From Eledone cirrhosa (Eukaryota), in assembly GCA_964016885.1 (NCBI GenBank), contig OZ024742.1, positions 361,212,001 to 361,276,000 on the forward strand: a stretch of DNA of 64,000 nt, written 5' to 3'. Shown here one piece after another: positions 1-64,000 of the stretch. The notes beneath the pieces are model-generated. The model saw only the letters and a list, made by a program, of their open reading frames with translations, ran no database searches and had not been told where the DNA came from. A program made the position numbers and the translations under genes. Positions within the stretch are counted from its first letter, which is position 1. Every line of letters begins with the position of its first letter.

Positions 1-321
1 AAAAGAAAGAAAAGGAAGAAATAGGAAAAACAAAGGAAAGCAACAGAGAGATATAAAGTCATCATACAGAGAGAAAAACTCAAGAGAGAGAAATACTATA
101 TAGAGAGAGGGGGTGCAATGAAAACATTACGTCATGTCATATTAAGTTGAGTTAACAATTTATATGAAATGAATAATAAAAATATAAGTATCAATATTCA
201 TGAATGGGACATAGATATATAATATGAGAAATTAAACATTGATCAAGCCTCCGAAAGTAATGGTTGTATTTTAAAGGGTACGTCAAAGCTATTTGTAAAA
301 CTGTTATATATTGTATTTTGT

Positions 322-368
322 CTGATGAAGGCATACCATAATTTAATATGGTATCCCTGAAATATGTA
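322..368 (+). ncRNA. Hammerhead ribozyme-like motif (minimal type I, Penelope-associated type), probably decayed
   Basis: CTGATGA (322-328), stem II AGGCATACCATA-atttaa-TATGGTATCCCT (11 of 12 bp), GAAA (359-362), TATG loop, TA. Stem I pairs poorly. Followed by AATAAA and then (TA)n. Confidence 0.65.
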
Positions 369-417
369 TAATGAAATAAATATGGTTTTATAAATATAGT
401 TTCCATTTATTAATATC

Positions 418-418
<1 letters not shown>

Positions 419-468
<50 letters not shown>

Positions 469-510
469 TAAATTTAGCGAGAATTGCATATATATATATA
501 TATATATATA
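419..510. repeat. (TA)n microsatellite, interrupted
   Basis: Read directly. Further (TA)n tracts at about 697-730, 2345-2368, 2852-2890, 2972-2998, 4182-4236 and 48196-48285. Confidence 0.95.
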
Positions 511-698
511 ACGAAGGAAATGTGGTAAGGAACCAGGTGGACCATAACGCACCAAAGTACTCAATACTTAGGGTAGTAGAGTGGGTAATAGGAACGAGTA
601 GGACCCCGACGGCTGAGCTCAAGCCGTTTCGACGGCTAATTCTAGAATTAGCCGTTAAACGGCTTGAGCTCAGCCGTCGGGGTCCTACTCGTTCCTAT
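510..698 (-). mobile_element. Small asymmetric fold-back element in (TA)n (family A), carrying the 3' half of a hammerhead; probable Penelope-like pLTR derivative
   Basis: Near-perfect hairpin 588-698 centred on TCT|AGA (643/644), plus a 78-bp unpaired tail (510-587). The minus strand reads GAATTAGCCGTC-GAAA-CGGCT-tgagctc-AGCCG-TC-GGGG. A second family member is at 2889-2971. Confidence 0.7.
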
Positions 699-1451
699 AT
701 ATATATGTATATATATATATATATATAATATGTCTGTGTGTGGTTGTGAGTGTGTATATACATACACTCCCATACATACATATATACATATATAAATATA
801 TGGTGATTGGTGGTGATGATGATATATACATATATATATATATGTGTGAGTTTCTTTGTATATGTATGTGTGTGTGTGTGTTTGTACATATATATATGCG
901 TTTATATATATATATATATTAATAAATATTGTGAGAACAATGTGTTCTTTTATGTAGAGATATATTTGAAATGACGTAAAATAGGAAATTTCCCCAGAGA
1001 TGATGTTAACTGCATTGGTGAGTGATAGTCAATGGGAATAATATACACAAAGAATCATATTAAAATTACACTCCATAAATGACAAAAAAAAAAATTCATC
1101 TAAATTATCGTCTATCATAATGAATAGAACATTACGTTTACACAATGTTCAGTGTATGTACTGTGTCAAGAATAGTAGCAATAACTAAATTTCCATAGTT
1201 AAAATATCACTAAGTTATTAAATCCTTTAGCACGCTCACTTCTCAAAGCTAACAATTGATAGTGTAAGATTTTAGATAATTTCAAATAATATTTTAATTC
1301 TATTGCAACACCAATTTCTAAAACTTATTTGAATATGTAATCACAATTTTAGAAATCAGAATATACTTTACAATTCTCTAGGTGTAATATAAATCGAAAA
1401 CACTTAAATTTTAATTTCATGCTGGTTGATACTGGTTTATTAGAGTTTGGC

Positions 1452-2058
1452 CATCATCATCGTTGTCATGGCGCTTATTGCACCCTCACCATCATGGTGC
1501 CATCATCATCACTATGATGGTATTATCACCATCATGGTACTATCACCATCACCATACCATCACCATCACGGTACCATCACCATCACGGTACCATCACTAT
1601 CACAGTCCCATCAGTATCATGGTATCACCATCATCACCATAACAGTCCAATCACCATCACAGTACCATCACTGTCACTGTCCCATCACCATCACTATCAT
1701 GGTATTATCATCATCACCATAACAGTCTAATCACCATCACAGTACCATCACCATCACTGCTCCATCACCATCACCATCACTGTCCCATCACCATCACTAT
1801 CATGGTATTATCATGATCACCATAACAGTCCCATCACCATCATGGTACCATCACCATCACTATCATAGTCCCATCACCATCATGGTACCATCATCATCAC
1901 TATCATAGTTCCATCACAGTCCCATCACTATCACAGTCCCATCACCATCACAGTCCCATCACCATCATGGTACCATCACCATCCCATCATGATCACCATC
2001 ATAATCTTATCAGCATCATTGCTGTTGGAATCATCAACATGAGACTTATCATCATTAA
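1452..2058 (+). repeat. Degenerate (CAY)n trinucleotide / low-complexity repeat
   Basis: Runs of CAT/CAC with recurring sub-motifs CATGGTAC and ACAGTCC. Confidence 0.9.
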
Positions 2059-2143
2059 CATCAGTTTCAAAAGTTTTGAGTCTTCTGATGCCAGAGTTTC
2101 AATCTGACAAATAATTGACAAATTATTTAAGCAGTTATGATAT

Positions 2144-2285
2144 AATCAGATGAAGCACGATGTGTTTTTTTTATCTTAATTTATTTATATGTCCTGATAT
2201 TTCTTCTGAGGAAGAAGAGATTTTAATCTCGAAAATCAAGACATATAAATAAACTAAGGCAGAAAACATCTTGTTTTATTTGATT
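2144..2285 (+). mobile_element. Old fold-back element with a decayed hammerhead in the loop
   Basis: Imperfect ~55-60-bp inverted arms (2144-2203 / 2231-2285). Centre reads tctt-CTGAGGA-agaa-GAGAT-ttta-ATCTC-GAAA-a-TC-aaga. Confidence 0.5.
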
Positions 2286-2365
2286 TGTTTGTTTATTTGT
2301 CCATTGTGCAGTGTTGTGGCTTTCAAACTTTGAATTCTTTATACATATATATATATATATATATA

Positions 2366-2831
2366 TATTAAGATTACAGATTATAGTCTAAGCAAAGAAT
2401 CGCTCCTTTCGCCCTTAACGGGATCTTCTGAAACTAAAAAAAATCAATCTGTGAAGGCGGAAGTAAATAATTCGACAAACGTAGCAACCGAAAGAAAACA
2501 GGGAGACAATACTTTGGTTCGTGGAGACGTTCCCTGGCAATGAACGGAAAAAAAGCGAAGATAATACGTCGTTATGTGGAACGACGAGAACAATTACATG
2601 CAAAGACAAAACCACGTTTTCCTGTTTTCCTTCAGTTGCAACGTTTTTCGAAATATTTACTTCTGCGTTCACAGATTGATTTTTTTTTAGTTTCAGAAGA
2701 TCCCATTGAGGGTGAAAGTAGCGATTCTTTGCTTAAACTTTAATCTGTTATTTTAATAAATTTTTGCTCTAGGGTTCTTATACATTTGATATATATTTAT
2801 CCTTATCGAGCCCTCTTTGGATTTTAGTCTT
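2366..2831 (+). mobile_element. Asymmetric fold-back element between (TA)n tracts (family B)
   Basis: Diverged inverted arms 2366-2502 / 2621-2758, about 118-bp spacer and about 70-bp one-sided tail ending at (ATT)n. A homologous copy in the opposite orientation is at 48407-48581. Confidence 0.7.
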
Positions 2832-2848
2832 CACATTATTATTATTAT

Positions 2849-2888
<40 letters not shown>

Positions 2889-2893
<5 letters not shown>

Positions 2894-2971
2894 AACCAGT
2901 AAGACCCCGACGGCTGAGCTCAAGCCGTTTCGACGGCTAATTCTCTGGTTCCTTACCACATTTCCTTCGTT
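2889..2971 (+). mobile_element. Internally deleted copy of family A fold-back element in (TA)n
   Basis: 2889-2944 matches 588-643 with two substitutions; 2945-2971 is the reverse complement of 510-536. Confidence 0.8.
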
Positions 2972-3399
2972 ATATATATATATATATATATATATATAAG
3001 ACACTTGGCTTGTTTGGGAGATTAGGGGCTTCCCTTCAGTACACACATGGTCGATATAAGCCCATCCAACCCTTGCTAACAGGAAAAGTGGACCTGATGA
3101 TGATGATATATACATATATTCACTTATGTATATATAAATATAAATCCACATGTATACATACATGTTTATATACATGTATATATAGTATATACATAATATA
3201 TATCCTATTTTACAAAGTATAAAGCTTCTTCCACTTCTTTTCTTCACCCAATTATTCATGGAAGGTTCATTGAGGCAGAGTCCTACATCATGCCCTCCAT
3301 GGGTCCTGTCAGAGGAAAATGTCTCCAATTGATCTGACTGGATCCCCACGTGATACCAATGAAGCTTGTGAATGTTATTGAAGCATCTTGCTGGTAGTC

Positions 3400-3940
3400 T
3401 ACCTCTGGAGCTTATTGTGGAAGATTCTGCAGAAGTATGGAATCGATACAAATGACCTATACAAATTCCATAGTATTTGTGTTCAGGTGAATGGTGTTTA
3501 GTGAAAACCATACAATGTAGTTGTTGGATTCTGCCAAATAATAATATTCATAACAACTTTCATGTAGAGGATTGACATGTGCAGCTGGGTTGGAAGTAGT
3601 ATCAAGACCAGCAGGTTTCTGATCAGTTAAATAGAATTTGTAGAAAACCCAGTATTAATTTAACTCGTCAGATTGTCATCTCTGACATGTAATTTATAGT
3701 TTTGCCTCTGAGTGCTGCATACCAGGAATGAAAATAAATCAGTGTTGGAAAGACTGTGACACATGTTCTCTGGAGAAAACCTGCACAGTGCAGTAGAGCT
3801 CCTCTGAAGCAGATGGAGAAATTTAAGTATCTCGTTGTCATTTTCAAATTCCATATTATGAAGAGAATAAAAGCAATACTACATCAAAAGAGCAAACAGC
3901 ATACTGATGATCTTGCATTATAGAAAAATGTTACAACTAA
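3400..3940 (+). mobile_element. Decayed RTE-clade LINE, reverse transcriptase fragment
   Basis: Manual translation gives LWKILQKYGID...LYKFHSICVQVNGV**KPYNVVVGFCQ (from 3415), F-M*RID, GMKIN, LKQMEKFKYLVVIF and IKRANSIL. These are RTE RT motifs in the expected order, with stops and frameshifts. Confidence 0.75.
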
Positions 3941-4177
3941 ATATTTTAATCAAATTTGATATTCAATGAAACTAGTTAGAATTATTTTATTAAGAAAACA
4001 AGCAAACCAAGTTGTCTGCGGAAGAAGAAAATAAAAACATGATTATAGAAAGAATTGTTTTGAAGAGTTATTTACAAGCAAGAATTCAAAGTGTAAACAA
4101 GTTTTTCTCAAAATAATTAGTACAAGATGTTATATATATTTAAATGTATGCATATATATCGACACACATACACCCAC

Positions 4178-4238
<61 letters not shown>

Positions 4239-4321
4239 GTGGGGGGTTATATGTTATTAAATTTCTGAATTGCATCCAGTTCTAGTTGTTTATGATTTAC
4301 TTTGTTATCAACAAGCAATGA

Positions 4322-4353
<32 letters not shown>

Positions 4354-5070
4354 TCATCATCATCATTTTATGTCCGCTTTTCCCTGCTTGTATATATATA
4401 TATATATACACTGAACTGAGAAATTATAATTAATACTTTTCTTGTTTGATATAATAATATCAATATATTTCAAATGTACATTATATAAAATAAAATATTT
4501 TATATTTCTACTTTAGCATCAAACACCAAGCATACCATTTTCTATTCGTTTCAGTACACAAGACTGGTTCTTGTTTCTTAGCTTGTAACTCGTAATGTCC
4601 TGTACCTCATGAAACACCATTAGAGTAATATCCTTCAAAAGTAAAAATAAATATCATATATGACTGCATGATATCAAATATTTAAATCTTAAGTTTCCTT
4701 CAAATATTCGCAATGGTATTCGGAAAGGAAAGATACTAGGAAAGGAAAACAGGCCCTTAACTCCTAATGGAATCATTAGGGTTCTGCTCTGACCTGCTGC
4801 ATGTCCTAAACATTATGAAACCTGGTTGAGTCTATCTCTTTATAATGAATCTTTGAATTAACTAGCTCATTTTTAAAAGATAATTTCTGCTAATCATTAC
4901 AGGATGTTAAGTGTTAATAATAGTAGAAGCTTCCATAGTTTATATTACTAGTGTTGACTGGCAGCCCTATTATTAACATTTTGTTTCTTATTACTAACAC
5001 TATAATCAGTTACAAAGCCATGTTATTACTATTGACGTCGTCATTATTACTATTAATGGCTCAATCACTT

Positions 5071-8000
5071 GGAAAGAATCGCTGGATAGAATTTATGCTA
5101 GGAAAGTATCGCTAGATAGAATTTACGCTAGGAAAGTATCGCTAGATAAAATTTATGCTAGGAAAGTACCGCTGGATAGAATTTACGCTAGGAAAGAATC
5201 GCTAGATAGAATTTACGCTAGGAAAGAATCGCTAGATAGAATTTACGCTAGGAAAGAATCGCTAGATAGAATTTACGCTAGGAAAGAATCGCTAGATAGA
5301 ATTTATGCTAGGAAAGTATCGCTAGATAGAATTTACGCTAGGAATGTATCACTAGATAGAATTTACGCTAGGAATGTATCGCTGGATAGAATTACGTTAG
5401 GAAAGTATCGCTGGATATAATTTATGCTAGGAAAGAATCGCTAGATAGAATTTATGCTAGGAAAGTATCGCTAGATAGAATTTACGCTAGGAATGTATCA
5501 CTAGATAGAATTTACGCTAGGAAAGAATCGCTATATAGAATTTACGCTAGGAAAGAATCGCTAGATAGAATTTATGCTAGGAAAGTATCGCTAGATAGAA
5601 TTTACGCTAGGAATGTATCACTAGATAGAATTTATGCTAGGAAAGTATCGCTGGATAGAATTTACGCTAGGAAACTATCGCTAGATAGAATTTATGCTAG
5701 GAAAGTATCGCTGGATAGAATTTACGCTAGGAAAGAATCGCTAGATAGAATTTACGCTAGGAAAGAATCGCTAGATAGAATTTATGCTAGGAAAGTATCG
5801 CTAGATAGAATTTACGCTAGGAATGTATCACTAGATAGAATTTACGCTAGGAATGTATCGCTGGATAGAATTACGTTAGGAAAGTATCGCTGGATAGAAT
5901 TTATGCTAAGAAAGAATCGCCAGATAGAATTTATGCTAGGAAAGTATCGCTAGATAGAATTTACGCTAGGAATGTATCACTAGATAGAATTTACGCTAGG
6001 AAAGAATCGCTAGATAGAATTTACGCTAGGAAAGAATCGCTAGATAGAATTTATGCTAGGAAAGTATCGCTAGATAGAATTTACGCTAGGAATGTATCAC
6101 TAGATAGAATTTACGCTAGGAATGTATCACTAGATAGAATTTATGCTAGGAAAGTATCGCTGGATAGAATTTACGCTAGGAAAGAATCGCTAGATAGAAT
6201 TTATGCTAGGAAAGTATCGCTAGATAGAATTTACGCTAGGAATGTATCACTAGATAGAATTTACGCTAGGAATGTATCGCTGGATAGAATTACGTTAGGA
6301 AAGTATCGCTGGATAGAATTTATGCTAGGAAAGAATCGCGAGATAGAATTTATGCTAGGAAAGTATCGCTAGATAGAATTTACGCTAGGAATGTATCACT
6401 AGATAGAATTTATGCTAGGAAAGTATCGCTGGATAGAATTTACGCTAGGAAAGAATCGCTAGATAGAATTTATGCTAGGAAAGAATCGCTAGATAGAATT
6501 TACGCTAGGAATGTATCACTAGATAGAATTTATGCTAGGAAAGTATCGCTGGATAGAATTTACGCTAGGAAAGAATCGGTAGATAGAATTTACGCTAGGA
6601 AAGAATCGCTAGATAGAATTTATGCTAGGAAAGTATCGCTAGATAGAATTTACGCTAGGAATGTATCACTAGATAGAATTTATGCTAGGAAAGTATCGCT
6701 GGATAGAATTTACGCTAGGAAAGTATCGCTAGATAGAATTTATGCTAGGAAAGTATCGCTGGATAGAATTTACGCTAGGAAAGAATCGCTAGATAGAATT
6801 TACGCTAGGAAAGAATCGCTAGATAGAATTTATGCTAGGAAAGTATCGCTAGATAGAATTTACGCTAGGAATGTATCACTAGATAGAATTTATGCTAGGA
6901 AAGTATCGCTGGATAGAATTTACGCTAGGAAAGAATCGCTAGATAGAATTTACGCTAGGAAAGAATCGCTAGATAGAATTTATGCTAGGAAAGTATCGCT
7001 AGATAGAATTTACGCTAGGAATGTATCACTAGATAGAATTTACGCTAGGAATGTATCGCTGGATAGAATTACGTTAGGAAAGTATCGCTGGATAGAATTT
7101 ATGCTAAGAAAGAATCGCCAGATAGAATTTATGCTAGGAAAGTATCGCTAGATAGAATTTACGCTAGGAATGTATCACTAGATAGAATTTACGCTAGGAA
7201 AGAATCGCTAGATAGAATTTACGCTAGGAAAGAATCGCTAGATAGAATTTATGCTAGGAAAGTATCGCTAGATAGAATTTACGCTAGGAATGTATCACTA
7301 GATAGAATTTACGCTAGGAATGTATCACTAGATAGAATTTATGCTAGGAAAGTATCGCTGGATAGAATTTACGCTAGGAAAGAATCGCTAGATAGAATTT
7401 ATGCTAGGAAAGTATCGCTAGATAGAATTTACGCTACGAATGTATCACTAGATAGAATTTACGCTAGGAATGTATCGCTGGATAGAATTACGTTAGGAAA
7501 GTATCGCTGGATAGAATTTATGCTAGGAAAGAATCGCTAGATAGAATTTATGCTAGGAAAGTATCGCTAGATAGAATTTAAGCTAGGAATGTATCACTAG
7601 ATAGAATTTATGCTAGGAAAGTATCGCTGGATAGAATTTACGCTAGGAAAGAATCGCTAGATAGAATTTATGCTAGGAAAGAATCGCTAGATAGAATTTA
7701 CGCTAGGAAAGAATCGCTAGATAGAATTTATGCTAGGAAAGTATCGCTAGATAGAATTTACGCTAGGAATGTATCACTAGATAGAATTTATGCTAGGAAA
7801 GTATCGCTGGATAGAATTTACGCTAGGAAACTATCGCTAGATAGAATTTATGCTAGGAAAGTATCGCTGGATAGAATTTACGCTAGGAAAGAATCGCTAG
7901 ATAGAATTTACGCTAGGAAAGTATCGCTAGATAGAATTTATGCTAGGAAAGTATCGCTAGATAGAATTTACGCTAGGAATGTATCACTAGATAGAATTTA

Positions 8001-11000
8001 CGCTAGGAATGTATCGCTGGATAGAATTACGTTAGGAAAGTATCGCTGGATAGAATTTATGCTAAGAAAGAATCGCCAGATAGAATTTATGCTAGGAAAG
8101 TATCGCTAGATAGAATTTACGCTAGGAATGTATCACTAGATAGAATTTACGCTAGGAAAGAATCGCTAGATAGAATTTACGCTAGGAAAGAATCGCTAGA
8201 TAGAATTTATGCTAGGAAAGTATCGCTAGATAGAATTTACGCTAGGAATGTATCACTAGATAGAATTTACGCTAGGAATGTATCACTAGATAGAATTTAT
8301 GCTAGGAAAGTATCGCTGGATAGAATTTACGCTAGGAAAGAATCGCTAGATAGAATTTACGCTAGGAAAGAATCGCTAGATAGAATTTACGCTAGGAAAG
8401 AATCGCTAGATAGAATTTATGCTAGGAAAGTATCGCTAGATAGAATTTACGCTAGGAATGTATCACTAGATAGAATTTACGCTAGGAATGTATCGCTGGA
8501 TAGAATTACGTTAGGAAAGTATCGCTGGATAGAATTTATGCTAGGAAAGAATCGCTAGATAGAATTTATGCTAGGAAAGTATCGCTAGATAGAATTTACG
8601 CTAGGAATGTATCACTAGATAGAATTTATGCTAGGAAAGTATCGCTGGATAGAATTTACGCTAGGAAAGAATCGCTAGATAGAATTTATGCTAGGAAAGA
8701 ATCGCTAGATAGAATTTACGCTAGGAATGTATCACTAGATAGAATTTATGCTAGGAAAGTATCGCTGGATAGAATTTACGCTAGGAAAGAATCGGTAGAT
8801 AGAATTTACGCTAGGAAAGAATCGCTAGATAGAATTTATGCTAGGAAAGTATCGCTAGATAGAATTTACGCTAGGAATGTATCACTAGATAGAATTTATG
8901 CTAGGAAAGTATCGCTGGATAGAATTTACGCTAGGAAAGTATCGCTAGATAGAATTTATGCTAGGAAAGTATCGCTGGATAGAATTTACGCTAGGAAAGA
9001 ATCGCTAGATAGAATTTACGCTAGGAAAGAATCGCTAGATAGAATTTATGCTAGGAAAGTATCGCTAGATAGAATTTACGCTAGGAATGTATCACTAGAT
9101 AGAATTTATGCTAGGAAAGTATCGCTGGATAGAATTTACGCTAGGAAAGAATCGCTAGATAGAATTTACGCTAGGAAAGAATCGCTAGATAGAATTTATG
9201 CTAGGAAAGTATCGCTAGATAGAATTTACGCTAGGAATGTATCACTAGATAGAATTTACGCTAGGAATGTATCGCTGGATAGAATTACGTTAGGAAAGTA
9301 TCGCTGGATAGAATTTATGCTAAGAAAGAATCGCCAGATAGAATTTATGCTAGGAAAGTATCGCTAGATAGAATTTACGCTAGGAATGTATCACTAGATA
9401 GAATTTACGCTAGGAAAGAATCGCTAGATAGAATTTACGCTAGGAAAGAATCGCTAGATAGAATTTATGCTAGGAAAGTATCGCTAGATAGAATTTACGC
9501 TAGGAATGTATCACTAGATAGAATTTACGCTAGGAATGTATCACTAGATAGAATTTATGCTAGGAAAGTATCGCTGGATAGAATTTACGCTAGGAAAGAA
9601 TCGCTAGATAGAATTTATGCTAGGAAAGTATCGCTAGATAGAATTTACGCTACGAATGTATCACTAGATAGAATTTACGCTAGGAATGTATCGCTGGATA
9701 GAATTACGTTAGGAAAGTATCGCTGGATAGAATTTATGCTAGGAAAGAATCGCTAGATAGAATTTATGCTAGGAAAGTATCGCTAGATAGAATTTAAGCT
9801 AGGAATGTATCACTAGATAGAATTTATGCTAGGAAAGTATCGCTGGATAGAATTTACGCTAGGAAAGAATCGCTAGATAGAATTTATGCTAGGAAAGAAT
9901 CGCTAGATAGAATTTACGCTAGGAAAGAATCGCTAGATAGAATTTATGCTAGGAAAGTATCGCTAGATAGAATTTACGCTAGGAATGTATCACTAGATAG
10001 AATTTATGCTAGGAAAGTATCGCTGGATAGAATTTACGCTAGGAAACTATCGCTAGATAGAATTTATGCTAGGAAAGTATCGCTGGATAGAATTTACGCT
10101 AGGAAAGAATCGCTAGATAGAATTTACGCTAGGAAAGTATCGCTAGATAGAATTTATGCTAGGAAAGTATCGCTAGATAGAATTTACGCTAGGAATGTAT
10201 CACTAGATAGAATTTACGCTAGGAATGTATCGCTGGATAGAATTACGTTAGGAAAGTATCGCTGGATAGAATTTATGCTAAGAAAGAATCGCCAGATAGA
10301 ATTTATGCTAGGAAAGTATCGCTAGATAGAATTTACGCTAGGAATGTATCACTAGATAGAATTTACGCTAGGAAAGAATCGCTAGATAGAATTTACGCTA
10401 GGAAAGAATCGCTAGATAGAATTTATGCTAGGAAAGTATCGCTAGATAGAATTTACGCTAGGAATGTATCACTAGATAGAATTTACGCTAGGAATGTATC
10501 ACTAGATAGAATTTATGCTAGGAAAGTATCGCTGGATAGAATTTACGCTAGGAAAGAATCGCTAGATAGAATTTACGCTAGGAAAGAATCGCTAGATAGA
10601 ATTTACGCTAGGAAAGAATCGCTAGATAGAATTTATGCTAAGAAAGTATCGCTAGATAGAATTTACGCTAGGAATGTATCACTAGATAGAATTTACGCTA
10701 GGAATGTATCGCTGGATAGAATTACGTTAGGAAAGTATCGCTGGATAGAATTTATGCTAGGAAAGAATCGCTAGATAGAATTTATGCTAGGAAAGTATCG
10801 CTAGATAGAATTTACGCTAGGAATGTATCACTAGATAGAATTTACGCTAGGAAAGAATCGCTATATAGAATTTACGCTAGGAAAGAATCGCTAGATAGAA
10901 TTTATGCTAGGAAAGTATCGCTAGATAGAATTTACGCTAGGAATGTATCACTAGATAGAATTTATGCTAGGAAAGTATCGCTGGATAGAATTTACGCTAG

Positions 11001-14000
11001 GAAACTATCGCTAGATAGAATTTGTGCTAGGAAAGTATCGCTGGATAGAATTTACGCTAGGAAAGAATCGCTAGATAGAATTTACGCTAGGAAAGAATCG
11101 CTAGATAGAATTTATGCTAGGAAAGTATCGCTAGATAGAATTTACGCTAGGAATGTATCACTAGATAGAATTTACGCTAGGAATGTATCGCTGGATAGAA
11201 TTACGTTAGGAAAGTATCGCTGGATAGAATTTATGCTAAGAAAGAATCGCCAGATAGAATTTATGCTAGGAAAGTATCGCTAGATAGAATTTACGCTAGG
11301 AATGTATCACTAGATAGAATTTACGCTAGGAAAGAATCGCTAGATAGAATTTACGCTAGGAAAGAATCGCTAGATAGAATTTATGCTAGGAAAGTATCGC
11401 TAGATAGAATTTACGCTAGGAATGTATCACTAGATAGAATTTATGCTAGGAAAGTATCGCTGGATAGAATTTACGCTAGGAAAGAATCGCTAGACAGAAA
11501 TTATGCTAGGAAAGTATCGCTAGATAGAATTTACGCTAGGAATGTATCACTAGATAGAATTTACGCTAGGAATGTATCGCTGGATAGAATTACGTTAGGA
11601 AAGTATCGCTGGATAGAATTTATGCTAGGAAAGAATCGCTAGATAGAATTTATGCTAGGAAAGTATCGCTAGATAGAATTTACGCTAGGAATGTATCACT
11701 AGATAGAATTTATGCTAGGAATGTATCGCTGGATAGAATTTACGCTAGGAAAGAATCGCTAGATAGAATTTATGCTAGGAAAGAATCGCTAGATAGAATT
11801 TACGCTAGGAATGTATCACTAGATAGAATTTATGCTAGGAAAGTATCGCTGGATAGAATTTACGCTAGGAAAGAATCGGTAGATAGAATTTACGCTAGGA
11901 AAGAATCGCTAGATAGAATTTATGCTAGGAAAGTATCGCTAGATAGAATTTACGCTAGGAATGTATCACTAGATAGAATTTATGCTAGGAAAGTATCGCT
12001 GGATAGAATTTACGCTAGGAAAGTATCGCTAGATAGAATTTATGCTAGGAAAGTATCGCTGGATAGAATTTACGCTAGGAAAGAATCGCTAGATAGAATT
12101 TACGCTAGGAAAGAATCGCTAGATAGAATTTATGCTAGGAAAGTATCGCTAGATAGAATTTACGCTAGGAATGTATCACTAGATAGAATTTATGCTAGGA
12201 AAGTATCGCTGGATAGAATTTACGCTAGGAAAGTATCGGTAGATAGAATTTACGCTAGGAAAGAATCGCTAGATAGAATTTATGCTAGGAAAGTATCGCT
12301 AGATAGAATTTACGCTAGGAATGTATCACTAGATAGAATTTACGCTACGAATGTATCGCTGGATAGAATTACGTTAGGAAAGTATCGCTGGATAGAATTT
12401 ATGCTAAGAAAGAATCGCCAGATAGAATTTATGCTAGGAAAGTATCGCTAGATAGAATTTACGCTAGGAATGTATCACTAGATAGAATTTACGCTAGGAA
12501 AGAATCGCTAGATAGAATTTACGCTAGGAAAGAATCGCTAGATAGAATTTATGCTGGGAAAGTATCGCTAGATAGAATTTACGCTAGGAATGTATCACTA
12601 GATAGAATTTACGCTAGGAATGTATCACTAGATAGAATTTATGCTAGGAAAGTATCGCTGGATAGAATTTACGCTAGGAAAGAATCGCTAGATAGAATTT
12701 ATGCTAGGAAAGTATCGCTAGATAGAATTTACGCTAGAAATGTATCACTAGATAGAATTTACGCTAGGAATGTATCGCTGGATAGAATTACGTTAGGAAA
12801 GTATCGCTGGATAGAATTTATGCTAGGAAAGAATCGCTAGATAGAATTTATGCTAGGAAAGTATCGCTAGATAGAATTTACGCTAGGAATGTATCACTAG
12901 ATAGAATTTACGCTAGGAAAGAATCGCTATATAGAATTTACGCTAGGAAAGAATCGCTAGATAGAATTTATGCTAGGAAAGTATCGCTAGATAGAATTTA
13001 CGCTAGGAATGTATCACTAGATAGAATTTATGCTAGGAAAGTATCGCTAGATAGAATTTACGCTAGGAATGTATCACTAGATAGAATTTATGCTAGGAAA
13101 GTATCGCTGGATAGAATTTACGCTAGGAAACTATCGCTAGATAGAATTTATGCTAGGAAAGTATCGCTGGATAGAATTTACGCCAGGAAAGAATCGCTAG
13201 ATAGAATTTACGCTAGGAAAGAATCGCTAGATAGAATTTATGCTAGGAAAGTATCGCTAGATAGAATTTACGCTAGGAATGTATCACTAGATAGAATTTA
13301 CGCTAGGAATGTATCGCTGGATAGAATTACGTTAGGAAAGTATCGCTGGATAGAATTTATGCTAAGAAAGAATCGCCAGATAGAATTTATGCTAGGAAAG
13401 TATCGCTAGATAGAATTTACGCTAGGAATGTATCATTAGATAGAATTTACGCTAGGAAAGAATCGCTAGATAGAATTTACGCTAGGAAAGAATCGCTAGA
13501 TAGAATTTATGCTAGGAAAGTATCGCTAGATAGAATTTACGCTAGGAATGTATCACTAGATAGAATTTACGCTAGGAATGTATCACTAGATAGAATTTAT
13601 GCTAGGAAAGTATCGCTGGATAGAATTTACGCTAGGAAAGAATCGCTAGATAGAATTTATGCTAGGAAAGTATCGCTAGATAGAATTTACGCTAGGAATG
13701 TATCACTAGATAGAATTTACGCTAGGAATGTATCGCTGGATAGAATTACGTTAGGAAAGTATCGCTGGATAGAATTTATGCTAGGAAAGAATCGCTAGAT
13801 AGAATTTATGCTAGGAAAGTATCGCTAGATAGAATTTACGCTAGGAATGTATCACTAGATAGAATTTATGCTAGGAAAGTATCGCTGGATAGAATTTACG
13901 CTAGGAAAGAATCGCTAGATAGAATTTATGCTAGGAAAGAATCGCTAGATAGAATTTACGCTAGGAATGTATCACTAGATAGAATTTATGCTAGGAAAGT

Positions 14001-17000
14001 ATCGCTGGATAGAATTTACGCTAGGAAAGAATCGGTAGATAGAATTTACGCTAGGAAAGAATCGCTAGATAGAATTTATGCTAGGAAAGTATCGCTAGAT
14101 AGAATTTACGCTAGGAATGTATCACTAGATAGAATTTATGCTAGGAAAGTATCGCTGGATAGAATTTACGCTAGGAAAGTATCGCTAGATAGAATTTATG
14201 CTAGGAAAGTATCGCTGGATAGAATTTACGCTAGGAAAGAATCGCTAGATAGAATTTACGCTAGGAAAGAATCGCTAGATAGAATTTATGCTAGGAAAGT
14301 ATCGCTAGATAGAATTTACGCTAGGAATGTATCACTAGATAGAATTTATGCTAGGAAAGTATCGCTGGATAGAATTTACGCTAGGAAAGAATCGCTAGAT
14401 AGAATTTACGCTAGGAAAGAATCGCTAGATAGAATTTATGCTAGGAAAGTATCGCTAGATAGAATTTACGCTAGGAATGTATCACTAGATAGAATTTACG
14501 CTAGGAATGTATCGCTGGATAGAATTACGTTAGGAAAGTATCGCTGGATAGAATTTATGCTAAGAAAGAATCGCCAGATAGAATTTATGCTAGGAAAGTA
14601 TCGCTAGATAGAATTTACGCTAGGAATGTATCACTAGATAGAATTTACGCTAGGAAAGAATCGCTAGATAGAATTTACGCTAGGAAAGAATCGCTAGATA
14701 GAATTTATGCTAGGAAAGTATCGCTAGATAGAATTTACGCTAGGAATGTATCACTAGATAGAATTTACGGTAGGAATGTATCACTAGATAGAATTTATGC
14801 TAGGAAAGTATCGCTGGATAGAATTTACGCTAGGAAAGAATCGCTAGATAGAATTTATGCTAGGAAAGTATCGCTAGATAGAATTTACGCTAGGAATGTA
14901 TCACTAGATAGAATTTACGCTAGGAATGTATCGCTGGATAGAATTACGTTAGGAAAGTATCGCTGGATAGAATTTATGCTAGGAAAGTATCGCTAGATAG
15001 AATTTATGCTAGGAAAGTATCGCTAGATAGAATTTACGCTAGGAATGTATCACTAGATAGAATTTATGCTAGGAAAGTATCGCTGGATAGAATTTACGCT
15101 AGGAAAGAATCGCTAGATAGAATTCATGCTAGGAAAGAATCGCTAGATAGAATTTACGCTAGGAATGTATCACTAGATAGAATTTATGCTAGGAAAGTAT
15201 CGCTGGATAGAATTTACGCTAGGAAACTATCGCTAGATAGAATTTATGCTAGGAAAGTATCGCTGGATAGAATTTACGCTAGGAAAGAATCGCTAGATAG
15301 AATTTACGCTAGGAAAGAATCGCTAGATAGAATTTATGCTAGGAAAGTATCGCTAGATAGAATTTACGCTAGGAATGTATCACTAGATAGAATTTATGCT
15401 AGGAAAGTATCGCTGGATAGAATTTACGCTAGGAAAGAATCGCTAGATAGAATTTACGCTAGGAAAGAATCGCTAGATAGAATTTATGCTAGGAAAGTAT
15501 CGCTAGATAGAATTTACGCTAGGAATGTATCACTAGATAGAATTTACGCTAGGAATGTATCGCTGGATAGAATTACGTTAGGAAAGTATCGCTGGATAGA
15601 ATTTATGCTAAGAAAGAATCGCCAGATAGAATTTATGCTAGGAAAGTATCGCTAGATAGAATTTACGCTAGGAATGTATCACTAGATAGAATTTACGCTA
15701 GGAAAGAATCGCTAGATAGAATTTACGCTAGGAAAGAATCGCTAGATAGAATTTATGCTAGGAAAGTATCGCTAGATGGAATTTACGCTAGGAATGTATC
15801 ACTAGATAGATTTTACGCTAGGAATGTATCACTAGATAGAATTTATGCTAGGAAAGTATCGCTGGATAGAATTTACGCTAGGAAAGAATCGCTAGATAGA
15901 ATTTATGCTAGGAAAGAATCGCTAGATAGAATTTACGCTAGGAATGTATCACTAGATAGAATTTATGCTAGGAAAGTATCGCTGGATAGAATTTACGCTA
16001 GGAAAGAATCGGTAGATAGAATTTACGCTAGGAAAGAATCGCTAGATAGAATTTATGCTAGGAAAGTATCGCTAGATAGAATTTACGCTAGGAATGTATC
16101 ACTAGATAGAATTTATGCTAGGAAAGTATCGCTGGATAGAATTTACGCTAGGAAAGTATCGCTAGATAGAATTTATGCTAGGAAAGTATCGCTGGATAGA
16201 ATTTACGCTAGGAAAGAATCGCTAGATAGAATTTACGCTAGGAAAGAATCGCTAGATAGAATTTATGCTAGGAAAGTATCGCTAGATAGAATTTACGCTA
16301 GGAATGTATCACTAGATAGAATTTATGCTAGGAATGTATCACTAGATAGAATTTATGCTAGGAAAGTATCGCTGGATAGAATTTACGCTAGGAAAGAATC
16401 GCTAGATAGAATTTATGCTAGGAAAGTATCGCTAGATAGAATTTACGCTAGGAATGTATCACTAGATAGAATTTATGCTAGGAAAGTATCGCTGGATAGA
16501 ATTTACGCTAGGAAAGAATCGCTAGATAGAATTTACGCTAGGAAAGAATCGCTAGATAGAATTTATGCTAGGAAAGTATCGCTAGATAGAATTTACGCTA
16601 GGAATGTATCACTAGATAGAATTTACGCTAGGAATGTATCGCTGGATAGAATTACGTTAGGAAAGTATCGCTGGATAGAATTTATGCTAAGAAAGAATCG
16701 CCAGATAGAATTTATGCTAGGAAAGTATCGCTAGATAGAATTTACGCTAGGAATGTATCACTAGATAGAATTTACGCTAGGAAAGAATCGCTAGATAGAA
16801 TTTACGCTAGGAAAGAATCGCTAGATAGAATTTATGCTAGGAAAGTATCGCTAGATAGAATTTACGCTAGGAATGTATCACTAGATAGAATTTAGGCTAG
16901 GAATGTATCACTAGATAGAATTTATGCTAGGAAAGTATCGCTGGATAGAATTTACGCTAGGAAAGAATCGCTAGATAGAATTTATGCTAGGAAAGTATCG

Positions 17001-20000
17001 CTAGATAGAATTTACGCTAGGAATGTATCACTAGATAGAATTTACGCTAGGAATGTATCGCTGGATAGAATTACGTTAGGAAAGTATCGCTGGATAGAAT
17101 TTATGCTAGGAAAGTATCGCTAGATAGAATTTATGCTAGGAAAGTATCGCTAGATAGAATTTACGCTAGGAATGTATCACTAGATAGAATTTATGCTAGG
17201 AAAGTATCGCTGGATAGAATTTACGCTAGGAAAGAATCGCTAGATAGAATTTATGCTAGGAAAGAATCGCTAGATAGAATTTACGCTAGGAATGTATCAC
17301 TAGATAGAATTTATGCTAGGAAAGTATCGCTGGATAGAATTTACGCTAGGAAAGTATCGCTAGATAGAATTTATGCTAGGAAAGTATCGCTGGATAGAAT
17401 TTACGCTAGGAAAGAATCGCTAGATAGAATTTACGCTAGGAAAGAATCGCTAGATAGAATTTATGCTAGGAAAGTATCGCTAGATAGAATTTATGCTAGG
17501 AATGTATCACTAGATATAATTTATGCTAGGAAAGTATCGCTGGATAGAATTTACGCTAGGAAAGAATCGCTAGATAGAATTTACGCTAGGAAAGAATCGC
17601 TAGATAGAATTTATGCTAGGAAAGTATCGCTAGATAGAATTTACGCTAGGAATGTATCACTAGATAGAATTTACGCTAGGAAAGAATCGCTAGATAGAAT
17701 TTACGCTTGGAAAGAATCGCTAGATAGAATTTATGCTAGGAAAGTATCGCTAGATGGAATTTACGCTAGGAATGTATCACTAGATAGATTTTACGCTAGG
17801 AATGTATCACTAGATAGAATTTATGCTAGGAAAGTATCGCTGGATAGAATTTACGCTAGGAAAGAATCGCTAGATAGAATTTACGCTAGGAAAGAATCGC
17901 TAGATAGAATTTATGCTAGGAAAGTATCGCTAGATAGAATTTACGCTAGGAATGTATCACTAGATAGAATTTACGCTAGGAATGTATCGCTGGATAGAAT
18001 TACGTTAGGAAAGTATCGCTGGATAGAATTTATGCTAAGAAAGAATCGCCAGATAGAATTTATGCTAGGAAAGTATCGCTAGATAGAATTTACGCTAGGA
18101 ATGTATCACTAGATAGAATTTACGCTAGGAAAGAATCGCTAGATAGAATTTACGCTAGGAAAGAATCGCTAGATAGAATTTATGCTAGGAAAGTATCGCT
18201 AGATGGAATTTACGCTAGGAATGTATCACTAGATAGATTTTACGCTAGGAATGTATCACTAGATAGAATTTATGCTAGGAAAGTATCGCTGGATAGAATT
18301 TACGCTAGGAAAGAATCGCTAGATAGAATTTATGCTAGGAAAGTATCGCTAGATAGAATTTACGCTAGGAATGTATCACTAGATAGAATTTACGCTAGGA
18401 ATGTATCGCTGGATAGAATTACGTTAGGAAAGTATCGCTGGATAGAATTTATGCTAGGAAAGTATCGCTAGATAGAATTTATGCTAGGAAAGTATCGCTA
18501 GATAGAATTTACGCTAGGAATGTATCACTAGATAGAATTTATGCTAGGAAAGTATCGCTGGATAGAATTTACGCTAGGAAAGAATCGCTAGATAGAATTC
18601 ATGCTAGGAAAGAATCGCTAGATAGAATTTACGCTAGGAATGTATCACTAGATAGAATTTATGCTAGGAAAGTATCGCTGGATAGAATTTACGCTAGGAA
18701 ACTATCGCTAGATAGAATTTATGCTAGGAAAGTATCGCTGGATAGAATTTACGCTAGGAAAGAATCGCTAGATAGAATTTACGCTAGGAAAGAATCGCTA
18801 GATAGAATTTATGCTAGGAAAGTATCGCTAGATAGAATTTACGCTAGGAATGTATCACTAGATGGAATTTATGCTAGGAAAGTATCGCTGGATAGAATTT
18901 ACGCTAGGAAAGAATCGCTAGATAGAATTTACGCTAGGAAAGAATCGCTAGATAGAATTTATGCTAGGAAAGTATCGCTAGATAGAATTTACGCTAGGAA
19001 TGTATCACTAGATAGAATTTACGCTAGGAATGTATCGCTGGATAGAATTACGTTAGGAAAGTATCGCTGGATAGAATTTATGCTAAGAAAGAATCGCCAG
19101 ATAGAATTTATGCTAGGAAAGTATCGCTAGATAGAATTTACGCTAGGAATGTATCACTAGATAGAATTTACGCTAGGAAAGAATCGCTAGATAGAATTTA
19201 CGCTAGGAAAGAATCGCTAGATAGAATTTATGCTAGGAAAGTATCGCTAGATGGAATTTACGCTAGGAATGTATCACTAGATAGATTTTACGCTAGGAAT
19301 GTATCACTAGATAGAATTTATGCTAGGAAAGTATCGCTGGATAGAATTTACGCTAGGAAAGAATCGCTAGATAGAATTTATGCTAGGAAAGAATCGCTAG
19401 ATAGAATTTACGCTAGGAATGTATCACTAGATAGAATTTATGCTAGGAAAGTATCGCTGGATAGAATTTACGCTAGGAAAGAATCGGTAGATAGAATTTA
19501 CGCTAGGAAAGAATCGCTAGATAGAATTTATGCTAGGAAAGTATCGCTAGATAGAATTTACGCTAGGAATGTATCACTAGATAGAATTTATGCTAGGAAA
19601 GTATCGCTGGATAGAATTTACGCTAGGAAAGTATCGCTAGATAGAATTTATGCTAGGAAAGTATCGCTGGATAGAATTTACGCTAGGAAAGAATCGCTAG
19701 ATAGAATTTACGCTAGGAAAGAATCGCTAGATAGAATTTATGCTAGGAAAGTATCGCTAGATAGAATTTACGCTAGGAATGTATCACTAGATAGAATTTA
19801 TGCTAGGAATGTATCACTAGATAGAATTTATGCTAGGAAAGTATCGCTGGATAGAATTTACGCTAGGAAAGAATCGCTAGATAGAATTTATGCTAGGAAA
19901 GTATCGCTAGATAGAATTTACGCTAGGAATGTATCACTAGATAGAATTTATGCTAGGAAAGTATCGCTGGATAGAATTTACGCTAGGAAAGAATCGCTAG

Positions 20001-23000
20001 ATAGAATTTACGCTAGGAAAGAATCGCTAGATAGAATTTATGCTAGGAAAGTATCGCTAGATAGAATTTACGCTAGGAATGTATCACTAGATAGAATTTA
20101 CGCTAGGAATGTATCGCTGGATAGAATTACGTTAGGAAAGTATCGCTGGATAGAATTTATGCTAAGAAAGAATCGCCAGATAGAATTTATGCTAGGAAAG
20201 TATCGCTAGATAGAATTTACGCTAGGAATGTATCACTAGATAGAATTTACGCTAGGAAAGAATCGCTAGATAGAATTTACGCTAGGAAAGAATCGCTAGA
20301 TAGAATTTATGCTAGGAAAGTATCGCTAGATAGAATTTACGCTAGGAATGTATCACTAGATAGAATTTAGGCTAGGAATGTATCACTAGATAGAATTTAT
20401 GCTAGGAAAGTATCGCTGGATAAAATTTACGCTAGGAAAGAATCGCTAGATAGAATTTATGCTAGGAAAGTATCGCTAGATAGAATTTACGCTAGGAATG
20501 TATCACTAGATAGAATTTACGCTAGGAATGTATCGCTGGATAGAATTACGTTAGGAAAGTATCGCTGGATAGAATTTATGCTAGGAAAGTATCGCTAGAT
20601 AGAATTTATGCTAGGAAAGTATCGCTAGATAGAATTTACGCTAGGAATGTATCACTAGATAGAATTTATGCTAGGAAAGTATCGCTGGATAGAATTTACG
20701 CTAGGAAAGAATCGCTAGATAGAATTTATGCTAGGAAAGAATCGCTAGATAGAATTTACGCTAGGAATGTATCACTAGATAGAATTTATGCTAGGAAAGT
20801 ATCGCTGGATAGAATTTACGCTAGGAAAGTATCGCTAGATAGAATTTATGCTAGGAAAGTATCGCTGGATAGAATTTACGCTAGGAAAGAATCGCTAGAT
20901 AGAATTTACGCTAGGAAAGAATCGCTAGATAGAATTTATGCTAGGAAAGTATCGCTAGATAGAATTTACGCTAGGAATGTATCACTAGATAGAATTTATG
21001 CTAGGAAAGTATCGCTGGATAGAATTTACGCTAGGAAAGAATCGCTAGATAGAATTTACGCTAGGAAAGAATCGCTAGATAGAATTTATGCTAGGAAAGT
21101 ATCGCTAGATAGAATTTACGCTAGGAATGTATCACTAGATAGAATTTACGCTAGGAAAGAATCGCTAGATAGAATTTACGCTTGGAAAGAATCGCTAGAT
21201 AGAATTTATGCTAGGAAAGTATCGCTAGATGGAATTTACGCTAGGAATGTATCACTAGATAGATTTTACGCTAGGAATGTATCACTAGATAGAATTTATG
21301 CTAGGAAAGTATCGCTGGATAGAATTTACGCTAGGAAAGAATCGCTAGATAGAATTTACGCTAGGAAAGAATCGCTAGATAGAATTTATGCTAGGAAAGT
21401 ATCGCTAGATAGAATTTACGCTAGGAATGTATCACTAGATAGAATTTACGCTAGGAATGTATCGCTGGATAGAATTACGTTAGGAAAGTATCGCTGGATA
21501 GAATTTATGCTAAGAAAGAATCGCCAGATAGAATTTATGCTAGGAAAGTATCGCTAGATAGAATTTACGCTAGGAATGTATCACTAGATAGAATTTACGC
21601 TAGGAAAGAATCGCTAGATAGAATTTACGCTAGGAAAGAATCGCTAGATAGAATTTATGCTAGGAAAGTATCGCTAGATGGAATTTACGCTAGGAATGTA
21701 TCACTAGATAGATTTTACGCTAGGAATGTATCACTAGATAGAATTTATGCTAGGAAAGTATCGCTGGATAGAATTTACGCTAGGAAAGAATCGCTAGATA
21801 GAATTTATGCTAGGAAAGAATCGCTAGATAGAATTTACGCTAGGAATGTATCACTAGATAGAATTTATGCTAGGAAAGTATCGCTGGATAGAATTTACGC
21901 TAGGAAAGAATCGGTAGATAGAATTTACGCTAGGAAAGAATCGCTAGATAGAATTTATGCTAGGAAAGTATCGCTAGATAGAATTTACGCTAGGAATGTA
22001 TCACTAGATAGAATTTATGCTAGGAAAGTATCGCTGGATAGAATTTACGCTAGGAAAGTATCGCTAGATAGAATTTATGCTAGGAAAGTATCGCTGGATA
22101 GAATTTACGCTAGGAAAGAATCGCTAGATAGAATTTACGCTAGGAAAGAATCGCTAGATAGAATTTATGCTAGGAAAGTATCGCTAGATAGAATTTACGC
22201 TAGGAATGTATCACTAGATAGAATTTATGCTAGGAATGTATCACTAGATAGAATTTATGCTAGGAAAGTATCGCTGGATAGAATTTACGCTAGGAAAGAA
22301 TCGCTAGATAGAATTTATGCTAGGAAAGTATCGCTAGATAGAATTTACGCTAGGAATGTATCACTAGATAGAATTTATGCTAGGAAAGTATCGCTGGATA
22401 GAATTTACGCTAGGAAAGAATCGCTAGATAGAATTTACGCTAGGAAAGAATCGCTAGATAGAATTTATGCTAGGAAAGTATCGCTAGATAGAATTTACGC
22501 TAGGAATGTATCACTAGATAGAATTTACGCTAGGAATGTATCGCTGGATAGAATTACGTTAGGAAAGTATCGCTGGATAGAATTTATGCTAAGAAAGAAT
22601 CGCCAGATAGAATTTATGCTAGGAAAGTATCGCTAGATAGAATTTACGCTAGGAATGTATCACTAGATAGAATTTACGCTAGGAAAGAATCGCTAGATAG
22701 AATTTACGCTAGGAAAGAATCGCTAGATAGAATTTATGCTAGGAAAGTATCGCTAGATAGAATTTACGCTAGGAATGTATCACTAGATAGAATTTAGGCT
22801 AGGAATGTATCACTAGATAGAATTTATGCTAGGAAAGTATCGCTGGATAGAATTTACGCTAGGAAAGAATCGCTAGATAGAATTTATGCTAGGAAAGTAT
22901 CGCTAGATAGAATTTACGCTAGGAATGTATCACTAGATAGAATTTACGCTAGGAATGTATCGCTGGATAGAATTACGTTAGGAAAGTATCGCTGGATAGA

Positions 23001-26000
23001 ATTTATGCTAGGAAAGTATCGCTAGATAGAATTTATGCTAGGAAAGTATCGCTAGATAGAATTTACGCTAGGAATGTATCACTAGATAGAATTTATGCTA
23101 GGAAAGTATCGCTGGATAGAATTTACGCTAGGAAAGAATCGCTAGATAGAATTTATGCTAGGAAAGAATCGCTAGATAGAATTTACGCTAGGAATGTATC
23201 ACTAGATAGAATTTATGCTAGGAAAGTATCGCTGGATAGAATTTACGCTAGGAAAGTATCGCTAGATAGAATTTATGCTAGGAAAGTATCGCTGGATAGA
23301 ATTTACGCTAGGAAAGAATCGCTAGATAGAATTTACGCTAGGAAAGAATCGCTAGATAGAATTTATGCTAGGAAAGTATCGCTAGATAGAATTTACGCTA
23401 GGAATGTATCACTAGATAGAATTTATGCTAGGAAAGTATCGCTGGATAGAATTTACGCTAGGAAAGAATCGCTAGATAGAATTTACGCTAGGAAAGAATC
23501 GCTAGATAGAATTTATGCTAGGAAAGTATCGCTAGATAGAATTTACGCTAGGAATGTATCACTAGATAGAATTTACGCTAGGAAAGAATCGCTAGATAGA
23601 ATTTACGCTTGGAAAGAATCGCTAGATAGAATTTATGCTAGGAAAGTATCGCTAGATGGAATTTACGCTAGGAATGTATCACTAGATAGATTTTACGCTA
23701 GGAATGTATCACTAGATAGAATTTATGCTAGGAAAGTATCGCTGGATAGAATTTACGCTAGGAAAGAATCGCTAGATAGAATTTACGCTAGGAAAGAATC
23801 GCTAGATAGAATTTATGCTAGGAAAGTATCGCTAGATAGAATTTACGCTAGGAATGTATCACTAGATAGAATTTACGCTAGGAATGTATCGCTGGATAGA
23901 ATTACGTTAGGAAAGTATCGCTGGATAGAATTTATGCTAAGAAAGAATCGCCAGATAGAATTTATGCTAGGAAAGTATCGCTAGATAGAATTTACGCTAG
24001 GAATGTATCACTAGATAGAATTTACGCTAGGAAAGAATCGCTAGATAGAATTTACGCTAGGAAAGAATCGCTAGATAGAATTTATGCTAGGAAAGTATCG
24101 CTAGATGGAATTTACGCTAGGAATGTATCACTAGATAGATTTTACGCTAGGAATGTATCACTAGATAGAATTTATGCTAGGAAAGTATCGCTGGATAGAA
24201 TTTACGCTAGGAAAGAATCGCTAGATAGAATTTATGCTAGGAAAGAATCGCTAGATAGAATTTACGCTAGGAATGTATCACTAGATAGAATTTATGCTAG
24301 GAAAGTATCGCTGGATAGAATTTACGCTAGGAAAGAATCGGTAGATAGAATTTACGCTAGGAAAGAATCGCTAGATAGAATTTATGCTAGGAAAGTATCG
24401 CTAGATAGAATTTACGCTAGGAATGTATCACTAGATAGAATTTATGCTAGGAAAGTATCGCTGGATAGAATTTACGCTAGGAAAGTATCGCTAGATAGAA
24501 TTTATGCTAGGAAAGTATCGCTGGATAGAATTTACGCTAGGAAAGAATCGCTAGATAGAATTTACGCTAGGAAAGAATCGCTAGATAGAATTTATGCTAG
24601 GAAAGTATCGCTAGATAGAATTTACGCTAGGAATGTATCACTAGATAGAATTTATGCTAGGAATGTATCACTAGATAGAATTTATGCTAGGAAAGTATCG
24701 CTGGATAGAATTTACGCTAGGAAAGAATCGCTAGATAGAATTTATGCTAGGAAAGTATCGCTAGATAGAATTTACGCTAGGAATGTATCACTAGATAGAA
24801 TTTATGCTAGGAAAGTATCGCTGGATAGAATTTACGCTAGGAAAGAATCGCTAGATAGAATTTACGCTAGGAAAGAATCGCTAGATAGAATTTATGCTAG
24901 GAAAGTATCGCTAGATAGAATTTACGCTAGGAATGTATCACTAGATAGAATTTACGCTAGGAATGTATCGCTGGATAGAATTACGTTAGGAAAGTATCGC
25001 TGGATAGAATTTATGCTAAGAAAGAATCGCCAGATAGAATTTATGCTAGGAAAGTATCGCTAGATAGAATTTACGCTAGGAATGTATCACTAGATAGAAT
25101 TTACGCTAGGAAAGAATCGCTAGATAGAATTTACGCTAGGAAAGAATCGCTAGATAGAATTTATGCTAGGAAAGTATCGCTAGATAGAATTTACGCTAGG
25201 AATGTATCACTAGATAGAATTTACGCTAGGAATGTATCACTAGATAGAATTTATGCTAGGAAAGTATCGCTGGATAGAATTTACGCTAGGAAAGAATCGC
25301 TAGATAGAATTTATGCTAGGAAAGTATCGCTAGATAGAATTTACGCTAGGAATGTATCACTAGATAGAATTTACGCTAGGAATGTATCGCTGGATAGAAT
25401 TACGTTAGGAAAGTATCGCTGGATAGAATTTATGCTAGGAAAGTATCGCTAGATAGAATTTATGCTAGGAAAGTATCGCTAGATAGAATTTACGCTAGGA
25501 ATGTATCACTAGATAGAATTTATGCTAGGAAAGTATCGCTGGATAGAATTTACGCTAGGAAAGAATCGCTAGATAGAATTTATGCTAGGAAAGAATCGCT
25601 AGATAGAATTTACGCTAGGAATGTATCACTAGATAGAATTTATGCTAGGAAAGTATCGCTGGATAGAATTTACGCTAGGAAAGTATCGCTAGATAGAATT
25701 TATGCTAGGAAAGTATCGCTGGATAGAATTTACGCTAGGAAAGAATCGCTAGATAGAATTTACGCTAGGAAAGAATCGCTAGATAGAATTTATGCTAGGA
25801 AAGTATCGCTAGATAGAATTTACGCTAGGAATGTATCACTAGATAGAATTTACGCTAGGAATGTATCGCTGGATAGAATTACGTTAGGAAAGTATCGCTG
25901 GATAGAATTTATGCTAAGAAAGAATCGCCAGATAGAATTTATGCTAGGAAAGTATCGCTAGATAGAATTTACGCTAGGAATGTATCACTAGATAGAATTT

Positions 26001-29000
26001 ACGCTAGGAAAGAATCGCTAGATAGAATTTACGCTAGGAAAGAATCGCTAGATAGAATTTATGCTAGGAAAGTATCGCTAGATAGAATTTACGCTAGGAA
26101 TGTATCACTAGATAGAATTTAGGCTAGGAATGTATCACTAGATAGAATTTATGCTAGGAAAGTATCGCTGGATAGAATTTACGCTAGGAAAGAATCGCTA
26201 GATAGAATTTATGCTAGGAAAGTATCGCTAGATAGAATTTACGCTAGGAATGTATCACTAGATAGAATTTACGCTAGGAATGTATCGCTGGATAGAATTA
26301 CGTTAGGAAAGTATCGCTGGATAGAATTTATGCTAGGAAAGTATCGCTAGATAGAATTTATGCTAGGAAAGTATCGCTAGATAGAATTTACGCTAGGAAT
26401 GTATCACTAGATAGAATTTATGCTAGGAAAGTATCGCTGGATAGAATTTACGCTAGGAAAGAATCGCTAGATAGAATTTATGCTAGGAAAGAATCGCTAG
26501 ATAGAATTTACGCTAGGAATGTATCACTAGATAGAATTTATGCTAGGAAAGTATCGCTGGATAGAATTTACGCTAGGAAAGTATCGCTAGATAGAATTTA
26601 TGCTAGGAAAGTATCGCTGGATAGAATTTACGCTAGGAAAGAATCGCTAGATAGAATTTACGCTAGGAAAGAATCGCTAGATAGAATTTATGCTAGGAAA
26701 GTATCGCTAGATAGAATTTACGCTAGGAATGTATCACTAGATAGAATTTATGCTAGGAAAGTATCGCTGGATAGAATTTACGCTAGGAAAGAATCGCTAG
26801 ATAGAATTTACGCTAGGAAAGAATCGCTAGATAGAATTTATGCTAGGAAAGTATCGCTAGATAGAATTTACGCTAGGAATGTATCACTAGATAGAATTTA
26901 CGCTAGGAAAGAATCGCTAGATAGAATTTACGCTTGGAAAGAATCGCTAGATAGAATTTATGCTAGGAAAGTATCGCTAGATGGAATTTACGCTAGGAAT
27001 GTATCACTAGATAGATTTTACGCTAGGAATGTATCACTAGATAGAATTTATGCTAGGAAAGTATCGCTGGATAGAATTTACGCTAGGAAAGAATCGCTAG
27101 ATAGAATTTACGCTAGGAAAGAATCGCTAGATAGAATTTATGCTAGGAAAGTATCGCTAGATAGAATTTACGCTAGGAATGTATCACTAGATAGAATTTA
27201 CGCTAGGAATGTATCGCTGGATAGAATTACGTTAGGAAAGTATCGCTGGATAGAATTTATGCTAAGAAAGAATCGCCAGATAGAATTTATGCTAGGAAAG
27301 TATCGCTAGATAGAATTTACGCTAGGAATGTATCACTAGATAGAATTTACGCTAGGAAAGAATCGCTAGATAGAATTTACGCTAGGAAAGAATCGCTAGA
27401 TAGAATTTATGCTAGGAAAGTATCGCTAGATGGAATTTACGCTAGGAATGTATCACTAGATAGATTTTACGCTAGGAATGTATCACTAGATAGAATTTAT
27501 GCTAGGAAAGTATCGCTGGATAGAATTTACGCTAGGAAAGAATCGCTAGATAGAATTTATGCTAGGAAAGAATCGCTAGATAGAATTTACGCTAGGAATG
27601 TATCACTAGATAGAATTTATGCTAGGAAAGTATCGCTGGATAGAATTTACGCTAGGAAAGAATCGGTAGATAGAATTTACGCTAGGAAAGAATCGCTAGA
27701 TAGAATTTATGCTAGGAAAGTATCGCTAGATAGAATTTACGCTAGGAATGTATCACTAGATAGAATTTATGCTAGGAAAGTATCGCTGGATAGAATTTAC
27801 GCTAGGAAAGTATCGCTAGATAGAATTTATGCTAGGAAAGTATCGCTGGATAGAATTTACGCTAGGAAAGAATCGCTAGATAGAATTTACGCTAGGAAAG
27901 AATCGCTAGATAGAATTTATGCTAGGAAAGTATCGCTAGATAGAATTTACGCTAGGAATGTATCACTAGATAGAATTTACGCTAGGAATGTATCGCTGGA
28001 CAGAATTACGTTAGGAAAGTATCGCTGGATAGAATTTATGCTAAGAAAGAATCGCCAGATAGAATTTATGCTAGGAAAGTATCGCTAGATAGAATTTACG
28101 CTAGGAATGTATCACTAGATAGAATTTACGCTAGGAAAGAATCGCTAGATAGAATTTACGCTAGGAAAGAATCGCTAGATAGAATTTATGCTAGGAAAGT
28201 ATCGCTAGATAGAATTTACGCTAGGAATGTATCACTAGATAGAATTTACGCTAGGAATGTATCACTAGATAGAATTTATGCTAGGAAAGTATCGCTGGAT
28301 AGAATTTACGCTAGGAAAGAATCGCTAGATAGAATTTATGCTAGGAAAGTATCGCTAGATAGAATTTACGCTAGGAATGTATCACTAGATAGAATTTACG
28401 CTAGGAATGTATCGCTGGATAGAATTACGTTAGGAAAGTATCGCTGGATAGAATTTATGCTAGGAAAGTATCGCTAGATAGAATTTATGCTAGGAAAGTA
28501 TCGCTAGATAGAATTTACGCTAGGAATGTATCACTAGATAGAATTTATGCTAGGAAAGTATCGCTGGATAGAATTTACGCTAGGAAAGAATCGCTAGATA
28601 GAATTTATGCTAGGAAAGAATCGCTAGATAGAATTTACGCTAGGAATGTATCACTAGATAGAATTTATGCTAGGAAAGTATCGCTGGATAGAATTTACGC
28701 TAGGAAAGTATCGCTAGATAGAATTTATGCTAGGAAAGTATCGCTGGATAGAATTTACGCTAGGAAAGAATCGCTAGATAGAATTTACGCTAGGAAAGAA
28801 TCGCTAGATAGAATTTATGCTAGGAAAGTATCGCTAGATAGAATTTACGCTAGGAATGTATCACTAGATAGAATTTATGCTAGGAAAGTATCGCTGGATA
28901 GAATTTACGCTAGGAAAGAATCGCTAGATAGAATTTACGCTAGGAAAGAATCGCTAGATAGAATTTATGCTAGGAAAGTATCGCTAGATAGAATTTACGC

Positions 29001-32000
29001 TAGGAATGTATCACTAGATAGAATTTACGCTAGGAATGTATCGCTGGATAGAATTACGTTAGGAAAGTATCGCTGGATAGAATTTATGCTAAGAAAGAAT
29101 CGCCAGATAGAATTTATGCTAGGAAAGTATCGCTAGATAGAATTTACGCTAGGAATGTATCACTAGATAGAATTTACGCTAGGAAAGAATCGCTAGATAG
29201 AATTTACGCTAGGAAAGAATCGCTAGATAGAATTTATGCTAGGAAAGTATCGCTAGATAGAATTTACGCTAGGAATGTATCACTAGATAGAATTTATGCT
29301 AGGAAAGTATCGCTGGATAGAATTTACGCTAGGAAAGAATCGCTAGATAGAATTTACGCTAGGAAAGAATCGCTAGATAGAATTTATGCTAGGAAAGTAT
29401 CGCTAGATAGAATTTACGCTAGGAATGTATCACTAGATAGAATTTACGCTAGGAATGTATCGCTGGATAGAATTACGTTAGGAAAGTATCGCTGGATAGA
29501 ATTTATGCTAAGAAAGAATCGCCAGATAGAATTTATGCTAGGAAAGTATCGCTAGATAGAATTTACGCTAGGAATGTATCACTAGATAGAATTTACGCTA
29601 GGAAAGAATCGCTAGATAGAATTTACGCTTGGAAAGAATCGCTAGATAGAATTTATGCTAGGAAAGTATCGCTAGATGGAATTTACGCTAGGAATGTATC
29701 ACTAGATAGATTTTACGCTAGGAATGTATCACTAGATAGAATTTATGCTAGGAAAGTATCGCTGGATAGAATTTACGCTAGGAAAGAATCGCTAGATAGA
29801 ATTTACGCTAGGAAAGAATCGCTAGATAGAATTTATGCTAGGAAAGTATCGCTAGATAGAATTTACGCTAGGAATGTATCACTAGATAGAATTTACGCTA
29901 GGAATGTATCGCTGGATAGAATTACGTTAGGAAAGTATCGCTGGATAGAATTTATGCTAAGAAAGAATCGCCAGATAGAATTTATGCTAGGAAAGTATCG
30001 CTAGATAGAATTTACGCTAGGAATGTATCACTAGATAGAATTTACGCTAGGAAAGAATCGCTAGATAGAATTTACGCTAGGAAAGAATCGCTAGATAGAA
30101 TTTATGCTAGGAAAGTATCGCTAGATGGAATTTACGCTAGGAATGTATCACTAGATAGATTTTACGCTAGGAATGTATCACTAGATAGAATTTATGCTAG
30201 GAAAGTATCGCTGGATAGAATTTACGCTAGGAAAGAATCGCTAGATAGAATTTATGCTAGGAAAGAATCGCTAGATAGAATTTACGCTAGGAATGTATCA
30301 CTAGATAGAATTTATGCTAGGAAAGTATCGCTGGATAGAATTTACGCTAGGAAAGAATCGGTAGATAGAATTTACGCTAGGAAAGAATCGCTAGATAGAA
30401 TTTATGCTAGGAAAGTATCGCTAGATAGAATTTACGCTAGGAATGTATCACTAGATAGAATTTATGCTAGGAAAGTATCGCTGGATAGAATTTACGCTAG
30501 GAAAGTATCGCTAGATAGAATTTATGCTAGGAAAGTATCGCTGGATAGAATTTACGCTAGGAAAGAATCGCTAGATAGAATTTACGCTAGGAAAGAATCG
30601 CTAGATAGAATTTATGCTAGGAAAGTATCGCTAGATAGAATTTACGCTAGGAATGTATCACTAGATAGAATTTATGCTAGGAATGTATCACTAGATAGAA
30701 TTTATGCTAGGAAAGTATCGCTGGATAGAATTTACTCTAGGAAAGAATCGCTAGATAGAATTTATGCTAGGAAAGTATCGCTAGATAGAATTTACGCTAG
30801 GAATGTATCACTAGATAGAATTTATGCTAGGAAAGTATCGCTGGATAGAATTTACGCTAGGAAAGAATCGCTAGATAGAATTTACGCTAGGAAAGAATCG
30901 CTAGATAGAATTTATGCTAGGAAAGTATCGCTAGATAGAATTTACGCAAGGAATGTATCACTAGATAGAATTTACGCTAGGAATGTATCGCTGGATAGAA
31001 TTACGTTAGGAAAGTATCGCTGGATAGAATTTATGCTAAGAAAGAATCGCCAGATAGAATTTATGCTAGGAAAGTATCGCTAGATAGAATTTACGCTAGG
31101 AATGTATCACTAGATAGAATTTACGCTAGGAAAGAATCGCTAGATAGAATTTACGCTAGGAAAGAATCGCTAGATAGAATTTATGCTAGGAAAGTATCGC
31201 TAGATAGAATTTACGCTAGGAATGTATCACTAGATAGAATTTACGCTAGGAATGTATCACTAGATAGAATTTATGCTAGGAAAGTATCGCTGGATAGAAT
31301 TTACGCTAGGAAAGAATCGCTAGATAGAATTTATGCTAGGAAAGTATCGCTAGATAGAATTTACGCTAGGAATGTATCACTAGATAGAATTTACGCTAGG
31401 AATGTATCGCTGGATAGAATTACGTTAGGAAAGTATCGCTGGATAGAATTTATGCTAGGAAAGTATCGCTAGATAGAATTTATGCTAGGAAAGTATCGCT
31501 AGATAGAATTTACGCTAGGAATGTATCACTAGATAGAATTTATGCTAGGAAAGTATCGCTGGATAGAATTTACGCTAGGAAAGAATCGCTAGATAGAATT
31601 TATGCTAGGAAAGAATCGCTAGATAGAATTTACGCTAGGAATGTATCACTAGATAGAATTTATGCTAGGAAAGTATCGCTGGATAGAATTTACGCTAGGA
31701 AAGTATCGCTAGATAGAATTTATGCTAGGAAAGTATCGCTGGATAGAATTTACGCTAGGAAAGAATCGCTAGATAGAATTTACGCTAGGAAAGAATCGCT
31801 AGATAGAATTTATGCTAGGAAAGTATCGCTAGATAGAATTTACGCTAGGAATGTATCACTAGATAGAATTTATGCTAGGAAAGTATCGCTGGATAGAATT
31901 TACGCTAGGAAAGAATCGCTAGATAGAATTTACGCTAGGAAAGAATCGCTAGATAGAATTTATGCTAGGAAAGTATCGCTAGATAGAATTTACGCTAGGA

Positions 32001-35000
32001 ATGTATCACTAGATAGAATTTACGCTAGGAATGTATCGCTGGATAGAATTACGTTAGGAAAGTATCGCTGGATAGAATTTATGCTAAGAAAGAATCGCCA
32101 GATAGAATTTATGCTAGGAAAGTATCGCTAGATAGAATTTACGCTAGGAATGTATCACTAGATAGAATTTACGCTAGGAAAGAATCGCTAGATAGAATTT
32201 ACGCTAGGAAAGAATCGCTAGATAGAATTTATGCTAGGAAAGTATCGCTAGATGGAATTTACGCTAGGAATGTATCACTAGATAGATTTTACGCTAGGAA
32301 TGTATCACTAGATAGAATTTATGCTAGGAAAGTATCGCTGGATAGAATTTACGCTAGGAAAGAATCGCTAGATAGAATTTATGCTAGGAAAGAATCGCTA
32401 GATAGAATTTACGCTAGGAATGTATCACTAGATAGAATTTATGCTAGGAAAGTATCGCTGGATAGAATTTACGCTAGGAAAGAATCGGTAGATAGAATTT
32501 ACGCTAGGAAAGAATCGCTAGATAGAATTTATGCTAGGAAAGTATCGCTAGATAGAATTTACGCTAGGAATGTATCACTAGATAGAATTTATGCTAGGAA
32601 AGTATCGCTGGATAGAATTTACGCTAGGAAAGTATCGCTAGATAGAATTTATGCTAGGAAAGTATCGCTGGATAGAATTTACGCTAGGAAAGAATCGCTA
32701 GATAGAATTTACGCTAGGAAAGAATCGCTAGATAGAATTTATGCTAGGAAAGTATCGCTAGATAGAATTTACGCTAGGAATGTATCACTAGATAGAATTT
32801 ATGCTAGGAATGTATCACTAGATAGAATTTATGCTAGGAAAGTATCGCTGGATAGAATTTACGCTAGGAAAGAATCGCTAGATAGAATTTATGCTAGGAA
32901 AGTATCGCTAGATAGAATTTACGCTAGAAATGTATCACTAGATAGAATTTACGCTAGGAATGTATCGCTGGATAGAATTACGTTAGGAAAGTATCGCTGG
33001 ATAGAATTTATGCTAGGAAAGAATCGCTAGATAGAATTTATGCTAGGAAAGAATCGCTAGATAGAATTTATGCTAGGAAAGTATCGCTAGATAGAATTTA
33101 CGCTAGGAATGTATCACTAGATAGAATTTATGCTAGGAAAGTATTGCTGGATAGAATTTACGCTAGGAAAGAATCGCTAGATAGAATTTATGCTAGGAAA
33201 GAATCGCTAGATAGAATTTACGCTAGGAAAGAATCGCTAGATAGAATTTACGCTAGGAATGTATCACTAGATAGAATTTACGCTAGGAATGTATCGCTGG
33301 ATAGAATTACGTTAGGAAACTATCGCTAGATAGAATTTATGCTAGGAAAGTATCGCTGGATAGAATTTACGCTAGGAAAGAATCGCTAGATAGAATTTAC
33401 GCTAGGAAAGAATCGCTAGATAGAATTTATGCTAGGAAAGTATCGCTAGATAGAATTTACGCTAGGAATGTATCACTAGATAGAATTTACGCTAGGAATG
33501 TATCGCTGGATAGAATTACGTTAGGAAAGTATCGCTGGATAGAATTTATGCTAAGAAAGAATCGCCAGATAGAATTTATGCTAGGAAAGTATCGCTAGAT
33601 AGAATTTACGCTAGGAATGTATCACTAGATAGAATTTACGCTAGGAAAGAATCGCTAGATAGAATTTACGCTAGGAAAGAATCGCTAGATAGAATTTATG
33701 CTAGGAAAGTATCGCTAGATAGAATTTACGCTAGGAATGTATCACTAGATAGAATTTACGCTAGGAATGTATCACTAGATAGAATTTATGCTAGGAAAGT
33801 ATCGCTGGATAGAATTTACGCTAGGAAAGAATCGCTAGATAGAATTTATGCTAGGAAAGTATCGCTAGATAGAATTTACGCTAGGAATGTATCACTAGAT
33901 AGAATTTACGCTAGGAATGTATCGCTGGATAGAATTTACGCTAGGAAAGAATCGCTAGATAGAATTTACGCTAGGAAAGAATCGCTAGATAGAATTTATG
34001 CTAGGAAAGTATCGCTAGATAGAATTTACGCTAGGAATGTATCACTAGATAGAATTTATGCTAGGAATGTATCACTAGATAGAATTTATGCTAGGAAAGT
34101 ATCGCTGGATAGAATTTACGCTAGGAAAGAATCGCTAGATAGAATTTATGCTAGGAAAGTATCGCTAGATAGAATTTACGCTAGAAATGTATCACTAGAT
34201 AGAATTTACGCTAGGAATGTATCGCTGGATAGAATTACGTTAGGAAAGTATCGCTGGATAGAATTTATGCTAGGAAAGAATCGCTAGATAGAATTTATGC
34301 TAGGAAAGTATCGCTAGATAGAATTTACGCTAGGAATGTATCACTAGATAGAATTTATGCTAGGAAAGTATCGCTGGATAGAATTTACGCTAGGAAAGAA
34401 TCGCTAGATAGAATTTATGCTAGGAAAGAATCGCTAGATAGAATTTACGCTAGGAAAGAATCGCTAGATAGAATTTATGCTAGGAAAGTATCGCTAGATA
34501 GAATTTACGCTAGGAATGTATCACTAGATAGAATTTATGCTAGGAAAGTATCGCTGGATAGAATTTACGCTAGGAAACTATCGCTAGATAGAATTTATGC
34601 TAGGAAAGTATCGCTGGATAGAATTTACGCTAGGAAAGAATCGCTAGATAGAATTTACGCTAGGAAAGAATCGCTAGATAGAATTTATGCTAGGAAAGTA
34701 TCGCTAGATAGAATTTACGCTAGGAATGTATCACTAGATAGAATTTACGCTAGGAATGTATCGCTGGATAGAATTACGTTAGGAAAGTATCGCTGGATAG
34801 AATTTATGCTAAGAAAGAATCGCCAGATAGAATTTATGCTAGGAAAGTATCGCTAGATAGAATTTACGCTAGGAATGTATCACTAGATAGAATTTACGCT
34901 AGGAAAGAATCGCTAGATAGAATTTACGCTAGGAAAGAATCGCTAGATAGAATTTATGCTAGGAAAGTATCGCTAGATAGAATTTACGCTAGGAATGTAT

Positions 35001-38000
35001 CACTAGATAGAATTTACGCTAGGAATGTATCACTAGATAGAATTTATGCTAGGAAAGTATCGCTGGATAGAATTTACGCTAGGAAAGAATCGCTAGATAG
35101 AATTTATGCTAGGAAAGTATCGCTAGATAGAATTTACGCTAGGAATGTATCACTAGATAGAATTTATGCTAGGAAAGTATCGCTGGATAGAATTTACGCT
35201 AGGAAAGAATCGCTAGATAGAATTTATGCTAGGAAAGAATCGCTAGATAGAATTTACGCTAGGAATGTATCACTAGATAGAATTTATGCTAGGAAAGTAT
35301 CGCTGGATAGAATTTACGCTAGGAAAGAATCGGTAGATAGAATTTACGCTAGGAAAGAATCGCTAGATAGAATTTATGCTAGGAAAGTATCGCTAGATAG
35401 AATTTACGCTAGGAATGTATCACTAGATAGAATTTATGCTAGGAAAGTATCGCTGGATAGAATTTACGCTAGGAAAGTATCGCTAGATATAATTTACGCT
35501 AGGAAAGAATCGCTAGATAGAATTACGCTAGGAAAGTATCACTAGATAGAATTTACGCTAGGAAAGTATGGCTAGATAGAATTTACGCTAGAAAAGTATC
35601 ACTAGATAGAATTTACGCTACGAAAGAATCGCTAGATAGAATTTACGCTAGGAATGTATCGCTGGATAGAATTACGTTAGGAAAGTATCGCTGGATAGAA
35701 TTTATGCTAAGAAAGAATCGCCAGATAGAATTTATGCTAGGAAAGTATCGCTAGATAGAATTTACGCTAGGAATGTATCACTAGATAGAATTTACGCTAG
35801 GAAAGAATCGCTAGATAGAATTTACGCTAGGAAAGAATCGCTAGATAGAATTTATGCTAGGAAAGTATCGCTAGATAGAATTTACGCTAGGAATGTATCA
35901 CTAGATAGAATTTACGCTAGGAATGTATCACTAGATAGAATTTATGCTAGGAAAGTATCGCTGGATAGAATTTACGCTAGGAAAGAATCGCTAGATAGAA
36001 TTTATGCTAGGAAAGTATCGCTAGATAGAATTTACGCTAGGAATGTATCACTAGATAGAATTTATGCTAGGAAAGTATCGCTGGATAGAATTTACGCTAG
36101 GAAAGAATCGCTAGATAGAATTTATGCTAGGAAAGAATCGCTAGATAGAATTTACGCTAGGAATGTATCACTAGATAGAATTTATGCTAGGAAAGTATCG
36201 CTGGATAGAATTTACGCTAGGAAAGAATCGGTAGATAGAATTTACGCTAGGAAAGAATCGCTAGATAGAATTTATGCTAGGAAAGTATCGCTAGATAGAA
36301 TTTACGCTAGGAATGTATCACTAGATAGAATTTATGCTAGGAAAGTATCGCTGGATAGAATTTACGCTAGGAAAGTATCGCTAGATAGAATTTATGCTAG
36401 GAAAGTATCGCTGGATAGAATTTACGCTAGGAAAGAATCGCTAGATAGAATTTACGCTAGGAAAGAATCGCTAGATAGAATTTATGCTAGGAAAGTATCG
36501 CTAGATAGAATTTACGCTAGGAATGTATCACTAGATAGAATTTATGCTAGGAAAGTATCGCTGGATAGAATTTACGCTAGGAAAGAATCGCTAGATAGAA
36601 TTTACGCTAGGAAAGAATCGCTAGATAGAATTTATGCTAGGAAAGTATCGCTAGATAGAATTTACGCTAGGAATGTATCACTAGATAGAATTTACGCTAG
36701 GAATGTATCGCTGGATAGAATTACGTTAGGAAAGTATCGCTGGATAGAATTTATGCTAAGAAAGAATCGCCAGATAGAATTTATGCTAGGAAAGTATCGC
36801 TAGATAGAATTTACGCTAGGAATGTATCACTAGATAGAATTTACGCTAGGAAAGAATCGCTAGATAGAATTTACGCTAGGAAAGAATCGCTAGATAGAAT
36901 TTATGCTAGGAAAGTATCGCTAGATAGAATTTACGCTAGGAATGTATCACTAGATAGAATTTATGCTAGGAAAGTATCGCTGGATAGAATTTACGCTAGG
37001 AAAGAATCGCTAGATAGAATTTATGCTAGGAAAGTATCGCTAGATAGAATTTACGCTAGGAATGTATCACTAGATAGAATTTATGCTAGGAAAGTATCGC
37101 TGGATAGAATTTACGCTAGGAAAGAATCGCTAGATAGAATTTATGCTAGGAAAGAATCGCTAGATAGAATTTACGCTAGGAATGTATCACTAGATAGAAT
37201 TTATGCTAGGAAAGTATCGCTGGATAGAATTTACGCTAGGAAAGAATCGGTAGATAGAATTTACGCTAGGAAAGAATCGCTAGATAGAATTTATTATAGG
37301 AAAGTATCGCTGGATAGAATTTACGCTAGGAAAGAATCGCTAGATAGAATTTACGCTAGGAAAGAATCGCTAGATAGAATTTATGCTAGGAAAGTATCGC
37401 TAGATAGAATTTACGCTAGGAATGTATCACTAGATAGAATTTATGCTAGGAAAGTATCGCTGGATAGAATTTACGCTAGGAAAGTATCGCTAGATATAAT
37501 TTACGCTAGGAAAGAATCGCTAGATAGAATTACGCTAGGAAAGTATCACTAGATAGAATTTACGCTAGGAAAGTATGGCTAGATAGAATTTACGCTAGAA
37601 AAGTATCACTAGATAGAATTTACGCTACGAAAGAATCGCTAGATAGAATTTACGCTAGGAATGTATCGCTGGATAGAATTACGTTAGGAAAGTATCGCTG
37701 GATAGAATTTATGCTAAGAAAGAATCGCCAGATAGAATTTATGCTAGGAAAGTATCGCTAGATAGAATTTACGCTAGGAATGTATCACTAGATAGAATTT
37801 ACGCTAGGAAAGAATCGCTAGATAGAATTTACGCTAGGAAAGAATCGCTAGATAGAATTTATGCTAGGAAAGTATCGCTAGATAGAATTTACGCTAGGAA
37901 TGTATCACTAGATAGAATTTACGCTAGGAATGTATCACTAGATAGAATTTATGCTAGGAAAGTATCGCTGGATAGAATTTACGCTAGGAAAGAATCGCTA

Positions 38001-41000
38001 GATAGAATTTATGCTAGGAAAATATCGCTAGATAGAATTTACGCTAGGAATGTATCACTAGATAGAATTTATGCTAGGAAAGTGTCGCTGGATAGAATTT
38101 ACGCTAGGAAAGAATCGCTAGATAGAATTTATGCTAGGAAAGAATCGCTAGATAGAATTTACGCTAGGAATGTATCACTAGATAGAATTTATGCTAGGAA
38201 AGTATCGCTGGATAGAATTTACGCTAGGAAAGAATCGGTAGATAGAATTTACGCTAGGAAAGAATCGCTAGATAGAATTTATGCTAGGAAAGTATCGCTA
38301 GATAGAATTTACGCTAGGAATGTATCACTAGATAGAATTTATGCTAGGAAAGTATCGCTGGATAGAATTTACGCTAGGAAAGTATCGCTAGATAGAATTT
38401 ATGCTAGGAAAGTATCGCTGGATAGAATTTACGCTAGGAAAGAATCACTAGATAGAATTTACGCTAGGAAAGAATCGCTAGATAGAATTTATGCTAGGAA
38501 AGAATCGCTAGATAGAATTTACGCTAGGAATGTATCACTAGATAGAATTTATGCTAGGAAAGTATCGCTGGATAGAATTTACGCTAGGAAAGAATCGGTA
38601 GATAGAATTTACGCTGGGAAAGAATCGCTAGATAGAATTTATGCTAGGAAAGTATCGCTAGATAGAATTTACGCTAGGAATGTATCACTAGATAGAATTT
38701 ATGCTAGGAAAGTATCGCTGGATAGAATTTACGCTAGGAAAGTATCGCTAGATAGAATTTATGCTAGGAAAGTATCGCTGGATAGAATTTACGCTAGGAA
38801 AGAATCGCTAGATAGAATTTACGCTAGGAAAGAATCGCTAGATAGAATTTATGCTAGGAAAGTATCGCTAGATAGAATTTACGCTAGGAATGTATCACTA
38901 GATAGAATTTATGCTAGGAAAGTATCGCTGGATAGAATTTACGCTAGGAAAGTATCGCTAGATATAATTTACGCTAGGAAAGAATCGCTAGATAGAATTA
39001 CGCTAGGAAAGTATCACTAGATAGAATTTACGCTACGAAAGTATGGCTAGATAGAATTTACGCTAGAAAAGTATCACTAGATAGAATTTACGCTACGAAA
39101 GAATCGCTAGATAGAATTTACGCTAGGAAAGTATCACTAGATAGAATTTACGCTAGGAAAGTATCGCTAGATAGAATTTACGCTAGGAAATTATCACTAG
39201 ATAGAATTTACGCTAGGAAAGTATCACTAGATAGAATTACGTTGGGAATGTATCACTAGATAGAATTTACGCTAGGAAAGTATCGCTAGATAGAATTTAC
39301 GCTGGGAAAGTATCGCTAGATAGAATTTATGTTAGGAAAGTATCGCTGGATAGAATTTATGCTAGGAAAGTATCGCTGGATCGAATTTACGCTAGGAAAG
39401 TATCGCTAGATAGAATTTATGCTGGGAAAGTATCGCTAGATAGAATTAGGCTAGGAAAGTATCGCTGGATAGAATTTACGCTGGGAAAGTATCGCTAGGT
39501 AGAATTTATGCTAGGAAAGTATCGCTAGATAGAATTACGCTAGGAAAGTATCACTAGATAGAATTTACGCTAGGAAAGTATCACTAGATAGAATTACGTT
39601 AGGAATGTATCACTAGATAGAATTTACGCTGGGAAAGTATCGCTAGATAGAATTTAAGCTAGGAAAGTATCGCTAGATAGAATTTATGCTAGGAAAGTAT
39701 CGCTGGATAGAATTTATGCTAGGAAAGTATCGCTGGATAGAATTTACTCTAGAAAAGTATCACTAGATAGAATTCACGCTAGGAAAGTATCGCTAGATAG
39801 AATTTACGCTAGCAAAGAATCGCTAGATAGAATTTATGCTAGGAAAGTATCGCTAGATAGAATTTACGCTAGGAATGTATCACTAGATAGAATTTATGCT
39901 AGGAAAGTATCGCTGGATAGAATTTACGCTAGGAAAGAATCGCTAGATAGAATTTACGCTAGGAAAGAATCGCTAGATAGAATTTATGCTAGGAAAGTAT
40001 CGCTAGATAGAATTTACGCTAGGAATGTATCACTAGATAGAATTTACGCTAGGAATGTATCACTAGATAGAATTTATGCTAGGAAAGTATCGCTGGATAG
40101 AATTTACGCTAGGAAAGAATCGCTAGATAGAATTTATGCTAGGAAAGTATCGCTAGATAGAATTTACGCTAGGAATGTATCACTAGATAGAATTTATGCT
40201 AGGAAAGTATCGCTGGATAGAATTTACGCTAGGAAAGAATCGGTAGATAGAATTTATGCTAGGAAAGTATCGCTAGATAGAATTTACGCTAGGAATGTAT
40301 CACTAGATAGAATTTATGCTAGGAAAGTATCGCTGGATAGAATTTACGCTAGGAAAGTATCGCTAGATAGAATTTATGCTAGGAAAGTATCGCTGGATAG
40401 AATTTACGCTAGGAAAGAATCGCTAGATAGAATTTACGCTAGGAAAGAATCGCTAGATAGAATTTATGCTAGGAAAGTATCGCTAGATAGAATTTACGCT
40501 AGGAATGTATCACTAGATAGAATTTATGCTAGGAAAGTATCGCTGGATAGAATTTACGCTAGGAAAGTATCGCTAGATAGAATTTACGCTAGGAAAGAAT
40601 CGCTAGATAGAATTACGCTAGGAAAGTATCACTAGATAGAATTTACGCTAGGAAAGTATGGCTAGATAGAATTTACGCTAGAAAAGTATACCTAGATAGA
40701 ATTTACGCTAGGAAAGAATCGCTAGATAGAATTTACGCTAGGAAAGTATCACTAGATAGAATTTACGCTAGGAAAGTATCGCTAGATAGAATTTACGCTG
40801 GGAAAGTATCGCTAGATAGAATTTATGTTAGGAAAGTATCGCTGGATAGAATTTATGCTAGGAAAGTATCGCTGGATAGAATTTACGCTAGGAAAGTATC
40901 GCTAGATAGAATTTATGCTAGGAAAGTATCGCTAGATAGAATTACGCTAGGAAAGTATCGCTGGATAGAATTTACGCTGGGAAAGTATCGCTATGTAGAA

Positions 41001-41484
41001 TTTATGCTAGGAAAGTATCGCTAGATAGAATTACGCTAGGAAAGTATCACTAGATAGAATTTACGCTAGGAAAGTATCACTAGATAGAATTACGTTAGGA
41101 ATGTATCACTAGATAGAATTTACGCTGGGAAAGTATCGCTAGATAGAATTTAAGCTAGGAAAGTATCGCTAGATAGAATTTATGCTAGGAAAGTATCGCT
41201 GGATAGAATTTATGCTAGGAAAGTATCGCTGGATAGAATTTACTCTAGAAAAGTATCACTAGATAGAATTCACGCTAGGAAAGTATCGCTAGATAGAATT
41301 TACGCTGGGAAAGAATCGCTGGATAGAATTTATGCTAGGAAAGTATCGCTGGATAGAATTTATGCTAGGAAAGTATCGCTGGATAGAATTTACGCTAGAA
41401 AAGTAGCACTAGATAGAATTTACGCTAGGAAAGTATCACTACATAAAATTTATGCCAGGAAAGAATCGCTGGATAGATTTTATG
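5071..41484 (+). repeat. 30-bp satellite array, about 36.4 kb and about 1,200 units; consensus GGAA(A/T)G(T/A)ATC(G/A)CT(A/G)GATAGAATTTA(C/T)GCTA
   Basis: Read directly. A few recurring unit variants, a 29-bp deletion variant (GAATTACGTTAGG) and more divergent units beyond about 38950. Confidence 0.99.
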
Positions 41485-41684
41485 GGCAAAGCGAACCAGC
41501 AGGAGACCCAGGGGTAGATCCGGAGCAAGTTCGTAGAATAATATCCATATGTTTGGTTGGTCTTACTTGGTGATCCAGCAGGATTTAGTTCAAGAGGGCT
41601 GCTTCTGACAGGACCCACAGGAAGGTGTATTTAGTGATTCTGTCCCCAGGACCCTCACAGAAATAATGAGCAAAGAAGAAGAAG
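41452..41684 (+). mobile_element. 3' end of an RTE-clade LINE ORF, continuous with the last satellite unit
   Basis: Translates as ERIAG*ILWAKRTSRRPRGRSGASS*NNIHMFGWSYLVIQ...DRTHRKVYLVILSPGPSQK*, followed by a (GAA)n tail. This resembles the RTE C-terminus (RPRGRPRxRW...LLPPRP). Confidence 0.75.
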
Positions 41685-41729
41685 GCTCTATGTCTTAATA
41701 AAGTAGCATGGCAAAAATCTCCCAGCACT

Positions 41730-41845
41730 CACTGTAAACGAGGTTGGTGTTAGGAAGGGCGTCCAGCTGTAGAAATCAAGCCAGAATCAGTTCCCATCCC
41801 ACCCTTGCAAGCAGGGAAAAAGCGGACGTAAAATGAAATGATGAA
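41730..41845 (+). mobile_element. RTE LINE / SINE 3'-UTR fragment
   Basis: GGTTGGTGTTAGGAAGGGCGTCCAGCTGTAGAAA...GGACGTAAAATGA..ATGATG, homologous to 42260-42440 (-) and 50660-50822 (+). Confidence 0.7.
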
Positions 41846-42259
41846 AAAATGAAATGATTACCTCATTGTTTCAATAATTCTTAAAATTAAACATTTGGAG
41901 GAATTTGATGAAATAATTTCATTATCAATTTTAAGCAGATGTTTGGAATATTACTTCACAAACCTCTCTTTAAAAGTAATTTTGATTGAAGATTTTCATA
42001 TATTTCAAAATGTAGAATTTCATATTACAAAACTAGGCTTGTTTCTCATGGTTTCATATCAAAGGTTAAATCTTTCAGCCTTGAGTTCAAATTAACATCT
42101 ACCATCTACACCCCTGGACAGTATATTGTCAGAGTCATTAGACCATTAGATAGAATTCTTTGCAGTAGTCATTCTTACTAAAACATTTTCCAATATTAAA
42201 TCTTACGAAGTTCTGGGAATGCTTGATATTTGGAAATGTGAGATTCACAAATATAAAAA

Positions 42260-43350
42260 TCATCATCATCATCAATACCGTTTTACGTCCGTTCTTCCAT
42301 GCTAGCATGAGTTAGACGGGTTGTCCTGTTGTGGGTAGTGTCTGGTCGGCTGACCATTCCTTGCTCATACAGGAACTGATTTGGCTTGATTTCTACAACT
42401 GGATGCTCTTCCTAACTCCAACCTCATTTACAGTGAGTGCTGGGTGCTTTTTTCCGTGGCGCCTACACATCCACTTTATAGTGTGGGCTGGGTGCTTTTT
42501 TGCCGTGGTACCTCCACGACTACTTTGCAGTGGGAGGGTGTGGGGGCATATTGCCTATATGCTTCAGCTTGTACCCATGGGAGGTCGGGTACTCTGTATT
42601 ACTGCATGACGCCAGAGGTCACGGCCGTGTGTCATCGCCTTTGAGAGGTGTAATTGGGTAAGGTCGGCTTTTATCACCTCATCCCAGGTCTTCTTGGGTT
42701 TCCCCACTCCGCGGTTTCCATTGACTTCTAGTGCTCTGCACCTTTTTATGCAGCTGTTATCCTTCATATGCATCACATGTCCATACCAACGCAACTGCCT
42801 CTCCTGCACACAGCATTTGATTCCTCTTATGCTCAGTCTCTCTCTCTCAATTTATTTATGCTTTGCCATTTGCGTATATTACTATTACACATCCATCGGA
42901 GCATGCAGGCTTTATTTCTTTCTAATCTACGTAAGTCTTCCACCTTCAGCGCCCAGGTGTCACTACCATGTAACATTGCTGTTCGTATACAAGCATCATA
43001 CAGTCTGCCTTTCCTTTTGAGGGAGAAGCCTTTTGCAGCTAGCAGTGGCAGTAATTCTCTGAACTTCTTCCATCCCGTTCTTACCCTAGTTCTTTCTGAA
43101 CACCCACCTCCGCTGCTAATTCGGTCTCCTAGGTAGCAGAAGCTGTCTACTGTTTCTACAGAGCCCTCCCAGAGATTGGTGGTACTTGTTTCCTGTGGCT
43201 GTTTGCTGCTTGCTGTCCCAGCACAGCTGCTACATGTGAAGTCTACATTCTTAATTAAGCTTCCTGAGATCCCGCTACATCTCTTGTGTACCCATTGTTT
43301 GCATTTGGGGCAGAGAATGGAGTTCCTACCTACACCTTTCCTACATACTG
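42260..43350 (-). mobile_element. 5'-truncated RTE-clade LINE (Cys-rich insert, end of RT, C-terminus, 3' UTR, (GAT)n tail)
   Basis: ORF 42564-42809 reads LRWYGHVMHM...RGVGKPKKTW...RDLWR. Upstream manual translation gives ETVDSFCYLGD and CRKGVGRNSILCPKCKQWVHKRCSGI. Tail (CAT)n on the + strand at 42261-42273. Confidence 0.88.
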
Positions 43351-43366
43351 ATAGTATTAATAATCA

Positions 43367-43483
43367 ATCACTATAGAGAGTAGTTGAGAACGTTGGGTAT
43401 TTTCCCTTAACGATGGAAAAAGTGTCCACTTTTTCCATCACTAAGGGCAAAAATAGCAAATTTTCTCTATTATCCATAGTGAT
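43367..43483. repeat. Imperfect inverted repeat (hairpin or MITE-like)
   Basis: Perfect core GATGGAAAAAGTG-tc-CACTTTTTCCATC (43412-43439), with degenerate pairing out to ATCACTAT / ATAGTGAT. Confidence 0.75.
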
Positions 43484-44243
43484 CAAAAGTTATTACATTT
43501 ATTTCCTGTACTTGGGACTCTCACATTTCCAAATTTCACATTATTATAAAGGTAGTCTTCAAATAATTTAAAAGGAAAGCAAAGGGAATCAAATTCTGTC
43601 TAATGTTACAGGTATATTTAATATTGAAATATCAGTTTGTTGCTCCTGAATAGCCAATAGCTACTAAAATAGAACTTATCTGAAACATATTTAAATCTAT
43701 TTTTGTATTAATGGTTAATAGATAGGCTTTCTTAAATGTTTTCAAATGTTTTGTAATTAAGTTTTGGGACTTAATAATCACTAAGTCTATGTATTAGTAG
43801 CCATACTGCCCAGGCTAGTCCAATTAAGATGGCTTCCATCATGACATTGGAGATATTTGCTTCTATTTAACTACTTTCCAAAATGTATAAACAAATTTTA
43901 GCTCCAAATCTATTATTAGAATGATATTTAACTTCATTTCAATATATTCCAGGGAAAACATATGAAGAAGTTTTACAAATAGTACTTTTCAATAATTTAC
44001 ATACATATACAATCACAAGTATATATATATATGATTATCATCATCGCTTTTGAGTCAAGTTTTCCAGGCTTGCATGAACTGGATGTAATATTTGAAAGTA
44101 ATGATTTACAGCCAGATGCCATTCCTGTTAAACCTACTGTGTCACTTCATACAACTCACAAAGATACAGTGTACCTAATCCAGATACTCATAGCATATAT
44201 ATATATGTGTATGTGTGAGTGTGTCTTTGACCATATAATCTCA

Positions 44244-44330
44244 CATATCTGATGAGATGTTGAAAAAGCATTAGGCCTTGTCACCTTGATTGTACCCTGA
44301 ACTGATCGATATCAAAACAGTTGTAATATG
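44244..44330 (+). ncRNA. Type I hammerhead ribozyme relic with long loop II and a G-to-A change in GAAA
   Basis: Stem I CATAT/ATATG, CTGATGA, stem II GATGTTGA/TCGATATC, AAAA in place of GAAA, near-palindromic CAGTTG, GTA triplet, then AATAAA. Confidence 0.65.
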
Positions 44331-44730
44331 CAAATAAAGTTTGTACATATGATGTAACAATGACTTCGACTTTTTAAAATCTATTTGCACTACACACTAC
44401 AGTTATAACACTGGACTACAACCCAAATGGAATGGATGTCATAGCAGCATCAAGTGCTTCTAACAGGGCACTACCTGTAACTGCTGTTACACACTTAACT
44501 AATATATATACATATATATATTGTTATATTTGGGGAGGGTCATATTTGCGTAATATTGCCAGAATTAATAACAGAACACACTCACTGTTTGGTTGGTTTT
44601 CGCTTCTCGCTGTCTTTTATATATATATATCTGCGATCTAACTTACTCGGTCCTCAATGTTGCCATTGACTGACCGGCGGTCAAAAATAATACAGATACA
44701 ATATAGACAAACACATATATATATAGTTTA

Positions 44731-44768
44731 CATAAATCTTTCGTTGCACATCTGCAACATCGTCAGTG
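44731..44768 (-). ncRNA. Minimal hammerhead ribozyme core in the PLE 3' region (left arm)
   Basis: Exact mirror of 47899-47936. Confidence 0.7.
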
Positions 44769-45038
44769 GTGTTATATTCATTGTTCCTCCTGTTGTGTTG
44801 TATGTCTACGCCATTTTTTTTGTTCAGTCTGTCTATATATTTATTTATTTATTTGCTTGTTTGTTTATCTTATTTTATTTTGTCTTCTTTGCGCATGCGT
44901 TTGCGTGTGTGTATAGTGTTATGTGTGATGTGTGACTAGTGTGTATAGTGTTGTGTCTGCTGGGTGACTAGTGTGTGTTTATGTGCTTGTGTATGTATTT
45001 ATTTATCTTATTTTATTTAATTTAATTTACTTATTTAT

Positions 45039-46334
45039 TTATACTTCTCTTAGGTCAGTGTTGTTTGTTTGGGTGTTGTTGTTGTTCCACTCATTCTTTC
45101 TGTTTAGCTTTGGTCTTCTAATTTCTATTTCACTGGCCTCTCTGATTTGCCTATCTGCTGGGTCATTCCTATGTTTAGATATTATTCTAATTTCTATGTT
45201 GTCTATGTTACCGTCATGATGTTGTCTAGCATGTTCGTATAGTACTGACCCGTTTTTTCGTCCTTTTAGTTCCCCCCAGTGTTGGTCTATCCTTTCACCT
45301 ATGCTACGAGCTGTCTCACCTATGTATGTTGTTGTCGTGTTTCTGCAAGTACCCTCTGTACATCTTATGCTATAGACTACGTTTCTAGTTTTACAGTTTA
45401 TCCGGGGGTTCACCTTACATATGATACATTTCCTATTGGTACAGTGGGTTTTCTTAAAAGGGTAGGTTTTGCTGATCAGGGATTTTATGGTGGTTCCTGG
45501 CTTTTCTACCACCTTTATTTTTAAGTGGGTCTTTCTCAGGGCCTTTCTACACTGGTTAGCTAATTTCCCTCCAGGGGTGGCGTCCACAAACATGACACTC
45601 TGATATCTCTGGTTGTCGTACCATGATGTGGCCTTCCCTATCTTATGTCTAGCCCTATCTAAGCTATTCCATGATTTGCTCCTGTATAGTGGGCAAATTC
45701 CTTTCATGTCCAGTTCTATGAGGGTCTTATACTTTTCCATGGCTCCTTCGTATACTCTGACTCTGTCTCTTTGGTTGTAGCCAGAGAACTGCATGCGGTT
45801 GATGAAGTGTTGGATGTGTCCTTCCATTTCTGTTGGGTCGCACATGCTGGACACATTCTTCATCACTCGTACCAAATCTGCGATCAGAATATTAAACTTA
45901 GCACTACTGGACATTGCTGAGTTTTTGAGTATCAGGTATTTGGAGGCCATGGGTTTAGCATAGTGTGAGTGGAGAATTTGGGCTCTCTCGTCTATAGTGT
46001 TAATCCAGAGTTCTGTGTCTAATACAGGTAGTCTATTGTTAGGGTGTTTGGAAGGGAAGTCTATAGTTACAGTTATACTCTGGTGTATGGAATTAGCTAT
46101 CTGCTGGATGCTTTCCATCGTGCTACGTTCTAAATCAAACTTGTTAGTGCTCTCTAGTGGGGGTGTTCTTATAACTATATTGATATCGTCTACATAACGA
46201 GAGTACATGATGAGGTCTATGGAGCTTTCATTAAGGAGATCTTTAAGTCTCCTTTCCCACCATACCATGAAAAGGTTGGCAACATCGCCAGCTATGCTGA
46301 CGCCGATGGCTGCTCCCTCATTTTGGGTGTAGAT
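45039..46334 (-). CDS. Penelope-like RT (C-terminal half) plus GIY-YIG endonuclease, 5'-truncated (left arm)
   Basis: Identical mirror of the + strand ORF. The frame stays open from the palindrome axis, 22 codons upstream of the Met at 46268. Confidence 0.9.
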   Translation of the reverse strand: MYTQNEGAAIGVSIAGDVANLFMVWWERRLKDLLNESSIDLIMYSRYVDDINIVIRTPPLESTNKFDLERSTMESIQQIANSIHQSITVTIDFPSKHPNNRLPVLDTELWINTIDERAQILHSHYAKPMASKYLILKNSAMSSSAKFNILIADLVRVMKNVSSMCDPTEMEGHIQHFINRMQFSGYNQRDRVRVYEGAMEKYKTLIELDMKGICPLYRSKSWNSLDRARHKIGKATSWYDNQRYQSVMFVDATPGGKLANQCRKALRKTHLKIKVVEKPGTTIKSLISKTYPFKKTHCTNRKCIICKVNPRINCKTRNVVYSIRCTEGTCRNTTTTYIGETARSIGERIDQHWGELKGRKNGSVLYEHARQHHDGNIDNIEIRIISKHRNDPADRQIREASEIEIRRPKLNRKNEWNNNNTQTNNTDLREV

Positions 46335-47628
46335 CTACACCCAAAATGAGGGAGCAGCCATCGGCGTCAGCATAGCTGGCGATGTTGCCAACCTTTTCAT
46401 GGTATGGTGGGAAAGGAGACTTAAAGATCTCCTTAATGAAAGCTCCATAGACCTCATCATGTACTCTCGTTATGTAGACGATATCAATATAGTTATAAGA
46501 ACACCCCCACTAGAGAGCACTAACAAGTTTGATTTAGAACGTAGCACGATGGAAAGCATCCAGCAGATAGCTAATTCCATACACCAGAGTATAACTGTAA
46601 CTATAGACTTCCCTTCCAAACACCCTAACAATAGACTACCTGTATTAGACACAGAACTCTGGATTAACACTATAGACGAGAGAGCCCAAATTCTCCACTC
46701 ACACTATGCTAAACCCATGGCCTCCAAATACCTGATACTCAAAAACTCAGCAATGTCCAGTAGTGCTAAGTTTAATATTCTGATCGCAGATTTGGTACGA
46801 GTGATGAAGAATGTGTCCAGCATGTGCGACCCAACAGAAATGGAAGGACACATCCAACACTTCATCAACCGCATGCAGTTCTCTGGCTACAACCAAAGAG
46901 ACAGAGTCAGAGTATACGAAGGAGCCATGGAAAAGTATAAGACCCTCATAGAACTGGACATGAAAGGAATTTGCCCACTATACAGGAGCAAATCATGGAA
47001 TAGCTTAGATAGGGCTAGACATAAGATAGGGAAGGCCACATCATGGTACGACAACCAGAGATATCAGAGTGTCATGTTTGTGGACGCCACCCCTGGAGGG
47101 AAATTAGCTAACCAGTGTAGAAAGGCCCTGAGAAAGACCCACTTAAAAATAAAGGTGGTAGAAAAGCCAGGAACCACCATAAAATCCCTGATCAGCAAAA
47201 CCTACCCTTTTAAGAAAACCCACTGTACCAATAGGAAATGTATCATATGTAAGGTGAACCCCCGGATAAACTGTAAAACTAGAAACGTAGTCTATAGCAT
47301 AAGATGTACAGAGGGTACTTGCAGAAACACGACAACAACATACATAGGTGAGACAGCTCGTAGCATAGGTGAAAGGATAGACCAACACTGGGGGGAACTA
47401 AAAGGACGAAAAAACGGGTCAGTACTATACGAACATGCTAGACAACATCATGACGGTAACATAGACAACATAGAAATTAGAATAATATCTAAACATAGGA
47501 ATGACCCAGCAGATAGGCAAATCAGAGAGGCCAGTGAAATAGAAATTAGAAGACCAAAGCTAAACAGAAAGAATGAGTGGAACAACAACAACACCCAAAC
47601 AAACAACACTGACCTAAGAGAAGTATAA
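46333..47628 (+). CDS. Penelope-like RT (C-terminal half) plus GIY-YIG endonuclease, 5'-truncated (right arm)
   Basis: IYTQNEGAAIGVSIAGDVANLFM (RT motif B'), RYVDDI (motif C), LPVLD, HYAKP thumb region, linker CTNRKCIIC, and GIY-YIG domain NVVYSIRC..C..YIGETARSIGERIDQH..H...HH..R.IREA..I....PKLN. RT motif A and everything N-terminal to it are missing. Confidence 0.92.
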   Translation: MYTQNEGAAIGVSIAGDVANLFMVWWERRLKDLLNESSIDLIMYSRYVDDINIVIRTPPLESTNKFDLERSTMESIQQIANSIHQSITVTIDFPSKHPNNRLPVLDTELWINTIDERAQILHSHYAKPMASKYLILKNSAMSSSAKFNILIADLVRVMKNVSSMCDPTEMEGHIQHFINRMQFSGYNQRDRVRVYEGAMEKYKTLIELDMKGICPLYRSKSWNSLDRARHKIGKATSWYDNQRYQSVMFVDATPGGKLANQCRKALRKTHLKIKVVEKPGTTIKSLISKTYPFKKTHCTNRKCIICKVNPRINCKTRNVVYSIRCTEGTCRNTTTTYIGETARSIGERIDQHWGELKGRKNGSVLYEHARQHHDGNIDNIEIRIISKHRNDPADRQIREASEIEIRRPKLNRKNEWNNNNTQTNNTDLREV

Positions 47629-47898
47629 ATAAATAAGTAAATTAAATTAAATAAAATAAGATAAATAAATACATACACAAGCACATAAACACACACTAGT
47701 CACCCAGCAGACACAACACTATACACACTAGTCACACATCACACATAACACTATACACACACGCAAACGCATGCGCAAAGAAGACAAAATAAAATAAGAT
47801 AAACAAACAAGCAAATAAATAAATAAATATATAGACAGACTGAACAAAAAAAATGGCGTAGACATACAACACAACAGGAGGAACAATGAATATAACAC

Positions 47899-47936
47899 CA
47901 CTGACGATGTTGCAGATGTGCAACGAAAGATTTATG
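47899..47936 (+). ncRNA. Minimal hammerhead ribozyme core in the PLE 3' region / pLTR (right arm)
   Basis: ca-CTGACGA-t-GTTGCA-gatg-TGCAAC-GAAA-GATT-TA-tg, about 270 bp downstream of the stop codon on the sense strand. Stem I is short. Confidence 0.7.
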
Positions 47937-48045
47937 TAAACTATATATATATGTGTTTGTCTATATTGTATCTGTATTATTTTTGACCGCCGGTCAGTCA
48001 ATGGCAACATTGAGGACCGAGTAAGTTAGATCGCAGATATATATA

Positions 48046-48195
48046 TATAAAAGACAGCGAGAAGCGAAAACCAACCAAACAGTGAGTGTGTTCTGTTATT
48101 AATTCTGGCAATATTACGCAAATATGACCCTCCCCAAATATAACAATATCTGTTTCGACACACGATTTCATATAAAAAACCTCGCAAAACTAATA
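48046..48195 (+). promoter_or_regulatory. Candidate pLTR promoter and ORF start of the Penelope-like element
   Basis: TATAAAA at 48046-48052 and ATG at 48124, opening MTLPKYNNICFDTRFHIKNLAKLIH with no stop before the (TA)n. Confidence 0.35.
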
Positions 48196-48222
48196 CATAT
48201 ATATATATATAAATATATATAC

Positions 48223-48287
<65 letters not shown>

Positions 48288-48406
48288 CAAGGTTTAGCAA
48301 ATAAGAAAAAGTTTCAAAATAAATTAAAAAAAATTAACTTTACTCACTATGGTTACCTTTACCGAATTGGTATATATATATAGTAATAATAATAATCATC
48401 ATCATC

Positions 48407-48581
48407 AAGTCTAAAATCCAAAGAGGGCTCGATAAGGATAAATATATATCAAATATATAAGAACCCTAGAGCAAATACTTATTAAAATAACAGATCAAAG
48501 TTTAAGCAAAGAATTGTTGCTTTCACCCTTAACAGTGAAAGCAGCGATTCTTTGTTTAACTTTAATCTGTTATTTTAATAA
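48407..48581 (-). mobile_element. Second family B asymmetric fold-back element
   Basis: 48407-48530 matches the reverse complement of about 2708-2831. Hairpin arms 48479-48526 / 48535-48581 with an 8-bp loop. Confidence 0.75.
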
Positions 48582-48593
48582 ATAAATGTATAA

Positions 48594-48681
48594 ATACATA
48601 CATACATACATACATACATACATACATACATACATACATACATACATACATACATACATACATACATACATACATACATAC
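48594..48681 (+). repeat. (TACA)n microsatellite
   Basis: Read directly. Confidence 0.97.
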
Positions 48682-48990
48682 ACTACTTGGTTTGGATTTG
48701 AATTTACACATTCTAAATCATACTGATCTAGTTTTATGTGATTTGTGGGGGAAACAGGAATACTTAGTCAGGTTTACTTCTTCCCTTTACTTAGGGTTTG
48801 GTTTAGATTCATGAATTAGGTCTGTTTTCTTCAGGTTTATGGTGAGATGAAAAGCAAAGTTCTAGCAATTTTTCAAAGAAATATTCTATAATCTATTGAT
48901 CTTGTTCACACGATGTGGTGACCATTGCTGCAAATATCATATGAAGAATAACTTTTGTCTTATTCAGTGTCTTTGGCATGTAATGATTAA

Positions 48991-49202
48991 CCCTTTAGCA
49001 TTTAAACTGGCCATATCCAGCCAGAATTCTCTCATCTCTTTCTGTTCAAACTGATAGTAACGGGCCACTCATACTGTTGTTAAGGTATTGTTCTCAAAAT
49101 AAATAACATCAAAATCACATAGATTTGATATTATGTAAGATAAAGCATTTACCACAAAAATACAATAGTAAATATATATAGAGTAATGTGAATTCTAAAG
49201 GG
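48991..49202 (+). mobile_element. TTAA-flanked MITE (piggyBac-like termini)
   Basis: TTAA|CCCTTTAG ... CTAAAGGG|TTAA. Homologous to 57643-57857 and 51227-51590 in the opposite orientation. Confidence 0.85.
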
Positions 49203-49599
49203 TTAAACAATGATCTACAAGGACAAGAGATAAAATCCTGACTGTCTTGTGAAGGTCTTTAAAATACAGAACAATAGAGAATCCATTACACAACTTAGTC
49301 TCATTACAACATTTGAATATTACATTTGGAGTATTCATGAGATTGTCAACATGTACAGTGCTCATGCTCGCAAGCAAGTAGATAACATTATTTAGCATAT
49401 AATGTAGAAAATTATATGTTTAAGAAGGTTAAGACAATGGGAAATAGACAGTAAAATGAAGGTAATGAAAATGTTTTACCTGCTATTTATTGTTGTTATT
49501 TTTTCTTGCTTTTTTTAGCATGTTATCGGGTAGAATGGATGTGTATCTAAGTAAAGTTCTTTCAAGGTCTAAGAAGCTGAGACCTGGGCTCACCATAAT

Positions 49600-49945
49600 T
49601 CGTATCATCGTCACCTTTTACCTCCTTTCTTTCATGCTAGCATGGGTTAGACGAGTTTTCCTGTTGTGGGCAGTGTCCAGTCAGCTGACCTTGTCTTGCT
49701 CATACAGGAACTGATTCTGGCTTGACTTCTACAGCTGGACACCCTTCCCAACACCAACCTCATTTACAGAGAGTACTGGGTGCTTTTTTGTCGTGACACA
49801 TACACGACCACTTTAGAATGGGAGAGGGGTATACTGTCTATATGCTTAAGCTTCAGGTTGTATCCATGGAAAGTCAGGTCTTCTGTATTACTGCATAATG
49901 CCAGAGGTCTTGTGCCTGTGTCATCGCATTTGAGGACCAAGACCA
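49600..49945 (-). mobile_element. RTE LINE 3' end fragment
   Basis: Collinear with 42270-42645 (CATGCTAGCATGGGTTAGACG...GCTCATACAGGAACTGAT...TCTGTATTACTGCAT). Confidence 0.8.
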
Positions 49946-50169
49946 CTGAATAAATGGATATACTTCCTAAGTATTGATTGCATAATATTTGAGGGTATAC
50001 CTGGAGGGATATTCTATAATGTATAGCCAGTCTCAGTTTACTTAGGCTGGTTATGTAACTTGGATAAGTAGAAGTATCTTTAAAAATTTCTCCTATATGA
50101 CCAACCTTTGATGGTACACAAAATATTGTAAGACCTCTCTTAACATATTTAAGATATTCACTGTAGCAA

Positions 50170-50822
50170 GACCTATAAGATGTACATTACTTTTCTTTTG
50201 TATAGATATGACTACGTTGGTATGGTCACGTGATGTGCATGAAAGACGACAGCTGTATAAAAAAGTGCAGAGCAATCAAAATTGATGGCAGTTACGGAGT
50301 AAGTAGACCCAGAAAAGCCTGGGACGATTTGATAAATTCCAACTTTACACACTTACACCTCTCTAAGACAATGTAACTGAACCGAGATCTCTGGCACCAT
50401 TCAGAATACCCACCCTGCCTATGTACAAAGCGAAACCTAGTCAGTAGGCACCTCTTAACCAAATATACACCCCATCCCACTACCCCTACTCCACTCTCCC
50501 ACTCCCACCAACACCCCCTTTCTCTATAAAGTTATGTTGGTACCACAACATCCAGTCCAAACTAAAGAGGTCATGTAGGTGTCACGACAAAAAAAAAACA
50601 CAGTCCACGCTGTAAAGTGGCTGTGTAGGTAACACGGTAAAAAAGCTCCCAGTTCATACTGTAAATGTGGTTGGTGTTAGGAAGGGCATCCAGCCGTAGA
50701 AAATCTGCCAGACAGTCCTATACGAGCGAGACACGGTCACCTGACCAACCTCGCCTCAAGTGGGACAACTCCCGTCTAACCCATGCTAGTGTGACAGATA
50801 GATGTTAAACGATGATGATGAT
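50170..50822 (+). mobile_element. RTE LINE 3' fragment (ORF C-terminus, 3' UTR, (GAT)n tail)
   Basis: LRWYGHVMCMKDDSCIKKCRA at about 50212-50275; ends GATGTTAAACGATGATGATG. Confidence 0.85.
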
Positions 50823-51226
50823 GGTGTTGCTGCATTTGCTGATATAATAAAGATGAATGAAAAAGAAACAGTTAACTAGTGATCAACTTAGACTGAAATA
50901 AAGTTAATGTCTAAAATATAATTATTAACAAACTTTTGTTTGCTTATAAAGAAGGATCTCAGCAGAATGTTAGTCTCATATCTTAATTAGCTACACACTT
51001 ATAATAAGGAGATAGGAGACAAAAGTTGATAGTACACTAAGATGAGCATCAAGCCCTGATATTCACCTGTGTTGCATGTCATTAATCCATTGAGCTGTTT
51101 TGTTTTCAGAATTTAAGGAGTAGATGGAATGCACAGTCAAACACACACATATATAGCAGAATTTGGCTGTTAGAAAACCAATGAAACCACTAATATGAAC
51201 ACAAAAGGCTTATATTTGATGTTTAA

Positions 51227-51590
51227 CCCTTTAGCATTTACATCACTCTATATAAACCATTGCATTTTTGAGGTATACACTTTACCTCACATAATTGTGG
51301 ATTGGCAATATCGGTAGATGGTCGGACGCCATGCTTTCCAGCAAAGAGTTACGGCCCTTTATGGTCTGAGTTCAAATCCCGCCGAGGTTAACTTTGCCTT
51401 TCAGTAATACACTGGCATAATTGCTGGCCTTGTGGCAATAGTAGAAACAATAACATTGAATCTACAATATTTTGATATTGTTTATTTTGAGAAAAATACT
51501 TTAACATCAGTATGGGAAGCTGGCTATGGATGGTTTGAACAGAAAGAGCTGATAATTCTGGACGGATACAGCCAGTTTAAATGCTAGATA
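51227..51590 (-). mobile_element. TTAA MITE copy interrupted by a SINE
   Basis: Left TTAA|CCCTTTAGCATTTAC. The right part matches 57740-57857, and the right terminus is decayed. Confidence 0.7.
51296..51448 (+). mobile_element. tRNA-derived SINE nested in the MITE
   Basis: B-box-like GAGTTCAAATCCC followed by GCCGAGGTTAACTTTGCCTTTCA...TGCTGGCCTTGTG..GTAGAAAC, shared with 53940-54048 and 56010-56152. Confidence 0.75.
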
Positions 51591-53245
51591 GCGAATAAAC
51601 TCCATATGCTGAATAGAAGTAAATGTGAACTTATGAGATGAAGTAACAACTGTGCACAACTAATCTTGCCCTGGCTCTGGCCATAACAGTAAGTTAGTTT
51701 AGTAAACCCATTGCTTGAAATGATAATGGCATACTAAAATTCTGTATTTATTAGCACAACATGCTGAGTAGATTGAGAGAAATTTCTCATTGCTCATTTT
51801 AATTAAATATACAAAAAGGAAACGTCTGCAGAAGATTTCAAGATATTTTCAATTAAAAATCAAAGTAATGATCATAATTCTTTTTTCAGTCAATAGAATT
51901 TAGAGGAAAATAATTTAAAACGTTTTGCTTTAATGTACTTTAATTAAGTACACAAAGTGGTTGGGAATGTTTATTTGTAAACTACTGCAAATGTTGGGTA
52001 TTACATTTATAGAATTTATGTTGTGTTTATTAGTGTTAAGATTGAAAGAACATTGAACAACATGTGTGTGTGTGCATGTGTGTGAAAGTATCATGTTAAA
52101 GGGTGTCTGATTGTTTAAATCAATTGATGAGCTGATCTGAGGTGAAAAATATTTCACCTCTTTTATAACAATAGACCATACAAATACTCACATTATATTT
52201 GCTCTGATTTATAGCAAATCTAAAGACACCACACAACAACAAACACACAAGAACATGTATATACACTACCTCACAATCAAATATAAGTAGTCATACAACC
52301 ACAAACATCTTGTGTACCAATTAAATTCCTTTTATTAATGGCGTATTAATTACATTAATACACCAAATACTGTAAAGGAAAATTATATTTGCAAAAAGTA
52401 TGTTGTTGTGAGATTGGAAAGCTCTGCTCTAGATTTATTATATTGAGAAATTTAGCAAACAGATTTACTCTTAGAATTTGATTTTAAATGGTTTGTTTAA
52501 TTCATAGTTTTGCACACATACATACAAGCAGACAAAAATATCCACAAAATATATATATGGGACAAAATGTTGAGTTAAAAGAAGACAATGGCATGAGAAA
52601 AAATCAAATGATGTTGGACTGACCTCTGAAATTGAAATGAAAAAGATATTTAGATGCCTCAATCGATACTGTCACTCAACAAATAAAAAAACCTATTTGA
52701 ATGACTGTATCTTGTCATCCAAAGTATTATTTCTTCATCTCAATCAGATCAATTGATGACAAATTTGAATTCAATACAACAGGAATCACGAAGAAAAGAG
52801 ACTGAAGAATGTTCGTGAGTTCTCTAAAGGGATTGGAAAGACGTTTCTCTAGAGCATCTAAAATTCAGTTTCAACATTTGGAGCCCACAATGATATTGAT
52901 GAGATTACTTTTGACAAAAGCTGTCAGCATATAAGCATAGATTTTCTAAGCTGAAATTAATAAAGAATTTTCATCATTTACTGGGCAGTTCTTTCTATTG
53001 AAAGAAAATATACTGAATCACTTGGTGTTAAGATCATAAAAAATCAGAATAACGCATACATAGATATTAAAAAGGATAACTACCTCAATCTAATGTTTTT
53101 TCCTGTTTGTTTGAGGATAAATACATGATTACACGTCTACCAGATATAAACAACATGTATTTGAATTTTGCATTTCTAAAGAAATGCTGTGTGTTTATAA
53201 ATAAATATTTAGAAAGCCATAGTTATACAATAACACTGGCAGCTA

Positions 53246-53259
53246 GCGCCACCTAGCGG
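53246..53259. promoter_or_regulatory. CTCF-like binding motif
   Basis: GCGCCACCTAGCGG closely matches the bilaterian CTCF core consensus GCGCCMYCTAGYGG. Confidence 0.45.
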
Positions 53260-53283
53260 TGTCCAGCAGAAGCAAGGGGGACA

Positions 53284-53327
53284 ATCATCGATGCATTTCG
53301 AACTTGACTGGTTCTCATCAGGACGAT
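53284..53327 (-). ncRNA. Minimal type I hammerhead ribozyme with a complete core
   Basis: Minus strand: ATCGTC-CTGATGA-GAAC-cagtcaa-GTTC-GAAA-TGCA-TC-GATGAT. Stem I 6 bp, stem II 4 bp, palindromic TGCA in place of stem III, AUC triplet. Confidence 0.85.
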
Positions 53328-53827
53328 CTCTCCCGCTCTTGCAACAGCTGGACTTGGGAAACGGGCGAAAATATATTTTTTTTTCATCTGTGTAAATGAG
53401 GTGGTTAATCTCATTTGCATATGAAGCTGTATAAGTTGGCTCAACCTTTGTTTATTCATAAACAACTGTATTTCTTTAGAAATACCAAATTCAAATGCAT
53501 AGTTTTTCTATTCTATTCTCTATTTTACTCGTGCGTAATGCAATTAATGATTATATCTACAACACAGAAGGAATCATATTTAACTGGGTGATGTCTAAAA
53601 ACATCTGACTCATAAAATGACAAGTCAGTCAAAAGCATAGTTGTGTACAGCTATGTTCGAAGTTAAATTCTAATTCTATAAACAAAATCTTTGAGTACAT
53701 GGAAACTATGAAAAGATGCAACAATAGCAACTTCTGTTTTACAACATCCCATGTTACCTATTTTGTTTTTCGCTTCTTTTGTTTGCATAATCTGCCTCCC
53801 ATTGACCTTCAATATTTGAAATGTTAT

Positions 53828-54068
53828 CAAAAATAACATTTCAAATATTGTTTCTACTTTTGCCACAATGCCAGCAATTACTCAGTGTATTAATGGTACT
53901 TTATTTTATCAACCCTGTAAGGATGAAAGGCAAAGTTAAACTTCAAATCTCACCGAGGTTAACTTTGCTTTTCATCCTTACAGGGTCGATAAAATAAAGT
54001 ACCAGTAATGTACTGGTTAATTGCTGGCCTTGTGCCAAAAGTAGAAACTACTTGAAATGTTATTTTTG
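53828..54068. mobile_element. SINE fragment arranged as a head-to-head inverted duplication
   Basis: Arms 53850-53939 / 53959-54048 are SINE body. Pairing continues outside them (CAAAAATAACATTTCAA / TTGAAATGTTATTTTTG). Confidence 0.8.
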
Positions 54069-54243
54069 TTATTTCCTTTTTTCCCCTTTTTATTTTTTTT
54101 ATTTTACTTTTTAGGGTTTTTCTATTACTTGTCCCCCTAGCTCTTTTTGTTTACCAACTGTAAGGAGTACTCAATACTTCCCCGAGTCTGTAATGGCTTA
54201 CTAGCTCTATACGGACGTTTAAATTCAATAAATAAATAAATAC

Positions 54244-54350
54244 CTCAGTCCAATGTTTTTTCTAGTTTCTCTGAGGTTAAATACATCGTCATTTAGTGTT
54301 TTTCTTTTTACTGTATTCAATTTTTCACACACATTAGGCTTCATTGTTTT
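54244..54350 (-). other. Candidate exon (phase 0 to 2), KTMKPNVCEKLNTVKRKTLNDDVFNLRETRKNIGL
   Basis: ttttcag acceptor, gag|gtattt donor and an open frame. A paralogous 3' part is at 53084-53136. No recognisable protein family. Confidence 0.3.
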
Positions 54351-54377
54351 CTGAAAACAGCAATTAATCTTTAGAAC

Positions 54378-54720
54378 ATATCTATCTATCTAGGGCGCGT
54401 AAAATTCCTGAGATCCATGGACGAGTTCTCTGCAGCAGTCTGCCCCTCATCATCGCTACCATGTCCTGCGTCTCCAACAGACTAGTGTCTGTCCTTAGGG
54501 CATCAAGATGTGTCAACCTCAGTCTTCCTCTTCCAACGTGTCCATGCAGGGGCTCCCACTGAGTGTAATGTCAAATCTAGATGTCGGTGAGCATGTCCAG
54601 CTAACCTTAGTCTTCTCTGTGCTACTTTCAAGCTGACTTTTGTGAGGCTCCCGTACAGCTCTGAGTTCTTCATCCTCAGTGTATACTGATTAATGTTCAG
54701 AGCCATCCTCAGCATTAGAA
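54378..54720 (-). mobile_element. 3' end of a different RTE-like LINE with a (TAGA)n tail
   Basis: ORF 54503-54715 reads MLRMALNI...NSELYGSLTKVSLKVAQRRLRLAGHAHRH. (TATC)n on the + strand at 54380-54392. Confidence 0.75.
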
Positions 54721-54821
54721 TATCCGAGAGGATAATTTATGGTATTTGTTCTAGCTCTCTACACTCTCAGTTCAAATTCCACTTAGTTCAAACTTGCTTT
54801 TCATACCTTCAATAAATACAT

Positions 54822-54930
54822 GATCATCGCCATCATCATTTAACGTCTATCTTCCATGCTGGCATGGATTAGACGGGTTTGTCCCACTTGAGGCAAGTTG
54901 GGTCAGGTGACCAAGTCTCAGGCATAAAAC
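54822..54930 (-). mobile_element. RTE 3'-tail fragment
   Basis: CATCATCATTTAACGTCTATCTTCCATGCTGGCATGGATTAGACGGG, the reverse complement of about 50730-50822. Other tail remnants at about 3060-3105, 4353-4390, 44035-44130 and 55893-55952. Confidence 0.75.
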
Positions 54931-55585
54931 CTGTCACCCTCTCCACTTCTCCCTCACTTTCTTCCGTGGCCTAATAGGCCTTGCTCTTTTTCTCCTTTTC
55001 ATCTCATTTATGGCAATTATATCCCTTTCCTTTACTTCCCTATACAGTCAGATCCGCCCTTTTTTACCCCTTCCTCACTTTTTTCCATATCTATATAATT
55101 AATTATGAAACCTCCAAAAGGTCTGCTTCTTTGATCTCATTCCCGCTTGTCACTTCTCTTCTCTCTATATATATATGTATACCCCTCTCACTTCTCATCT
55201 CATACTTTAGATTCTCTTTCTTTCTCTTCCTCTCCCTGTTTAATAAATGATTATATCTTAACCCAACGTTGTACTATACAAATAGTATTCGGCTGTTTAC
55301 AGCTACCCATCGCACTTAGAATCCTACAGTTTTATGAAAATTCATAATTCTAATACTTTCTTTCTTCCTCTTTCTCACCTCTTTTCTGGAAGAACTCAGC
55401 AAGTTTAAACATGGAGAGGGATGGGCACTAACAGTTTTCAATGCCTAAGACACACCATATATTACTACATCACACCTATCAGGAGTTAAGGGAGTAGGAG
55501 GAGTGTATTTGTTTCTATTGTTTTACATTGTTTGCTTCATTATTACTGTTTCTTAACACAGGTTTCTATTTTCTTCTTGTTGCAG

Positions 55586-55687
55586 GCATCACATTACATA
55601 GATTTTACTATCAGAGAATCATCAAAACTTTCCAATGTGAACGTGACATTGAACCAACAACATTTGTGTTTGAAGTTCAAATAGCAG
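55586..55687 (+). other. Candidate 102-bp symmetrical (phase 1-1) exon, ITLHRFYYQRIIKTFQCERDIEPTTFVFEVQIA
   Basis: Long polypyrimidine tract with tgcag acceptor, cag|gtaaac donor and an open frame. No family recognised. Confidence 0.25.
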
Positions 55688-56009
55688 GTAAACTCCATAT
55701 GGTAAATATTAGTTAATGGGAACTTTTGATATGAGATAATACCATAAGAAACAATCATACCTCATCTACTCTATCCAATTAAATATTTTACAACTAGAGA
55801 TAGGAAGGAAATATATCCGTAGAAAGCTTGCCAAACAAATGCCTGGGAGATCAGTAGCCTAAGCTTCAGTACTGACTTGGTTTATGTAGAGTGTCCAACT
55901 CTTGCAAGCAGGGAAAGTGAAGGTTAAAATAATGATAATTATGATGATGATGAGAGATCTCCTGCTAAAAGTTATATTTTCCTTAAAACATATCTAGATA
56001 GTTTATAGA

Positions 56010-56152
56010 AAGTGGTTAATTGGCAGAGTTGTTAGAACTTTGAATAAAATGCTTTGCCGTATTCTTTTGGCTCTGTACTCTCAGAGTTCAAATTCCACCA
56101 AGGTTAACTTTGTGCTTTATCCATTCAAAGTCGATAAAAAAATGTACCAGTT
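56010..56152 (+). mobile_element. tRNA-derived SINE, decayed (another fragment at about 54735-54812)
   Basis: TGGCAGAGTTGTTAG A-box-like, GAGTTCAAATTCC B-box-like, then AGGTTAACTTTG...GTCGATAAAA..GTACCAG. Confidence 0.7.
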
Positions 56153-57417
56153 TAGTACATTTTTCTAGGGTTCAATTCTTCCTCTTTAACAATTCCTCAG
56201 TTTTCCATTCTCTCACACTCTCTATACTTCTCAGGAACAAATCTGCTGCATTCAGACCTGGAGAGGAGAACATTTCCGGCAAGTTTTAAAACATCCAAGA
56301 AATGCTGTATGTCAATACGGTGTCCCAATGACTCCATCAGAAGTTACAGATTCATACATGCAAGCAGATAGTTTATAGTAAGTTTTCTTTATATAACTCT
56401 TAATTAAACATTGTAACAATCTAAAATTTAGTATTCTTCTGCATTACATAATAAATAGATTCAGAGAAATTTCCATTGAACAGTTTGATTAAATATATGA
56501 AAAAGGAAAAGTCTGCAACAAATTTCAAGGAAATTGAAAGTGAAAATTAATGTAAAAATTTAATTACAATAATAATATTTATTTATTTATTTTTTACCTT
56601 CAATAAAATTTAAAGGAAAATAATTAAAAACTTATTTTGCTGTAGTGTATTTTAATTAACTACATGAAGTAGGGGAGAATGTTTATTTGAAAAATGCAGA
56701 CAAAGTTGTGTTTTAATTTTATACAGTTTTAAACTACTTTCAGATTATTTCGGATTGAAATTCAATAAAAATTATTCAAGAAACAACAAAAATAATTATA
56801 GCTGTTTTTTTTATCTAAAGAATTCTTTTTCAAAAATATTTTTGAATATTGTTTCTAATAATTATCCAATAATCCAAATAGAATCATCTCAAGAGTATTG
56901 CTGAGAAATCCACGAAGGAGAGAGTTAAAACAAAACATTTAGTTTGAGCATAAATAATAGAACTATTTTTGTTGATATAAAATTATTCAGGTTTCTGTTT
57001 GCTTCAGACCATATTTTTTAGTTTTAATGTCCATGTGGAGGGAATTCTTAAATTTTTCATTATATACATGTACCTACAAAATTAATGTTTTGATTCATGC
57101 AAAAGGTCTTCTGCCTGCTTTCATACCAATAGAGTGGCTTGTAATTTTTGGTAGCTATTTCATTCATGTGTATCTATTATAAATAGAGATTATGGCAATC
57201 TACTATGGGCCATGGACGAGATCCATGGCTGGAGCAAGAAACCAAACAAATGAAAGATACTGTGATGGTTTAATAGTACAGTAGATAGATCTATAAAAGA
57301 TAAAAGACATGCCTCTAAAAATGTGAAGAAATGGCGCTGCACAGAACAATATCCACATTTACATAGAATGGAGTTCCATTGGTTTCCATGATGAGTTTTC
57401 CAGTTATTTGTTCATCA

Positions 57418-57553
57418 GAGCAGTCAGCTTATGAAATTAACATGTAAGTAAGTGAGAATTCCACAGTCAAACATACCCTCAATGTAATTCTTAGGGAGAT
57501 TCAGCATAAGATGTGTGGACAGGCTGAGCCTTTGAATTACAAGTTTTGCCAGT
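57418..57553 (+). mobile_element. Probable SINE central-domain fragment
   Basis: GAAATTAACATGTAAGT..GAG..TTCCACAG...CCCTCAATGTAATTCTTAGGGAGATTCAGC resembles a common cephalopod SINE body from memory. Single copy in this window. Confidence 0.35.
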
Positions 57554-57642
57554 CAAATGGCTTTCAAACAGTTTTCATCCACATATTGTCACTCTCATGG
57601 CATGGTTCAACCCAAGACTCTGGCACATCATTCCTGTCTTAA

Positions 57643-57857
57643 CCCTTTACCATTTACATTACTCTATATTTACTATTCTATCTTCACACTAAACACTTTA
57701 TCTCACAAAATTATCCCACATAATATCAAATCTAGATTTTTATATTTATTATGAGAACAATACCTTAACATCAGTATGTGCAGTCAGGCAAGGCCAGTTT
57801 GAACAGAAAGAGGTGAGAGAATTCTGGCCAGATATGGCTGGTTTAAATGCTAAAGGA
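57643..57857 (-). mobile_element. TTAA-flanked MITE
   Basis: TTAA|CCCTTTACCATTTAC ... TAAATGCTAAAGGA|TTAA; reverse-complement homolog of 48991-49202. Confidence 0.85.
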
Positions 57858-58599
57858 TTAAGATGTCATGCAACAGGATAAAACCTGGGGTCTAAAGATT
57901 GTGAAGTGACCCTTGATCCTTCAGTCATGCTGCATCTATTTACAAAAAATTGACACAAGCTGAATGCAAGATATTCACCTATGTTCTGCAATGAGAGAAC
58001 CAGAAATGTGGTGTTCTATATTGCCAGGCAGTGTCTCAGCCTGATTGACCTCATTTAGAATTATCAAAAACTGACACTGAGGAGAAAGAGGCTTGGAAAT
58101 ATTATAAGAGTTAATTCAATATGGAGATTATATGGGAGGATGATGGAGTACAAGAATTCGATGCAACAGAGGTAGAAATATGTAGGGAGAGCCAAAGAAA
58201 CAACTATAACAGCAACAAACTAATGGACTAAGTTTGAAAATTAAAAGAAAGTGCTTTAGCATCACTAAGAAGAAAAATCAGCTTACTCATGGGTCCCAAA
58301 TAATAAGGGGAGGGGGGTAAGTGGGGGTGAAAAGTCGATAATCTTTATAGGTTGTCTCCCTAGATTTTTTTTAAAACCTAGAATTAGTCGTTTACTTTAC
58401 ATATTGAGAGCCCAACCCATCCTATTTATTTTATAATGTATGGGATTTCTAGTAATGTAATTTTTTGGTCATGTATAATGTTTTTTAATGTCTAATGAAA
58501 ATTGTCACAGGAATGCTACCAATTAAAATAAAAGTTTGCTGGAGATAGACTAGCAAAATACAATAATATGAGGGTAGTTGGAGAAATCTGACAAATAAA

Positions 58600-58825
58600 T
58601 AAACAGAGTGATTTTTGAATTTTTATGAGAACAGTACCACTGGTGTTGTCTTGCTAGGGCGATAACTACAATATGGTTTAACTAAGAGTAAGCCACTCTA
58701 ATTGGCATTTGTTAATGTGTAGGAAACCTTTGACAGTGTAGCATGCCCTGAAATGTGGTAATCTTTGAAAAAATTAGGTGTAGATAAATTTCTTGTAAGA
58801 GTGCACAGAATCACCATCGGCAGAA
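58600..58825 (+). mobile_element. Decayed RTE LINE RT fragment (motif A region) running into the minisatellite
   Basis: KSKPL*LAFVNV*ETFDSVACPEMW*SLKKLGVDKFLVRV, compared with the RTE pattern AFVDLEKAFDRVPR..IW..LRKLGV.EWLVR. Confidence 0.75.
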
Positions 58826-61800
58826 GCTATACATAGAATTACCATCATCAAAGGGTATATATAGCTATACATAGAATTACCATCAACAAAGGGTATATAG
58901 CTATGCATAGAATTACCATCATCAAAGGGTATATATAGCTATACATAGAATTACCATCAACAAAGGGTATATAGCTATGCATAGAATTACCATTATCAAA
59001 GGGTATATAAGCTATACACAGAATTACCATCATCAAAGGGTATATATAGCTATACATAGAATTACCATCAACAAAGGGTATATAGCTATGCATAGAATTA
59101 CCATCAACAAAAGGTATATAGCTATACATAGAATTACATCAACAAAGGGTATATAGCTATACATAGAATTACCATCAACAAACAGTATATAGCTATACAT
59201 AGAATTACCATCATCAAAGGGTATATAAGCTATACATAGAATTACCATCAACAAAGGGTATATAGCTATACATAGAATTACCATCAACGAACAGTATATA
59301 GCTATACACAGAATTACCATCATCAAAGGGTATATATAGCTATACATAGAATTACCATTATCAAAGGGTATATAGCTATACATAGAATTACCATGATCAA
59401 AGGGTATATAGCTATACATAGAATTACCATCATCAAAGGGTATATAGCTATACATAGAATTACCATGATCAAAGGGTATATAGCTATACATAGAATTACC
59501 ATCAACAAAGGGTATATAGCTATACATAGAATTACCATCATCAAAGGGTATATAGCTATACATAGAATTACCATCAACGAACAGTATATAACTATACACA
59601 GAATTACCATCATCAAAGGGTATATATAGCTATACATAGAATTACCATTATCAAAGGGTATATAGCTATACATAGAATTACCATGATCAAAGGGTATATA
59701 GCTATACATAGAATTACCATCATCAAAGGGTATATAGCTATACATAGAATTACCATGATCAAAGGGTATATAGCTATACATAGAATTACCATCAACAAAG
59801 GCTATATAAGCTATACATAGAATTACCATCAACAAACAGTATATAGCTATACATAGAATTACCATCATCAAAGGGTATATAAGCTATACATAGAATTACC
59901 ATCAACAAACAGTATATAGCTATACATAGAATTACCATGATCAAAGGGTATATATAGCTATACATAGAATTACCATCAACAAAAAGTATATAGCTATACA
60001 TAGAATTACCATCATCAAAGGGTATATAGCTATACATAGAATTACCATGATCAAAGCGTATATATAGCTATACATAGAATTACCATCATCAAAAGGTATA
60101 TAGCTATACATAGAATTACGATCAACAAACAGTATATAGCTATACATAGAATTACCATCAACAAACAGTATAAAGCTATACATAGAATTACCATCAACAA
60201 ACAGTATATAGCTATACACAGAATTACCACCATCAAAGGGTATATATAGCTATACATAGAATTACCATCAACAAACAGTATATAGCTATACATAGAATTA
60301 CCATCAACAAAGGGTATATAGCTATACATAGAATTACCATCATCAAAGGGTATATAGCTATACATAGAATTACCATCAACAAACAGTATATAGCTATACA
60401 CAGAATTACCATCATCAAAGGGTATATATAGCTATACATAGAATTACCATCATCAAAGGGTATATAGCTATACATAGAATTACCATGATCAAAGGGTATA
60501 TAGCTATACATAGAATTACCATCAACAAAGGGTATATAGCTATACATAGAATTACCATCATCAAAGGGTATATAAGCTATACATAGAATTACCATCAACA
60601 AACAGTATATAGCTATACATAGAATTACCATGATCAAAGGGTATATATAGCTATACATAGAATTACCATCAACAAAAAGTATATAGCTATACATAGAATT
60701 ACCATGATCAAAGGCTATATAGAGCTATACATAGAATTACCATCATCAAAAGGTATATAGCTATACATAGAATTACCATCAACAAACAGTATATAGCCAT
60801 ACATAGAATTACCATCAACAAAGGGTATATAGCTATACATAGAATTACCATCATCAAAGAGTATATAGCTATACATAGAATTACCATCAACAAACAGTAT
60901 ATAGCTATACACAGAATTACCATCATCAAAGGGTATATATAGCTATACATAGAATTACCATCATCAAAGGGTATATAGCTATACATAGAATTACCATGAT
61001 CAAAGGGTATATAGCTATACATAGAATTACCATCAACAAAGGGTATATAGCTATACATAGAATTACCATCATCAAAGGGTATATAAGCTATACATAGAAT
61101 TACCATCAACAAAGGGGATATAGCCATACATAGAATTACCATCAACAAAGGGGATATAGCCATACATAGAATTACCATCATCAAAGGGTATATAGCTATA
61201 CATAGAATTACCATCATCAAAGGGTATATAAGCTATACATAGAATTACCATCATCAAAGGGTATATAGCTATACATAGAATTACCATCATGAAAGGGTAT
61301 ATATAGCTATACATAGAATTACCATCATCAAAGGGTATATAGCTATACATAGAATTACCATCAACAAACAGTATATAGATATACACAGAATTACCATCAT
61401 CAAAGGGTATATATAGCTATACATAGAATTACCATCATCAAAGGGTATATAAGCTATACATAGAATTACCATCAACAAAGGGTATATAGCTATACACAGA
61501 ATTACCATCAACAAACAGTATAGAGCTATACATAGAATTACCATCACAAAGGGTATATAGCTATACATAGAATTACCATCATCAAAGGGTATATAAAGCT
61601 ATACATAGAATTACCATCATCAAACAGTATATAGCTATACATAGAATTACCATCATCAAAGGGTATATATAGCTATACATAGAATTAATTCATCAAAGGG
61701 TATATAGCTATACACAGAATTACCATCAACAAACAGTATATAGATATACACAGAATTACCATCAACAAACAGTATATAGCTATACATAGAATTACCATCA

Positions 61801-64000
61801 ACAAAGGGTATATAGCTAAACATAGAATTACCATTATCAAAGGGTATATAGCTATACCTAGAATTACCATCTTCAAAGGGTATATAAGCTATACATAGAA
61901 TTACCATCAACAAAGGGTATATAGCTATACATAGAATTACCATCATCAAATGGTATAAAAGCTATACATAGAATTACCATCAACAAAGGGTATATAGCTA
62001 TACATAGAATTACCATCATCAAACAGTATATAGCTATACATAGAATTACCATCAACAAACGGTATATGTAGCTATACATAGAATTACCATCATCAAAGGG
62101 TATATAGCTATACATAGAATTACCATCATCAAAGGTTATATAGCTATACATAGAATTACCATCAACAAACAGTATATAGCTATACATAGAATTACCATCA
62201 TCAAACAGTATATAGCTATACATAGAATTACCATCAACAAAGAGTATATATAGCTATACATAGAATTACCATCATCAAAGGGTATATAGCTATACATAGA
62301 ATTACCATCATCAAAGGGTATATAGCTATACATAGAATTACCATCATCAAAGGGTATATAGCTATACATAGAATTACCATCAACAAACAGTATATAGCTA
62401 TACACAGAATTACCATCATTAAAGGGTATATATAGCTATACATAGAATTACCATCATCAAAGGGTATATAAGCTATACATAGAATTACCATCATCAAAGG
62501 GTATATAGCTATACATAGAATTACCATCAACAAACAGTATATAGCTATACACAGAATTACCATCATCAAAGTGTATATATAGCTATACATAGAATTAACA
62601 TCATCAAAGGGTATATAGCTATACATAGAATTACCATGATCAAAGGGTATATAGCTATACATAGAATTACCATCAACAAAGAGTATATAGCTATACATAA
62701 AATTACCATCATCAAAGGGTATATAAGCTATACATAGGATTACCATCAACAAAGGGTATATAGCTATACATAGAATTACCATCATCAAAGGGTATATAGC
62801 TATATGTAGAATTACCATCATCAAAAGGTATATAGCTATAGATAGAATTACCATCAACAAACAGTATATAGCTATACACAGAATTACCATCAACAAAGGG
62901 TATATAGCTATACATAGAATTACCATCATCAAAGGGTATATTGCTATACATAGAATTACCATCATCAAAGGGTATAGAGCTATACATAGAATTACCATCA
63001 TCAAAGGATATATAGCTATACATAGAATTACCATCGTAAAAGGGTATATATAGCTATACATAGAATTACCATTAACAAACAGTATATAGCTATACACAGA
63101 ATTACCATCAATAAAGGGTATATAGCTATACATAGAATTACCATCATTAAAGTGTATATAGCTATACATAGAATTACCATCATCAAAGGGTATATTGCTA
63201 TACATAGAATTACCATCATCAAAGGGTATATAGCTATACATAGAATTACCATCATCAAAGGGTATATAGCTATACATAGAATTACCATCGTCAAAGGGTA
63301 TATATAGCTATACATAGAATTACCATTAACAAACAGTATATAGCTATACACAGAATTACCATCAACCAAGGGTATATAGCTATACATAGAATTACCATCA
63401 ACAAACAGTATATAGCTATACACAGAATTACCATCAACAAAGGGTATATAGCTATACATAGAATTACCATCAAAAACAGTATATAGCTATACATAGAATT
63501 ACCATCAACAAACAGTATATAGGTATACATAGAATTACCATCAACAAACAGTATATAGCTATACATAGAATTACCATCAACAAACAGTATATAGCTATAC
63601 ACAGAATTACCATCAACAAAGGGTATATAGCTATACATAGAATTACCATCAACAAACAGTATATAGCTATACATAGAATTACCATCAACAAACAGTATAT
63701 AGCTATACATAGAATTACCATCAACAAACAGTATATAGCTATACACAGAATTACCATCATCAAAGGGTATATAGCTATGCCTAGAATTACCATCAACAAA
63801 CAGTATATAGCTATACATAGAATTACCATCATCAAAGGGTATATAGCTATACATAGAATTACCATCATCAAAGTGTATATATAGCTATACATAGAATTAC
63901 CATCAACAAAGGGTACATAGCTATACACAGAATTACCATCATCAAAGGGTATATAGCTATACATAGAATTACCATCATCAAAGGGTATATATAGCTATAC
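58826..64000 (+). repeat. 36-38-bp minisatellite, consensus GCTATACATAGAATTACCATCA(T/A)CAAA(GG/CA)GTATATA, about 140 units, running off the window end
   Basis: Read directly. Length variants arise in the terminal TA run (+A, +TA). Confidence 0.99.

Follow-up and report, generated by a model that had tools for sequence, protein, structure and literature searches.

How does a retroelement insertion come to carry its own mirror image, with nothing between the two halves? The question is raised by positions 44518 to 48194 of the window, the 64,000-nt stretch of Eledone cirrhosa DNA analysed here. The arms at 44518–46333 and 46334–48149 are exact complements over 1816 nt and meet at AGA/TCT (46331–46336) with a spacer of 0 nt. 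Arm-to-arm alignment is in agreement with an earlier note on this DNA, which had described two identical 1816-bp arms without a spacer; the spacer is as in the assembly. Because the next-best symmetry centre nearby reaches just 4 nt, a chance origin of the symmetry is excluded. The pivot lies within an Ile codon, three codons ahead of the Gln of motif B' of the reverse transcriptase (RT), just where the note had placed it. The left arm (minus strand) is a tail-less, 5'-truncated element spanning reference positions 2254–4069, and the mirror symmetry ends at the fixed tail-less terminus of the element family. This short terminus followed directly by ATAT occurs 2323 times in the genome (G000). 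The right arm (plus strand) is identical to the left, and only there does the element sequence run on to 48192–48194, leaving a one-sided tail of 43–45 nt (48150–48194, plus strand) that belongs to the shorter of two tail classes and equals the ORF start of the next unit, codons 9–23. The note's right-arm tail of ~45 bp and its placement of both ends in (TA)n hold, the tract measuring ~20 nt on the left and 93 nt on the right; its end at 48195 is one base too far.

An ORF remnant of 431 aa (46333–47628, plus strand; mirrored at 45039–46334, minus strand) retains motif B' (46342–46365), YVDD (46471–46482), the thumb, a CX4CxxC linker (47224–47250), and a GIY-YIG-type nuclease with VVY at 47287 and YIGE at 47341, all on the plus strand. 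The pLTR includes a putative minimal hammerhead-like core (CUGACGA, stem II, GAAA) at 47901–47929 (plus strand; mirror 44738–44766), whose stem II folds. An Rfam search found no hammerhead, with sub-threshold hairpin matches only, and two pLTR stretches have no greater folding stability than shuffled sequences (z −0.28 and 0.52). The likely ORF start, MTLPKYNN (48124–48149, plus strand), lies inside the pLTR end. With half of its RT missing, this copy is dead, and it gives no sign of a host function.

Judged by its sequence, the element is a 5'-truncated Neptune-like EN+ Penelope-like element (PLE) of the GIY-YIG type; the ORF motifs and nuclease residues bear out the note's assignment to GIY-YIG PLEs. 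An intact copy has one 1209-aa ORF, and homologues scoring RVT_1 line up with it at DKS, A, B', and YVDD. Pfam gave no match for the ORF remnant or the full protein, nor did a single-sequence PDB search with the protein, but a profile built from relatives matched solved RTs (best E 1.3e-7), compared with E 0.11 only against TERT. The C-terminal nuclease has two Cys between its motifs (CCHH; VVY..C1103..C1108..YIGE) and conserved R1126, H1146, E1177, and N1189, and distant homologues score GIY-YIG. Family members display the EN+ Penelope hallmarks, namely partial tandems that produce pLTRs (period ~4130 nt), inverted 5'-truncated copies, and the one-sided tail. Between RT and EN lies a linker finger, C1076-x4-C1081-x2-C1084, corresponding to the CX2-5CxxC finger that defines the Neptune clade in the consulted part of PMC8557442. 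The (TA)n flanks at nearly all family loci listed represent microsatellite targeting, also a Neptune criterion. Since no named Neptune or Nematis proteins were among the matches, we call the element Neptune-like. Other clades were rejected: Penelope/Poseidon elements are without the linker Zn finger present here; Hydra elements have no CCHH and carry DKT and CxCX5C, whereas this protein keeps the CCHH Cys, DKS, and CX4CxxC; and the endonuclease is N-terminal in Naiad/Chlamys but C-terminal here.

An empty paralogous site 4.1 Mb away carries the target once, so the insertion generated a target duplication of 8–14 nt. Its left copy (44508–44521, plus strand) is up to 14 nt long and has its last 4 nt in common with the element end; its right copy (48193–48206, plus strand) shares its first 2 nt with the tail and starts the 93-nt (TA)n. 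Similar repeats flank 23 of 52 family loci, compared with 3.5 after shuffling under a null that ignores periodic microsatellites, and their mode is 13 nt. The palindrome is one real, young insertion event, as the note held, and a read or assembly artefact is an unlikely source. In addition to the empty site and the duplication, the 1859-nt arm is present letter for letter at four other loci (L002–L005). Arm identity at the palindrome is weak evidence of age or of a single template, because unrelated family copies are equally identical. No read or contig crossed the pivot in 4 of the 14 listed runs (three contig sets from one sample and one RAD-seq run), and the zero spacer therefore rests on the assembly. 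In all three contig sets the flank contig continues 4–5 unaligned letters past 44521, a weak hint of an empty allele that we do not count as evidence.

When other copies were tabulated, 47 of 84 sampled family loci proved to be head to head, which supports the structure as real and shows it not to be unusual. The note's view of an extreme case fails likewise, given near-perfect palindromes of equal or larger size, with 1.8–2.9-kb arms, at four other loci (L167, L168, L072, and L129), and a zero spacer again in L097. Among 61 resolved head-to-head insertions, 60 join one tailed to one tail-less end (39/39 picked by the tail-less end, 12/12 by a long tailed arm, 9/10 hand-picked); the sole exception is the tail/tail pair L176, and no tail-less/tail-less pair was found among the 61. 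Both outer ends are fixed positions, and tails are either about 43 or about 58 nt long. Of 39 insertions, 23 have a tail-less arm that extends further 5' than the tailed one, 14 show the opposite, and 2 have arms of equal reach; the tail-less arm is also the longer in 6 of 12 near-symmetric insertions. Tail-only inverted stubs, joined to a tail-less arm without tail sequence, were found at 13 of 23 loci in a stub-directed search, with six clear cases among 99 sample regions. At 37 junctions, the arms of asymmetric insertions have 39 rare alleles in common versus 4 discordant polymorphic sites. This sharing points to one putative source template; it would also fit a pair of RNAs transcribed from a single source locus, or gene conversion at a later time. 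Symmetric joins are in excess, with 12 of 39 falling within 40 nt compared with 2.5 after shuffling (0/20000 shuffles as high).

We propose that the insertion was probably made by twin priming, with the RT starting at two fixed sites on a single RNA. Because tail-only stubs exist and tail-less arms are often longer, the two ends appear to have been made separately, and the genomic signatures (shared alleles, end pairing, target duplications, and stubs) would fit two target ends priming one template. Nicks made by the element's own enzyme in the two strands of the (TA)n target, 8–14 nt apart, would prime two cDNAs on the same RNA; one would begin at the tail-less start site, the other 43–58 nt further out, at the tail end. 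Both would run toward the RNA 5' end and, we infer, then be joined head to head. Usually the cDNAs would stop at different places, resulting in the common unequal arms; about 30% of insertions have a symmetric join. For the palindrome described here, the symmetric join likely arose by one of three routes. In route (a) (about 50%), one cDNA would snap back at the pivot and its copy would anneal to the partner cDNA. In route (b) (about 35%), both cDNAs would stop at the same nucleotide and pair via the natural self-complementary AT, while in route (c) (about 15%) a trailing strand-displacing RT would switch onto the displaced cDNA. All three routes leave the same product and are indistinguishable by sequence.

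At the pivot, the intact element reads AGA-AAA-TCT, and both strands are natural at the central AT only. A natural AGATCT in the source was considered and rejected: arm-identical copies read AAAA, an AAG allele is carried by 3 copies among the first 100 of 1274 matches, and the four AAG-allele copies examined are 84–95% alike to the arm. Short snap-backs of 31–161 nt are present on tail-less arms at this same pivot, and short inverted self-copies occur at L164, L165, L166, and L150; at L166 the snap-back keeps its AAA loop, and beyond it comes the join to a separate tailed arm. Four other fold-back junctions fall at the pivot versus 0, 1, and 0 at three control positions, and L159 breaks at the same base. 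As a hotspot this is suggestive only, the comparison being post hoc (binomial about 0.02). In samples chosen without regard to snap-backs, only 1 of 61 asymmetric junctions carried a short one, and the snap-back route may be rarer than the pivot-directed search implies. Natural micro-inverted repeats lie at several pivots, among them AGA-AAA-TCT at this locus and, at L129, a 6-of-7 stem that closes a 13-nt loop. The zero spacer of L097 is at a natural palindrome, and the assembly retains centres of 1–13 nt in L167, L168, L072, and L129.

The earlier note had a nascent cDNA fold back and copy nearly its whole length, so that a hairpin was integrated. A developed form of this idea, in which a single cDNA begun at the tail end turns back, serves as its own template nearly as far as its starting point, and integrates as a hairpin whose short end is set by an endonuclease cut or stop site, is in our opinion doubtful. 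It matches the geometry of this locus, where the tailed arm is the longer and a single-cDNA fold-back is geometrically possible. The excess of symmetric joins and the micro-inverted repeats, including those here and at L129, are in its favor, and published proposals invoke self-priming (PMC3846280) and "EN-mediated resolution" (PMC8557442). However, it is unable to yield tail-only stubs, or tail-less arms exceeding the tailed ones (the 23/39 and 6/12 above). A natural hairpin would also retain its AAA loop, as L166 does, whereas the palindrome has none, and a zero-nucleotide loop cannot prime in cis unless bases are added. Self-priming does occur in the family, and at the same pivot, but whole-length copying and hairpin integration find no support in the form the note gave them, the left end being a fixed second terminus; the note's mechanism is at most half right.

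Alternatively, the palindrome could be real and its zero spacer not original, a 3-nt AAA loop having been lost by consensus polishing or later cruciform-tip trimming. The natural AGA-AAA-TCT, a looped junction at another locus, the identity of looped and loop-less forms after homopolymer compression, and a centre without read support all allow this, but the same assembly keeps the short centres of the four equal or larger palindromes, and the zero spacer recurs at L097; we find the loss improbable. Perfectly identical arms and the lack of a spanning read in the 4 of 14 listed runs could suggest that a fold-back read or an assembly error produced the entire mirror image. This is very improbable, as the point where symmetry ends is precisely the fixed terminus of the family and no read end, the flanks are unlike each other and collinear with the empty paralogue, a target duplication is present, and the structure is typical of the family. 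More remote still is a head-to-head meeting of two independent insertions. Such is the youth of the family that even unrelated copies are identical over the arm (L002–L005), but one target duplication encloses both arms, the two events would require breaks at the same nucleotide, and tailed/tail-less pairing is seen in 60 of 61; this reading is already largely excluded.

Twin priming from two fixed starts, the reading we prefer, has a relative in L1, whose twin priming was reportedly described by Ostertag and Kazazian in 2001. In the consulted parts of bioRxiv 10.1101/2024.08.27.596794 and PMC10191854, two target nicks prime two L1 cDNAs on one RNA, and the cDNA ends join by microcomplementarity to give an inversion inside one target duplication. 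The proposal here likewise has two nicks, two cDNAs, one RNA, and one target duplication. In L1, according to the same texts, chance decides at which internal site the second primer anneals and the parts barely overlap, whereas here both starts would be fixed at the 3' end, resulting in full arm overlap and an inverted repeat. The L1 form, with a variable internal second site, was rejected, both outer ends being fixed in this family. For the snap-back step, Pol theta and group II intron-like RTs offer a parallel, in which the 3' end of a DNA strand uses a short complementary stretch upstream for priming (bioRxiv 10.1101/2022.03.14.484287, as consulted in part); such synthesis yields short inverted self-copies like those at L164, L165, L166, and L150, and a PLE RT may or may not be the enzyme that makes them here.

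Among PLEs, Pen2a/Pen2 of Adineta vaga, as presented in the consulted part of PMC3846280, share with this family the inverted 5'-truncated copy placed head to head, the junction palindrome, the tail at one end, a pLTR with the first ORF codons extended by the tail, a target duplication (8–10 bp there), partial tandems, and an Asn-rich ORF insert. That text attributes the palindromes to self-priming, with an antisense strand as the probable template. In contrast, the arms here are kilobases long and include coding sequence, the tail measures either about 43 or about 58 nt, and the pairing rule can be counted over thousands of young copies. PMC8557442, again in its consulted part, gives the general scheme of inverted-pLTR insertions in EN+ PLEs. 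The Poseidon PLE protein PAc from Anolis carolinensis, a predicted dimer, nicks and extends both strands in vitro, starting at two sites that flank the tail, although the start sites did not differ between strands (PMC11167929, in the portion consulted). An AT-rich target and fixed internal RT start sites within the ORF start, with the tail between them, are common to PAc and the element here; PAc belongs to the Penelope/Poseidon clade, whereas our element has the extra linker Zn finger. Inverted insertions and twin priming are not discussed in the consulted main text of PMC11167929. A literature search for Penelope and twin priming, whose scope left aside older subscription papers (e.g., Arkhipova 2006) and supplements, gave no further mechanistic PLE paper, and a twin-priming model for PLEs may already be in print in the older literature.

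The structure of the palindrome has already been described for PLEs, and taken by itself the locus is an ordinary dead copy; what has value is the family-wide evidence on mechanism, since the family is very young, with thousands of copies, and its integration products can be counted. The origin of the tandem and inverted structures and of the tail is an open problem according to the part of PMC8557442 consulted. Symmetric twin priming is somewhat likely to be the rule for PLEs generally: a dimer would cut both target strands, both halves would prime on a shared RNA, each from a fixed start of its own, the tail would be the offset between the two starts, and each "inverted pLTR" would be the second cDNA. 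If true, one rule would cover features that reviews list as unexplained: the tail and its restriction to one end, the inversions placed head to head, and the target duplication. The pairing rule (60/61) and the tail-only stubs together lead to a specific model that is directly testable in the existing in vitro PLE system. Elements of this sort also give rise to long perfect palindromes, known to be fragile and to mislead assemblers.

The palindrome at window positions 44518–48194 is a head-to-head insertion of a Penelope-like retroelement, and comparison of its arms (44518–46333 and 46334–48149) gave 1816 nt each with 0 mismatches and 0 spacer at AGA|TCT, exactly as an earlier note had described. 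A 431-aa frame in each arm opens three codons ahead of RT motif B', in agreement with a pivot just before that motif, and runs on through YVDD, the thumb and a CX4CxxC linker to a GIY-YIG-type nuclease. The one-sided tail, claimed at about 45 bp, was measured as 43–45 extra element bases beyond the symmetry in the right arm only, and the (TA)n at both ends was confirmed in the window sequence. Below, an arm with extra element bases past the fixed terminus is called tailed, and one stopping there tail-less. A separate inverted repeat of 93 nt, 89% complementary with a 13-nt spacer, lies at 53850–54048.

The motifs bear out the assignment to GIY-YIG Penelope-like elements and place this one in the C-terminal EN+ class with a linker finger, apparently Neptune-like; it may be Nematis. 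The nearest named relative is an Octopus vulgaris protein (69%). A first look with the arm returned 1745 candidates in the window's genome, the 40 scored being 99–100% identical, and the first 1859 nt of the arm were matched letter for letter at four other loci. An intact copy (L073) has a unit of ~4130 nt and an ORF of 1209 aa with an Asn-rich insert; in L073:2085–5714 (minus strand) this long insert occupies residues ~248–412, upstream of the RT, with the ORF open; it resembles the Asn-rich inserts of Adineta Penelopes and differs from them in position. The start codon likely falls within the end of the pLTR, from which the ORF runs on into the tail, resembling Adineta Pen2a (PMC3846280). 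Two tail lengths, ending at reference 4112 and 4127, were present among 57 parsed insertions (21 short, 36 long), and the family has three fixed termini in all. Public runs X6–X8 and X12 (three contig sets of one sample and one RAD-seq run) cover window 43900–46420 with the family at very high depth but differ from the window's arm at many near-fixed sites, indicating that a different subfamily dominates there.

The palindrome is a real insertion. Its left flank has one further exact match in the genome, within an inverted duplication of ~10 kb, 4.1 Mb off, that is 96.5–98.7% alike and holds no element sequence (window 41707–52100 and G000:C3:357152474–357159558 in the same assembly). In this paralogue the target is uninterrupted, matching the window's left flank for 32 nt and its right flank for 29 nt with a 14-nt overlap, so that the target duplication is 8–14 nt after allowing for bases common to the element ends. 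The conclusion is unaffected if the paralogue is a misplaced haplotype instead of a true segmental duplication. Such a repeat was found in 23 of 52 head-to-head loci with parsable flanks (mode 13 nt) versus 3.5 after shuffling, a count raised by periodic microsatellites.

The (TA)n tract at the palindrome's right end also holds the end of a second high-copy repeat (48284–48371), which the empty paralogue lacks. Head-to-head arms in (TA)n are likewise seen in two further copies of this repeat, one also with a 482-nt partial tandem; this is possibly another Penelope-type family. A 30-bp tandem array (5071–41482; 36 kb, ~1216 copies, 90% matches) adjoins the inverted duplication at both places, and a 36-bp array (58825–64000; at least 142 copies) extends past the window end. 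A 176-aa minus-strand frame at 42833–43363 contains a PHD finger (Pfam E 2.9e-6) followed by what we take to be a typical RTE-type LINE RT C-terminus, and is probably a LINE fragment.

The palindrome had been called an extreme case, a view the family does not sustain: it is ordinary. Genome-wide, there are 2323 instances of the tail-less end with ATAT directly after it, and 1547 of the tailed form if tandem joints are counted. In a positional sample of the first 100 tail-less matches, all on contig C1, taken as 99 regions spanning its first 150 Mb, 84 regions match the family and 47 of these have a head-to-head junction. Near-perfect palindromes with arms >1.5 kb include L129 (2927/2905), the only one from this sample, and L072 (2157/2110), L168 (1920/1985) and L167 (1828/1871, with a 1-nt centre 12 nt off the present pivot), which were chosen by length or pivot; L097 has zero spacer and short arms. 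A complex insertion, L089, has the breakpoint pair 1945/3072 twice in opposite arrangement, perhaps through secondary rearrangement or an assembly fault.

Both outer ends could be resolved at 61 of the 79 loci that bear a junction; the other 18 were complex or ran off the fetched region. A tailed end was paired with a tail-less one in 60 of the 61, with two tails once and two tail-less ends never; the pairing held at 39/39 loci chosen by the tail-less end and 12/12 chosen by a long tailed arm. The earlier model, in which a single cDNA folds back on itself and the hairpin integrates, fits the geometry of this locus taken alone, and self-priming does occur; however, the tail-less arm is the longer one in 23/39, by up to 4.5 kb. 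Since no copy exceeds its template and a tail-less template gives no tailed copy, this argues against copying within one cDNA. Many apparently solo copies carry an inverted stub of nothing but the tail's last 13–39 nt (six clear cases in the positional sample). A stub-directed search found such stubs at 13 of 23 loci, the remainder being longer tailed arms with substitution (7), one with a 25-nt partner overlap and two without a partner. A tail-only stub has no sequence in common with its partner and was therefore synthesised independently of it. At 37 junctions of asymmetric insertions (one locus counted twice), the arms agree at 39 rare alleles and are discordant at 4 polymorphic sites, which indicates one source for both. 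Together, the end pairing, longer tail-less arms, tail-only stubs and common rare alleles point to a pair of cDNAs, one for each end of the target, that would each be primed at a fixed start site of its own. The Anolis Poseidon protein, which belongs to another clade, behaves in a matching way in vitro (PMC11167929). The process would work like L1 twin priming, from which it differs in its two fixed 3' start sites.

Symmetric joins are in excess, 12/39 falling within 40 nt (2.5 expected) and 6/39 within 5 nt (0.5 expected), so something couples the two truncation points, self-priming being one component. At the pivot position the sequence of the intact element is AGA-AAA-TCT, and four other junctions located there suggest a hotspot; three are short snap-backs of 31, 39 and 161 nt on the tail-less arm, and one snap-back retains the AAA loop before a separate tailed arm is joined on. 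At asymmetric junctions unselected for them, short snap-backs were rare (1 of 61), which counts against this reading. Being complementary to the partner cDNA, a snap-back copy could anneal to it, and the product would be a seamless palindrome, tailed at one end and tail-less at the other. The centre of the present palindrome, however, lacks the AAA loop, the natural AT being all that it retains, which agrees with two cDNAs that stopped on one and the same nucleotide and paired by their ends, or with a switch onto the displaced strand; the three routes would leave the same product. A natural AGATCT in the source was rejected, being absent from copies identical to the arm. No read in X6–X8 or X12 spans the centre, so the exact spacer is known from the assembly alone, and loss of the AAA loop during assembly seems improbable.

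Inverted 5'-truncated copies, junction palindromes and one-sided tails are already described for Penelope-like elements (PMC3846280, PMC8557442). We found no application of twin priming to Penelope inversions in the literature searched, whose scope excluded older subscription papers and supplements. The value of the finding lies in family-wide evidence on mechanism, not in the palindrome itself.
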